64,000 nucleotides of DNA from Patellaria atrata CBS 101060 (taxonomy: Eukaryota), in the NCBI GenBank assembly GCA_010093705.1, contig MU006101.1:667673-731672 (forward strand), read 5' to 3'. Both the position numbers and the translations under genes were made by a program. Positions 1 to 64,000 of this stretch are shown piece after piece. The stretch's first letter is position 1. Each line of letters starts with the position of its first letter. The notes below the pieces were generated by a model. That model ran no database searches. It saw nothing but the letters and a program-made list of their open reading frames with translations, and was not told where the DNA came from.

Positions 1-976
1 TATCGCAAAGAACAGCCAAGCAGGATTTCAAAGATGTTGGTGGAACTTGAGTGTATGTTCCTAATGCGTCGAATATGGCGACGGCGTATCGGATATCACT
101 TTCGACATTCGTGGTCCGACACACGTTGATGACATTCTCTAGAAGTTGCTCCACTTCTTCTTCCGGAAAGACCTTGGAGTTAAAACGCGTAACATCAATG
201 ATGAACTGAAACAGCTGCTCTAGAAGGACATTTTCTTTGATTTCTACACCAGCTTTTGATTTTCCCCTTTCCTGCTTGCGCGCTAGGACGGTTGAACGTA
301 CGGTTCGTTCTAACAAGTCCCTAAGAAATGGTGCGATCATTGGTTCGAATCCATCGACATTCCGACCACCGTTAGTTAGTTCAACTAAGATGGGAAAAAT
401 CTGTTCGAATGATGGGTCGTTCTTCTTGCTTGAGATTACCTTGAAGAATACATTCCGTTCCATGGCACTAAGCGTTGGTACCTTTGCACAACTCTTCAAT
501 AGGTCATAACCTGCGCGTGTAGCATCTTGATGTTCGGCATTATCAATAAGATCACTAGCTGAAGACCAGATGGTCAAGATATCGCTGACTGCATATTCCT
601 CGACTATCTTGCAAAGATTCTGTGCTGCTGCCACCCTATCCTTTACATTAACGTAACCATGGCCACTTATTTGTTCCAGTAACTGGTTGAGTTCGTCAGG
701 TCCTCCGAGCACATGACCAGGTGGTGCAGTGATACCTTGAGCAGACTCTCCGCCAACATCTCCTATGCCGCTACCCCTAGCTATTGTTTGAAGCACAGCA
801 GTGCTGTCCCGCCGTGCAAATGCCGAACTGCCGGGAGTGATAATAGCGGAAGTAGACGGAGCTGCAGGAGGTGTTGCCTTAGCACGTCCGGTGAGAGCGC
901 GAAAAGCATCAATTATGGTGGAGGACGATTGTCGCCTGTCAGGAGTCTTCGGCCCATCATCTTGACTAGGAGACAT
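1..976 (-). CDS. TSC2: Tuberin (TSC complex GAP subunit), N-terminal part; runs off the window start
   Basis: Manual translation from the ATG at 976 gives MSPSQDDGPKTPDRRQSS...ILVELTNGGRNVDGFEP...LFQFIIDVTRFN...FDALGTYTQVPP...LAVLCDI, resembling the fungal tuberin N-terminal (DUF3384) region. It is absent from the ORF track because it has no stop in the window. Confidence 0.75.
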   Translation of the reverse strand, partial: MSPSQDDGPKTPDRRQSSSTIIDAFRALTGRAKATPPAAPSTSAIITPGSSAFARRDSTAVLQTIARGSGIGDVGGESAQGITAPPGHVLGGPDELNQLLEQISGHGYVNVKDRVAAAQNLCKIVEEYAVSDILTIWSSASDLIDNAEHQDATRAGYDLLKSCAKVPTLSAMERNVFFKVISSKKNDPSFEQIFPILVELTNGGRNVDGFEPMIAPFLRDLLERTVRSTVLARKQERGKSKAGVEIKENVLLEQLFQFIIDVTRFNSKVFPEEEVEQLLENVINVCRTTNVESDIRYAVAIFDALGTYTQVPPTSLKSCLAVLCD

Positions 977-1698
977 ATGTTCCAGATTATCAGGCCGTAA
1001 CTCGAGAGGACTTTTTTGTCAGGTTTATTGTGTCAGGCTGATTTCGTGGAGGATTCGAATTGAGTAAACACCGGAAGGATCAAGTGGAGAACGATTGCAA
1101 CGGTCTACTCAACCGCAGCTCTTGTGAGGTGTTGGGCGTGTACGAAATCTACCCAAGGCATGAGATTCGACAGTAGCCTGAAGATAGGAGAGAGAGTTGT
1201 AAAAGATAAGGACAGGGCGAGAAAATTTCGAACAATTAAGTCAAGATATCTCGCCCTAGGTAGATTGTTAAACGTGGGCAAACGCGAGCGCGTAGCCAAG
1301 AAAAAGGAAGGTCATGTCCATGACTTCATTCATAAAGTGAAGTCAAACTATATATATTTTAAGTGAAGTTTTAGTGGTGTGAGGTGAAGAGCTGTGGTGA
1401 GCACGAGGGTTGCGGGATGATGCTGTTGCGGGATATGATCTTCAATTGCTCGAACTTGAAAAAGCTGGGGTAAATGTTACAAAACCTGGACAAGCCTTGG
1501 CCCTTGAGCCCTGCCCACCGGCCGATCCGTCCCACACCGATAACCATCTAGCAGCGCCAAACCTACAATGGCTAAAGTGGAACGTTATTACAGTATCAAA
1601 ACTTCAGGTACAGATACTTTACGATGCTGAACAAAATACCAAACCCGTCACTTACTCTTGTTTACCAATACAATCCTCAGCTTCTTCATTCTCCCAAC

Positions 1699-4600
1699 AT
1701 GGCCGCAGACCTACCTGGTATTGCACGTCTTTTAGAAGCAAGTCTTGATCCTCGACACAATAAACAAGGTACGCCTCTAACATTTGCTGATTATTTTTCT
1801 GTACGACGCACTAAAGATAATCTATCCCGCGCGCAATGGTCTGCGCCGACTACCACCCGCGAAGGGAACACAGTCGGATACTGATTCTCCATGATAGGAT
1901 TTAGCTAACATCTTCTCATAGCCGAGGAAGCCATCAGTCGGGAAGAATCAAAACCCGGATTCTCTCTTACGTTATTGAACATCGTAGCATCAGATTCGTT
2001 CCCCATAAATACTAGACTCTCGAGCGTCCTCTGCTTCAAAAACTTTATCAGGCGTAACTGGACAGATGAGGATGGGAACTATAAGCTACCCGAAAATGAG
2101 GTCGTAGCCATCAAGAAGGAGCTGATAGGTCTTATGATATCTGTCCCTCAAACTCTACAGACACAATTGGGAGAGGTTATCAGTTTAATTGCGGATAGCG
2201 ACTTCTACGAACGATGGGAAACTTTGGTTGATGTATGTACCTTATATCAGCCTCAAATATTCTTACGTGCTAATAGACCTAGGATCTCGTCTCTCGACTT
2301 ACTACGGACAATGCCATCGTGAATAATGGAGTCCTACAGGTTGCACATTCGATCTTCAAACGCTGGAGACCTCTTTTCCGTTCCGACCAACTTTATACTG
2401 AGATTAATCATGTGTTGTCAAAGTTCAGCCACCCACTTCTGCTACTTTTACAGGTGAGAATAGATATCAATAATCCTAGTGTTAGGATCAGCGGACTGAC
2501 ATCATGTATAGAACACCGACAATTCCATTACCCAAAACCAGAACGACAAAGTTGGGCTAGAGCAATACTATACGACCCTTAATCTCATCGTCAAACTCTT
2601 CTACGATCTATCCTGTCAAGATTTACCTCCAGTATTTGAGGAGAATCTACAGGCGATTACCGCTCTTCTCCACAAGTATCTTGTTTACGACAACCCCATT
2701 CTCCATACTGACGATGAAGCCGAATCAAGCATGCTGGAGTTCGTGAAAGCGGGTATCTTCGAGGGGCTAATCTTGTATGTACAGAAATACGAGGATGCTT
2801 TAGGGCCTTTTTTAGGTCAATTCATTACAAGTTCTTGGAACCTTCTCACTACCATTGGGACAGAAACCAAATACGACATTCTAGTTAGCAAGGCATTGCA
2901 ATTTCTGACATCTGTCGCAAAGATCGCTCAGCATGCCCAGGCCTTCAACAGTCCAGAAACGTTGGGTCAGGTAGTAGAGAAGGTTATACTACCCAACTTC
3001 ACGTTAAGGGAATCGGATGTTGAGCTTTTCGAAGACGAACCGGTAGAATTCATCCGACGAGACCTCGAAGGTTCAGATAGCGAGACGAGACGGCGTGCGG
3101 CTACCGACTTTTTACGCCAATTAATGGAACAGTTCGAAAAGCTTGTCACAGATGTTGTAGGCACATATGTGAACCACTATCTCAGCGACTATTCGAAAGA
3201 CAAGTCAAAATGGGCATCAAAAGATACAGCGATTTACCTCTTCACATCCGTAGCTGCGAAAGGTGCATCTACCGCAGCTCTGGGCGTAAAGACACTGAAT
3301 CCGTATATCGATCTCCTCGATTTTTTTCAAAAGAATATTGTCGAGGATTTAACTTCGAACAATACCCATCCCATCCTCACTGTGGACGCGATCAAGTTCC
3401 TGTACAACTTCCGAAGCCAACTTTCACAGCAACACTGGCATGCAGCTTTCCCACTGCTTATTAACCATCTCGGCTCTTCAACCCACGTCGTATACACGTA
3501 TGCAGCAATCGCGGTCGAGCGTGCCATGTTCCTCTCTAGCCAGGGTCAACCACTCATCCCGGTAGCAGATGTCACTGCGCTGTCCAAAGATCTGCTACAA
3601 CACCTGTTCACGTTGATAACGAGAGATTCAGCGCCAGAGAAGATTCAAGAAAACGAGTATTTGATGAAATGCATTATGAGAGTCTTAATTGTTGTAAAGG
3701 ACGGGGTTTTGCCGATTCTGGACATGGTTCTCAATAATTTCATCAACATCACCAAAGTTATCCGTCACAATCCTAGCAATCCTCGGTTCTACTACTACCA
3801 TTTCGAAGGCATTGGAGCAGTTATCCGATTCTGTGGACCAACACAATCCGAGAAACTCGACTTGAGTCTACGTGATCCACTTGCTGGATGTCTCGAATCA
3901 GGCGTGACAGAATTCATGCCATACGTCTTCCAACTATTCGGCGCTTTGCTCGAACAAAATCCTTCCGTCACACTTCCAGAATTCTACAACGCCATCCTCG
4001 GACCGATCATTCTGCCCCCTCTATGGGAATCTAAAGGAAACGTCCCCGCTCTTACGCGTCTGCTCTCTTCCATGATATCCCGGGGCGCTGATGCGATCGT
4101 GCAAAAGGACCAACTGGTGCCCATCCTCGGCATATTCCAGCGTCTCATCTCCTTAAGAATGAACGAAAGTTACGGCTTCGACCTTATCGAAGTGATTATC
4201 GCCAACTTTCCTGTCAAAGCTCTCGAAGAGCACTGGGTCACAATCCTTCAACTTATCATGACTAGGCTCTCTTCCAAGAATAAGACCGAAAACTTCCAGC
4301 TTCGCTTTGTGCGTTTCTTCCACTTCATCTCCGCCCGTGAAGATAAGGGCCTCGGTTGCGACTTTTTCATCCAGGTTACGGATCGGATCCAGCATGAGTA
4401 AGTCTCCGTTCCCTGCCCTCCTCTCCCATATGAAACTATAATGCTTACCATACTTTTACCACAGCGTCTTCAAACAAGTCTACCTCTCCATAATCCTCCC
4501 AGACACCCAAAAGCTGACTCGCCCCACAACTCGCAAAACTGCTGTCATATCCTTCACCAAAATCCTCACGTCCAGCGAAGCCTTCGTATCCCGATACCCA

Positions 4601-4909
4601 AAAGGCTGGGCACTAACCTGCGACGCACTCCTCCAATTGCTAGTCAACCCCCCCGTCCCAACAGCGTCGGATGACGTGATTCCAGATCAAGATGTCGAGG
4701 ATGTGGGGTTCGGAGTTGGATTCACGCAACTGCAGACTTGTAAAGTGCAGATGAAAGATGACTTCCCGGAGGTTAGCGACGTGAGGGTATGGGTTGGAAA
4801 GGAACTGCGTGAGGGTGATCAGAGGACCGGAGGACGGATTGCGGGATGTGTGAGGGAGAGACTTAGTGAAGCCCAGAGGAGGAATTTGGAGGTTTACATG
4901 TCGGGTTAG
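1699..4909 (+). CDS. CSE1: Importin-alpha re-exporter (exportin-2/CAS), 5 exons
   Basis: MAADLPGIARLLEASLDP start, IBN_N-like FKNFIRRNW, and FEDEPVEFIRRDLEGSDSETRRRAA. GT-AG introns at about 1769-1921, 2233-2282, 2454-2511 and 4399-4464. C-terminal FGVGFTQL. Confidence 0.95.
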
Positions 4910-5672
4910 GAAAGTGGATAGAACATAGGGTGAATGGATAGGAGGTTTATGATAAGGAACAAAAATGGAGGCTAAGATGGTGCATGGAAAGGATAGGAGC
5001 GGAATCCTCTGGTAGGTCCACGGGCAAGAGCCGCGCAATTGTAGGTAGCTTAGATCGGAATATAGGTCCATTAAGAGTATAGTTATTATGATCTATCACT
5101 TATTACCAATTCATCTGCTCTGTACAACGGAATCCCCCGCACCAATTTTATCCCTGCCTCCTTTATTCCCCTTGCTCTCCTCCTTCTCCTGTCGTTTGTG
5201 TTGACCGATTGATTATTCTTACCCTATCATAAGGTACCATTACCTTGCTATTGACCCTATAAGGAACAGGTATAACCAGTTCATCACCCATCGCACAAAG
5301 CTTACCCTACCTTACTCACCTTTCCCAACAATGAAAAGTCGAGAAGGGAAGGACTAAATTCAAAGGAAAGTGACATCCAAAACAGCATCTCGATAACAAT
5401 TATCAAACCCACATGACCAAACTCCAAGAAATGGAAGAAAAAGAGCCTGAGCATTAAACAACTCTATATAAACATCCAGTCATTTTCATGCCAGTCATCA
5501 TAAGCAACATATCATCGTAAAACTTTTTCCCTCGCGTCATCTTCCTCTCATCCCCTCATTTCATTACCGTCTAATCCTGTCGTGTTCGTAAAAATGAGAA
5601 GAGTCATAACCGTAACCAAAAGATAAGAATAGAAACCCATCAAAAAAAATCATCATAAATCATTACCATCCC

Positions 5673-8060
5673 TCACAATCCCATGAAACCCCTCCCCATG
5701 ACCAACTCTCTAACACCCCACCTCCACCCGTCCCCAATGACATCTCTACTCTCCCCCACCCACCCGTCTACCCGTCTCCTCCACTCCCGCTCCTCTTCCT
5801 TCTGTCTCCGTATAAACTCAGGTCCTAAATCAAACTCCTCGCCCACAAACGGATCCATGGCTTTAGCTGAGGTATCTTTCCCTCCAGCCCCGAGAACAAC
5901 TTTATCATGATCTTCTTTCAGGTCGTCGATATTGGCGAAAGGGTCCGCCTCGTCGTCAACAGAGGCGGAGGGAGACATCGGATCCGCGAGCTTGAGCCAG
6001 CACATGCGGCGGGGATCGAAGACCATTCCGCGCTCGACTTGGACACCACGGGCTGTCGCAGACACGTTTGTGATAAGAGCCGGGACACGCGGTGGTGAGG
6101 GTGGCGGAGCGGGTATGTGAGTGGGTCGCAGGGAGGGTTGTTGGTTGTGCGGTGGGAGGGCCAGAGTGGTGGTCGAGGTGAAAGGGGTTAGGGCGGCTTC
6201 GTTACCTTCCCAGCGGTGGAGGTGAGGGTTGTAGAGCATACCTTTCTCATCTGAAATGAGGGTTAGTAGGTCATCAAGTGAATGGAAGGGGCGAGACATA
6301 CTCTTGGCGGTAGGAGCGTGCATCTGCTTGATTAGGAAGGGCTGTTTCCCTGTTCCTTTACCCTTATTTCGTTGTGATGAGGGACTATTGTGCGGACTCC
6401 TTGCTGCCACTTGAGTTTTCCAGTTGATCGATACCGGATTCAGGGGGCCTTCACCCCTCGATCGCGCACCAAGCCTCTGCTCCCTTGCGTTTCGACTCGC
6501 AGCTGTATCCCTTGCGAATCGAGGTAGATTTTCCATCTTTGTTGGACTACGTGGTGTAGCTGGCGGTAAAGGAGTTTGCATGCGCTCAGGATGGTGGGCT
6601 AGTCGGCTTACACTCTGCGTCTGCCTCAGCGTTTTTGGTGGACCACGGCTAACCGGCTGCTTGACGAATTTACTTTCTTTCGTGGCGGATGTTGGAAGGT
6701 CATCAAAGGCATCCAGCTCATTTCCATCGCCAAACTGACGACGGCGTATTGGTTGTTGGATCTGTTTCTGCGATGCAGCCGCACGAGCAAGTGACGGAGG
6801 GACGACGTCTCTACGATGTCCAGAGCGACTAGGAGTGTCGGGGTGTTGATTCACTGACATACGAGAATAAGAGCGCAGGGCAGGAGATACCGCGCGATTG
6901 GGATCAGAGTTTCCACGAAGATGGCCAGAAGATTGCTTAGATGAGATGTGGTGGGACCTCGCGGTCGAGTTTCCGGCAGGAAGGAATGGTTCCCTAGACT
7001 TGGGTGCTCCTGCATTGTAATTGCTGCGAAGAGCAGGGGCAGAGCGTTTGGAGCGAAGAAGTTGTGCACTTGTAGTCGTTGCAGTAGGACGAGGTTGGCG
7101 TTGGAATTGAGAAGCTCCAGATTCGTAGACTGGATCTAATCTTGGTGGTTTCGACAACGAAGCCAAAGGACGAGGAATTCGTGATACAGTAGGTTTATCA
7201 GTGAACGTTACTGTAGTCGCCGCGGCGCGAGAAGCTGGAGTTTGGCCTTTGGAATTCTTGACCTTCACGTTCCGATTAAGAGTAAGCTTCTTGGGATCGA
7301 AAACGTCGGCCCCGGCTAAGTCAAAGTCGGCAAAGAAATCGTCATTCTCGGTGGGAGTTTTGGGTTCCGGTAAAGGAGAGGATTGAAGTTGTGGCGGCAT
7401 GGGTTTCGGTGAACAATCTTGTGGTGGAGGATAGGGCGATTCATTGAATGCATCATGTTCGAGTTTTCTCCGTTTAGCTAGCATAGCATTGAAGTCGACA
7501 GGTTTCTCGGGCAGCACGAGACCGTTAAGTTCGTCATCGTCACTTTCTAAAGTCATGCAGCTTCCCACACTTGGACTCATTGCAGAGACGGAAGAGCCTC
7601 TATTTCGTGCTTCCCGTCTCGTTCCTCCAAAGCGAATGCCCAAGCTGCCTTCCGCCCATTCAATGTCTTCATTGTCGTCTGCAGGCGCGGAAGGTGTGAC
7701 GGGTGTCCTAAGTTTCAGTCCTCCACTTGCTGGAAGCTCCAGATCTTCTTCCCAGTCATCTTGCACCTTTTGTCGTGATTTTTTCTTTCCTAATCGTTTT
7801 ATAGTTCCACCAAGTAGCGCGGATGAAGGCACACTTCTCGGAATGGGTATTCCAGCTTGTTTTACGGATTGTATAGCTTTGATTGTAGATGATTCGTCGT
7901 TTGGGGTCAAAAGAACCTGCCAGTCTTCGTCTCCAGCAAGCGATTCGGAGTGGACGGACAGACGTGATGACAAGGAAGTCTGCACGGTTGAGACAGAGTG
8001 GGCAAAAAGATCTCCTTGAAAATCGACATCGTCGTCCCAACTTTCCACTTGCGTCGCCAT
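5673..8060 (-). CDS. byr4: Cytokinesis/septation regulator Byr4/Bfa1-like (two-component GAP scaffold)
   Basis: Starts MATQVESWDDD and contains FGDGNELDAFDDLP, GMLYNPHLHRWEGNE and GMVFDPRRMCW repeats typical of Byr4/Bfa1. One short in-frame intron at about 6252-6299. The ORF track's upstream GTG start at 8276 is unlikely. Confidence 0.8.
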   Translation of the reverse strand: MATQVESWDDDVDFQGDLFAHSVSTVQTSLSSRLSVHSESLAGDEDWQVLLTPNDESSTIKAIQSVKQAGIPIPRSVPSSALLGGTIKRLGKKKSRQKVQDDWEEDLELPASGGLKLRTPVTPSAPADDNEDIEWAEGSLGIRFGGTRREARNRGSSVSAMSPSVGSCMTLESDDDELNGLVLPEKPVDFNAMLAKRRKLEHDAFNESPYPPPQDCSPKPMPPQLQSSPLPEPKTPTENDDFFADFDLAGADVFDPKKLTLNRNVKVKNSKGQTPASRAAATTVTFTDKPTVSRIPRPLASLSKPPRLDPVYESGASQFQRQPRPTATTTSAQLLRSKRSAPALRSNYNAGAPKSREPFLPAGNSTARSHHISSKQSSGHLRGNSDPNRAVSPALRSYSRMSVNQHPDTPSRSGHRRDVVPPSLARAAASQKQIQQPIRRRQFGDGNELDAFDDLPTSATKESKFVKQPVSRGPPKTLRQTQSVSRLAHHPERMQTPLPPATPRSPTKMENLPRFARDTAASRNAREQRLGARSRGEGPLNPVSINWKTQVAARSPHNSPSSQRNKGKGTGKQPFLIKQMHAPTAKSMSRPFHSLDDLLTLISDEKGMLYNPHLHRWEGNEAALTPFTSTTTLALPPHNQQPSLRPTHIPAPPPSPPRVPALITNVSATARGVQVERGMVFDPRRMCWLKLADPMSPSASVDDEADPFANIDDLKEDHDKVVLGAGGKDTSAKAMDPFVGEEFDLGPEFIRRQKEEEREWRRRVDGWVGESRDVIGDGWRWGVRELVMGRGFMGL

Positions 8061-8410
8061 TGTGACACGCAGTTTCCTCCTCTTCTTAAGTGGTGGTGAT
8101 AGAGTTGGGGGTTGATAGTTGAGGTGAGGTTGAAGGTTGGAGAGAAGCGAGAGAGAGGACCGGAAAGGTCTGCAGTGCAGAGCGAGCGGAAGGCTGGTGG
8201 GTGTGACGGTGTGACCAGCCAAGGGGGTCCCTTCCAGTTTGAATCCAAGCGGCCAACAAGGGAAGTCGCGGGCCACCGTTCAGGCCATGCACGCTAAAGT
8301 GGTAACGCCTATCAGGCTATCTGTGCCTGTCCGTGCCCCTACCGAGGAGCACCAAGACCCTTCCCACGCTTCCTTCCACCTCAACACTCTCCACAGCACA
8401 TACACGTAAC

Positions 8411-8517
8411 ACGCGCGACATAGAATAGTCCAACTAATCGCATCGGTCAACGTGTATATGCATTTCATCCACTTCGACTCGCGACTTATAGAGTAAGTCG
8501 AAATATTCATCACGCGT
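8411..8517. promoter_or_regulatory. MCB-like (ACGCGT/CGCG) elements in the divergent byr4 / XRCC4 promoter
   Basis: ACGCGT at 8512-8517 and ACGCGCG at 8411-8417 lie between a cell-cycle gene and a DNA-repair gene. Confidence 0.4.
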
Positions 8518-8845
8518 TAGACGTGACAAAAGATCTCAAGTCAGTAGTGTGTCAGGGGATATGCCTAACCTTAGCACCTTTTGTATCACTGCTTAGTCTA
8601 GCTTTAGTTACGTACTACAAGTAACAAAATCTTCGAACAAGGGCACAGCTGCCTACACTACTCCAAGCTTTTTCTCTCTATTTCTTGTTTCAAAAGACGC
8701 TCCAGTTTCATCTGGATTCAACTCTTAAGTTCAGGATTGTTCATCAACCGGGTAAATACTTCAGGTTTCTCTTAAGCTTCTGGAATCCTCACTGGCCACC
8801 CGCCTTATAAGGACGTGATCCTTGATCCAGGTTTCCAAATTTACG

Positions 8846-10147
8846 ATGGCGGATCAACGCGTCATTCGTATACCGAGATCTGATAAGGACGATGGATCTA
8901 TCTTGTTACTACATGTTTCAAGGACTGGACAATCTCCTCTCGATGTTAGGTTGACCGCAACCGAACAGGAACACGTGTATGTGCACTCGTGTTAGTACCA
9001 CACATCCAAGACTTATAGCAGACGTTTTATAGATGTCAATATCTGACATCGATGTAGTGCGCCATAAGAAGATTGCACAGTTGCAAAACCACAGATATAA
9101 GGGGAGTTCGGATGACTGGGAGGCGGTACTTCGAGTATCATTGCTTCGAAATCAAAACGAACTCAGAGCTCGGCATAAGGATGTCCTTCAAGGGGTGGAA
9201 CTTGTAGCTGAGATTAAAGATGATGGGAATGCTAATATCGCTTTTCTCAAAACCCTGGAAAGCGGCATCAAGGTTCGCATGTCCAAATTCGTCACTCAGG
9301 TTGGTTCCACTAATCCTAGCAATAGCAACGGTTGGGTGAAATCTCGCTCAAGCAAAATGATGACCAAGAAGTAGATCTGTTTGCCTGGCTTGACCAGACC
9401 CTAAAAGAAATGGAAGAAAACAGAGACACTGTTTCAGACTTGAACGCGGAGAACGAAGCACAAGCCCTTACTATCAAGAAACTGAACGACCAAATTGCCG
9501 ATTTCATCAAAGCGAAAGAGGAACACGAAAATGCTATGCTACAGAAGTTCTGCGTTTTGTTGAACAATAAAAAGCTCAAAATTAGAGACCAACAGCGACT
9601 CCTAGCAACAGCAAAGGTTGACCCCGATGCGGGTGAGTATGGGCTAGTTTGGGACGCACGACATACGGCTAACAGTTCCACAGCAGCGCAAGTGAGCAGC
9701 TCACGCGGCGGCGCAAGGACTCGCAAAGCAGGTGCCTCACGGACAGGTAAACGTAAAGCTAATGAAGCTAATGCTGTACCTGAATCAGAAGGAGATCCTG
9801 GTGAGAGCGATCACAGAAAGGCAGAAAATGAGCTCGATGAAGATATGGAAGCTGCGACTACTCCTGAACGGACCGACGATAAGACTGCGGATGAAGATGA
9901 AGACGATATAGCACCCGAGGGCGACTTACCCGAGGGTATCGGCGCGTCTAAAGGTAAATCTGCAGTGAGGTCGGGGCTCGAGGACTCGAGAAATTCGAGC
10001 AGTCCCGAAGCTCCTCCTCCTCGCCGCGACCTTCCGTTTGCAAAGCACAAGACACGGCAATCTGCGCCTGAGCCTGTGAAAGAAGCGCCCAAGGCTGCTG
10101 CGAGCACCAACAACGGAGACGAAAGTACCGATGACGACGAGTTATAA
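8846..10147 (+). CDS. XRCC4: XRCC4/Lif1-like non-homologous end-joining factor, 4 exons
   Basis: N-terminal head (LHVSRTGQSPLDVRLTATE; QRLGEISL), coiled coil with KFCVLLNNKKLKIRDQQRLL, and an acidic tail ending ESTDDDEL. Introns at about 8991-9057, 9273-9324 and 9633-9683. Confidence 0.8.
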
Positions 10148-11644
10148 CGCCGTGCACCATATGGCGGCATATGCGGTATTGCACGCACCGAAAACAAGCT
10201 ACGAGTCTAAATCGATCGCTCATAGCGGAGCATGGGAATAGATCCAACGGTGACAAGCTGCATTTCCTTAAGTGTTTCTCTCTCTACAGTTGAATGCTAA
10301 AGAATCCTTCAAACTTATTCAGCTGCATGTTTCTAGGTACGTTGGATGGAAGTTTTTGGCCATGTACCGCCGAATTTGGAATGTTGCTAAGAAATCTCCC
10401 ACTTACAGCCAGTGATCTTCGGAGTTTAAGAGGTACTACAACAACGGCCGAGGAAGCAGAGTATTGGAATGCAAGGGAAAAGTCGGAGAAGAGGTGGAAT
10501 TGGATATTGTCGATGTCAGATTTGGACTTTGTGTGATGGTGGGGAGTTAATATAGAACAGCTGTAAGGGCCGAGTTTCTTTCAGCCCTCTTATTAGCCTT
10601 GGGGCCTGCTAGAAATAGGCTCTTGCGCAACTTCCCCCAGGCTTGAATCGGTTTAGCTTCCGCTATTATGCTATTATTTGGCTGACTGACTGACAGAGCG
10701 ACGACCGAAGACATGGAGCCTTACATCAACTTCCTCAACCTGTAGAGTTGCGAAAAGTGCTTACCTGCACCACAAGGAAGCACGAGCATACTGCAAATTC
10801 TGCAACAGATACTCTCAAGTTACCGATTAGGGAATATCAGGGTGAAGGAACGTGGAGCAGACTTGTGCGCTGTGCATCCTGATGGTGTAGAACATAGCGA
10901 TCGACACACCCGCACTCGCCTACTACCAGACCTTCATCTACTGAAAAGAGCAACTACGTCAACTCCTGGTATTATCATGTAGATAGGCCCAATACTAAGC
11001 TGACAACAGTGTCGCAAATGCAAAAAGATGCAGATTGCTATTGATGATTTGATGAAATCTGATGAATTTGCTACTGTACTTTGTCTTTCACCCTCCCTGT
11101 TTTTGGCCTTTCTGCGCCATCAGCCAACGAGAACAAGGCATACCTAATCGGCTTGCGCCCAGCTTCAACATCACGACCAGCGTCACAGCGCTCGCCTCAA
11201 ACTGCCTCCAAAGAGAACTCCAAATATTTCCACCACCTCCCTCAGCAACCCTTCTATCTTTACCATAGAGTATGCAGTGTCGTGTGCGACACAAATCCAC
11301 CCCAACTTCTTTATCGTAGCGTCGTGCATACTTTATACTGTATACATTATCTCCCGGCCCCTCGGACGTTGACTGCAGTTACCTTCCCACTCCGCCGGAA
11401 TGCTCATTACTTCGAACATTCAATCTAGGACTGCGGCGAGCGTATAGGCAGCGGAACGTCCGCTAGCAGCTCTATTGAGTAAGTCAAGAAAAATGCTACG
11501 TGACTTTCACTTCTCAATGGAGCATGTGACGCTATTGTCGAGGTTCGAAGCTAATTGTTCAACGCGCAGTGAATGGTCATTGAGCCTGCCTCAGCGGACA
11601 ATACAGACCTCAAGCTATTGATCGTTACGCTTCTCTAACATTTA

Positions 11645-14595
11645 ATGACAACTATCTCTCTTGCCGTCGATGGCTATACATCTAAATCTTCTGCGCTCAT
11701 AACGTCTCGTTACCATAACCGCCCTCAGCCCAACTTCGATTTCGAAACCTCCCTTCATATCACAAATCTCGCTCCAGTTCTTTCCATGTCAATACCCAAA
11801 GCACCTCTAAATGAACCTAAACCGAGGGCTATGTCTTCGTCAACCGCGTATACTTCTGCCGACGACGCGGAAGAATTACGACTGCTCGATGCAACTTACG
11901 AACGAATCCGAGCGAACATCCCCGATACTCCATATATTCTGACAGTCCCAAGCTTCGAACCGAGGTATCACCACTTTTCGAGGCAGGAACAAGAACAGTG
12001 GTGTCATAATACTCCCTTCCGACCCGAAGAGGAACGGTTACAGTACATGAGCTTTCTCTTCCGCGAACACAACAGAAGCTGTTTTGTTGTCCGTACTGAA
12101 GTAGACGAGGAAAGAGACAGGCGCAAGCAATTCGGATCAGGTAGTGCCGCAGTTACTCCATCCCAAACGCCTGTTGCTAAGAAGAAAATCACGTTGAGTG
12201 ACTACAAGAACAAGCAGGCTGGTGGGCAGGCCTCAAATCTGGCTCGGAAACAGCCCACCAGCCAAAACGAAGAGAAGAAAGACACCCCGTTGGCAACAAA
12301 TGGCATCCAGGCCAGGCAGGCTCCTCCTGTGCACCCTTCTGAAAATGCGCCACCCGCCAATAACGCGATAACTCCTCCTTCTAAGAAACCTTCGTCAGTT
12401 CAACGTGCGCCACCTGTTGACACTGCTCCCCCTGTCGATAACGTGAAAATATCGAACGATGCGCGACCGGCCGAAAACACTTCATCCTCTGATAATACTC
12501 CGCCCGCTGAGAAATCACCTCCCACAGCAAAAGCACTTCCCCTTGAAAAAGCGCCACCCACTAACAAAGCGAACCCCTCCAAGGATGCCCCGCAATTAAA
12601 GAAGAGGTCAGTTCCTTATACCATGGAACTGAGCGCGTACTAATCCTACCTAGACTTCAAAAGGACACCATCGAGGTTGAAAAGCGACGCGAAGATGCTC
12701 CTCCTCCAACAAAGAAGGTTCGCACATCACAACCAGCCCTGGATACTTCAGCCCCTTCAAATCAGTCAGAGTCAACCCCGCACGGTCTCCCTCCGATTCT
12801 ATCTCCCAACATCTTACCCAATCCCCATGGCCTACCTCCTATGCTGTCGCCAAATCTTCCCGCAAGCGTTGAAGCGGAACTAGAAAGGCTAGAGAAAGAG
12901 CACAAGCGCACAAATTCGAACGGCTCCTCTCCTTCTATCGGAAAAGCATTGGCATCGGCCCGTACTTCTCTTTCATCCACCGCATCAGTTTCCAAGAACG
13001 AATCAGCAAGCCAAAAGCTACTCCATCCAGATGATAGTCTCAAAGCGCCCACACATCCCGCTAGAAATGGGACACCATCACCATCCGTCAAGAATACAGA
13101 AGTGGTTCGACAGGCTCCGCCAGAACTGAAGTCCGCTCCGGTAAATGGTGTTATCGTGAAACCATCGCCTGAAAAGCCCGAACCGAAACCTAGCTTGATC
13201 GTGAAATTCAAGTACGGCAAGAAGCGCGTGGTTGAAATTCGTAGGATTTTGATGCTTCCATCAGACTCTGAGAGGAAGAAGAAACAAGCCGATGCTGATC
13301 TGGTCCGAAAGAAGGAAAAGAAAAAGTTTGATGTGAATGAACGCAAAGAAACAGCAAAACCTGTTGACAGTATACGGAAGCTTGAATCAGCGAAACGTCC
13401 TCAAACAACTCCGGTCCCGTCCGCTGCTACCGCGAAAGGTGATGGCGCAATCAGTGAGAAGCGTCATCGCTTGGAAGAAGCATCAAACCAACCACCAAGC
13501 AAACGCCAAAAGGTTCCTGTGGATATCGACGTGAATAAGAGGGCTCATACCCCAGTTCCGCCAGCAACACCTTCTCCTGCATTATCATCAAAGTCGAGCG
13601 CACAAAAGAACAACAAGTTTTTGACACCTAGAAAGGACTTGAGAGCTGCTGCGGTTACGATGAAGCGCACTGATTCGCAAGACAGCAACTACGCAACCCC
13701 TGAGCGTGCTGGAACTCCTATGACTAACGGTAACGGACCGCCATCTGCTTCTAAGAGCAACAATCCTACCTCCGCGCCTCCTACTACGAGCTCTAGAGCT
13801 CAGGCAATCCAACAATGGATCAGCGTGTCAAAACACTATAACGATCTAGGACGGAAGTTAAAGCGTCAGCAAAATGAGCTTCAGAAAAAGGGCGATGCGA
13901 CAGATAGCGAGCGAAAGCAAGGAGTTGTTATGAGCGTCGAATGCATCCTGTAAGTGATTTTCTTTCACTAATATCAATGCTATACTGATAACATCTCCAG
14001 TGCATTTGTCCTTGCATTCTACCTCGGCGATTATAATCTACATATTCAATCCCGTCCGCTGAAGATCGAAACCACATGGCTCACTCTTATTCCTATGTGG
14101 CGCTTCTTCCGTAATATCACAGCCAACCATCCGCATCTTGAGGGTATACGTCTTCTCCTCGGAGTCGTCATCACTGATCGTATTGCTGGTGTCCTCACCA
14201 GTCAACTCTCTCATGCTACTTCGACTACGGATTCCTCTCCTGCCGAGAATCCTACAGCAAATGCATCCAGGTCAGCAGTAGCCTCAGACCTATCACGAGA
14301 CGCCGCAGAGCAGTATCGGAATCTCCAGCACTATCGTGTCGAAGCCAACATCAAGCTGCCCATCACGGAGTTGCTTGAACAGTATCCTCTGACTTGGGCA
14401 GCGCAGGCAAAACCTAAAGATGTAGAGTCAGGATGGGAGACATTGGAGCCTGCGGTAGGCAAGTTGGACGGTCCTTTCAGTCTTCCAGTCGGAGTTGGTA
14501 CTACACCAATTCAAGCGGTCAGGTTCGGAGTCAGGTTTCTCGAGGAGTGGATCAAGAATGAGGGTGTGGACTATCAGTTGCAGTTGAAGTTGTAG
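11645..14595 (+). CDS. Large low-complexity nuclear protein, probably Ebp1/AFF-like (ELL-binding) with a conserved helical C-terminal domain; start uncertain (11645, 11787 or 11831)
   Basis: Three ORF blocks joined by GT-AG introns at about 12607-12653 and 13950-14000. Motifs include EEERLQYMSF, KKKITLSDYKNK, LPPILSP/LPPMLSP, LGRKLKR and PIQAVRFGVRFLEEW. Confidence 0.6.
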
Positions 14596-15362
14596 GGGTA
14601 GAAGCACTAACAAGGCAGGTTGGATAGATGGATGAGAAAGGCAGGTGGTGTTGATGCATGGTCCGGCGTTTTCTGTGGTATATAGATGGGTCACTGGGAT
14701 GAACGGTGCTAGGATGGGATTGATACCCGATGATTACCTTTTACCACTTTGTTTGTCACCCTTGTTTGGACGGGGGCAATTTTCTTATGGATCTGATATC
14801 ACGCTCGGTTTCTCTGAGCTCCTGGAACGGCGCATATATGATGCGTGTACGTTTCCGGCATCTACTGGACATAGCAACATGTGTCGAATCCAGGTAGACA
14901 AAATACGACACTTTGAAAGATGAATCCTACTTCGTATATATTATGATGATACCTTACCTGTAAACAGGGGTTCATTAATAAGATGATCCAGTTTCCCCTT
15001 GCCCCGCAATCATTCACATGAACTCCTTTTTAGCTTATAGTAACCTTCCCCTTAACAGAGCCGCCGAAACATGCTCAATCCATACTCTACCCATACCTTA
15101 ACTTGCATTTCAGGCATGGTTTTTCTGCACGTGAAAGGTAGGATGTTATCACCACCTGCTTGCTTCATATCATGCGCGCCATCCTCGAGACCGAAAATGC
15201 AACCCTTGCAACCCTTCACAGCCTCATGCGAGGTCCGTTCCTGTCTTTCACTAATTTCAATCCATCCTTCGCGTATTTCCAAATCCTTTTCGCGTATAAA
15301 ATAGTCTAGATAGTGTCGAAACTCGTCAAGATAAGTGTTCTATCGTCTTCAGCGTTGACAAA

Positions 15363-17421
15363 ATGCGCCTGTCCTTGGTTCTTGTTGCTTGTTTCGTCCA
15401 TTGTGGATTCTCTGCTGTCATTGATGCGGCTTCTTCGCGGACGCGTTTTGCATGTCGACGGGCTGAGGGAGGCCCGGATCAAGAGAAGGCAGATGCTGTA
15501 AAACAGGTGTTCCTTCATGCGTGGAATGGTTACTACGAGTATGCCTTTCCTAATGATGAGCTTAAGCCGGCAGACAATACGTTTGGGAATTCAAGGTATG
15601 CTTTCAGGGTCATCATCGTATCGCATGGGATATATACTGATTCTCCACAGAAATGGATGGGGTGCAAGTGCTGTAGATGCGCTGAGCACTGCTCTCATCA
15701 TGGAGCTTCCAGAAGTCGTTGATCAGATACTAGAACATATCGCTACGATTGACTTCAGTCACGACAAGACGGATAAGGTTACCAGTGTCTTTGAGACAAC
15801 TATTAGGTACCTTGCTGGTATGCTTTCGGGGTATGACCTTTTGAAGGGACCGTTGGCACATCTTGCGGCGAATGTTAGTACGATACTCTTATTGTCCCAA
15901 ATTACTGTCTATCACTTCCGTTCTGGTGGCGGTCCTTGGTTACTGTAGGTTAGTCATAGGGACCTGGTCTTCAACTCCGCTATAATGTACATAATGGACT
16001 AGGTTGTACAGTAAAAACATGCTGTACATGCAAATGCCTAAACCGTACATATATCTAGAGGCCTCTCTAAACTTTTCGTTGAAGTATCTACCATAAAGTG
16101 CGTAATAAGGGGTACAGCATCCGAAGACGGCAACTATGACAAGAGCGAAGATGTGGTTTTTTTTTTTTTTTCATGGATATAAGCCACTCACTATCAGCGA
16201 AACTTAAAAGAAGTCACCAGCTCATATCTTTCTCAGCCTTCCAACGTCGACGTTCTCCTCACTCAGTCCGTTAATCTCGCCAACATCCTCTCTCACGCAT
16301 TCTCCACCCCATCCGGGATCCCAAACAACGGCTTCTTCGTCAACAACCTGACCCAAACCGACGCCAACACCACCGGTCTCGCGGTCGCCGGCACCTTGAT
16401 CCTAGAATGGACCCATCTCGCCGACCTAACCGGCAACACGACCTACCACGACCTAGTCTCAAAAGCAGAATCCTACCTCCTCAACCCAACCCCAGCCCCC
16501 CCCTTCCCCGGTCTCCTCGGCTCCGACATCGCCCTATCCAACGGCTCCTTCACCAACGCCCAAGGCGGCTGGTCCGGCGGCACAGACTCCTACTACGAGT
16601 ACCTGCTCAAAATGTACATCTACTCCCCCACACGCTTCGCCGCCTACCGCACCGCCTGGGAACAAGCCGCCGACTCCTCAATCCGCCACCTAGCCTCTCA
16701 CCCCTCCTCCCGACCCTCCCTGACCTTCCTCGCCGAATTCAACGGCACAACCCCCGTGCTGAATTCCGAGCACCTAACCTGCTTCGACGGCGGGAACTTC
16801 ATCCTCGCCGGCCTCGTCCTCGCAAACGACACATACACCTCCTTCGGCCTCGATCTCGTCGACGCCTGCCACGCCACCTACACCGCCACCGCCACGGGCA
16901 TCGGACCCGAGAGTTTCGGCTGGGCCGTCGACGCCAACGCCACCGGTGTTCCCGTAAACCAGACCGATTTCTATAACGAACATGGCTTCTTCGTCAAGAA
17001 CGACGATTACATCCTCCGTCCCGAGGTGCTCGAGTCCATCTACTACGCCTACCGCGCCACGCGCGACGGCGGGTACCAGGCCTGGGTCTGGGACGCCTTC
17101 GTGGCCATCAACGGGACCACGCGCGTGGGGAGCGGGTTCAGCGGGATCGAGGACGTCAGGGTCGAGGGTGGGGGCGGGTTCACGAATATGCAGGAGAGCT
17201 TTTGGTTCGCGGAGGTGTTGAAGTATGTGTATTTGACTTTTGCGGGGGAGGCGGAGTGGCAGGTCGGCGGGGGGGGGGGGCCGGAGGGGCAGAGGGGGGG
17301 GTTTAATACTGAAGCGCATCCGTTTAGGGTTGGTGGGGGGAGTAGGTGGGTTGCTGAGAGCGTTGTGCATAAGGCTACGGGAGGGAAGGTCAGGGCTGGG
17401 TTGAGTATTGTTGTGGAGTAG
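15363..17421 (+). CDS. Secreted class I alpha-1,2-mannosidase (GH47), 3 exons
   Basis: Signal peptide followed by [74 protein letters not shown] and FNTEAHP. Introns at about 15597-15650 and 15874-16236. Confidence 0.95.
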
Positions 17422-18004
17422 TGAGGGAAGACTTTGGGGGAGGAGGGCGGTTTACTTCGTACGGTGGGTCTGATCGAAGGTGGAGGGGACTCGCGCTAGT
17501 TGTATAAGTGTCCTGGAGATATCATATGGAGACTCTATAGAATATACCACATTCATCTTTTCCTCGTCCCGAGTCTTTGAACTTGGACTAGTTCTGATAA
17601 CTAACGAGTTCCTCCTTGTCAACGACTGCGCGGAGTAGGTTGTCCTGTCTCCCTCCTAGATATTAACCGTGACGTAGAGAGATAATCACCTTCAACGTAT
17701 CCAGGCGCCTCTCCAGCACTCGCTCTTTTGCTCTCTCTGCCTCTCAGATAGTTCAAGAATCACGCTCTCAAACTCGAACTTCTAGGTACAAACCCAGAAG
17801 AATGGATTCCGGAATACGCACGTCTGGACCGTGCGGGAAGCGGAGAGAACAAAAAAAACGAATGCCAGAGAGGCGGCTGGCTGTGTCGGGAGCAAGTATC
17901 TCCAAGTTTGAAATGGATTTTGGTTGGCACCCGATACCACGTGTGATCCTCGTCCGAAGGGGCAACATATCATATAGCCCTCCCAAGCATCACTATCGGT
18001 GGCA

Positions 18005-19379
18005 TCAAACATTCACCCTGTTCCCTCCATCCCCATGGCCTTCACTCTCTTCGTTCGCATTCTCCTCTCTCCATGCCCAACACAACATCTTCCAGTTCAG
18101 CTCGCTCGGCCTCCAAAAAAGCCCGTAGCCCAAGCCCCCTCCCTCTCCGTCGGCGGTCATGGCACCCGTTCGCGGCATGCGAGTCCCGAAAATGCAGCGA
18201 CTGAATCTTGAGTGTAGGATCGCCATGCTGCACATGACGCACGGCTCATGCGAGACATAGATCTCGAGATCAACGCAGAGATATCCATTCGGAGTCAGAT
18301 TCTCAAGGTCAACAAAGGGAGGGTTCTCGGATGAGAGCAGAGGTATGTCGAGGAAGGGGTAGTTGATGTTCTGCGCATGGTCATGGGGCTCGGTGCTTTC
18401 TGCGAGCCGTAAGCGCTTTCGGGCGACTATCCCGATCGCTCGGAGGACGACGTGGGCCATGACGTTGCCAGTTCCGTTTCGGGAGGCGGATTGGGCCGCT
18501 TCACCGTTCTGGTCGACGTAGCGTGCGTCCCCGGCTACGGCCACGATACGTTCAGTGCCTGCTTCTAGCCGTTGGACTATCACGCAGCCGAAGGGTTCGC
18601 CATACCCTTTGTCTTTCGCTTCCGCACCTACCCGACGAGCAATTCCTAGATAGCGGGCTGCGTGAGGTTGAATTTGGGCCTGAGCACGAGATACGACAGA
18701 AGGGTGCGGACCGAAGGGGTTCGAAGACTTGTAGACGGTGGGCCAGTAAGTGCGGCTCCATACTTCTGCTTGGAGAGCTGAGGTTGGGGCGAGGGCGGGG
18801 ACAGGAATCGCCATTAGTTTGAGGGGAAATAGAGAGGTGGCGAATGGAGTGTTCTTAGAAAGAACGTCAAGTAGAGAAGACTCCTGGATAAGGGAGGTTG
18901 GCGTTATCAGGAGGATGAGGGTGGGATCTCTTGGGTTGGCCGATGGCGCGGGTGGGGAAAAACGCTCCCTAGACTGTTCGCCCAAGAGTGTAGAGGAAGT
19001 TGAGGTCTCTTCTGCGCTTTTCTGGGCTTCGAATATGGACCTTAGATGAGAAGGAAGAAAGTCCTGCTTCGCGAAACGCCGCAGATGTTGCAAGTCCACG
19101 GTGTGCTGATTCGGGATCGCATCTTTCAGGAGATTCAAGAGCGCACTTGCCGATTTGGCTGGAATTTCAACGATATATACATCGACTAAAAGATATTAGA
19201 CTGGTATGTCAATGTGGACGGACGATGGACGAACTCGTTTCATTGCTCGCTCGAACCTCCGCTTTTGTCTTCAGTGGTGTTAAGAATCCCCCCACTGGGG
19301 CACTTGATTGCTTGTAAGAGCCCGATTCTACATTATCCGTACACTCCCCCTTGATATCGGGCGCAACATTTTCGAGCAT
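18005..19379 (-). CDS. TAD3: tRNA-specific adenosine-34 deaminase, non-catalytic subunit
   Basis: WSRTYWPT, HVVLRAI (catalytic Glu replaced by Val, as in Tad3), GYLCVDLEIYVSHEPCVMCSMAILHSRF and ELNWKMLCW. One intron at about 19186-19237; ATG at 19379. Confidence 0.9.
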
Positions 19380-19908
19380 CTAGAATAGGTGCCTGTTAGA
19401 TGGAACTGGGGTTTATTGTCCTGATACAATATGTATTGTTTTCCAAGCTGAACGATTTTGTGGTTGGACGTTATCCTTTCGAATAATAGGGGTGGTATGA
19501 ATGACTCTTTCTCTTTTGTAGTATCATATTCTGTTGAAGTTTGAAAAGTTCTCCCGTGTAAAGTAGTTTGGTGAAGGATCTGACCACTTCTCTCCCTACT
19601 CTTGCACTCGACACAAACCTTTCAATACTTTTTAGTTACAGTAAGCGCCTGCGCTCGCCAGCAGCAGAAGTAAAAAAGAATAGTTTAATAGGCTCTATGG
19701 CTCTTACAAGAAATTCTCACTTACAGTAGGTGTTTCAGAATCGCAGACGTTGCAAATTGACTCATCATCGGAGCTCGCTTCCAACTTCCCGTCTTGTCCT
19801 ACTGTCCTCATCATCCATATCAACCACCACCTCGAGGTCCGCACAACAAAATTAATATTCAAAACTTCAGAACACACCTACAACGCTCAATTTCTTCACC
19901 ATTGCACT

Positions 19909-20946
19909 ATGAGCTCCTCCGGATCCCGCTGTCACCTTCTCTCCCTCCCACTCGAACTCCGTCTCCACATATACGACTACGCGCTCCAAGAATCCAATTG
20001 TTTAACCATTACCACCGCTGCGGTCCCTCCAACCGCAACCCGACGAACTCTCCCGCGCCATATCCCTGGTATACCGGGCATCCACGTCCCCATAATTCGT
20101 ACCTCGTACGATCTGTCCCTTCTCTCTTTAAACCCTCTTCCCATCCCAACCGACGAGGATATAAACACACCCCAAAAGTCTTCAGCACTGCCGCTTCCAG
20201 TGCAATCAGCGCTCCTAGATACCAACCACCAGATCTATGCGGAACTATCATCACATCTGGGCTTTCTTTCCGCGCGCGATGGCAAAGAGAACAGCTCGGG
20301 ACTAGCGCTATACGTCACATACCCTTACGGCCTCATAGCCCTCAAATCGCTATATCCCCACCTCCTCTCCCAAGCCCGCCGCATATATATCTGCGGCGCC
20401 TACAGTCCGACCTGGGACGATGAAGTCCCCACGGCCGGCGACTCGGGATACTTCTCCTCTTCATCCTTCTCGTCCAACCCCGTGCTAACTCTCCCGGCAC
20501 CCCGTACAATAGAAGGCCGACACGGCCTATTGACGCGCTCGAATATCCGCCGTAGAGCACGATGTCGAGATCCCACACCCGACCCACCAGCGCTATACTC
20601 GCGCGCCACGCTGACCGCTGCGTCTGCTGCCCTCGTCTCCCTCATCCGAACGGTGCTAAGTCCGATACCGCACCCCTCCCTCGCATTCCTCGAGCTCCGC
20701 GTCTGGTTGCCAGGTAGAGGATTTTGTGCAGGTAAGCTCTGGGGCGATTCTAAGAGTCCGGTCGTGGAGATGTTGGCGAATATCTGCGGCGGCAAGATCG
20801 ATATGGAGATCTGGCATGGGCGGGATGGGAACGGGGTCAGGTTGGCTGCGAGGCCGTATCCGAAGAGGAGGGAGGTGAGTAGTGTATGGAAGAAGTTGCC
20901 GCACAGAGTGGAGGACTGGATTGTTGATGAGAAGTGGGGAAGTTGA
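19909..20946 (+). CDS. Hypothetical protein with an N-terminal F-box-like motif
   Basis: MSSSGSRCHLLSLPLELRLHIYDY is a fungal F-box-like motif at the start of an intronless 345-codon ORF. Confidence 0.65.
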   Translation: MSSSGSRCHLLSLPLELRLHIYDYALQESNCLTITTAAVPPTATRRTLPRHIPGIPGIHVPIIRTSYDLSLLSLNPLPIPTDEDINTPQKSSALPLPVQSALLDTNHQIYAELSSHLGFLSARDGKENSSGLALYVTYPYGLIALKSLYPHLLSQARRIYICGAYSPTWDDEVPTAGDSGYFSSSSFSSNPVLTLPAPRTIEGRHGLLTRSNIRRRARCRDPTPDPPALYSRATLTAASAALVSLIRTVLSPIPHPSLAFLELRVWLPGRGFCAGKLWGDSKSPVVEMLANICGGKIDMEIWHGRDGNGVRLAARPYPKRREVSSVWKKLPHRVEDWIVDEKWGS

Positions 20947-21348
20947 CTTGGAAGATTGTCCCAGTGGGAAGAGGGAGAGTGAAGTGGAGAGTTTCCCGGC
21001 GGGTGTGAGCGGCGTTGTATGAAAAAGGGTAGGTTTGGATTGAGAAGGTTGTTGGGTGTATGATCAGAAGAGAAGTGTTGGGCGGTAATCAGTTCGGTAA
21101 TTCCCGATACACTCTGTATTGCCTGGCTGGAAAATTGCAGTTGATATTTCCTTTTGCATCTCTAGGTGTTGGAGCGGTAGCATAGCATCATCCTCATGTG
21201 GTCGACGACACTGATCCTAACGACGATTGGTAACAATAAATTCATCCCTTTCTAGTTTATCTATTTCAGATTTATCAAAATTAAACTCTTTAATATCAAT
21301 CTATTGCGCTGGTCGTATATCTTCGTCTCCTTGAGGGAAAAAAAAACT

Positions 21349-21522
21349 AAAAAAACTAAAATCACAAAACAATTAGGCCCGTAGGCCTCCTTGAACCCCC
21401 GGACGGGTTTTTGCTGCCGCTGCTCCTTTGACCTGAGGTTTACCGATAAACCCGCTTGGAGGGACTCGAACCGACGGGACCGTAGTCAGACTGCCTGACC
21501 GCTCTGCCACTAGTTAGTTGTG
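21349..21522 (-). ncRNA. Candidate RNA polymerase III-transcribed structured non-coding RNA (about 155-175 nt, not a tRNA)
   Basis: On the minus strand: TATA-like TTATAT at 21549-21544, A box TGGCAGAGCGG at 21509-21499, B box GGTTCGAGTCC at 21472-21462, terminal hairpin AGGCC-TACG-GGCCT at 21388-21375, then T4/T4/T7/T9 runs at 21369-21338. Confidence 0.65.
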
Positions 21523-21955
21523 GGATATTTCTTCCTCGGTTGCATATAAGGTACTGGACAGGAGCGGAAAGGGGTAATCACTTGTTGGGGGGGGGGGGGG
21601 TCCTGTAAATGATGTGAGAGATATTGCGGAATTGTCCCGGAGCTGGAGCTTCGGTGTATTAGATACGGGTTGTGCGTAATGTTTTATGGGTATTGACTCT
21701 TGAACGGTCTCCTATGGGAGAGATACGCCGTAATTACCATACAGTCAATTCATAAAAGCCCATATACCCCGGAGGCAAAATAGTAAATTATGAAATAGTG
21801 TTTCAATAATTATCTAACTATATACTAATTGTCCTTCTACTGCACTATCTTTATAGACTACAACCCATTGCGAAGCTTATGATCCACTTACAAGAATGGC
21901 GACAACCACACAATTCACCCATTTCACATCCTCTCCCTCTCATATTCGTCAATAC

Positions 21956-23002
21956 TCACCACTCTCTCATCTCTTTCACCGCTTCAACAATCTCCTTAAT
22001 CTCCGCCGGTCCAACCCTACAGCAGCGTCCCACCCCACTCACACCCCTTCTCATCCAATCCACCGCTCTCTCAGCCAACACATTCATTTTGCCGCTCCCC
22101 TCCTTCCAGTTTCTGGCCTCCGCATCCCAAACCTCACCCGAGTTTGTGTACACAAGCACAGGTTTTGTGGATAAGTGTACCAGCTCGTCTACAGCTGCCT
22201 CAGCGGCGGAAATGGAGATGCAGTTTATGCCTACTGCGACAACCGAAGCGTGAGAGTTCAATAAAGGAATGACAGTTGTTAAAGGGGTGCCGCCCGCGAT
22301 CGCCGCGTTAGCCGGGGTCGAGCTAGGAGAGAGTGTGAAGGTGCACCAGGCGGGGGGGGATACTGGGGAATTTAGAAGTAAGAAGGGAAAGCAACACTTG
22401 AATTTCCATAAACGAGGGGATAGTTTCGAGTGCGAGGAGATCAGGAAAAGAGTAAAACAGGATAGACATGCGAATTAGATGGAAATCTTCCAGGAAACCG
22501 AAAATGTCTTCGGAAGTCAGGGACGATGGGTTTGTGTAGGATCCAGTGTACTCAGCGCCATTAGCAAGGTATGCAACGTAAGGTCCTATACTTTCTGCTA
22601 GCAGACGCCTTCATTTCTTTTCACCGTTCCCCAGTTGCTGTTCCGCAAGTGTTCTGTTCTGCGCTTCGACTTCATCCCTAGCACCTTTCGCCAATTCTAC
22701 AATTCTACGCAGCAACAGTTCCGCGGTGTATCCCCCAATGCCCTTGTACTCGACTAGCCCACGATCACTAGCTTGGTATGAGGCTGTTGTGATGACGTCG
22801 GCGCTAACTTTATAGTAGCGTCTGTGGATCGTTTTGATGGTTTCGGGATGGGTTTGGATCGCGGTTGCGAACCAGAGTGGGGTGCTGAGGTCTACTCCAG
22901 CGGCTTCAAGTTCCGTCGCAAGTCCACCATCCAGAAAAAGGGGCCCGTTGTCGCGAAGATGGGAAGATATGGGATTATACGTATTAGGAGTTGGTGGAGT
23001 TC
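21956..23002 (-). pseudogene. Homocysteine S-methyltransferase (SAM4/MHT1/MmuM family) pseudogene
   Basis: LFLDGGLATELEAAGVDLSTPLW, DVITTASYQAS, SIGPYVAYLANGAEYTG, VAVGINC and VGRCCRVGPAEI (from GGCC). In-frame TGA at 22613-22611. The start ATG is out of frame, and the middle is disrupted. Confidence 0.8.
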
Positions 23003-23472
23003 ATGGGGGAAGCTTCTGTTCGAGGGTCCAGGTCATATTTGCTAATATGACCATTTACTAAGCGAGATTAGCATATATTCAGGAAAAGAGAATATGTATT
23101 TGCTCCATTATTATTATGCTGATCCAGCATAATACAGAGTATTTAGACGAAGACGTGAAGCCGGAATTGAAAACGGATCGGCCTCGGTTCGGGTCGGGAG
23201 ATGAATGACGTGAGGCGCAGGTGGCTAAATGGTTGTGGCTTAGCAAAGGATTGCCCTAAGGTAAGGTGCTGTCGTCATCGCCGCGTGAGTGCCCCTCGTT
23301 TCTAATTCGCGAGCCGACGGAGCCTTCATAAGCAATTGAGGCCTTGAATATTAAAGTCCTAGCTTTGGCTATCAATTCATATTCTTACTCCCCCATTCTT
23401 CACATCTACAAACAGCTTCAGCTTCTCCCAAATCATCACTTGTATTGGTCGCAGAACAATCAATACACCGAC

Positions 23473-24509
23473 ATGAGCGAATCGTATGCGCCGCCATCTG
23501 TACGCCGAGAATCTCTTCCCACTGCATCATGCATGCCTAGAAACATCTGCTGACGACTCAATAGGGCCCTCCGCCTCCTCAAGTTCCAGAAGGCTGGAAA
23601 GCGCAATGGAATGGTATATTTCCAACTGGCCACAAGCTCTTTTGCATTCAGCAACACTAACTATACGGAACAGACCAGTATAAGGAATGGTTCTATGTAA
23701 ACCTCTTCACCAAGAAGTCCCAATGGGACAAACCCACCGAACCTGCGCATCCGGATTACAATCATGAAGCACCCAGTAGTGCTCCTCCAGGCTACCATGA
23801 AGGTGAGCAGAAGACTGCGCCTTCGGAGAAATCCAACCTCTCATCGAACAATCCATACGCGGGGATCACTGCTTCATCTTCTCAGAATTTGAGTGAGGAT
23901 GAACGTCTTGCGCGTCAGCTCCAAGCCGAAGAAGAGGCGCGCGCTCACGGCCGTCCTACGAGCCGCGGTGCTGCTGATGGTTATTACCAGCAAAGTCAAC
24001 CCCAGGGACAATATGGACAGTCCCAATACGGCCAGCAGCAGCAACAGGGGTATTCGGGTACCCCTGGGCCTTACGAACAACGACAGCATCAGTCGCAGGA
24101 CAAAGGCAAGCCAAAAGGGGGCTTTCTTGGAAAACTGTTGAGCAAAGCATCTGCTGCGTCTCACAGTCACGGCTCTCACGGAGCTAGTACGCATTATGGA
24201 CCCCCACACCAACAATACTATGGAGCACCGCACGCAAGTCCGTTTGGATATGGACATGCTCCAGGACACGGGTATCCACAGCAGGCAATGTACGGCAAAC
24301 CTCATAAGAGTGGTGGTGGCATGGGGGCTGGTGGTGCTGCAGCGCTCGGTTTAGGTGCTGGTGTATTAGGAGGCGCGCTGATTGCCGATCAGGTAGATGA
24401 TATGCAAGATGATGCTTATGCACAGGGCTATAATGATGGTGATAACGGGAATGACTTCGGTGGTGGAGACGATTTCGGAGGTGGTGACTTTGGCGGAGGT
24501 GACTTCTAA
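23473..24509 (+). CDS. WW-domain protein with Gln/Gly/His-rich tail (Wwm1-like), 3 exons
   Basis: Spliced MSESYAPPS/GPPPPQVPEGWKAQWN/DQYKEWFYVNLFTKKSQWDKP is a WW domain. It continues with SEDERLARQLQAEE, GAALGLGAGVLGGALI and a GGDF-repeat end. Confidence 0.85.
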
Positions 24510-24804
24510 TCGTTCACACACCTTGGGGGGCTGTCTTATGGAGTAAAATGGGTCTGATAGGGAAGAATTCATATATCCTAACTCACGTCTGTATTTTTGT
24601 TTGAACAAAAAGAATATGTTCTCTACCTATCCATGGATATCTTATCGAATAAGTCTCACCAGTCCCACCAGTTTATGCAGCTTATGTGACGTCAAACCAC
24701 GCGAAAACAGTTTAATCTTCTACAGGGACACCTCTGTCCCATACCTTTCCCCAATAAAACTGCAACTAATATAGAGAGAGGAAAATAACTCCTCTAAGCT
24801 CCCA

Positions 24805-25995
24805 ATGTCGTCGACACGACCCCGCAACATCGTCATCATCGGCGGCGGCATAATCGGCAGCACAACTGCCTATTTCCTCTCCCATCACCCCTCCTACAAC
24901 CCCTCCCGTGACAGTATCACCATACTCGAAGCGTCCAGCATTGCGGGCGGCGCATCTGGAAAAGCTGGAGGTCTATTAGCCCTTTGGGCATACCCGAGCT
25001 GTATCGTCCCGCTCAGCTTCCGATTGCACAGGGAGCTAGCAGACCAACATAACGGGAGAGAAAGATGGGGATACAGGGAGGTGGCGGTCGGCAGCATAGA
25101 TCTAAGAGTTAAAAAGCGTTCCGAGGCAAGAGAGACGAACGGGGACGGCGTGAGTTTACAGAAGCGCTCTGATGATGCCGTCAAGAAATTACAGAAAGCG
25201 GGCGTGCCAGAAGACCTCGACTGGGTGGATCCAGAAGCCGTATACGGCTACGAAGAGATGGCCGGAAAAGGAGAAACGGCACAAGTGCATCCATACCTCT
25301 TCACGACCTCGATGGCCGCGCTCGCACAAGAAAAAGGAGTAAAGATAATCTACGGGATGGCGACATCCATAAACTTCTCCTCCTCCCCCCAACTCAACGT
25401 CGAATCAATAACCTACACCCCCAAACCCTCCACAACTTCAGAAACCCTACCTGCAACCGATGTCATCGTCTCCGCCGGGCCCTGGACCCCTCAACTCCTC
25501 CCGCGGGCCCCTATAACCGCCCTCCGGGCCCACAGCGTCACGATCCGGCCCTCCCGCCCCATCAGCGCCTACGCCCTCTTCACCTCCATCCAGCTCACCA
25601 CCCCGCGCTCCACCGTCCTCACCGCGCCCGAGATCTACACCCGTCCCAACGACGAGATCTACGCCTGCGGCGAGGGCGACCGCGTCGTCCCGCTTCCCCC
25701 CACCACCGCGGACGTCGAGGTCGATCTGAAACGCTGCGAGGAGATTGAAAGTACGGTCAGGAGCGTGAGTGAAGTGTTGGATCGGGGAGAGGTGTTGGTG
25801 AGACAGGCGTGCTATTTGCCGAATGGGGGGCCGTGGGTCGGCGAGACGGGGGTACGTGGGGTCGTGTTGGCTGCTGGGCATACGTGTTGGGGCATTCAGA
25901 ATGCGCCGGGGACGGGCTTGTGTGTTAGTGAGTTGGTGTGGGAGGGGAAGGTTAAGAGCGCGAATATCAAGTCGTTGATGCCGAGGGGGGTATAA
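24805..25995 (+). CDS. FAD-dependent oxidoreductase, DAO family (Tda3/Btn3-like)
   Basis: IVIIGGGIIG FAD motif, GGASGKAGGLLA, TAQVHPY, RQACYLP and AGHTCWGIQNAPGTG; intronless. Confidence 0.9.
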   Translation: MSSTRPRNIVIIGGGIIGSTTAYFLSHHPSYNPSRDSITILEASSIAGGASGKAGGLLALWAYPSCIVPLSFRLHRELADQHNGRERWGYREVAVGSIDLRVKKRSEARETNGDGVSLQKRSDDAVKKLQKAGVPEDLDWVDPEAVYGYEEMAGKGETAQVHPYLFTTSMAALAQEKGVKIIYGMATSINFSSSPQLNVESITYTPKPSTTSETLPATDVIVSAGPWTPQLLPRAPITALRAHSVTIRPSRPISAYALFTSIQLTTPRSTVLTAPEIYTRPNDEIYACGEGDRVVPLPPTTADVEVDLKRCEEIESTVRSVSEVLDRGEVLVRQACYLPNGGPWVGETGVRGVVLAAGHTCWGIQNAPGTGLCVSELVWEGKVKSANIKSLMPRGV

Positions 25996-26703
25996 AAGGG
26001 GAGAGATATAGGGAAGAAGTACCAGTGCGATGTGAGTGGGAAGAGAGGAGCTTTGCAAGCGCTGTCGGGAATGAATATCGTGAATTTTGAAGGACAAAGC
26101 CTGAAGTCCTCTAATATACCTTGGACACATAAGTGTTTACTACCTAAGAACCTAACCATTAGCTCTGACAACCTGTACTGTACTGTAAAAGCCCCACACA
26201 AAATCCGCACTTGGAAGCATCTAGTACGATTTCTAAAGATAAACATACCGTACCTCTCCCCCTTAGACCTTGCTGTCCCCATTATCTACCGTACGTTCGC
26301 CGTACCGTGACCCTGTAAACCTGATTTACCAGTCGCTGTCTCTTTCTCCTCGGAACGACGTAGGCTCCGAACCTGGGTAATCGTACAGTAAATATGGATT
26401 ACACTGACTCTTACCCAGCGTTGGCGCTCTCACGTACCGTACGTGTCGTCATCTCTTATTCAATCTCAATTCGCTGGGAGTTGCGAACTTGAAGTGACTC
26501 TCTAGTACGTGTATACCCGACATCTCATATATCACTTAGGAGAGTTCGGATCATTCGGCAGCTCTGCGTAGGGACAGTGTCAATAAATATCGCAAGAATT
26601 GTCCAGTTGGACGAAACGAGAGAGAGGTAGAAACCGCATTGTTTGCGTATTCATCAGCACAAAAATCGTACTATAAAGTGGTATCAAAACTAGAATTAGA
26701 CTC

Positions 26704-28921
26704 CTATTCCTCTTGCACCTCCTCCCACCTGGTCTCATTCCCTTGTGCGTAGAACAACTTCACTGGTTTCTCACCCGCATTCGAAAGGCTGTAGGTATTT
26801 CCTAAAGCATAAAACGTCAGTAAGAATCAAAATGTACGGTAGGATGTATCTTACCTCTTGGGACACCAAAGCTGCCACCCTGGCTGACGATGAAACTGTT
26901 ATTGTTGACAACGGCTTGGACTCGTCCTTTGTGTACGAAGAACAGCATGTACATCCTTCTCGCGGACTTCGTTCGTTTAAAACCCCCTACGGGAATATCT
27001 ATCATCCCAGAGCCAATGTAATGGTTGGTGAATATTCTCATGAACGAGAAGTTCGCCCCATCTACAGGTCGTGTGTTGTTCAGATGAGCTGCGCTCCAAG
27101 CAATTACTAGAAGGGGTTTATGTTAGTCTATAACGCCGAGCCATAGCACTATGAAGCATACCTTCTTCCATTAGTTCGCCTTCCTCGCCGATCCCCATGC
27201 TCTCATCCCATGATCGAACATTGACACTGAGGGCGCCACCTTCTTCTTCCCAGGGTTCAATTTGACTTTCATCTTCCTCCTCATCTACGACACTAAGCGT
27301 TGTCGTTGCGCGACGACCTCTCCTAATTCTTCTCCGAGTTTGTTTTTTCTCTACGACATCATCTTTTCTAATCACTCTAACCGCAGAACCGTCAGCAGTT
27401 CTCTCAACACCTTCGTTCTTCCAGAATTGAAGGGGCTTGAGTGCAAGACGTCCTCTTTTTGTTCTGTAGTGATCTTGCCCTTCACCAGGGTCTTCGTAGC
27501 GTTCAACTTGGAGGGGTCGACTGATGCCCAGGGTGCTTTTGGTAGGACTTGAAGTGAAGCTCCGAGCCTCAACACTTTTCAGGATCGGCTTCTTGGGAGA
27601 TGTGAAGATATTAGCATCTCTTTCCTTAGGTGCAGACTTTTTCGGCTTCCTTCCTTTGGCTGGTTTAGCGGATGGGCCAGCAACGTCTTCCGTATCTGCA
27701 TCACGGTGGACGGGAAGCTTGCGACCACTCCCCTTTGGTCGACCTTTCCGCTTCGGAGCGGCATCAGTTGTGGAAGCAATCGGTTCGTCGAGAGTAGGAG
27801 CGTCATCCACTATGTTATTACCCAAGACGGTGCTGAAATCCGAAGGTCTCCCCCTCTTCCTCTCTGCGCCAGGGATAGGGACTTCGTTCGATTTACCAAC
27901 ATCCGGACGCTGAGGTGCTGACAGTAGTTTCGATCTGCCTCTTCCTCGTTTTGCTGGGGGTTGGGATGGTTCAGCAGGAATCTCTCGAGGAGGAGAGTGG
28001 TTTTCGAGGTTCGTCTTAGTTCTTCCTTTTTTCTTCGGGGGCGGCATAATCGTCTCATCATCTTGTGGTTCCGGCTCAAGATCGGGAACATCATTCAAGT
28101 TCTCCGCAAAATCAAGCAGCGGCTCATTATCGTCTAATCCGATATCGTCGTATGGAATTATAGGAACATCGATACTATCATCGGCCTCCGCTATGCTATC
28201 ATCGAAAGTTCTCTTACGGCCCTTTTCCGGTGACTGTACCGCAAATATGTCTAGGCGCGGTTGAACCGTACTCGCGTCACGTTTTTCTTTCGCCATTATC
28301 GGCGTCTCTGGGCCGGTATCATTCTCATCGGCTCCAAAATCCAGTCTTCTATTTACAGCGGGATGCGAGGTTGCGCGATAGGGTGTGATTACTGACTTTC
28401 TGAGTTGTGAAACGGGACCCATTGATGATTGCCGGCGTGGGGAAGAGCCCAGGTTAGTCTTGATAGGGGAGCGACCTAGTGGAGGTGGAAAGATAGTTCT
28501 GGAATTACCGCGTAGAACGTGTCGAGCATGGAGGGTGTCGTCTGGTTCTGGGATTGAGCCTTAAAGTAATGTTAGTGTGGGTGTTACTGTTTGGCTTTAC
28601 ATCTGTTTTTGCGCTCAATGGAATGTTCACCAAACATACTTTGCTGCACATCCATATCCGTAGAGGATGTTAGAGTACCATCTGATTTCTTGATAGGCCG
28701 CTTTTTCGGTTGCGACCTCTCAGGCGATGAGAATATGCCGTCAATAGGTTCGAAACCATGTTCATCACGGATTCCAGTATCTTTCAATGTGATTCCCGTT
28801 TTCCTAAACACCGATTAGCATGGAGTAAACAATGCGCCGAGGCCATTGTTAAGACTTACCGTCCTTGAACACCGATATCAAAGAAGTTGTTTTCGCGCTT
28901 CTTGCGACCTGGAGTAGACAT
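26704..28921 (-). CDS. MIF2: Centromere protein C (Mif2/Cnp3), multi-exon
   Basis: N-terminal FFDIGVQGRKTGITLKDTGIRDEHGFEPIDGIFSSP, AT-hooks (KRGRP, RKGRP), CENP-C motif RTKRGRLALKPLQFWKNE, and a C-terminal cupin (GFKRTKSARRMYMLFFVHKG...VPRGNTYSL...KLFYAQG). Confidence 0.92.
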
Positions 28922-29001
28922 CTTAAAATATTAATACAGGTTGATGTTCGTAAATAAGTCGAGAGATGTCTTTGTGGGGTTGGATCATCGGTTGGTGGGT
29001 G

Positions 29002-29039
29002 ACGCGCTGTTAGAAATATTCGTTGCCAAGAGAACGCGT
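29002..29039. promoter_or_regulatory. MCB elements in the 295-bp divergent CENP-C / RNase H2A promoter
   Basis: ACGCGC at 29002-29007 and ACGCGT at 29034-29039. Confidence 0.45.
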
Positions 29040-29215
29040 CTCCCTATAAATTCACTTCACTACCAACAAACGAATGTGTTACACTTCGTTGCTAACTTTA
29101 TTCAAACAGTGGTTTTTGTGATTTTTTCGGTCTACTTTTACTACTCAAGAGCGGTTATACAAAATTCATTTATATTTTACGGTCCAGTTCCGGAAATTCC
29201 CCCCATCCCGCAAGA

Positions 29216-30277
29216 ATGGATGAAACAATGACTGAGGTCGTTGACATGTCTCAAGAGACTCCCGCTGAAGATGTGTTCAAGGCCCCATCAATACTCTTAG
29301 AGGACATTTTAATGGGGCATTCATATGCTCATTACTCTCCAGTTCCGGCTGTTCTCAAAGAAGATATGATGACGGAGTGTGTACTGGGCGTGGATGAGGC
29401 TGGAAGAGGACCTGTACTTGGTATGCAAAAGGCACCACTTGATCGAAATACCTGCACATACTTACAATCTGTAGGGCCAATGGTATACGGTGTTTTCTAC
29501 CTTCCACTTAGTACCGAACAACCCCTTCTAGTCGATACACATCACTTTGATGATTCTAAAGTCCTTACTCCGGCCGTCCGCTCCGATCTCATGGAAAAGT
29601 TATGTACGACCGATACTGATCTCTATAAAACATGTGGCTGGGCTACCAAGGTTATGTCTGCTCGAGATATCTCAGCCGGAATGCTTAAACCCATTGCAAC
29701 ATATAATCTCAATGCTCAAGCAATGGATGCAACTATTGAGCTAATTCGAGGTGTATTTGCTCTGGGTATAAATGTGAAGCACATATACATCGACACAATT
29801 GGGAGACCTGAAGTGTATCAGAGGAAATTGGAGCGTATATTCCCCAATGTTGAAATCACAGTGGCAAAGAAAGCAGACTCATTATACCCTTGTGTGTCAG
29901 CGGCCTCAGTATGCGCCAAGGTGACGAGAGATGCTGCACTTGAGGTTGCATATGAAACATACACGGAAAATTCGTCTATAATTACTATTAATGGTTGGGG
30001 TTCTGGATATCCTTCTGACTCCCGCTGTGTTAATTGGCTTAAGCAGAACATTGACCCGGTATTTGGCTGGGGTAGCGAATGCCGTTTCAGCTGGGGAACT
30101 TCCAAGGACATATTAGAAGGAAAGGGTTCGGACTTGCGCGTTGACTGGCCTGATATGGACGACGATAATGGGACTAAGATGACCGATTTCTTTACATTTT
30201 CTACCGAAGAGCGAGAGCAGGAAGGAGATGAACTGTCTAAGTGGTATGGTAGAAGAGTCACCGAAGGGGTATTCTGA
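29216..30277 (+). CDS. RNH201: Ribonuclease H2 catalytic subunit A
   Basis: LGVDEAGRGPVLG/PMVYG, FDDSK, IYIDTIG, KKADSLYPCVSAASVCAKVTRD and GSGYPSD. One in-frame intron at about 29421-29474. Confidence 0.95.
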   Translation: MDETMTEVVDMSQETPAEDVFKAPSILLEDILMGHSYAHYSPVPAVLKEDMMTECVLGVDEAGRGPVLGMQKAPLDRNTCTYLQSVGPMVYGVFYLPLSTEQPLLVDTHHFDDSKVLTPAVRSDLMEKLCTTDTDLYKTCGWATKVMSARDISAGMLKPIATYNLNAQAMDATIELIRGVFALGINVKHIYIDTIGRPEVYQRKLERIFPNVEITVAKKADSLYPCVSAASVCAKVTRDAALEVAYETYTENSSIITINGWGSGYPSDSRCVNWLKQNIDPVFGWGSECRFSWGTSKDILEGKGSDLRVDWPDMDDDNGTKMTDFFTFSTEEREQEGDELSKWYGRRVTEGVF

Positions 30278-31179
30278 TATGCTATGCATACCGCCTCGAC
30301 TTTTGCTGCATCTGTGGAAGGGATTTAAGGAAGACCTCTATAAGCATTCTTGGACGCACTCGAGCCAGAAATTACCCAAAGCGGGCTGCACATTTACGGA
30401 CCGAATTGCATCCTAGAATGATTCAAGTTTCAGACTTTCGGTTCTAATGTACCAGTAACTCCACCTGTACCGATATTTGCGGCATCGGTGCTCGGTTCAT
30501 TCGCTTTTTACGGGTATCGGATCAACTAAAAGCGCGCATCTCCAAAACCCCTGAGTCTTAGCGACAAAGCCGATTCGAAACTCCTATGATCGGAGTGTGT
30601 TATTGAACGACATGCCTGACCGTGTGGATGGAGCTTTATGGTTGTTTTCGTTATCTTGCATGGACGGACTCGGACTCTTGAACCGTTGATAATGCATGCG
30701 AATAAGACCAAGATAGGTGTTTGTTTTATAGAAAGCCGGCATATGCGTGTGTATTCGCTATAAGGTCGAGTCTGCGCCTCATTTAAAGTCGTTGAAATAG
30801 GGTATGAAGGGAATTCTGAACCGGGTATAGCCGCACCGAGAGCTCCGGTACTGGTCTCAGTGGGGATCAACCAAACCCCCTGAGTTAGCTTTGTATAGGC
30901 AGCAGTAAAGATTGATATAGTTCATCATATCAATAATTTGCTTTCTCGTCCGATTTCAAATCCAGATATGCTACTAACTGATTGCTCAATGGGCGAAATG
31001 CGCCCTTTATTTGTCACTTATGAGTCAATGCATGCTTAGAAGTTTCATAAACCGTTCTTTAGCTGTAGTTTTGCTTTAAAATCCTGGAAGAGAATCTCAC
31101 TTCACTGATCATACTATATTCATTTTCGCAAACCAAACTCCATTGCTATCATCCGCAGGTTGAACAGAAAGCTAGCACT

Positions 31180-31926
31180 ATGGCAGAAGACTCTCCAATG
31201 GCGGATTTGGAACTCCATCCAGCCACATCTTCATCTGATACGTCTACCACCTCAAAGATCTACATGTATGGCAGTCTCCCTCCAACCCTGCTCTCCGTCA
31301 CAAGAGTCACCAGGCCCTCCGATTTTGCCCACACTCGCACCCTCTTCGAGGCCTATGCCGCGTCTCTTTCCGTTTCCCTTGACTTCCAAAACTTTACCAT
31401 GGAGCTCGAAACTCTCGGATCCAGGACCTCTGCGTACGGTCCCCCGGGAGGAGGTATCTGGCTTGCATGGGGTCTTCCCCATGGTCATTCAGTCAGCTCC
31501 ACTACCCAACCCCCAACCTCGTCTAGTCCTCTTGCGTCTTCAGGTGCAAAACCTCAGGGGAGCGCCGCGTCCTTAGAACCCCTAGGCGTCGTTGCACTCC
31601 GCTCTCTTCCTCATCTGGGCCCGGAAATCTGCGAGATGAAACGGCTTTACGTCAATCCAGCGGCACGGGGTTTAGGGGTCGGGCGAGTGCTGATCAAAAA
31701 AGTGATTGAAGAGGCATGTCTTAGGGGTTACAAGGCAATGATGTTGGATACGCTAAGCACGATGACGGCCGCAAGGAGGTTGTATGAGGAGGCCGGTTTC
31801 GGGGAGTGTGAACGGTATTATGGAAACGAATATGAAGGCGTGGTGTTTATGAGGTTGGATTTAGGGAGGGTAGTACTGGATTCGGAGGCGGTGTGGCGAG
31901 TTTATGGTGCTTTTGGGGGTGAATGA
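31180..31926 (+). CDS. GNAT-family acetyltransferase
   Basis: SLDFQNF...YGPPGG, CEMKRLYVNPAARGLGVGR (acetyl-CoA motif A), MMLDTL, ARRLYEEAGF and ERYY. Confidence 0.88.
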   Translation: MAEDSPMADLELHPATSSSDTSTTSKIYMYGSLPPTLLSVTRVTRPSDFAHTRTLFEAYAASLSVSLDFQNFTMELETLGSRTSAYGPPGGGIWLAWGLPHGHSVSSTTQPPTSSSPLASSGAKPQGSAASLEPLGVVALRSLPHLGPEICEMKRLYVNPAARGLGVGRVLIKKVIEEACLRGYKAMMLDTLSTMTAARRLYEEAGFGECERYYGNEYEGVVFMRLDLGRVVLDSEAVWRVYGAFGGE

Positions 31927-32023
31927 TTGACAGACAAGTGTACGCTGATCAGAGACTACTAGCTATGGGAGGTATACGTTATAATAATTTGCTATTACGA
32001 GACTAGAATTTCTACTCAAAGAG

Positions 32024-32353
32024 CTATTGATAGGCCTTGCTTTCCCAGGCAGCACTAGACGGACCCGTCCTAGCCCCTCCCCTTCTCCGAAGTTCGTCTT
32101 GAACCAGACGACTAGTGTGATCCAAGAGCCCCTTAACAGCTTCGTCATACGTTCTGCACATTGGTCCTTCGACTTCTAGATAAGGCCTCTCTCTACCATC
32201 TCCCTCTACGACAGCGACAATTGCTGTATCTTTGTCGCGAACGATCGAGACTAGGTAGATCTGATTGGTAGAACCTGACAAGAATCTCATATTGTCGATG
32301 ATTTGCTCACGAAGATCGCTAAACTTCGGGTAGGCAGATGTTAGGAACCTCAT
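32024..32353 (-). CDS. Small hypothetical protein (109 aa)
   Basis: ATG-initiated ORF with protein-like composition in an otherwise empty interval. No family recognised. Confidence 0.4.
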   Translation of the reverse strand: MRFLTSAYPKFSDLREQIIDNMRFLSGSTNQIYLVSIVRDKDTAIVAVVEGDGRERPYLEVEGPMCRTYDEAVKGLLDHTSRLVQDELRRRGGARTGPSSAAWESKAYQ

Positions 32354-33002
32354 ATTGGACTCTCGACGTTTAGCTTTCTTTCTTAGTTGATAGAACGGCT
32401 GGTAATATAAGTTGTTTAAGAATGCTTTGACGCGAAATGGTGAGAAGATTCGCTGTAGTAAAATCTACGAATGCATTTCCGAAGCCTTAGTAGAGACTCG
32501 AAGATAGGTAAACGCTCGGTGGTAAAGGCAACATCAACTTAAATGCGGAGATATGAAATGCTGGAAGTAGTCATCAACGCCTTGATGCAGTTCTGCTAGG
32601 AATAGATTCGAGCTTCAAGACAGGTTCAAGAAACAAGTTCTCTAAGATGGGACGGGAAAGGCTTTGAGCAGATTTTGAGATGCCTCAAAAGAGAGATTAT
32701 TGCCTGATTCCTCTACATATGGCGCATACCTAGTCTTATATACACAAGTCATGGTGTAGTACCTACCAACCAAAGATTTCTAATAATAACGGTCTCAGAG
32801 TTCAAGGCTGTGTAGGTTATAATCTGACATGAAGCTACCCTAAAGAGGCTTCCAGGTTTGAGATGGTAAGCTGACCAACATTGTGCGGATTGGGCAGGTT
32901 TCGGTCACCGTAGAAATTCACCTCACTTCACGATTAATTACTGCAGTGAGTTGGGTAAGGTGTTGCTCCGCTTTCTTCCCGTCTCAACCTAGAATCAATA
33001 TC

Positions 33003-35484
33003 ATGGAGAAAGAAGCTCCTGACCCCAGGATCTTCAAGAGCTGGGAGGATGCCTTCCAATATCCTATACCGGTTGTTCGTAAATTGGAACAACAGCTGCG
33101 GTTTAACGTCGACGATAGCCGAGAAAAACTTAGGACATTGGTCGGGTATGAAAGAGATGTACATATATAATATACATAAGGGGAAGCTGATAATCTATCT
33201 GTAGGGCGAGCTATCGAGATCTTCTGGGAACCGCCGAACGGATAATTGACATGGATGAGAATATGGAACAAATGGAAGAAACAATAAGTACGATAGGACA
33301 AAAATGTAACTCAAGAGCAATTGAGAAAATATTCAGTAACTACGTGAAGCTCGAAGATCATAATAGAAAACAGAGTGCGTTCAGTGTACTATCGATCTTG
33401 ATATGGACCTCAGCTGATATGCCTGTAAAGACCAACAGCATTATAGTTATGCTGCTCAACTTGCTGTTCTACAAAGTTGCCCCGGCGTCATATCTCGCTT
33501 GCTAAAATCAACCTCTTCCCTGTTGCTTGCTGCTAAGGTTCTTGTATTGTCTCGTCTGTTGCACAAAACTCTATCCCAAGACTCTGCCCTACCGCTGCTT
33601 GAGACCCTACGGAATAGGCTGGCTTCATTAAGGCAAAAACTCCTAAGTTACATCGACAAACAGTTCTCAACCCTAGAAATTGATGTTCCAGCTTTGATTG
33701 AAGCTATGTGTGCGTTCTCATTAGCGACTAGCTCCACCCCCACGGATGTTCTTAGACACTTCCACCATGTTCGGATTGAAGCAATATCAACCCGCCTCGA
33801 ATATTCTTCGCAAAGAGAGCAAAGCATACTAAAATCTCTCAAGCTCTACACACGAACGCTCCACGATACTCAAGCAATATTTCCAAAGAGACTTGCCGAA
33901 TCACTCTCTCGGTTGAAGTCGTATCCTCTCCTGAAGGACAAAGATGTGAACTCAGTAATCGAGTTGAAACTTGATATTCATGAACGCTGGATTGCTGATG
34001 AAGTCCGCAACTTCACTCCTTACCTACGTCATGACGAGCTCAATAGAACGGAAACTGAGAAACTGCTTCGAACCTGGGCGAAGCGAGCTCTTGGCACCGT
34101 CCTTTCTGGTATGAAAACCCTGATTGATCAAGAGGGAGATGTGAAGAGTCTAGTTGATTTAAGAAGAAATGTGCTTGAGACATGGCTTTCATCCACCGGT
34201 AGAGCTCCTGGACAGGACTCCTCTCGTGTTCTGGATGACATACGAGGGACGATGCTGGAACGACTAAAAGGATTGATACAGCACCGTGCAAAGGAATTCG
34301 ATACCTTGCACGTACAAGTCTCACGGATACTTGATCGATGGTCCAAATCTCGTGAATCAGAGGTATCGCTTTGGGATGACTCAATGATTAATATGGATAT
34401 TGGCAACGGCGCATCTAAATTCAAGGAGACGATATTGGCTCGTAGTCATGGGCGTGCTCAATCCGTTAATTATCTGATTTCTCATTACGATGAGTGGGCT
34501 CGTTCGATAGCAGAGGTTCAAAAAGCTATCAAGTCTATGAAGGACACAAGGTGGGACGACGACTTCGATGAGGAGGATAGTGATGATGACGAGCTCGGGC
34601 TCGACTCTAAACAGACACTCTTGAGCGAGAACGATCCTCGAGACCTTGAAGAAGCATTAGCAGAATCCTTATTTACTAATCTTAAGGATACTGGGAGGAG
34701 GCTCGAAGAACTGGCAACTACTATTGTAAAAGATGACAGCGCTGACTCGGCAGGAAAAGCTGTCTTCTTTATCCGGGTATTGAGAGAGGTCACACAACGA
34801 CTACCGAAGCTCGACGCGAAGAAGTCCTCCATAAACAGTCCTCAGTTCTTTTCCACTGCATCTACGGAACCTCTCTTCTCTATTCTGAGCTCTCGGGTAT
34901 CAAAAACACCACTACATTCTTACGCAATGTCTATCAAAAAGAGCGTAAATTCAAAGCGCGTTGTTGCACGTACGCTATGGGAAGGAAATCCACAGCTACC
35001 CGTTCAACCATCTCCAAGAGCTTTCAAATATCTCCATGCTTTAACTCGGGATATGACATCTGTAGGTCCTGATGTTTGGTCTCCAGGTGCTAAACGAGTT
35101 CTGAAGAAAACTGTAGCGGAAGATATGGCTCGTTTGATTGAGGAGATGGTTACCCTAGTCGATGAGGATGAAGTGAAGGATGACCGGAAAACCCAAGTCG
35201 ACGGTGGTGACATTCCAGATGGAGCTAATGATCATAAAGTGAAAGAAATGGATTCGACAATCCTTCGAGCAGAGAAAATCACCCAGATTTTGTATGACAC
35301 ACTATATCTCCGGAAAGTATTCGCTATGCCTAAAGGCGCGGTGGAAAAAAAGGACTCGATTGAACTAGCTGTACAACTTGGAAAACAAAAGGCGAGTCTG
35401 GATGATGCCGCTATGGAACGGTTGAATAAGTCGGCGAATGATTACTGGAAGCGTACATATCTACTATTCGCGATTTTAGCATAG
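33003..35484 (+). CDS. COG1: Conserved oligomeric Golgi complex subunit 1 (Vps51/COG1 N-terminal domain), 3 exons
   Basis: REKLRTLVG/ASYRDLLGTAERIIDM, AKVLVLSRLLHK, LWEGNPQLPVQPSP and C-terminal YWKRTYLLFAIL. Introns at about 33147-33204 and 33375-33430. Confidence 0.85.
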
Positions 35485-36015
35485 TACAGTCCGTATTCTA
35501 ATATTATTTCCCTGTACTACTACCAACTTTATTCTGCTTTGAGTCCAACTTCAAAATTGAATAAGAGCCACACTTGTACTTCACCGATTTCTTCAAGTAT
35601 CTGGGACCCTGTACGACGTGCTTCGACACAACCAGTCGTGAGACTTTTGAAAGACTAGAACAATTTCATACCACAGTTCAATGGTTCCGTACAATTGGCG
35701 CATCGCGCGACTATAACCGTTCCACTTTACAGTCCTACTATTACTGTTTTGCGGTATCATGCTCAAACGTTTCTATAACGTTTGTCTAAGTTCCTTGCAA
35801 AAGCCTTGATATTATTGGACTTCCTATTAATCCCGCGACTTTGGTAAGCCATACCGCACCCGGTCGAGGCGCTCACGTAGCATTAGAAGAACCATCGGTA
35901 GCCCGAAAGCCCTCGGGACTCTATTTCGAAAGCAATAACATTTTACTCTCATCTATTAAGTCGCTCAACACACCGACTAACTAAACCCTCTTTGTTACTT
36001 CTCCAATCCCCGGCA

Positions 36016-37115
36016 TCACTCCCAAGGATAAACCACCAACTTCCGCCCACTGACCCCAAGCACCTTCTCAAGCGCCGTCTGCATGGCTCCCAACCCTCCA
36101 TTCACCTTCTCACTCCTAGTAGGAACAACCTTCCCCTCATTTAGTGCCCAAGGGATATACGTTCCGAATACCCATTCTCTAAGCTCCTCATTCTGATCTA
36201 ACAAGATCGAATACGGGTGAAACACCACCTTCACGCTTTCCGGCGGCTGGTACGCCCGCGGTCCCATGGGCGGGAGCACGGTGGAGTACTCTCCGCCTCC
36301 GCTTCTGTCCAACAGGGTACTGAGGACCTCCGCAGCCGCGCCCGCACCGACAGCGTCGAAGAAACCGATATACGGCCCGTGGGACTCGAGCTCCGCGACG
36401 ATGGCCTCGGTTCCCTGCGTGTGGTCGACAATGTGCACGGGACCCATAGAGGCCACGAAATCCTTGTTCTGAGGGGAGGACGTGGTCACGACCTCATACC
36501 CCGCGTCGGTGGCGTATTTGACCGCGAACCCGCCGACGCTGCTCGAGCCGCCGTAGATCAACACCTTCCCTTCCTTCTTCTCCGCCTTCTCCCCGCTCGT
36601 CGGCGCGCGCGCGAGCCCGAGCGTGATGTTCAGGGCTGTGATTGCCGTGACGAGGTTCGTGATGACGATGGCACCATCCGAGGCGCTGGTTTCGGGGAAC
36701 AGCTTGAATGCGCTTCGGGGATCCGCGAGGGCGTACTTTTGGAATCCGCCGTAGCGCGGGTCGCCGATGTGGCTGGGCGTGCTGGCTGCGATGCGGTCCC
36801 CGGGGGCGAAGTTGGTGATATCTGAGCCGACGGCTTCGACGGTGCCGGCGAAGGACATGCCTAGGATGGTGGGGAAGTTTAGGGGACGGATTGGGAAGCT
36901 GGGGACGTGTTAGTTTGTGGGAGCTGGTGGAAGGGGGAAGGGGAGGTGTTTGAGGAGGGATGGGAGACTTACCGGGCCTGTTTCCCCTCGAGAGGGTTGA
37001 TGCCGATGACTTCATTCTTGACGAGAATCTCGTTGGGGCCGGGGGTGTATTTCTCGGCTGGGGCGACTCGGAGAGGTGTGTTAAGGGCGTCAATCCAAGC
37101 TGCTTCGTTGGCCAT
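36016..37115 (-). CDS. Medium-chain dehydrogenase/enoyl reductase-like oxidoreductase, 2 exons
   Basis: MANEAAWID...PGPNEILVKNEVIGINP, AGTVEAVGS, GGFQKY, VLIYGGSSSVGG and GVSGRKLVV. Intron at about 36899-36972. Confidence 0.9.
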
Positions 37116-37761
37116 GGCGATCCGAAGACGGAAGGAGTAATTGGAAAAGTCTTTATTAGGGATTCTAAGGTTTGGGAGAGTAAATGATGTGTGTTCGTAA
37201 ATTTGTAGGTATGTTGGTTTGTATCAGAAGCATTGAGGTTCTTGCTGTCCTTCTTCTACTCGGGGTGACGCTGTCTTTATATCTGTCCACGATAACCCCT
37301 TTGGTAGACATTGCTATTACCTGAAGAATCACCTCATGCATCCCTCCATGGGTAGGATGTAGTTCGTCATACATTTCCAGGTAGACAATTCACGTAAGCT
37401 CGTGCCATTTGAATCGCCGACGGATAGAATTCTTATTCAGTTCGTAGAATAATCCCTATTGTGCGTCGTGCGATGTTGGAGTTGAAATGTGCACTACCTA
37501 ATGCGGTAAGGCGTTATTCGGGGTCGCTCGGTCTCTAGCGGACTTATCGTTTTGCCGATGCTTACGCAAAATTCAGCGAAATTCCGCGACTATGCTATTT
37601 CTATTTAACAAAGTGTTCGTGGGCGATTCACTTATGTCCGAGATGGTTTTGGGGAGCTGAATAAAATGCATTCAAAGTGTAAGACCATGAACACACTGTA
37701 ATATTGCAAATTCTCTGTTTATGCTTATTCTTATCTTTGAAATTGGTATTGAGAGAGCATT

Positions 37762-39563
37762 TCAGGAATCAGCAAGTTCAGTCTCTGGCTGCGCATCCCT
37801 TTGCCTTGTCTTTTTACGTGCATCCACCTTATCGCGCCACGATCGTCCGTATATTGTCGTAATATAGACTCCTACTGTCCCTACGACGAGAAAGATAGCG
37901 GATATCGTTGAGAACCAACCCACACCTATGCTCTCAATAGCCGGAAGACATACTGCTGTCCCCAGGGCTCCGAAGAAGTATCGAACCATATAGTTACCAG
38001 CTGATTGCCGTTAGTCATGAGAGAAGAGACAATTTTCCAGTGCTAGGACATTTTGATCCTTAACACTGGAATGCTAAATAACAACTTACCAACAACTTCA
38101 GCCGACCGATGTTGCATGACGTCTAAACAGTACGTGTTTAAACTTGGGAAGCAGAAAAGCTGTGCGACACCTTGTAGGAACATTACGATGACAGGTAGAG
38201 GTATATCTCCCCTTCTTTTCTCGATACTCCAGCCGTATACGAGCATGCATCCAGGAATCACAACACCCATGGCGATTAAAGCACTTCGAAGTCGGTCTTC
38301 AGGAACTCGTTCGCCGCGTTTTCGGATCCATCTCTTAACAATGTGGTCGGCCCAGCGCCCACCAAAGAAAGTACCTAGTAGGTAGCCACATCCTGGTGCG
38401 ATGTAAAACAATCCCGATTGTAGAGGGGTTGTTAAATTGAACCGGGGATTTAGAACATAGCGAATCGGGGTTAGCAGAGAGTACATATTCCAAACCAGTG
38501 AGGAAGATGCTAGCCCCTGTGTACAGTCGAAACTAGATTAAAAAGCGTTTCCTATATAAAATCTTGGTGGAAGATACTTACCACGGTTAAGAGATTTGGA
38601 TATCGATACAAACGGACGACACGGGAGGGATTAGTCCATCCCCACAATTTCCTACTCTTTTCTTTCCTTGACAGGTCTTCAAGCTCCTCTGCACGTCTAT
38701 AATGAATGGTTTCCGGTAACAGAAATACAACAAGGAGAGTACCAAACCCTCCTAAGGCAGTCTGTAACCAGAATATATCGCGCCAGGTCTTAAAGGTAAC
38801 AATGATACCGCCCACGAATGGACCGAAAGCTGGGCCAATCAGAGTCCCACTCAGGAACCAGCCAAGTGCAGTAGCACGTTCAGTCTGAGAAGGAACATCA
38901 ATAATTGGAAATTCGCGTTAAGAGAATATTGTTGCGTACGGGTTTGAATATATCACCAATACAACTTGAGCCGAGAATCAAGAACGAGGTGCCTTGCCAT
39001 GCGGTCAACATTCGAAAAATGAAGAATGAAGCAACATTTGGGGCTAGAGCAGTGCCTACTGAGAAAGCAGTAAATAGGGCAGCACTCCATATACAGTTCT
39101 AAATAGCCGGATTAGCTATTGACTCTCAATGGAGATAAATGTAACATACCCATCTCCGTCCGAAAACTGAACCCATCGGGCCCCAAAATGTGGGACTAAG
39201 TCCCATAAAAACGAGATATAAACCATTGCTCAAGTTAATGATACTACCACTTGTAGAATAAGTTGCAGCGACTTCGGGTACGGCAGAGAGCACTGTAGTA
39301 GAGGATATTGGTGCTAAGAAACCACAAAAGGCTAAGACAGCAGTAATGATGTTCTTTCTGCTCCTTGGAAACTTGTCGTATACCTCATCGCCAACCTGTA
39401 CATTAGTTGTAACTTGATGCACCTCGTGGTTGCTGTCGTGACTTAGCGTCCTGCTGAGGCGAATTGGCTCCTCGGCTTCAGTGGTAATCCTTGCCTCTTT
39501 TTCTGGATCTTCGACAGAAGAATTCGGAAGAGGCGAAGATAGAGAGATATTGGCATTTGCCAT
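37762..39563 (-). CDS. MFS transporter, drug:H+ antiporter (DHA1) type, multi-exon
   Basis: FWGPMGSVFGRR (motif A), GSSCIGDIFKP, GTLIGPAFGPFVGG, WRDIFW, LPET, PEDRL and NTYCLDV; several short GT-AG introns. Confidence 0.9.
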
Positions 39564-40428
39564 AACAGACTATAGATGACATTGACTAGAATGTATATAC
39601 AGAGGAAAGGAAGCAAAGGTCGGCATGAGCGTAAAAGATATCATTCTTGATATGAATTAGAAAGGGGAATGCTGAAGTATAGGTGAGTCAGTAGACGAAT
39701 GCGTAGTAAAATCCTCACCCTGGCTATTTTCTATGTGCTCAATATCAATTGGCTGAATATAATAGCGTCCTAGAGATGGTGGCTATCTATCCCCGAAAGT
39801 GGAGGAGCCGAAGGCTATTATTTGCCGTTAGATCGCTGGAAGAGCGGCATTATTCCCGAAATTTTTTCAAGGCGATAACTTCATACTGTAACAACTAGAG
39901 TCCTATTCCAGAATATCGAAAAAAAAAGATTGGTGTCTGGGTTTTTGAGGAAGTAAAATTGAGGGTTCTCAGCGGAATTATAATGCGAGCTCCTACTGGC
40001 GCGCGTAGTGATGCTGATTAGGGCTAATCACATCACGAAAGGTAGGTATGACACAAAAGCAACGTGATGGTTCTGATCGGACTAAACTTCAGATCGCCGC
40101 GAAGTCTCTATATAGATAAGGATCTGATATAGTTTTGTGCTGAAAAGCAATATGTACAATACAGCCGGTTTTGAGTGGTGAGTCGGAAAAGAAATCTTTT
40201 ACTGTATTCCCAAAAGAGCCACGCCCTTCTGTACGTTCTGCTAGAGGGCAGTTAATCCATCCCGTTAACCAAGTAGCTCATGTGCCCACTCTACGTATAG
40301 CCCTGCTCCTGACGCCCAAAAAACCTCCTCATTGAATCGTCATATTGCCTTCCGTAGATATGCCGCCCCGTTTATGCTGATGCCGAACGCCTTGTAAATG
40401 CACTTCGAACTTTTCTTCTTCCTTCCCT

Positions 40429-40956
40429 CTATAAACTGACCTGATCGATACTGATCCTATCGATACTCCTGGGTCTCTTGACCATACCAAGCTTGTAGTA
40501 TCTTTCTTCACCGGTTGCTGTTCTGCCTCCGATATACCACTTCTCAGCACCAATAACTTCCCGAAATCCCTCATTAGAGCTGTCAGAACCTCTTCGTTGT
40601 CTGCTTGAGGGAGAGCCTAGAGTGAACCCATTGGTGCCCGGAGAAGCAGGAGATTTGGAATATGGTGATGTCGAGTGTTGTCTAGCAGATTGAAATTGAC
40701 CAGTCATTTGCACAGCGGCCGTAGTGGCACCTGCGTTATGCTGACCGGATTTCGTTGTGATGTTGTGGGGGTTTGAGGTACTAGTCGTCGCAGTGGAGCT
40801 TTGAGTGTTTGCTGTCGATGCTGACGTCGTATATGAATGTGAGCTCTGCGCAGAGTTTACGGCTGTGGAAGGGCCAGTTGGTGAAGCTTTGGGCAGCGCA
40901 GATTGCGCTCTGAACGCGGCGAGGAAGTTGTACATGAAGGGTCTGTTGGTGGGCAT
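40429..40956 (-). CDS. Conserved fungal hypothetical protein (Ser/Thr-rich centre, conserved ends)
   Basis: MPTNRPFMYNFLAAFRA...RRGSDSSNEGFREVIGAEKWYIGGRTATGEERYYKLGMV resembles a small protein family I recall from Pezizomycotina. Confidence 0.7.
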   Translation of the reverse strand: MPTNRPFMYNFLAAFRAQSALPKASPTGPSTAVNSAQSSHSYTTSASTANTQSSTATTSTSNPHNITTKSGQHNAGATTAAVQMTGQFQSARQHSTSPYSKSPASPGTNGFTLGSPSSRQRRGSDSSNEGFREVIGAEKWYIGGRTATGEERYYKLGMVKRPRSIDRISIDQVSL

Positions 40957-43900
40957 GATAACGCGAGAATGAGAGAGTGAGCTCTCGCAAAGACTCCAGG
41001 TAGGGACAGGGAAAGCTTTATGTCTCTTTACTACAGCTTCATCCCCCAGTAGGACCAGGTCAAAGAGGCGTTCATGCAGGATGAGTATTAGGCGACAACA
41101 GCGGTGACTGGATCAAAAGTCCGTGCCGTGCGAGTGTCAAGTCCGTATGATTGCAGAAAACGGTTACACGAAAGGGGTTCTGTCGAAGGAAATTTCTTTC
41201 TATGTGAGAAAGGATCTGACTGTGCAGCGGGACGTTCCACGAGGTCTGTAGAGGATTCTTGTACTGTGATGGGCAGTTCACCAAAGTTGGCCCAAGTTGG
41301 CCCAACCTGGATGACGAAAAGATTTCGGCTACGCGGCGATTGGTCAGACACCGCCGAGGTTCCAAAAGAAACGGTTTACCGACTCAGGACGAACAATCAA
41401 CCTTAAGAGTTACAGCAAGCAAAAGAAACAATTTCGCAAGGAGGGAAGATATGGATGTGATTAAGGTATTTAAGATAAGAAAATCCGGGGAAGTGGACCA
41501 CGGCTAACAGTGTACTGAGAGAGTCTACAGTGTGTCTGCAACATGCGATCATGCCAGGGCGCCATCGTCGAACCCCTCAACGCTGCAGCCTATGAAGAAT
41601 CTCACGATGTCATGGAAAGCATGTGAGAATTAAGGGCATAATTACCTTAGTTCTAGTTGACATGCATCTTATCTGAAGCGGACCTCGCTCGCAAGGTCGC
41701 CTAGCAAAGCCCCATCTCTCAATCATGTCATTGTCACTCTTTCGCATCGTTCGCAGAGTCTTGTAAAAAGCAAAAACGGGTCTACGGAGATGCATCCCAC
41801 CAGACTCATGAAGAGGAGGAGGCCTGCAGAGTAGCCAATAACGATTTGTCTCTTGGACCATTCCCCTCGAGCTCTTGGGACTAATATGTTGAAGACTTGT
41901 ACAGAGTACATTATAATGGAAAACTCCTCTCTTCTCCTTGACCTCTGTCGAGTTTGGTAAAGAATTCATGCTGGTCAGTATCGTGCTTTTCGACTTTTAA
42001 ACTGGAAACCATCACGCCGTTTGATGGGGCCTTTCCTCAGATTCGCCTTGATAGAACCAATGAGAGAGAGGGTAACTACGGTAGCTGTGCCAGGCAACAA
42101 GAATATGTGTTCATAGTGGAAGCCGGCCTGTGAGCGATCCTTCCGTCTGCTTCCCACGATCCATAAAATATTATTACTTTGGGTGAAGTCCTTTATCTTG
42201 AATGTTTCTTTAGCTAATAATACAGAATCTCTCCTGCTGCCGCGGTAGTATCTGTACTGTTTTATGCCAAGGTTTTGGACATGGCTCGTGGCAAGTGATC
42301 CCTAGAGAGAAACCGAACTTTCAATCCAAAAATTTTATATCGCACATGGATCTGCGAGATTATTGACCGCGATATCAGATAACCGTGTTTCACCACTCCT
42401 TGATCAACTGGGGAGCAAAGGACCAAAAAAAATCATGCGTTTAAGAACACACATTGATATATGAGTTTATGCCAAGATTTCGTAAGCCGAAACTGAACTT
42501 GCTCGCATATCGATCTTCTAGCTTTTTTAACCCTTAAGATACTTTCTTGGGAGGTTTTGATAGATATTATGTATATGGTAAAGTTTTCAAGGTAGGGACC
42601 TGGTCGGTGTCCAGCACAGAAGTTGAATAAGCACACATTGCACATTTAGGGTAGAACCAACCTACCGTAACCTAACCTTACAGGGAGCCATCCCTACCGT
42701 GGCACGGTTTGTACTTCCAAACTCTAACAATACATCATCTCTAACTTTGCTGTCTTCAATAATCAACTTAGGATGTATTCCATTAGACTTATCATTCTGA
42801 CACGTGTGGTAACACTGAAAGATAGAACAGGCTATATATGTCGGCGTCCTTTTCGAACGCGGCCCGCCGAAAGTCACCTCCCTCTAAACTTACACCTGCC
42901 CCACGGTCCATAGGTACCTACAAAGTAATGTATAGGCCAGGAACCTGAGATTTGATAGATGATAAACTTTGATAGCTAAGTTAATCCTACATATTTTTCC
43001 CGATATAGTGTCCTCTCCCAATACAAAGTATAATAGGTTCCCAGACGCTATGGGAATGATATACAGATAGCTAACAGGCTGGCAACGTACTGGTCCAACA
43101 TGCTCGTTGTAGATCCTCTCATGACATATATCAGAAACTTGGAAATTCTTTCCACTGTGGTACAAAATATCCCTCTTAGACAGGATGCAGAATCCCGTAC
43201 CGTTAATGACCATCCCTTTGTCATGTCGTCAATGTTGTGGGTCTTCTATTCGAACAGTTTCCCACTCCTATTGATAACCGGTGTCACATATATGGAGAAT
43301 TCCTCAACTCTAGTTCTGATTATATCTGCTACATGCCGGATAGTCTCCATTGTGATTACGATGATAATGCCGCCGTACTTAAGGCGGGCCAGCAGATGTC
43401 CAATTGGAACTGGGATAAGATTTCAACACTTTGCCAAATAAACGAAAATCGGTTCCATTTACAGTGCTGACCAGTCTTCTGAAATATAGATCCACATTTG
43501 AAATGGTGCACTAAATATCTTGCTTATTCATCATATACGGGATTTTACTACGGTTTCTGAGCTGTGTATGGACTTTCGTATAGTAATGTGCATTTTGCAT
43601 TTCTTGTTGTTGTCTAGCTTTGATTGCTCAGCCTCGTTCGTGTGAATACTTGCATATCAAAAGTAATGGATTGTGACCTGGAATAGTGGCCCAAACTTCT
43701 TGTATTACATTGTTAAACGGCAGTCTACTTCATCGATGAAACTCAACTCCTCGGACTGGCTAACATAACCGGATAGCTACTTCTCCTAGTAATTTTCCGC
43801 TGGTGTTCCGACAGGTTTATCTCTTTTCATATCTCACTCGGTTGCAAACAAGACGGCATGCTACTTGGCTTGACTGCACTGTAACTTCGGAGCATATGTA

Positions 43901-44163
43901 GCTGAGATCAAAGCTATTCCTGTTTTGAACGTAGACTTATCGAAAATTTTGTAGTGGGGAAGATATATCAGTCTGTTCTTCCCGCTCTTTTCTTGGAAAA
44001 TTCTTCCGTCTGCTCGCTGTACGCTACATCTGCAAACGCGTCCTCATTCTCGTGATTTTTAACCAACGCGTCAACACCTCCGACTTCTACACAATTTTTT
44101 CTACTGGCATTCTACACAACAATAAACTCTCTTTGTTTATCTCAGTAGTGGGAACTAGGAAGC

Positions 44164-47100
44164 ATGGCTTCGTTAAATCTGATCTTTAACCATTTAGTCC
44201 TCCCTCCCAAGCTCCCAGAGCAGGCTGACCCAGACCCCAACGAGGTTACCTTCAATATCCTGGGTCGCATTACGGACGCATGCGAAACTCTGCGTCAATT
44301 GACAGGCAATGAGCAGGAAGAAATCTGGGCAACAGTTGCGGACTCTGTTCGCATTTGTTCAGATCTGAATCAAGGTCGTCTTGGGAGGGTGTCTCTCATG
44401 CGAGAGTTTCATAATCTGCAGCGAGAATGATTCTCATTTTGCATGTAGTGGAGCAGAATGCAGCTCATCTCATTCGGCGCCATTCAAAGTAAGAACTCTA
44501 GCTCAGGAATGGAACGACAGATAACTGACAAAACATGATGGCCTAGTAACGGCGTAGATTCCTTAATATTCGAAGCGTTTGAAGCGTCACCGGACTCTGA
44601 GCATGTTCTCGCTGCTGAGGGTGCGCTTCAGTGGGATTTTCCGGGTCGTACTGCGGAGCTTCCTATCGCGGAATCCCAAAATACCACTTTCCAAGAAACT
44701 CTCGCTACCTTTCTTGAGCAGGCTAGCATGGAATCCTTAATCCGCTTCGCAGCGCGCTCTCTCAAAGCAAATACATCTATTATCGAGTCCCAGAACACAA
44801 CTGATCCAGCTCTCGTAACTCAAATGCTCATGCGATTTCTTGAAGCACTCGGGTCTTCGATTGATGTAGTCAAATTGCGAAAGCGAGTAAGGGACAGTGT
44901 CAGCATAGATCGAGCCGAACTCCCTTGGAGACGATCTCCATTCTGGCTTATAATGCGTGTTGCAATCCACAGTCAGCTTTCTGTCGCGCTGTGAGACCAT
45001 ACTGGACGAGCATTTTATAAATTCTTCATCTTCACTGTGCTCACACAGCTCTTCTGTGACTGTGTTAGCCAGATTTCCTCCGATATGACGACATTAGTCA
45101 AAGCTAAGTTATGCCGTCGTCTTGCAAAGCTGAAAATCCAGAGAAGTCACGCTACGTCCACAATCTATGAGCAATTATTCAGCTATACCACCCCTTTCTT
45201 CTCGAGAACGATTGAAAACGTCACAGAACAGAGAGACATTGCTTGGACGAAATTCAAGTCATCCATTGTCAGGCGCATTCCAAGACTTCCATCCCGTGCG
45301 GATGAACAGAGCCTCCAGCTCTCCCTACCGAACAGCGGTAAATGTCTCTCTGATGTTCTTTTTTTCCGGTCTACTGGGAGACCCACTTCGACATTTCGAG
45401 CTTCAATCTTTACTGCGGTTGGAGAAGAAGCCATCCAGAATTTCACTAGTCGCTACTATAAGTTGGCGAATCTGGAGACAAAGGTCGAGCACGATCGAGC
45501 TCCAACTCCTGAATCTGCATCTGACTGTCAATCTCGATGTTTGGACTTAGCAAAAGTCGATGAACGCTCTATTCGGCGCGCTTGGAGGCGCATATGACAA
45601 TAGCCCTGAACAAATTAGTATTTTCCTTCTGAATTTGTTCGACAAGTGGGTTCAGATGGATTTGTGTGCCGTGAAAGCTTGTCATCTTCTGCTCGACTAT
45701 CACCCTGTGTTCATACCTGAGCTTCTAGACGTTCTTCAACTGCCAACTTTCAGAGATATGGAACGGTTGCAACATATCCAGAGATATCTTCAGGAAAGGT
45801 CTGCAAACTGTAGACTTGCGCAGTTGACAATTCTTAGCGAACCGAGCACTGAGTGTTTCGCCTTGAGATACACGGAACATTCAGCGGAGTTATGCAATCT
45901 TCGGCGCAGAATCGAAGATGCCTCGGATAGAGCCCGCGAACAAAAGGAGCGTGAATGGAGCCATAGTACCCAAGAGTACGATTCTCTCAGCGAAAAGATT
46001 GAGAACCTATCTTGTACTTGCAAGATCAAGCTGGATGGGTCGCGCGATGTTCACGGCTGTAAGAAGTGTTGGTACTTCAGATGTCGGAAAAGGTTGAGGA
46101 TCACTGTTCACGAGGATTATCTTTCTCAAGATGCTGCTCAAAAAGCTGCTGTGGTGTTCGAGCTGCAAATACCAGGTTACCTAGCGGCATATCGAAACGT
46201 AACATGGCGAATAATCCGCGATTTTGGACATCCCGCCAAACCTAATAAAACATCGCCAGCCATGTTGCTTAATGACTACTCCCAGCTTCAAGGCTTCCTA
46301 AGGGTAGCTTCGAATAGTGTATGTCTTGCATCCATGAGTAAGTCCTTCCTCCAAACACATTTCAAGGCGATCAAAATGAAAGCACCTGTTTCCAAAGTTC
46401 TTTTCCCATTAGGCCTAGAGTTTTAATACTACGATATGGATTCTAAACTACTATTGAGCCAACTGGATAGGCTATTAACTTTTCAACACCTTTACAGACT
46501 TCATGTCCTTCGTGGACTGAACTCAATCATTCCACAGTCAACCCATCCTGCTACTAGTGTAGATGGGCCATCGTCATACGAGATAATTGCTAGTCAAACC
46601 AAATGCTCATCGGACCTTTCTGTTCATGAGTTTATGAGCTATCAAAGACTACTTTCGGGGTACAACCGTCGTTGGCCGACGATGCTAGTTGAGTCAGGTG
46701 CTTCAAACCTAAACTTCAGTAACGAGAGTACTATGTATGTCCTTAGCCAGCTCGCAGTACAGGCTGGACCAGTTTAAAACCGAGACGATCCTCTACGAGA
46801 TATCCACGTGATCTTTCGGGATATGTCAATTTGTCAGCGCCTGGCCGAACGCGTCGAAAATCGTCTTTGAAATATAACCTCAAATTGGCGCGAGTCATAT
46901 TGCATGGGGCTGCTCATCACACTCAGTCTCTGACTTTCCACTCTGACCCCTGAGGCGTCTCAGGAGACCGCAAAGAAGTTGCTGAATATCGCTCGCAAAA
47001 TTACATTACAATGGGTATCATCCCTCCGTAATGAGGTTAGAAAAGCGTCCGATTCTGATACAGTACAGAGAATGGCCCACTATGGTCTCTGGGCTGCTCT

Positions 47101-50100
47101 TCCCTGTCGACGGACCTTTTCAACTTTTGCCGAGACGGGTAATGCTATGGATGCAGATCATATGTGCTCATTCGTTGAAGCTTCGCTAGCTTTACGAGAT
47201 AACCTTATGCTAGACATTGAGAAGCTGCCCCAGAGCTTAAAAACTATGCTGGTTCGAGACACCAAGTTTGGATCTAAGATGGAAGAGATACTCCGCCGCT
47301 CCATAGATCACCATCCCGAGAGTGTCGCTACTGCTTTTAACAAAAGCTAGTCCGACTCTGCGAATTCCCTGGGTAGAACTTATTCAACCTGGCGATTTCT
47401 CTCTTCTCCCCATGAGAAATGGATCGTCTCAAATATCACGTCGAACCTAAATGGGGCTATCATTTCTCAGGTAGTTCGTTACAACTTTGTTGAAGGACAT
47501 CTCCTTGTAGACGGATAACCTTTGGGCAAATTACCCCGAGATATCACAGAATTGGAGGATGTCAAAGAATTATTTGGAACTCAGCATCTCTTAACATATC
47601 CGTCTTCACTCAACGGTATGTCCCATATGCTTGTAAACCGCATTCTTGGACAGGAGATTCATTTTGGACTTCGCAAGGAAGGCGTGGTAATCAGGGCTCT
47701 TACAAAGGACGGTCTTCTCCAGTATGTACCTTGCCGTGTGTTTACGAACGAAGATTCGGTTGATATTCCATTGAGTCTTATCCAAGATTGCGTACATTGG
47801 GCGAATATCAACTCGAGGCATATAGAGTTCCGGCGCAAACCTGCAATTTGGAAAACCAGGCCAGGTAATTGGGTCATGGATCTCACTACTCGTCACGTAC
47901 GACGAAGAAACTCTCTATTAGTCGACCCCCATTCTGACCTTTTTCGATGCGTTGCGGGGATCTTTGGTCATTTTGAGGAAACGAAACGGTTCACAAGTTT
48001 CCAACCTCACAGAGGACTTCTTTCGGTTGAGATTCGACATCTGGAGCTTTCGTTCTTCGGTAATAGCAATGGCCTCCTTCAGTGCCGGGAGTTACAGGCC
48101 GAAATGGATCCGAATCAAGACGCAGGGACCTGGTACGGACTTGAGAGCAAAGTTGTCCTACGCGATATACATGATACAGAGCGCCGTAGCATAATTGCAG
48201 CTTTAGGAGCGCTGAAATATCAGCGTCGTGGGATGCATGTCACTGTACGGGCAACCACTACCAATGAATATGGTAGGTTTTGGATTGATAATCTACTTGG
48301 GCGATTATTGTGCCCACCGGAACCTCGATTGCTACATTCAAAGGCCCAATTTCATGCGTTCACATCATTTGTTCTTCCAGACCCTCTGACAGGCCGAACC
48401 GGTACTGAAGAAGCTTTTCATACGCTTAGGTCTGGGTACTGTCAACCATGGGTACCGTTAAATGACGATCTTAAAACTATATTAAAGGCGATCAAAAGGC
48501 TGAGTCCGCAGAGGGAATACTATCCCGAAGACAAGCGAAAACTTCAACAAGTTAAATGGGACAAAAGTCTGACTATGCTGATCCAGCACGAGAATTGTGA
48601 GCCACTAGTCGAAGAAATCCTAAGAAAATCTAACCGGCTCCAAGCTTTTACCCAGCTTGACCAAGCTGAAGAAGAATCTGACCATGATATCCTATCGCAT
48701 CTTCGGAAGCGCGTTTCCGCCCATCGATTGATCTACGAGCGGGATAGCTCGATCTATGGGATTAATCGGACAGTCGAGGACACTGTCTACCAACCAAGAG
48801 ACCGAAATGCAAATCTAGTGCAATCAAGGAATGTATATCAGGTTGTGAAACTCTTGTTGAAACGACCATTCTCTATACCGTTCCCCAAGATGCATTTCAC
48901 GGCCATGTTGGGTGATTGGAAGCTCATTGGCAGATTCGGAAATGACCCTAACTGTCTCTCTCATTCCATGATTGATCTCATTGAAAGCAATATTGCCGAG
49001 AAATGGGGTTCTCCGATGGACGTTTGGTGACATTCAGATGCTCAGGATGCTCATGGTCTTATGTTTCGCCTAAGTCTATTGTCATTCGACCGGAATGCCG
49101 ATATGGACGTAATCATATCACTGGCCGCAATTTGTTGCCTGAAAGAATTGAAAGCTCTCCCCCTCCCCCCCGCCCCAAATGGTCCTTCATTCTCTGGTTT
49201 CAAGCTAAATGAAGATCTAGAGCTACACACGGTCTTGAAATATACTGAACTTGGATACCCCAAGTACACCCCGAATCATTCACAGAGGGAATCTGATCAG
49301 GATAGAGCCTGAGCACCATCGAACGAAGTGTGAGGAAGATGCTCAAATGCTCGCTCGTTATATCCATAACCAGTGGCCAACCCCAACTCCATCAACCCTA
49401 GCATTCCAGTCGACAATCATCAATGTCAATTCGGTCATGGAAAACCTCCTGCCAGAGTAGAGCCGCCTCTATCACAATAAACAGCTGTCTGCATATGCAT
49501 TAGAGGCTCAGAAAATATTGGATCGATGTACAGAGTCGATGGGTTTTCCCGCGCCGAAAGCCTGGTCCGCACACCGGATAATATCTTCAGACCCTCACCG
49601 TAGTATTATTACTTCATCCCTATCTCGCGATCTAGTACTTAAAGACGGCCCGCTTAATTGGGCATTCCCACCTGATACTAAGGAGTCGCATGCGGACAAA
49701 AGCCTACCGCTAGGTGTCAACCTATATCATAATATTGATTTAACCCGCGAAAAAAGCCCGTCTAAAGATGTGTTTGAGCTTCGCAGGATCCTCAATCCAT
49801 TCGCCACGTCCCCGGACGTCCAGCGGCAACATTATGGTTATGACCTGAGGCGAAGTCTCGACGCAATACAGAACCTTCACACCCTACCTCCAGTTCGAGA
49901 GGCAACACCACGGATAGAAGATCTCACAAGGACTTTAGAGACATGCAATATTGCCGTAAGACATCAGCTTGGTCGCATCGTAGATTCGCTATACTTCGAA
50001 GATCCACGCCACAAATGGCTCCAAATTGGCCATATATGGCCGTGTATCACTCCAGTGACCCTTCTTGAGTTACTACGTACATGCTCTGACTATAGATATT

Positions 50101-52900
50101 GACTTAATATGAAGGAATCTCTTGTTTACTATGGTGAACTGCTTTTTCTTTTGCAACGGTACCATAGGATCAAAATTTTCTTTTTACGAAATGATCGAAA
50201 TAAACTGTTTGAAGAATTGCAAAATACGGGTCATGAGAACTGGAGTCCAGTGGAGTTTCCCGACTGGTTACTTCTGGAAATCGATGCGAATATTCTGATT
50301 CGCGCAGAGCAAGTAAGGGTTGCACAAGCGATTATAACGCCAGTATCGGGAATAAACTCAGTGTTACAGATGAACATGGGCAAAGACGAATGATTTAGCA
50401 TTTCAAAGGTTTCTAAGAAGTTAGAGTGCGAAAAATTTCGTAGGAAAAACCTCGTGTATTCTACCCTTGGCAGTAGTAGTTCTTGCAAACAAAAACCAAC
50501 TCTCGCGTGTAATTGAACCAAATGCGTTGCTCCAACAAGCAGCTCAAACAATTCAATCTAGAATCGGAGGTTTAATAGGTAGGGAAATTAGACACATCCC
50601 CTTCTCTCGAAGAACCTCCACAACGGCTAGGATGATTAACCTGTACTCAGACCATCACCATGAAATTCTACATTGTTGTGGCGTCTTCCTGACCACTTCA
50701 GAGCATGTCTTATCGTATCAACTGTGTGGGTTTCAGCAACTCGCGGATGGTAACTCACAACAGGCCCAGGAGATGATAAAATTTTAATCTTGGTTAAGAC
50801 GTACGTGCCGTGACGTCCTCGATGAATGCGATTACACATTAGCAGTAAAGACGCGGCTGATCTATCCAAATGGACCGCAAAAATTGTAGATGGGCATCCG
50901 CAGCGCTGGAAGATCGCAGAGAATCTTCTATCCCTTGTTGTAGATCAACTTCAGGATGTTCAGCACGAATTTCCACGAAGTATTCAGGTCTTTCCCAGAC
51001 AACAAGGTTTTCCGATAGTCCGTTTCATTCAGGAGGATGTTGAAGATGCCTTAGCCCGGTGTGTCCAAAACGCGATCTGTCAAGGGGAGACATCTTTCTT
51101 GCGATTTCAGAATTCGCCGTCGGATGAAGATATAGCCGAGCTCAAGCATGTCCTAACAGAAGAAAATGTTGATATGAAGGGTATTAAACAGGTATCCCGA
51201 CTTTTCGCGGAGAAGGATTCGGCTGTTATTTTTTGGAGTGAATAACAATGCCTGGGTTCAGTATCGCGGAGGAAAGGCTAAGGTGCCTCTCCTAGCTACA
51301 CCCTTTGCCGAGAACCTTGATGCATGCCTTGTTTATCTTGACCAGGCTCACACCAGGGGGACAGATCTGAGACTCCCTCAGAATGCTACTGGTGCATTGA
51401 CACTGGCGCTGGTTCAAACCCAGGACCATACAGTACAAGGTAAGCTACCTATACCTCCCCATGGTGTGTTTGAGGCTTATCTATTTAGCTGCCATGAGGC
51501 TACGACAACTTGCAACTACGCAATCTGTCGCATTCTTCGCCCCCCTGAAGTTCACCAGAGCATATTAAATATGTGTAGAAAGGAAACGGGTGAGCAAATC
51601 GATTCATCTGACGTCATTAGCTGGTTGCTCGAACAAACCTGCCACTTGAATGGCCAACTCCAAAGTTTTTATATTGCTCAAGGTACAGACTTCTGTCGGA
51701 GGACCGATGCGCAGTGAATCCACGGAAAACATCTGGATAAGAGACGCAGTAAAGGTGTTTTTATCAAAAACAATCCAGAATTCGGAGGAACAGACTTTGG
51801 AAGGCATGTATGGTGGTATTGGAGCAGAAACAACCACGGTTACTGAACCCTCCTCTTCGACGCCGAAAGTCTTTATGTCGGTGCTGAGTGGAAATTTGCC
51901 GGCAGTAAAACGAAACAATGTTTCGAGCTCTGCATTGCAAGAAGTGGAGCAGGAAAGAGAGATCGAGGTTCAAGTAGAGGAGGAACGCGAGGTTCAAAAG
52001 CCAATCCACTACACGGCTCTGAAATTCCTTGGTGTGCACGATGTAATCTTCACTTTCGTTCAAACAGGGAAGCTTGTGGGTGAATGTGGTTATGAGCCTG
52101 CATCTAAGGCTTTATCACGAACTTCCATCGGCCAGAAGTATGCTATTCGCAGCACCGGGTCGAAACTCTTCGTCTCGGTGGAATTGACACGCACCGTTGA
52201 ACCTGAAGGAGTTCCGAATGACAATTTCATGGGGAGATGCTCAGACATTGTGGTTTTCCTTCATATTTTGAGGACTAACATTCTTCAGAGACAGGTTGAT
52301 TGGGTTTTATGGAACCCAAATAATGAAACGGCGCCCATAATTATCCCTGAGGAGGCCGAATTCTTGATACCCGTTATTCGGCTGATGCGCGATCTAAAAG
52401 TACATCTCATCGCTTATGCCTCGCCGGTCATTAAGAGCATGCTACATTTCAACCGGCTTTCATATTACGTCCTTCCCGCTCTCCCTAAAAATAGACAGTG
52501 CCCTCATGGTTCTCTACCGAACTTGGAATATTTGCGGGCCGTCTATACTTGGAATTTTCAGAATGTGCTGGTGAAGAAGTGTTTGACTCTTGCGGGCGCC
52601 AGTGATTCGAACGCTGCGCAAGATGCTGCAGCACCGTTCGGTATTTCCATGAAGAATCCTTCTAGATTTATGCTCGAGTGGTTGAGTGTTCCGCGTAAAG
52701 GGTAAGATATTTCACACACTCCAATGGGTTATATTTGTCAGGGGCGGCCGTTACCTCAAAGCCACCCTTTCTTTATATAGAGGTCAGTGGATATTAACGC
52801 TGAGGGATCGCATTCCGCTGTGCGAGGAGAATTGAATCATACCATGGATGAAGAAGAAGAGGAGGAGGATATTGACCTATATGACGAAGAGGAATTGTGA
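44164..52900 (+). pseudogene. Decayed giant DUF6606/DUF3638(/DUF3645)-type P-loop protein gene
   Basis: FNHLVLPPKLP, EQNAA, FEAFEASP, LPWRRSPFWL, NWRE, FTSFVLPDPLTGRTGTEEA, GHENWSP..FPDWLLLEID, QMNMGK/GKTSCILP, RDVLDECD, YLDQAHTRGTDL, QEVEQERE and DISHTPMGYICQGR occur in order across about 20 stops, frameshifts and splice lesions. Confidence 0.88.
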
Positions 52901-53415
52901 GCAATGGCTAGCTGCGCTGTCATCGGGTGCTTCTGAAGATCAGGGACTTCTTAATTTTCTACTGCTCCTCATCTGAAATTTTCAAGTGTACACAGCATAA
53001 TAACTATCGTAGTGATCATGATTGCGGATTAGTTAGATGTAACAAACTAGGAATGGAAAGTGTTCTACATTTCAACTTGGAGATGAATATCTTTCAGTAG
53101 TGCTTCATAGCACGATAGACCGAATTGAGACTGTATGTGACATAAAAAAGAGGATGAGTGTAACCCAAAGCTTAGAATTTACAAAAGACTACAAGAATCA
53201 AATTGTTCCTTGCACAATGTCTGCGTTTTCGTCCGCAAAACTGGCAAACTGACATCAAAGCCAAGCGCCCTTCTAATTCGCCAATCTAGCCAACTCTTCC
53301 CGACCTTGAACCTCAACCTTCAACTTCACTTCCAATTCTCCAACGGTTCCATCGACCTTACAACCGCACCTGTACCTCAATTGCCCTGGGCGAACCTCTG
53401 CGACATCTACAGGAT

Positions 53416-53869
53416 ATGTCGAACCCACACGAAGCGAAACAAGGCATTCAGCCCTGGTCTGTCAGGCCAGGCTATAGCACTTACCAATCTCCATATGGAC
53501 CAAAGTACGTCAGAGCAAAACAAAAAAAGACTGCAAACGGAATCGAGATAGAGCATATATACTGATAAGTGGTCTTACAGATACAAAACTAACTGGAACT
53601 TTCACGGCATCGATGCGAGAGCTGCCACGAGAGCGTAAGTTTCCTCCTGTAACTATTGCGGAAAATGTGATAAGGAGATACGGGATGTGGAGCTGACATC
53701 GTTCGGTCACAGTGGCATTACGGCAGCCGCGTTTGGTGCCACCGCGGGTGTGTTCGCGCTCTTCTTCTTCGCTGAGGTGCCGAGAGTGAGGCAGGATATC
53801 ATGGAGAAAGTCCCGATTCTTGGGCCGTATTTCCATCATGAGGTTCCGCCGGAGGATAATCCGTTCTAA
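53416..53869 (+). CDS. QCR10: Cytochrome b-c1 complex subunit 10, 3 exons (start approximate)
   Basis: YQSPYGPK/YKTNWNFHG/...AAFGATAGVFALFFFAEVPRVRQDIMEKVPILGPYFHHEVPPEDNPF. Introns at about 53505-53580 and 53635-53712. Confidence 0.88.
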
Positions 53870-54128
53870 ATAATACGCGTCGGTTCGTGATGGGATTGAA
53901 TGGAGATAGGGTGCTAGGCACGTGCCAGGTCAGAGATGCATGGACAGTGTATCATATAAAAGGGTCTATGTGTGTACAGTACGGGGAGAGATTATCACAA
54001 TAGAGTTCTTTATCTTCAACACCACCACTTCAGGCTCCAATTCATTCAATTGCAGGAGACTTTGAGGTATATTATATGATACCACAGTCCAGAGGACATT
54101 ATGATCATATCGTAGAACCATGAGCCCC

Positions 54129-55088
54129 CTAATTCGTCGGTAATCTTCCTACAACTTCCGCCATCTCCTCATCAGTATAGATCCTGAACCCCTTCTCCTT
54201 GGTCACACTAGCTAGCTGCACGTTTTTTGAATCTAGTTTCTCCTCCATGACCTGCTTGAGCGTCTTCAACACCAGCACCTCCGCCTCGGGTAGCGTGAGA
54301 GACTTATGAAACTCGTTTTGCAGCTCTGCTTGTGCTCCCTCAGAACCAGATCCTATCGCCTTAGCATCATATCTGTAGAACGTGCCCGAGGGCTCCGCAT
54401 GGTATCTGTATCACCGTCAGCCTCAATAACCCTAACCAACACCCCAAGTTCCGCCACACAACTCACAAACTCGGTCCATCTTCATCAAACCCCGCAATCA
54501 ACAACGCCACACCAAAGGGACGAGACATGATACTCTCCTCGCCCTCGGCACCCTCGCCGAACCTCAGCGCCAGATCACATATTGCCTGCGTGCAGCTCTC
54601 AACCCTCAGTGGCTCGTTGTAGTGGAAGGCGTGGTTCTGCGACTCAACGCGTGCGTGCTCTATCATGCTGCGAGCGTCAGCCTGAAGCCCGCTCATCGCG
54701 CATCCGATGTGTCGGTCGATCTCGACGATCTTTTCTACAGAGGAGGTTTCGAGGAGGGTGGAGGTCACGCGCTTTTCGACGCCGAGGATCACGCCGTGGC
54801 CGGTGGCAACCTGGGAGCGAGTTTAGTATGGTTTGTACGTGTGGAAAGGCGGGAAGAGACGAACGCCTATTGCTGTTGAACCGAGTTTGATTGCTTCTAG
54901 GGAGTATTCGACTTGGAAGAGGCGGCCTTCGGGGGAGAATGTGCTGGGAATGGTGAGTTTTTACAATGTGGACTATAGAGAAGGTAGGTCATACTTGATC
55001 CCGCGGTCTATCGGACACACATGTTAGAGTAGAGCTTAGATATTGCGGGTGTTTAGAGCTTACCATATTCAGACCGTGCAATAAACAT
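54129..55088 (-). CDS. PUP2: 20S proteasome subunit alpha-5, multi-exon
   Basis: [73 protein letters not shown] and KQVMEEKLD. Confidence 0.96.
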
Positions 55089-55547
55089 CTTGGTGTTTGG
55101 GGTGTTGTGATGGAGATGTGTGCGAAAAGAGAGACAATGACGGTAATATGCGGCAGGGATTAGGAAGTTTGAATGTCTAAACTTTAGACGGGATTGCTAC
55201 GTTTAAGAGAAATATTTTGATATTGTATCACACATCTCGCAGTTTGGAGCTCAGGCAGTTACAGCTTCGTGGATCATCTAGCTATTCCCTTTTTAGGATA
55301 GACTCCGTTGGGCGGAGCGGAGCGGAAACGGGCGGGGCTTGGACAATTCGTGATTAATATTCAATGAGGTTTGGGTAGATAAGTTTTTTGTCCTCACGAG
55401 AATAAGCTCTTAGTACTAATAAGAGAATTCTGTGCACTTGGACGATGTTCATAGATGATACGTATGATGCATTTTTAATTCGTACTTCATAATATTTTAA
55501 ATGCTAACTACATGCCCATCCCATCACAACTATGATCTACAAGTGAT

Positions 55548-56353
55548 CTATCCAGACCACACTGGTGGTCCGGGGGGGGTGTAGCTCGTAGGAACGGGGT
55601 AATAGATGTTGATCTGAATACCTGGATCGCTGGCCTTGTACGCACCAGGGAAAGCGACTAGGGGACCTGGGTTGCCATTACCGCCTCCGGTGACGGTAAG
55701 CTGCGCGCAAGAGATATAGAATTGAGCACCACCAGCGGAGCCAGCACTGTGAAGAGCGATGTGCTCAACGCGGAGGAGGTAATCGCCGGAAGGAGTTGCA
55801 GAGGGGATCTTGAAGTTGACCGCTGTCTTGCCTACAACAAGGGTTGGTACAATAGTTCTGTGCGGTCTGAAACCATATCATTGTTCTACTTACCACTTGA
55901 TGGCCATGACAATCCACCGGCTGAGAAGTTGGGACCGTCAGAATAGATCTTGAACCACACGGCGCCACTACCATCCCAGCTTTCAGCGGTTTGACCCGAG
56001 GGTACCTTGGCCATATAAATCTGAAGGGGACCGGGATGGCTGATGGATGCTTTAGCAGTGAAGCCGACGGTGCTTCCAGCGGAAACAGTCATGGTTTTCG
56101 CCGTTGGGTTTCCGGCATCCGGGTAGCAACGGATGGCATTGTCGTTGACGTTTGTTACGGGGCCATTGCTGTACTTATTTGCGGTTCTGCGCACATACTC
56201 CCATTCTGCTGTGCTCTGACCGTTTGCGATCAGGGCCGGAAAGAGATCTATACCTCGTTAGACCTTCGTAAAGTAAACTGAGAGTGGTGATTCGGACATA
56301 CAATGGGCCTGGGCGGCAGATGCCAGAGCAAGCACGACGGCGGCGAACTTCAT
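55548..56353 (-). CDS. AA9 (GH61) lytic polysaccharide monooxygenase, secreted, no CBM, 3 exons
   Basis: Signal peptide [16 protein letters not shown] followed by His1, then [33 protein letters not shown] and [11 protein letters not shown]. Confidence 0.95.
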
Positions 56354-56431
56354 GATGGGTAATGGGGGAGGTCGGAGTAGGCTTAAACGCACAAACTTCA
56401 ACCAGGAACATCTAGGACATTCTCTCTTGCA

Positions 56432-56815
56432 TTTATACTCTTGCACTGCCCTGGTCTTCGGGCGCAGTACCCCGTGGGGAAGCGTATATGTGGAGATCAA
56501 TTTTCTTTAATTACATCTTACCAGACTAGGATTCTATCAAGTGGCGGCATCGTTACCGACTAGTAGATGAATATTGGGTACAAGGAGTCACTCCAACCCA
56601 ACGATGGACCGTTAGGGAAACCCAACAGGGGAAACCTAAAATGAAAGCTTGTTTTGCGGATGGACATGTGGGTCTCTAATTACGGAAGATTGCACCCGTA
56701 TAAAACTACGACCTTCAAGATATAAATACAAGACTATTGACTACCGATGACGAAAGCATAGAAATCTCGGAAAGATAGCATGGCTAGGTTGGCGTAAGAT
56801 AGTAACATCTTAGCC
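56432..56815 (-). promoter_or_regulatory. Cellulase-type promoter of the AA9 gene
   Basis: TATAAA (minus strand, 56437-56432), SYGGRG CreA-like sites (GTGGGG 56474, GTGGAG 56490), CGG-N8-CCG ClrB/CLR-2-like site (56545-56558), and GGCTAR XlnR-like sites (56782-56787; minus strand 56815-56810). Confidence 0.5.
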
Positions 56816-57743
56816 ACAGTTTGATCTAGGAGGTTGAGAAGAATGAGTAACAGCTATTCACTCCATAGATTGTAACATGGAACAATGGAGACCGGAACGA
56901 AAACGTGAACAAAGATTTTTACGTATGTAGTTGATCACACCTAGACATTGTCTATGAAGAAGAAAAGACAAGGCTGTAAGGACCTCACCTTCGATTCATC
57001 GGAACGGCAGTACGACCATGCCTCGCAAACGATCAAGGATGATGGTGTATCAATATGGATGAATAGCTCGTGGCCAACAATGTAAAGAGTAGCGAATGAG
57101 GATAATGGAATGGTATAACAAATATGGTTATTGAGATTAACCGGACGTACGGGTAGATGGAAATATATTGAGCAGGGCCCTTTCATATAATCTTTGATAC
57201 TGTGACCGTTTGACAATGCTTGGAACCTTCTTCAACATTTATACAGCTCTAGTCTAGTTTAAACTCTAGGGCGAATTTACTAAGCTTTGTAGCCGATATA
57301 GTTCTAAACAGTTTGAGAACTGGTGAGCAGTTGATTTTTGAAAGTTACGTTCATACATTGGATAATTCTTGCCGTTAGCTATAATGGGAGGTATAGATTT
57401 CTGCAACCTACCTTACCCGTGATCAAAGTTCATATCGCATTATAGATTGATATATGAAAGATAATTCTGAAATAGAAGGACCGATAATACTCATTATGTC
57501 CTATTAAGTCCAAGGGTTCCCGGTGGGTTTCTGCTACGGTTGGCTTTCTTTCTCTCACTTCTCGCGGTCACAGTCAAATTTGCAGTCCATCACAGGAGAC
57601 AAAGGAGGAAATAAAACGTGACATTTCAAAAGAAGGCAAGACGATGCCTTCATGCTGATTAATAGACTGAACAATTCCTAAACCCATCCTGGGGATTCCC
57701 GTCCCAAAGTCCAGTACACGTAAGTGAATATCCGCCCAAGTTT

Positions 57744-60554
57744 TCAACCCTGACTCCCAACAGATCTCCCTAAGATCCTCATATTATCCACAAACCCTTC
57801 TACCATCCTCTCGAATTTACTCTCATTCGGATTCGTCTTTAACAAACGCCCTTGCTTGACCAGTTCCAGTACGTCAACTTCGATTTCCAATTCATGAGTC
57901 CTTGGTGTAGTCGATGGGTGATCGGTTTTCGTCACCTGCGTTAAGTCGATCTGATAGTTTTGGTGGTTATATGTCATTCGATCCTTGTACCGTGTGTTAA
58001 GTAGTCCGTTTTCTCTAACTTCCACTAAACCCGCGATATCACCATGGTACTTGACTTCAAGGCTTATACTGATACGGTAACTTATATGATCCGAGTGTGG
58101 GTTCCAGATATGTCGATCCATGAGGCGGACCTTGATAATTTTGGCCAAAACCTCTCCCTTCTCACCCCTAGTAACACGAATCCTCGGCTGCTGTCGGCTA
58201 TGAGCGTAGATAACTTGCTGGACCTGTGGTGGCAGTGTCGCGATCATTGCTGGGGTTGACTCAAAGAAAGAATCGGTCTCCCTGGTGTGACGGTAGACAA
58301 GCGGAATGCGGGGCACTTCGCGTGTCGGATCGCGCCGGCGTGACTCGTCATGTGCGCGATTCAGCGAAAAGTTCAGTTGTTTATGTTGCTCCTTTAACGT
58401 TGTCAGCATTCATGTTATGATTACTGATTTGGGTAAGTCGGATACTCACAAGTGACATGGAACTTTCAAATCTAATATACCGATTTTGTTCAGGATGAAG
58501 AATGGCTTCGTTGCCAATGTCCATCTCGAAAAGCTGCTGTGTCTGTTTATCAAACAGTTTTCCTAATTTAGCTTCGACCTCTAGTTGTCCGACGTTCGGA
58601 TCAAGAGTGGCGAGATCATTCCAGGCGACATGCTCGCAGAGAAAGTCACAAACTTGCCTAGTAAGCTGGTCATACGGTTTGATGCCGGTGATACTTGGTT
58701 CCCATAGTTCAATCTTCTTGACGGCTGTTTTCGGTTCTGGCTTCTTGATGAATGGATTCGGTTTTGGTTCTGTCACCTGTGGCTTTTGCTGGCCATTCGG
58801 GGTTTTGGTGTGTTGAATTGGTTGCTGCGGTGGTAGAGGTAGAGGAATATTAACAGGCGCTTGGCGATTAATAGGCCGAGGGTTTGCCCTTTTTTGAGCC
58901 CAGATTGGAACTGGGTCATTTCGTTTCCGCTTTCGAATGTTAGGGTTTAAAGTAGCTGGGGATGGGGATGGGTTAGTAGAGCTCTCTGGAGCTGAGACAT
59001 GTGGTTGAATGCTAGCGGCGGCGCTGTTGTTGCTGATAACGGGAGCCGGTTTCGATGGAAGAGGATGCGTAACTGCGTTGTTCGTGGAGGGAAGTTTCGT
59101 CGATGCGACGACCGTAGTAGGGGAACTGGAAGCGAGAGGAGCCATTGGCTTTGGATATGCGTGTGTATGTGGATGAGGAGATCTGAGTGAAATATGTTAG
59201 CAAATCGATTCTTAGACGGTCACCAGAAAAATAAAATAAAAAAATAAAAGACAAAGGAATTGAGTGGGAATTTCTTTTATGTGCGATGTGTGCGAAGAGT
59301 CACAAAGCGAGTAGGTGATTCCATGGTTCAAAGAGACGGGAGTGGGCCCCATGGAACGAAATCCACAGATTTCTTTACCAACACTCACCTGAATGATTGT
59401 AATCCATTTACATCTTGCTGGACCATAGTTTGATTATTTGTCTGTGCGACTTGAGTGTTCCACAGATCGTGACCGGAGCTCTTGACCTCTACCGACGACT
59501 GCCTACTTGACCCTCCAGCTGTCATTTTAGGGCTGTGAGTCTCATATCCATGAAAATTGACCCCGTTCGCATTTTGATGCACCTGTGACGGCGTAACAGC
59601 TTGATTCCAAATGTCCTGGGATGAGTGTCGCGTTTCTGCGGATTGTTGCCGACTTGGAACTTTTGTTTTTGGACTGACGCTCACAGTCCTCTCTCTTTCT
59701 CTATAATATTCACGCTCAATCGCCTCTCTATCGTTTGCCTGCCCATGACCTTCATACCCACCAGGGGAACTAGCGATTCTACTGGCATTATTCCCTGGTG
59801 TTCCCGCCGGAGGGCCATATGACGCCCCAGATTGACTCTTCGTTTGGCCATAAGGGCTAGGCGGTTCCATTGTACTAAATGTTGAGGTTCTTTGGTAATG
59901 CGCTGGGGGCCCCAGTGGAGTTCCCGGTTGTGAGTGTTGAGTCATACTCTGAAAGTGGTTCTGGTGACTAAGGGAGGAAGCTGACATCGGCGACTCTCGT
60001 AGCGAATGGGGTGTAATTGCGTGTGCGGAAGAAATCGACGGAGAAGGAGAGGTATGAGACTGGACCTGACCTAAGCTATTCGAGGGGGTGGTAAGAGGAG
60101 GGTATGGAGACGGCGTTGGACGGCTGAAAGAGTTCGAATGCGGTCTCGGAGCACCACCGACCGCCATGGTACTCTGATATGCATCTCGTTGGTATGGATG
60201 CGCTTGTTGGTTCTGAATCGGACTTGGGCTTGCGCGTTGAGGGAAAGGATATTGGTTTCCAGGCAATGAGGCGTGCTTTTGAAGTTGAGGGGAAAGATGG
60301 ACGGCCTCGTAAGGAGGTATAACAGAAGATCTTAGGTCATTCTGAGGTGATAGCTGATGTTGATATGGAGGTACAGGTTGTGGAGGTCTAGAATCGTATG
60401 TGTGATGGTATATGTTGGGTGAGGCATAAGTACCGGGCGAAGGGCGATGATGTGTATGAGGGGACGTGGCGACGGGAGGAGAGGGTCGAGGAGGTGCTTG
60501 AGGCTGACCTGTATTGGTCGAGGAGTCTATGTTGATAATAGACTTCAGATCCAT
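57744..60554 (-). CDS. CET1: mRNA-capping RNA 5'-triphosphatase (CYTH/TTM family) with long Pro/Gln/Ser-rich N-terminus, 3 exons
   Basis: VPIWAQK (Ceg1-binding motif), WEPSIT, LEVEAKLG, RFESSMS, RIRVT, RISISLE, RYKDRMTY, DLTQV and HELEIE. Confidence 0.92.
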
Positions 60555-61720
60555 TGCGGCGCAAGTTATGGGGTCGAATAAGGGCGGTATCTAGGCCGCA
60601 TACGAAGGTTCGCGCGAAAGCTCTCCTATCGACTACAAGGCTTCATCCCACAATGATCATACCAATTCCGATCGAGAATACGCAAGGCGTCTTATTTTCA
60701 GGCTATCGCAGAGGTTCTGTCCTTGCGGCGTGACGGATGAGTGGTTATAGGTAATGGCTTTTGTTTCTTCCTTTGCGATCAGCTGTACCTTTCTGAAGCA
60801 ATGCCGAACCAACGATGTTGCAGCTTGCGAAACGCAGCGTTTGGGGTCATCATACAACGAGAGAAAATCGTCAAGCAAGAGGTCAATCTATGAATACAAG
60901 TTGGATCTTATCGAGCAGAAACAAACGCGAGCAAATGCGGCGCGACGATGGCGCATGCGAACAGACGAAATACAAAGCCGTCAGTGTTCGGCGGGGATCA
61001 CGTGCAGAGAATATACATGGGATGAAACAACAGTACATTTTTTTCTCTTACAGTACAATATCTACTGTTCAAGTTCTTAAGAAATTATGTATTACTTGTA
61101 CGTATACTCTTTCCCTTCTTTGTATAACTGTATGCTTAAATGGGAAATTCAAGATAGGTCTCTTTATCAGTTTATACAGGGAATAACTCTATAAGGTATC
61201 GTGAAAAGAGAAATAGGTGTTTCTCTATATCGGTACCTTACGGTAGTGCCGGAGCTTAATTTGATGCTGTCCCCGCGTGCTCAATTTTTGGTGGTGGTGG
61301 TGGGTTCGTTTGCGAGCTGCAACCTGAGGCTCGATGATGAGTGATGAGGCTTTAAGGCTTCTTTGGCAGCGCGTCAGTTGGTCATCTTACCTACCTGCAC
61401 TCACCTTCCCTCAAACCTCATCCATTCCCATCCATCATTTCCCTCATTTCTCTTACTTTCCTCATAATAAGCTTCCTTTTACTCTGCGCACAACAGCCCC
61501 ATCTATCTTCTACAGAAACCTTTGCCATCAGTGTCCTTAAATTGGGAGACAAACCACCATCCACAGTAGAGCACTATTCCACCTTGCTCTTCGGCGCTAC
61601 CATTACCGGCCATCTACTTCTGATCGGACTCTGCTTGAACCTTGGATACCTATCCGTGGACCTTAGATTCTGGTTCTCATACCTTCGGAACAGCTTCTTC
61701 ACTCCCCGTCTATCGAGATC

Positions 61721-64000
61721 ATGGTCGGCATGACTTCCGCCGCCGGCCTTGTCGGTTTCCTTTCTGAGCCTGATAACTCCCTTCAGTCATTTGCCCTACA
61801 ACGTCTGAACGACGGTATCGAGTTACTATGGCCCGAGGTAGCAGGATCTATAGATAAGATGCATGTTTTCTCTTCTTTACTAGTCTGCTGTGTTCGGGCA
61901 ATAGTGAGCCCTTCCATAGCGTCAAATCCATGCCTCGTGCGCTTCAGATACGACAAAGTTAATTTTGCCTCCTTCATTTTGCTAACGGATGTCAAATCTA
62001 GTGAGGCTCTCTATGAAGATGACTCTTTTCCCGAGCGGGAACTCGCCGCACTGGTGGCCGCAAAGGTATATTACCAATTACAGGAGTACAATGAGAGTAT
62101 GGTATTCGCCCTCGGAGCTGGCAAGCTTTTTGACCTTGATCATCCCGGGGAATTTGAAGAAACAATACTTGGTATGTTCTGACCATTCTTCACAAGCTTC
62201 TAAATCTGTCAAATGGCTGATGGGATGATAGCAAAATGCTTCGACACTTATATCGCGCTTTCAGCAATGCACAATCCTATAACACCAGCAAGCGCTGCGA
62301 ATCAGCAGCCTCCACAGCTTACCACTTCCTTTCCTCCCAACGCAAATGGTAGCGCCAGCACTGCTGCGGGTCTGACATCCCCAACAACACCATTCTCACA
62401 GTCAACCTTGCCTTCCAAGTCACTATTATCGCGGCAAGAGTCCACATCGTTCGATCCATCTCAACCGGGTGGGGGAAATGCAGGAATGGTTGGCGCACAC
62501 CCAGCACCTTTAGCGCTGAATAGAAGTATTCAAAAAAGCTTACAAGCCATCATCAAACGAGTCTTCGAAAACTGTTATCGAATTGGTGCCTACAAGCAAG
62601 TCGTGGGAATAGCGATAGAAGCCCGCAATTTGGATGTTCTCAAAGAGGCAATTTTAAGAGCAAGCCAAGATGAAAAAGCAAAAGGGAAGAAAGCCTCCAC
62701 CGGCGCTACCAGCAAGAACGAGGATCTCATGGAATATGTTTTGGATATTTGCATGAATCTGGTGCAGGAAAGGGGTTTCAGGAATGAGGTAAGGCCTGAG
62801 GCATACCGGCACTTCGTCATAGCACCATATTTGATGCTAACATGGAACAGATCTTAGGGCTCATCCTAGATATGTTACACGATATCCCAAGCCCAGACTA
62901 TTTCGCCATCGCTAAATGTGTAGTGTACCTTGATCAGCACTCCATGGCATCAAATATGTTACGAAAGCTGGTTGAAGAAGGCGATCCTAAATCCTTAGCA
63001 ATTGCGTACCAGTTGTCCTTCGATCTGTACGATAATGGGACTCAGGAGTTTCTCTCAGATGTCATGATTGAGCTACCAGAAACTGAAGAGGAGACGGATT
63101 CGACGGCACTTCCCCATGCTAATGGTGACGCAAAGAAAACTCTGGAAAGGACAGGGGAGAACCAACCATTGCTCTCTGAGATTGGTACCTCAGATGGAGG
63201 TCCGAATACAGCAACTATGGTTTCCCGGACAAAGGCTAAAGAACCAACGGAGGAAGAGAAAAAGCGGTTCGCATCAATACGATATATACTACGTGGCACC
63301 AAGACCATTGAGTTGAACCTTGAGTTCCTGTACAGAAGTAATCATTCCGATCGGAACATTCTAAATAAGCTTCGTGATAGTTTGGAAGCGAGAAATTCCA
63401 TATTCCATACCGGCGTCACATTTGCCAATGCGTTCATGAACTGCGGGACGACAAATGATTCGTTCTTCAGGGACAATCTTGAATGGCTTGGTAAAGCTGT
63501 AAACTGGTCGAAATTCACTGCGACAGCAGCTCTCGGAGTGATTCATAAGGGTAACCTCAGTCAGGGGCAAAAGCTTCTCGAGCCTTATCTTCCAAAAGCC
63601 AACAACGTCTCGGGCTCAGCATACAGTCAAGGTGGATCTTTATATGCCCTTGGTCTAATATACTCGAACCATGGAACCGATGTCTTACCATACTTACAAA
63701 GTCAATTCTCCAACGCTTCCGAAGAGGTTGTCCATCACGGCGGTGCTCTTGGTCTTGGTCTAGCTGGTATGGCAACCGGGTCTGAAGATATCTACGGTAG
63801 CCTCAGAACTGTCCTATATAGTGACTCTGCTGTTTCCGGAGAAGCAGTCGGTTTATCCATGGGGCTTGTTATGCTAGGTACGGGAGACACAAGCTCGCTG
63901 GAAGATATGATTCAATATGCGCATGATACACAACACGAGAAAATTGTTCGCGGACTTGCCATGGGCATGGCTCTCATTATGTATGCGCGCCAAGAAGCTG
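61721..64000 (+). CDS. RPN2: 26S proteasome regulatory subunit Rpn2/PSMD1; runs off the window end
   Basis: TSAAGLVGFLSEP, RELAALVAAKVYYQL, ALGAGKLFD, PDYFAIAKC, FFRDNLEWLGKAVNWSKFTATAALGVIHKG and PC repeats. Introns at about 61861-62001, 62172-62231 and 62789-62850. Confidence 0.96.

Follow-up and report, generated by a model that had tools for sequence, protein, structure and literature searches.

In the 64-kb stretch of DNA analysed here (referred to as the window), the segment 21520-21338 on the minus strand, about 183 bp in length, probably represents a tRNA-derived, SINE-like element of which a moderate number of dispersed copies exist in a filamentous ascomycete genome. Copies of the unit occur at other loci; the head is decayed tRNA sequence with an exact B box, and the T-rich tail at the other end differs in length between copies. 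Taken together, the short unit, the tRNA head with an intact B box, the unrelated body, the variable tail, the dozen or more diverged copies at different loci and the indel variants match a tRNA-derived SINE. The first-pass annotation of this DNA had taken the segment for a stand-alone, low-copy gene of a novel structured Pol III RNA. The anatomy that it described, i.e. a tRNA-like internal Pol III promoter followed by a non-tRNA body and an oligo-T end, is real, and as a tRNA-derived promoter, a body and an oligo-T are also the components of a SINE, this anatomy fits a SINE as well. What had been seen as a new RNA gene is most likely a copy of an ordinary SINE-type mobile element, and the tRNA-derived, T-tailed SINE-like family to which it would belong may not have a published name yet.

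Layout and position of the element

Reading the sequence again confirmed the minus-strand positions of all motifs reported in the first-pass annotation (TTATAT, TGGCAGAGCGG, GGTTCGAGTCC, the 3' hairpin and the T4/T4/T7/T9 runs). The features of the locus and the evidence on which each was placed are as follows:

21455..21520, minus strand: tRNA-derived head with the A-box-like word and the exact B box; similarity to tRNA
21509-21499, minus strand: A-box-like word TGGCAGAGCGG; sequence reading and motif scan
21472-21462, minus strand: exact B box GGTTCGAGTCC; sequence reading and motif scan
Between TGGCAGAGCGG and GGTTCGAGTCC, minus strand: 5-bp hairpin GTCAG/CTGAC; sequence reading
21372..21454, minus strand: body unrelated to tRNA, about 80 nt with the 3' hairpin included; repeated, without tRNA HSPs or an Rfam match
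21388-21375, minus strand: hairpin AGGCC-UACG-GGCCU at the end of the body; sequence reading
21338..21371, minus strand: T-rich tail, which likely serves as Pol III terminator and forms the 3' terminus of the element; T runs and T density
21369-21366 (T4), 21361-21358 (T4), 21355-21349 (T7) and 21346-21338 (T9), minus strand: T runs; sequence reading
21549-21544, minus strand: TTATAT in the 5' flank, 24-29 nt upstream of the unit start
19684-20946, plus strand: long ORF to the left of the element, without a Pfam match at E up to 0.001
Ending at 21956, minus strand: homocysteine S-methyltransferase gene, the right neighbour of the element

The element is located in the gap of about 1 kb that separates two convergent genes, a position for which we propose that an insertion does little harm. 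With its approximately 183 bp between the two flanking ORFs it falls among short non-coding units (about 100-600 bp). The further neighbours are intron-bearing genes for a GH47 protein, a deaminase, a WW-domain protein and a DAO oxidoreductase; these genes and their introns are in keeping with a filamentous ascomycete.

The 5' boundary of the unit was placed at about 21520-21525 on the basis of one other copy, which, from a loose end at 21510, continues with CAACTAAC and then diverges. TTATAT lies past this point of divergence and is thus part of the flank, outside the repeat. The word itself, to which the first-pass annotation had ascribed a TATA-like role, is present as described, but it does not belong to the repeated unit and is common, with 15 copies on the plus strand and 16 on the minus strand of the window (31 in total); it may or may not aid transcription of this particular copy.

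At the other end, 27 of 35 nt are T (counted over 21372-21338). A density of at least 26 T in 40 nt is reached by just two stretches of the window, counting both strands, and the tail is one of them. The other one, 59214-59267 on the minus strand, is the only stretch of the window as T-dense as the tail of the element. Since no tRNA-like head was found there on reading, this stretch is no further copy of the repeat and rather resembles a pyrimidine tract within a gene or next to one. 

The head is decayed tRNA sequence

We scanned metagenome contigs for the pattern of the two boxes, allowing a gap of 22-30 nt between them, and obtained at least 119 loci, those listed being nearly all prokaryotic tRNAs. 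Among the matches listed, 109 of 119 lie inside tRNAs called by ARAGORN, mostly those for Asn, Met, Thr and Trp, and the gap is exactly 24 nt in 99 of 119. In these tRNAs the two words occupy positions 17-27 and 52-62. The first word is preceded by TAGCTCA and corresponds to the GG of the D loop together with the 3' strand of the D stem, not to the A-box position 8-18. The head of the element resembles the best-matching tRNA (locus L023) with 82.7% over 52 nt (21511-21462), and all 20 BLAST HSPs, which derive from 19 of the 119 listed loci, are confined to 21511-21453. None of these 20 HSPs extends the likeness to the body or the tail, and none of the 119 listed tRNA-bearing loci shares the body. 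The mapping of the boxes onto tRNA positions and the alignment of the head demonstrate that the head is decayed tRNA sequence, and that the spacing of 26 nt between the boxes, previously held to speak against a tRNA, is no anomaly.

As the first word maps to tRNA positions 17-27, the "perfect A box" of the first-pass annotation has two possible readings: the exact word is present at the site, and on the tRNA-mapped reading the true A-box site is TAACT-AGTGG, with one deletion and one mismatch. The start of the unit at about 21520 reads CAACTAACTAG on the minus strand and is located 11 nt upstream of TGGCAGAGCGG, a distance that would also suit TGGCAGAGCGG as the A box. The unit has a tRNA-derived 5' head with internal A and B boxes, the A box being represented by two candidate words. 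Within the window the exact B box occurs once; with up to one mismatch it has two matches, and two or more were obtained in 29 of 100 shuffles. The A-box-like word is likewise unique in its exact form and has three matches with up to one mismatch, a number reached or exceeded in 3 of 100 shuffles.

A B-box-like word, GGTTCGAATCC, was also noted at 342-352 on the plus strand, with no tRNA called around it. About 25 nt downstream of it lies TTAGTTAGTT, which has a 9-mer in common with the reverse complement of the first bases of the element; this common 9-mer is probably due to chance.

We also compared the locus with known RNA families. ARAGORN called no tRNA in the window, and none at the locus when introns were allowed or thresholds were lowered to 80%. 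The search of the whole window against Rfam at gathering scores yielded no match, and the search of 21100-21800 at E values up to 10 gave no tRNA, SRP or Afu family. The latter search returned three chance-level matches (WsnRNA46, HSR-omega_2 and PreQ1), none of them on the head or the body; the PreQ1 match (21330-21356, plus strand) is the only one that touches the T tail, and it does so on the opposite strand. A tRNA gene was rejected as there is no cloverleaf down to the 80% threshold of ARAGORN or in Rfam at E up to 10, in agreement with the first-pass annotation, which had also stated that the locus is not a tRNA. SRP RNA was rejected as no SRP covariance model matched at gathering score or at E up to 10, and the resemblance to a shortened SRP helix 8 that had been suggested earlier thus found no counterpart in Rfam. 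The check for SRP and Afu families that the first-pass annotation had proposed left the head and the body without a family. A full-text search with a 25-nt string of the head retrieved no papers, the repeat databases Repbase and Dfam being beyond its scope.

Repetition of the unit at other loci

Copy number was assessed with two sets of DNA contigs (X1 and X2), both from the same organism and from one sample, that were placed on 19600-23200. The baseline depth is flat through both flanking genes, at 362.1 in X1 and 284.7 in X2. The summed depth amounts to 5791 (X1) and 3798 (X2) in bin 21294-21414 and to 8801 (X1) and 7536 (X2) in bin 21415-21535. Both bins that cover the element thus reach 13-26 times the baseline, i.e. 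13-26 single-copy equivalents, a value that gives the order of magnitude since summed contig depth is not the true copy number; on this rough figure the element has many dispersed copies. In total 58 contigs of X1 and 47 of X2 were placed, with 29, 20 and 9 of them (X1) and 13, 23 and 11 of them (X2) in the identity classes 99+, 95-99 and 90-95%, respectively. Details were listed for 16 of the 105 records, together with 30-nt consensus sequences of the loose ends.

A C14 homopolymer is located at 21587-21600 on the minus strand (G14 on the plus strand), 65-80 nt upstream of the element. The X1 contigs break within it and the depth of X2 is zero in bin 21536-21656; this gap is probably a sequencing drop-out.

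The contigs themselves reveal how the copies are arranged. Long contigs of the flanks end at the element, and dozens of contigs that are 90-99% alike continue from it into differing unique DNA. Loose ends were located at 21358, 21385, 21397, 21416, 21464, 21476 and 21510, with at least six distinct consensus continuations, and in two contigs, 2355 and 2378 nt long, 69 terminal nt match the body and the remainder is other DNA. Six of the listed records (4, 5, 10, 11, 12 and 13) span 21340-21455 with 1-8 differences and at roughly single-copy depth, demonstrating that the non-tRNA body is repeated and not the head alone. One form of contig skips 21432-21480 and some other copies have extra sequence ahead of the B box, variation of a kind that is typical of mobile elements. 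Another copy, at the loose end 21385, has a diverged hairpin followed by the retained motif ATTGTTTTG(Y)GAT(Y)TTA. In two contigs the T run beyond 21358 is longer and gives way to unrelated sequence, indicating that the T4 runs are part of the unit and that the terminal T run varies in length, as is usual for the tails of SINEs. The unit accordingly ends in a simple-sequence 3' tail, rich in T, that differs between copies. With 13-26 single-copy equivalents, and with copies that are 90-99% alike and have different flanks, the locus is not the low-copy gene that it had been taken for.

Such a repeated unit might also belong to a dispersed multi-copy family of genuine Pol III small RNA genes, now immobile, in which a tRNA-derived leader or promoter precedes a structured body of about 95 nt and a terminator of its own. 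Fungal 5S genes are dispersed, too. In line with a gene family, in every copy seen the strand that carries the boxes also ends in a T-rich, terminator-like tract, and an own Pol III terminator is as compatible with a multi-copy gene family as with a SINE. Furthermore, the 3' hairpin of one other copy (loose end 21397) reads AGUCC-UACA-GGGCU, so that pairing is kept while a G-C pair is replaced by U-G through changes on both sides. Like the motif retained at 21385, this is a single observation that was not counted as covariation, and a lone compensated pair, seen in one copy, is given no weight. The copies, however, are 1-10% divergent, with indels that strike the B-box region, and no Rfam family matches. 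In addition, the predicted structure is no more stable than that of shuffled sequences: for the stretch of 148 nt the MFE has a z-score of -0.42, with 63 of 200 shuffles folding as well, and for the body of 97 nt one of -1.44, with 19 of 200 shuffles folding as well, so that the pairings proposed in the first-pass annotation do not stand out from chance. Because a terminator is part of each copy and the present copy yielded no target-site duplication, we keep a family of small RNA genes among the explanations, as an improbable one.

The first-pass annotation had itself stated that many dispersed, diverged copies with target-site duplications would make the locus a SINE. The former were found; of the latter there is just the 4-nt TCCC that adjoins both ends of this copy, with nothing longer at the junctions. 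Among the words that both flanks have in common, none is longer than the 5-mer GAAGA; it is located off the junctions and is equalled in 1448 of 2000 shuffles. 

Repetition by itself does not reveal the class of the element, which might instead be a fragment or a solo terminal repeat of some other mobile element that contains a tRNA-like piece, such as a non-autonomous DNA element or a Helenus-type TRIM, in the latter case as a solo LTR. In fungi, tRNA-like A and B boxes are known from the LTRs of the Helenus TRIMs (PMC10886601), which occur in Pucciniales and some Agaricomycetes, have LTRs with tRNA-like Pol III promoters, are often found as solo LTRs and are accompanied by 5-bp duplications. 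The present element shares with them that it is a short repeated sequence with tRNA-like A and B boxes in a fungal genome, but it lacks TG...CA ends, having neither a TG start nor a CA end, and no 5-bp duplication was found. Nor is there a nearby partner with which it could form a TRIM pair, as BLASTN of 21300-21600 against the 64-kb window returned, apart from the query itself, a weak 38-nt T-rich match at 59226-59261 and no second copy. No terminal inverted repeat was seen by eye, and among fungi Helenus is reported just from Basidiomycota in the same paper (PMC10886601). We regard another type of mobile element as similarly improbable as a family of RNA genes.

The remains of a single dead tRNA gene, or a bare, ETC-like TFIIIC site, with a chance T tract downstream would explain a decayed tRNA head with an intact B box. 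A single decaying tRNA, however, would not be repeated at other loci together with body and tail, which makes this explanation highly unlikely.

The stand-alone, low-copy gene of the first-pass annotation, transcribed from a leader promoter in the style of SNR52 or RPR1, is the least probable of all. In yeast, SNR52 and RPR1 have a tRNA-like leader promoter before the mature small RNA; they are single-copy and conserved and have snoRNA or RNase P features. As in these genes, the A and B boxes of the element are located upstream of a non-tRNA body, here of about 95 nt, that ends at an oligo-T; TTATAT is found about 25-30 nt before the likely start, and no known RNA family matches. In contrast to SNR52 and RPR1, however, the element is multi-copy including its body, at 13-26 single-copy equivalents and with diverged copies elsewhere, it has no Rfam match, its folding is ordinary, and no C/D or H/ACA box was found in the body by eye.

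Proposed transcription and mobility, and related elements

For the SINE-like element that we favour, TFIIIC would bind at the B box within the unit as well as at the A-box-like word, and transcription by Pol III would begin near 21520, proceed through the 80-nt body and stop in the T7/T9 runs of the unit, resulting in a predicted transcript of about 170-185 nt. The reverse transcriptase of a LINE could then copy the RNA of the element into new sites, with the 3' hairpin and the UUGUUUUG...U-rich end as the part that the LINE enzyme would recognise. In Pezizomycotina, LINEs are typically of the Tad clade. Both transcription and retroposition are inferred.

The layout of the unit was compared with that of SINEs on record. 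Fungal tRNA-derived SINEs (SINE2 type) include MgSINE, Foxy, nrs1, SINE2-1_BG and AfuSINE2, and fungal SINEs range from 140 to 900 bp with 1-160 copies (PMC5063351). Like these SINE2 families, the element is short and non-coding and combines a tRNA-related head with A and B boxes, an unrelated body and a low to moderate number of copies. Its head has no cloverleaf, a property shared with AfuSINE2, the head of which no longer folds as a cloverleaf (PMC5063351). By eye, however, the element has no sequence likeness to the eight AfuSINE2 sequences of Table 1 of PMC5063351. With about 183 bp it is shorter than most named fungal SINEs, and its tail is rich in T.

SINEs that end in T are exemplified by the plant Au-like SINEs, with TTT/TTTTT tails, and by AFROSINE, with a (GGTTT)n tail; they are found in plants and mammals and are paired with LINEs of the RTE clade (PMC6007223). 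The present element resembles them in that its 3' end is a T run or a T-rich microsatellite on the transcribed strand and not poly(A); it differs from them in being fungal, and the likeness considered here is that of the tail.

The family might also be something other, or something more, than selfish DNA: some 20 self-terminating Pol III units of a Eurotiomycete-like fungus, each yielding a discrete RNA (about 180 nt) in which a conserved 3' hairpin precedes a U-rich end. These units could represent either a still active, undescribed T-tailed SINE lineage, in a group with few convincing SINEs, or a dispersed family of structured-RNA genes that is used by the cell. To this proposal we assign a small chance.

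The main value of the result lies in annotation, as it prevents the copy of a repeat from entering the record as a new RNA gene. In addition, it illustrates that an exact pair of A and B boxes with a seemingly wrong spacing can be the inner part of a tRNA sequence. A length of about 180 bp is below that on which repeat-induced point mutation acts, and if the element is an active T-tailed SINE its copies would fall below the range of this process. An active element would also add a well-defined SINE to the Pezizomycotina, for which published SINEs are scarce and, for the most part, present in very few copies (PMC5063351). Such copies could serve as insertion markers and would provide dispersed TFIIIC/Pol III sites of practical use.
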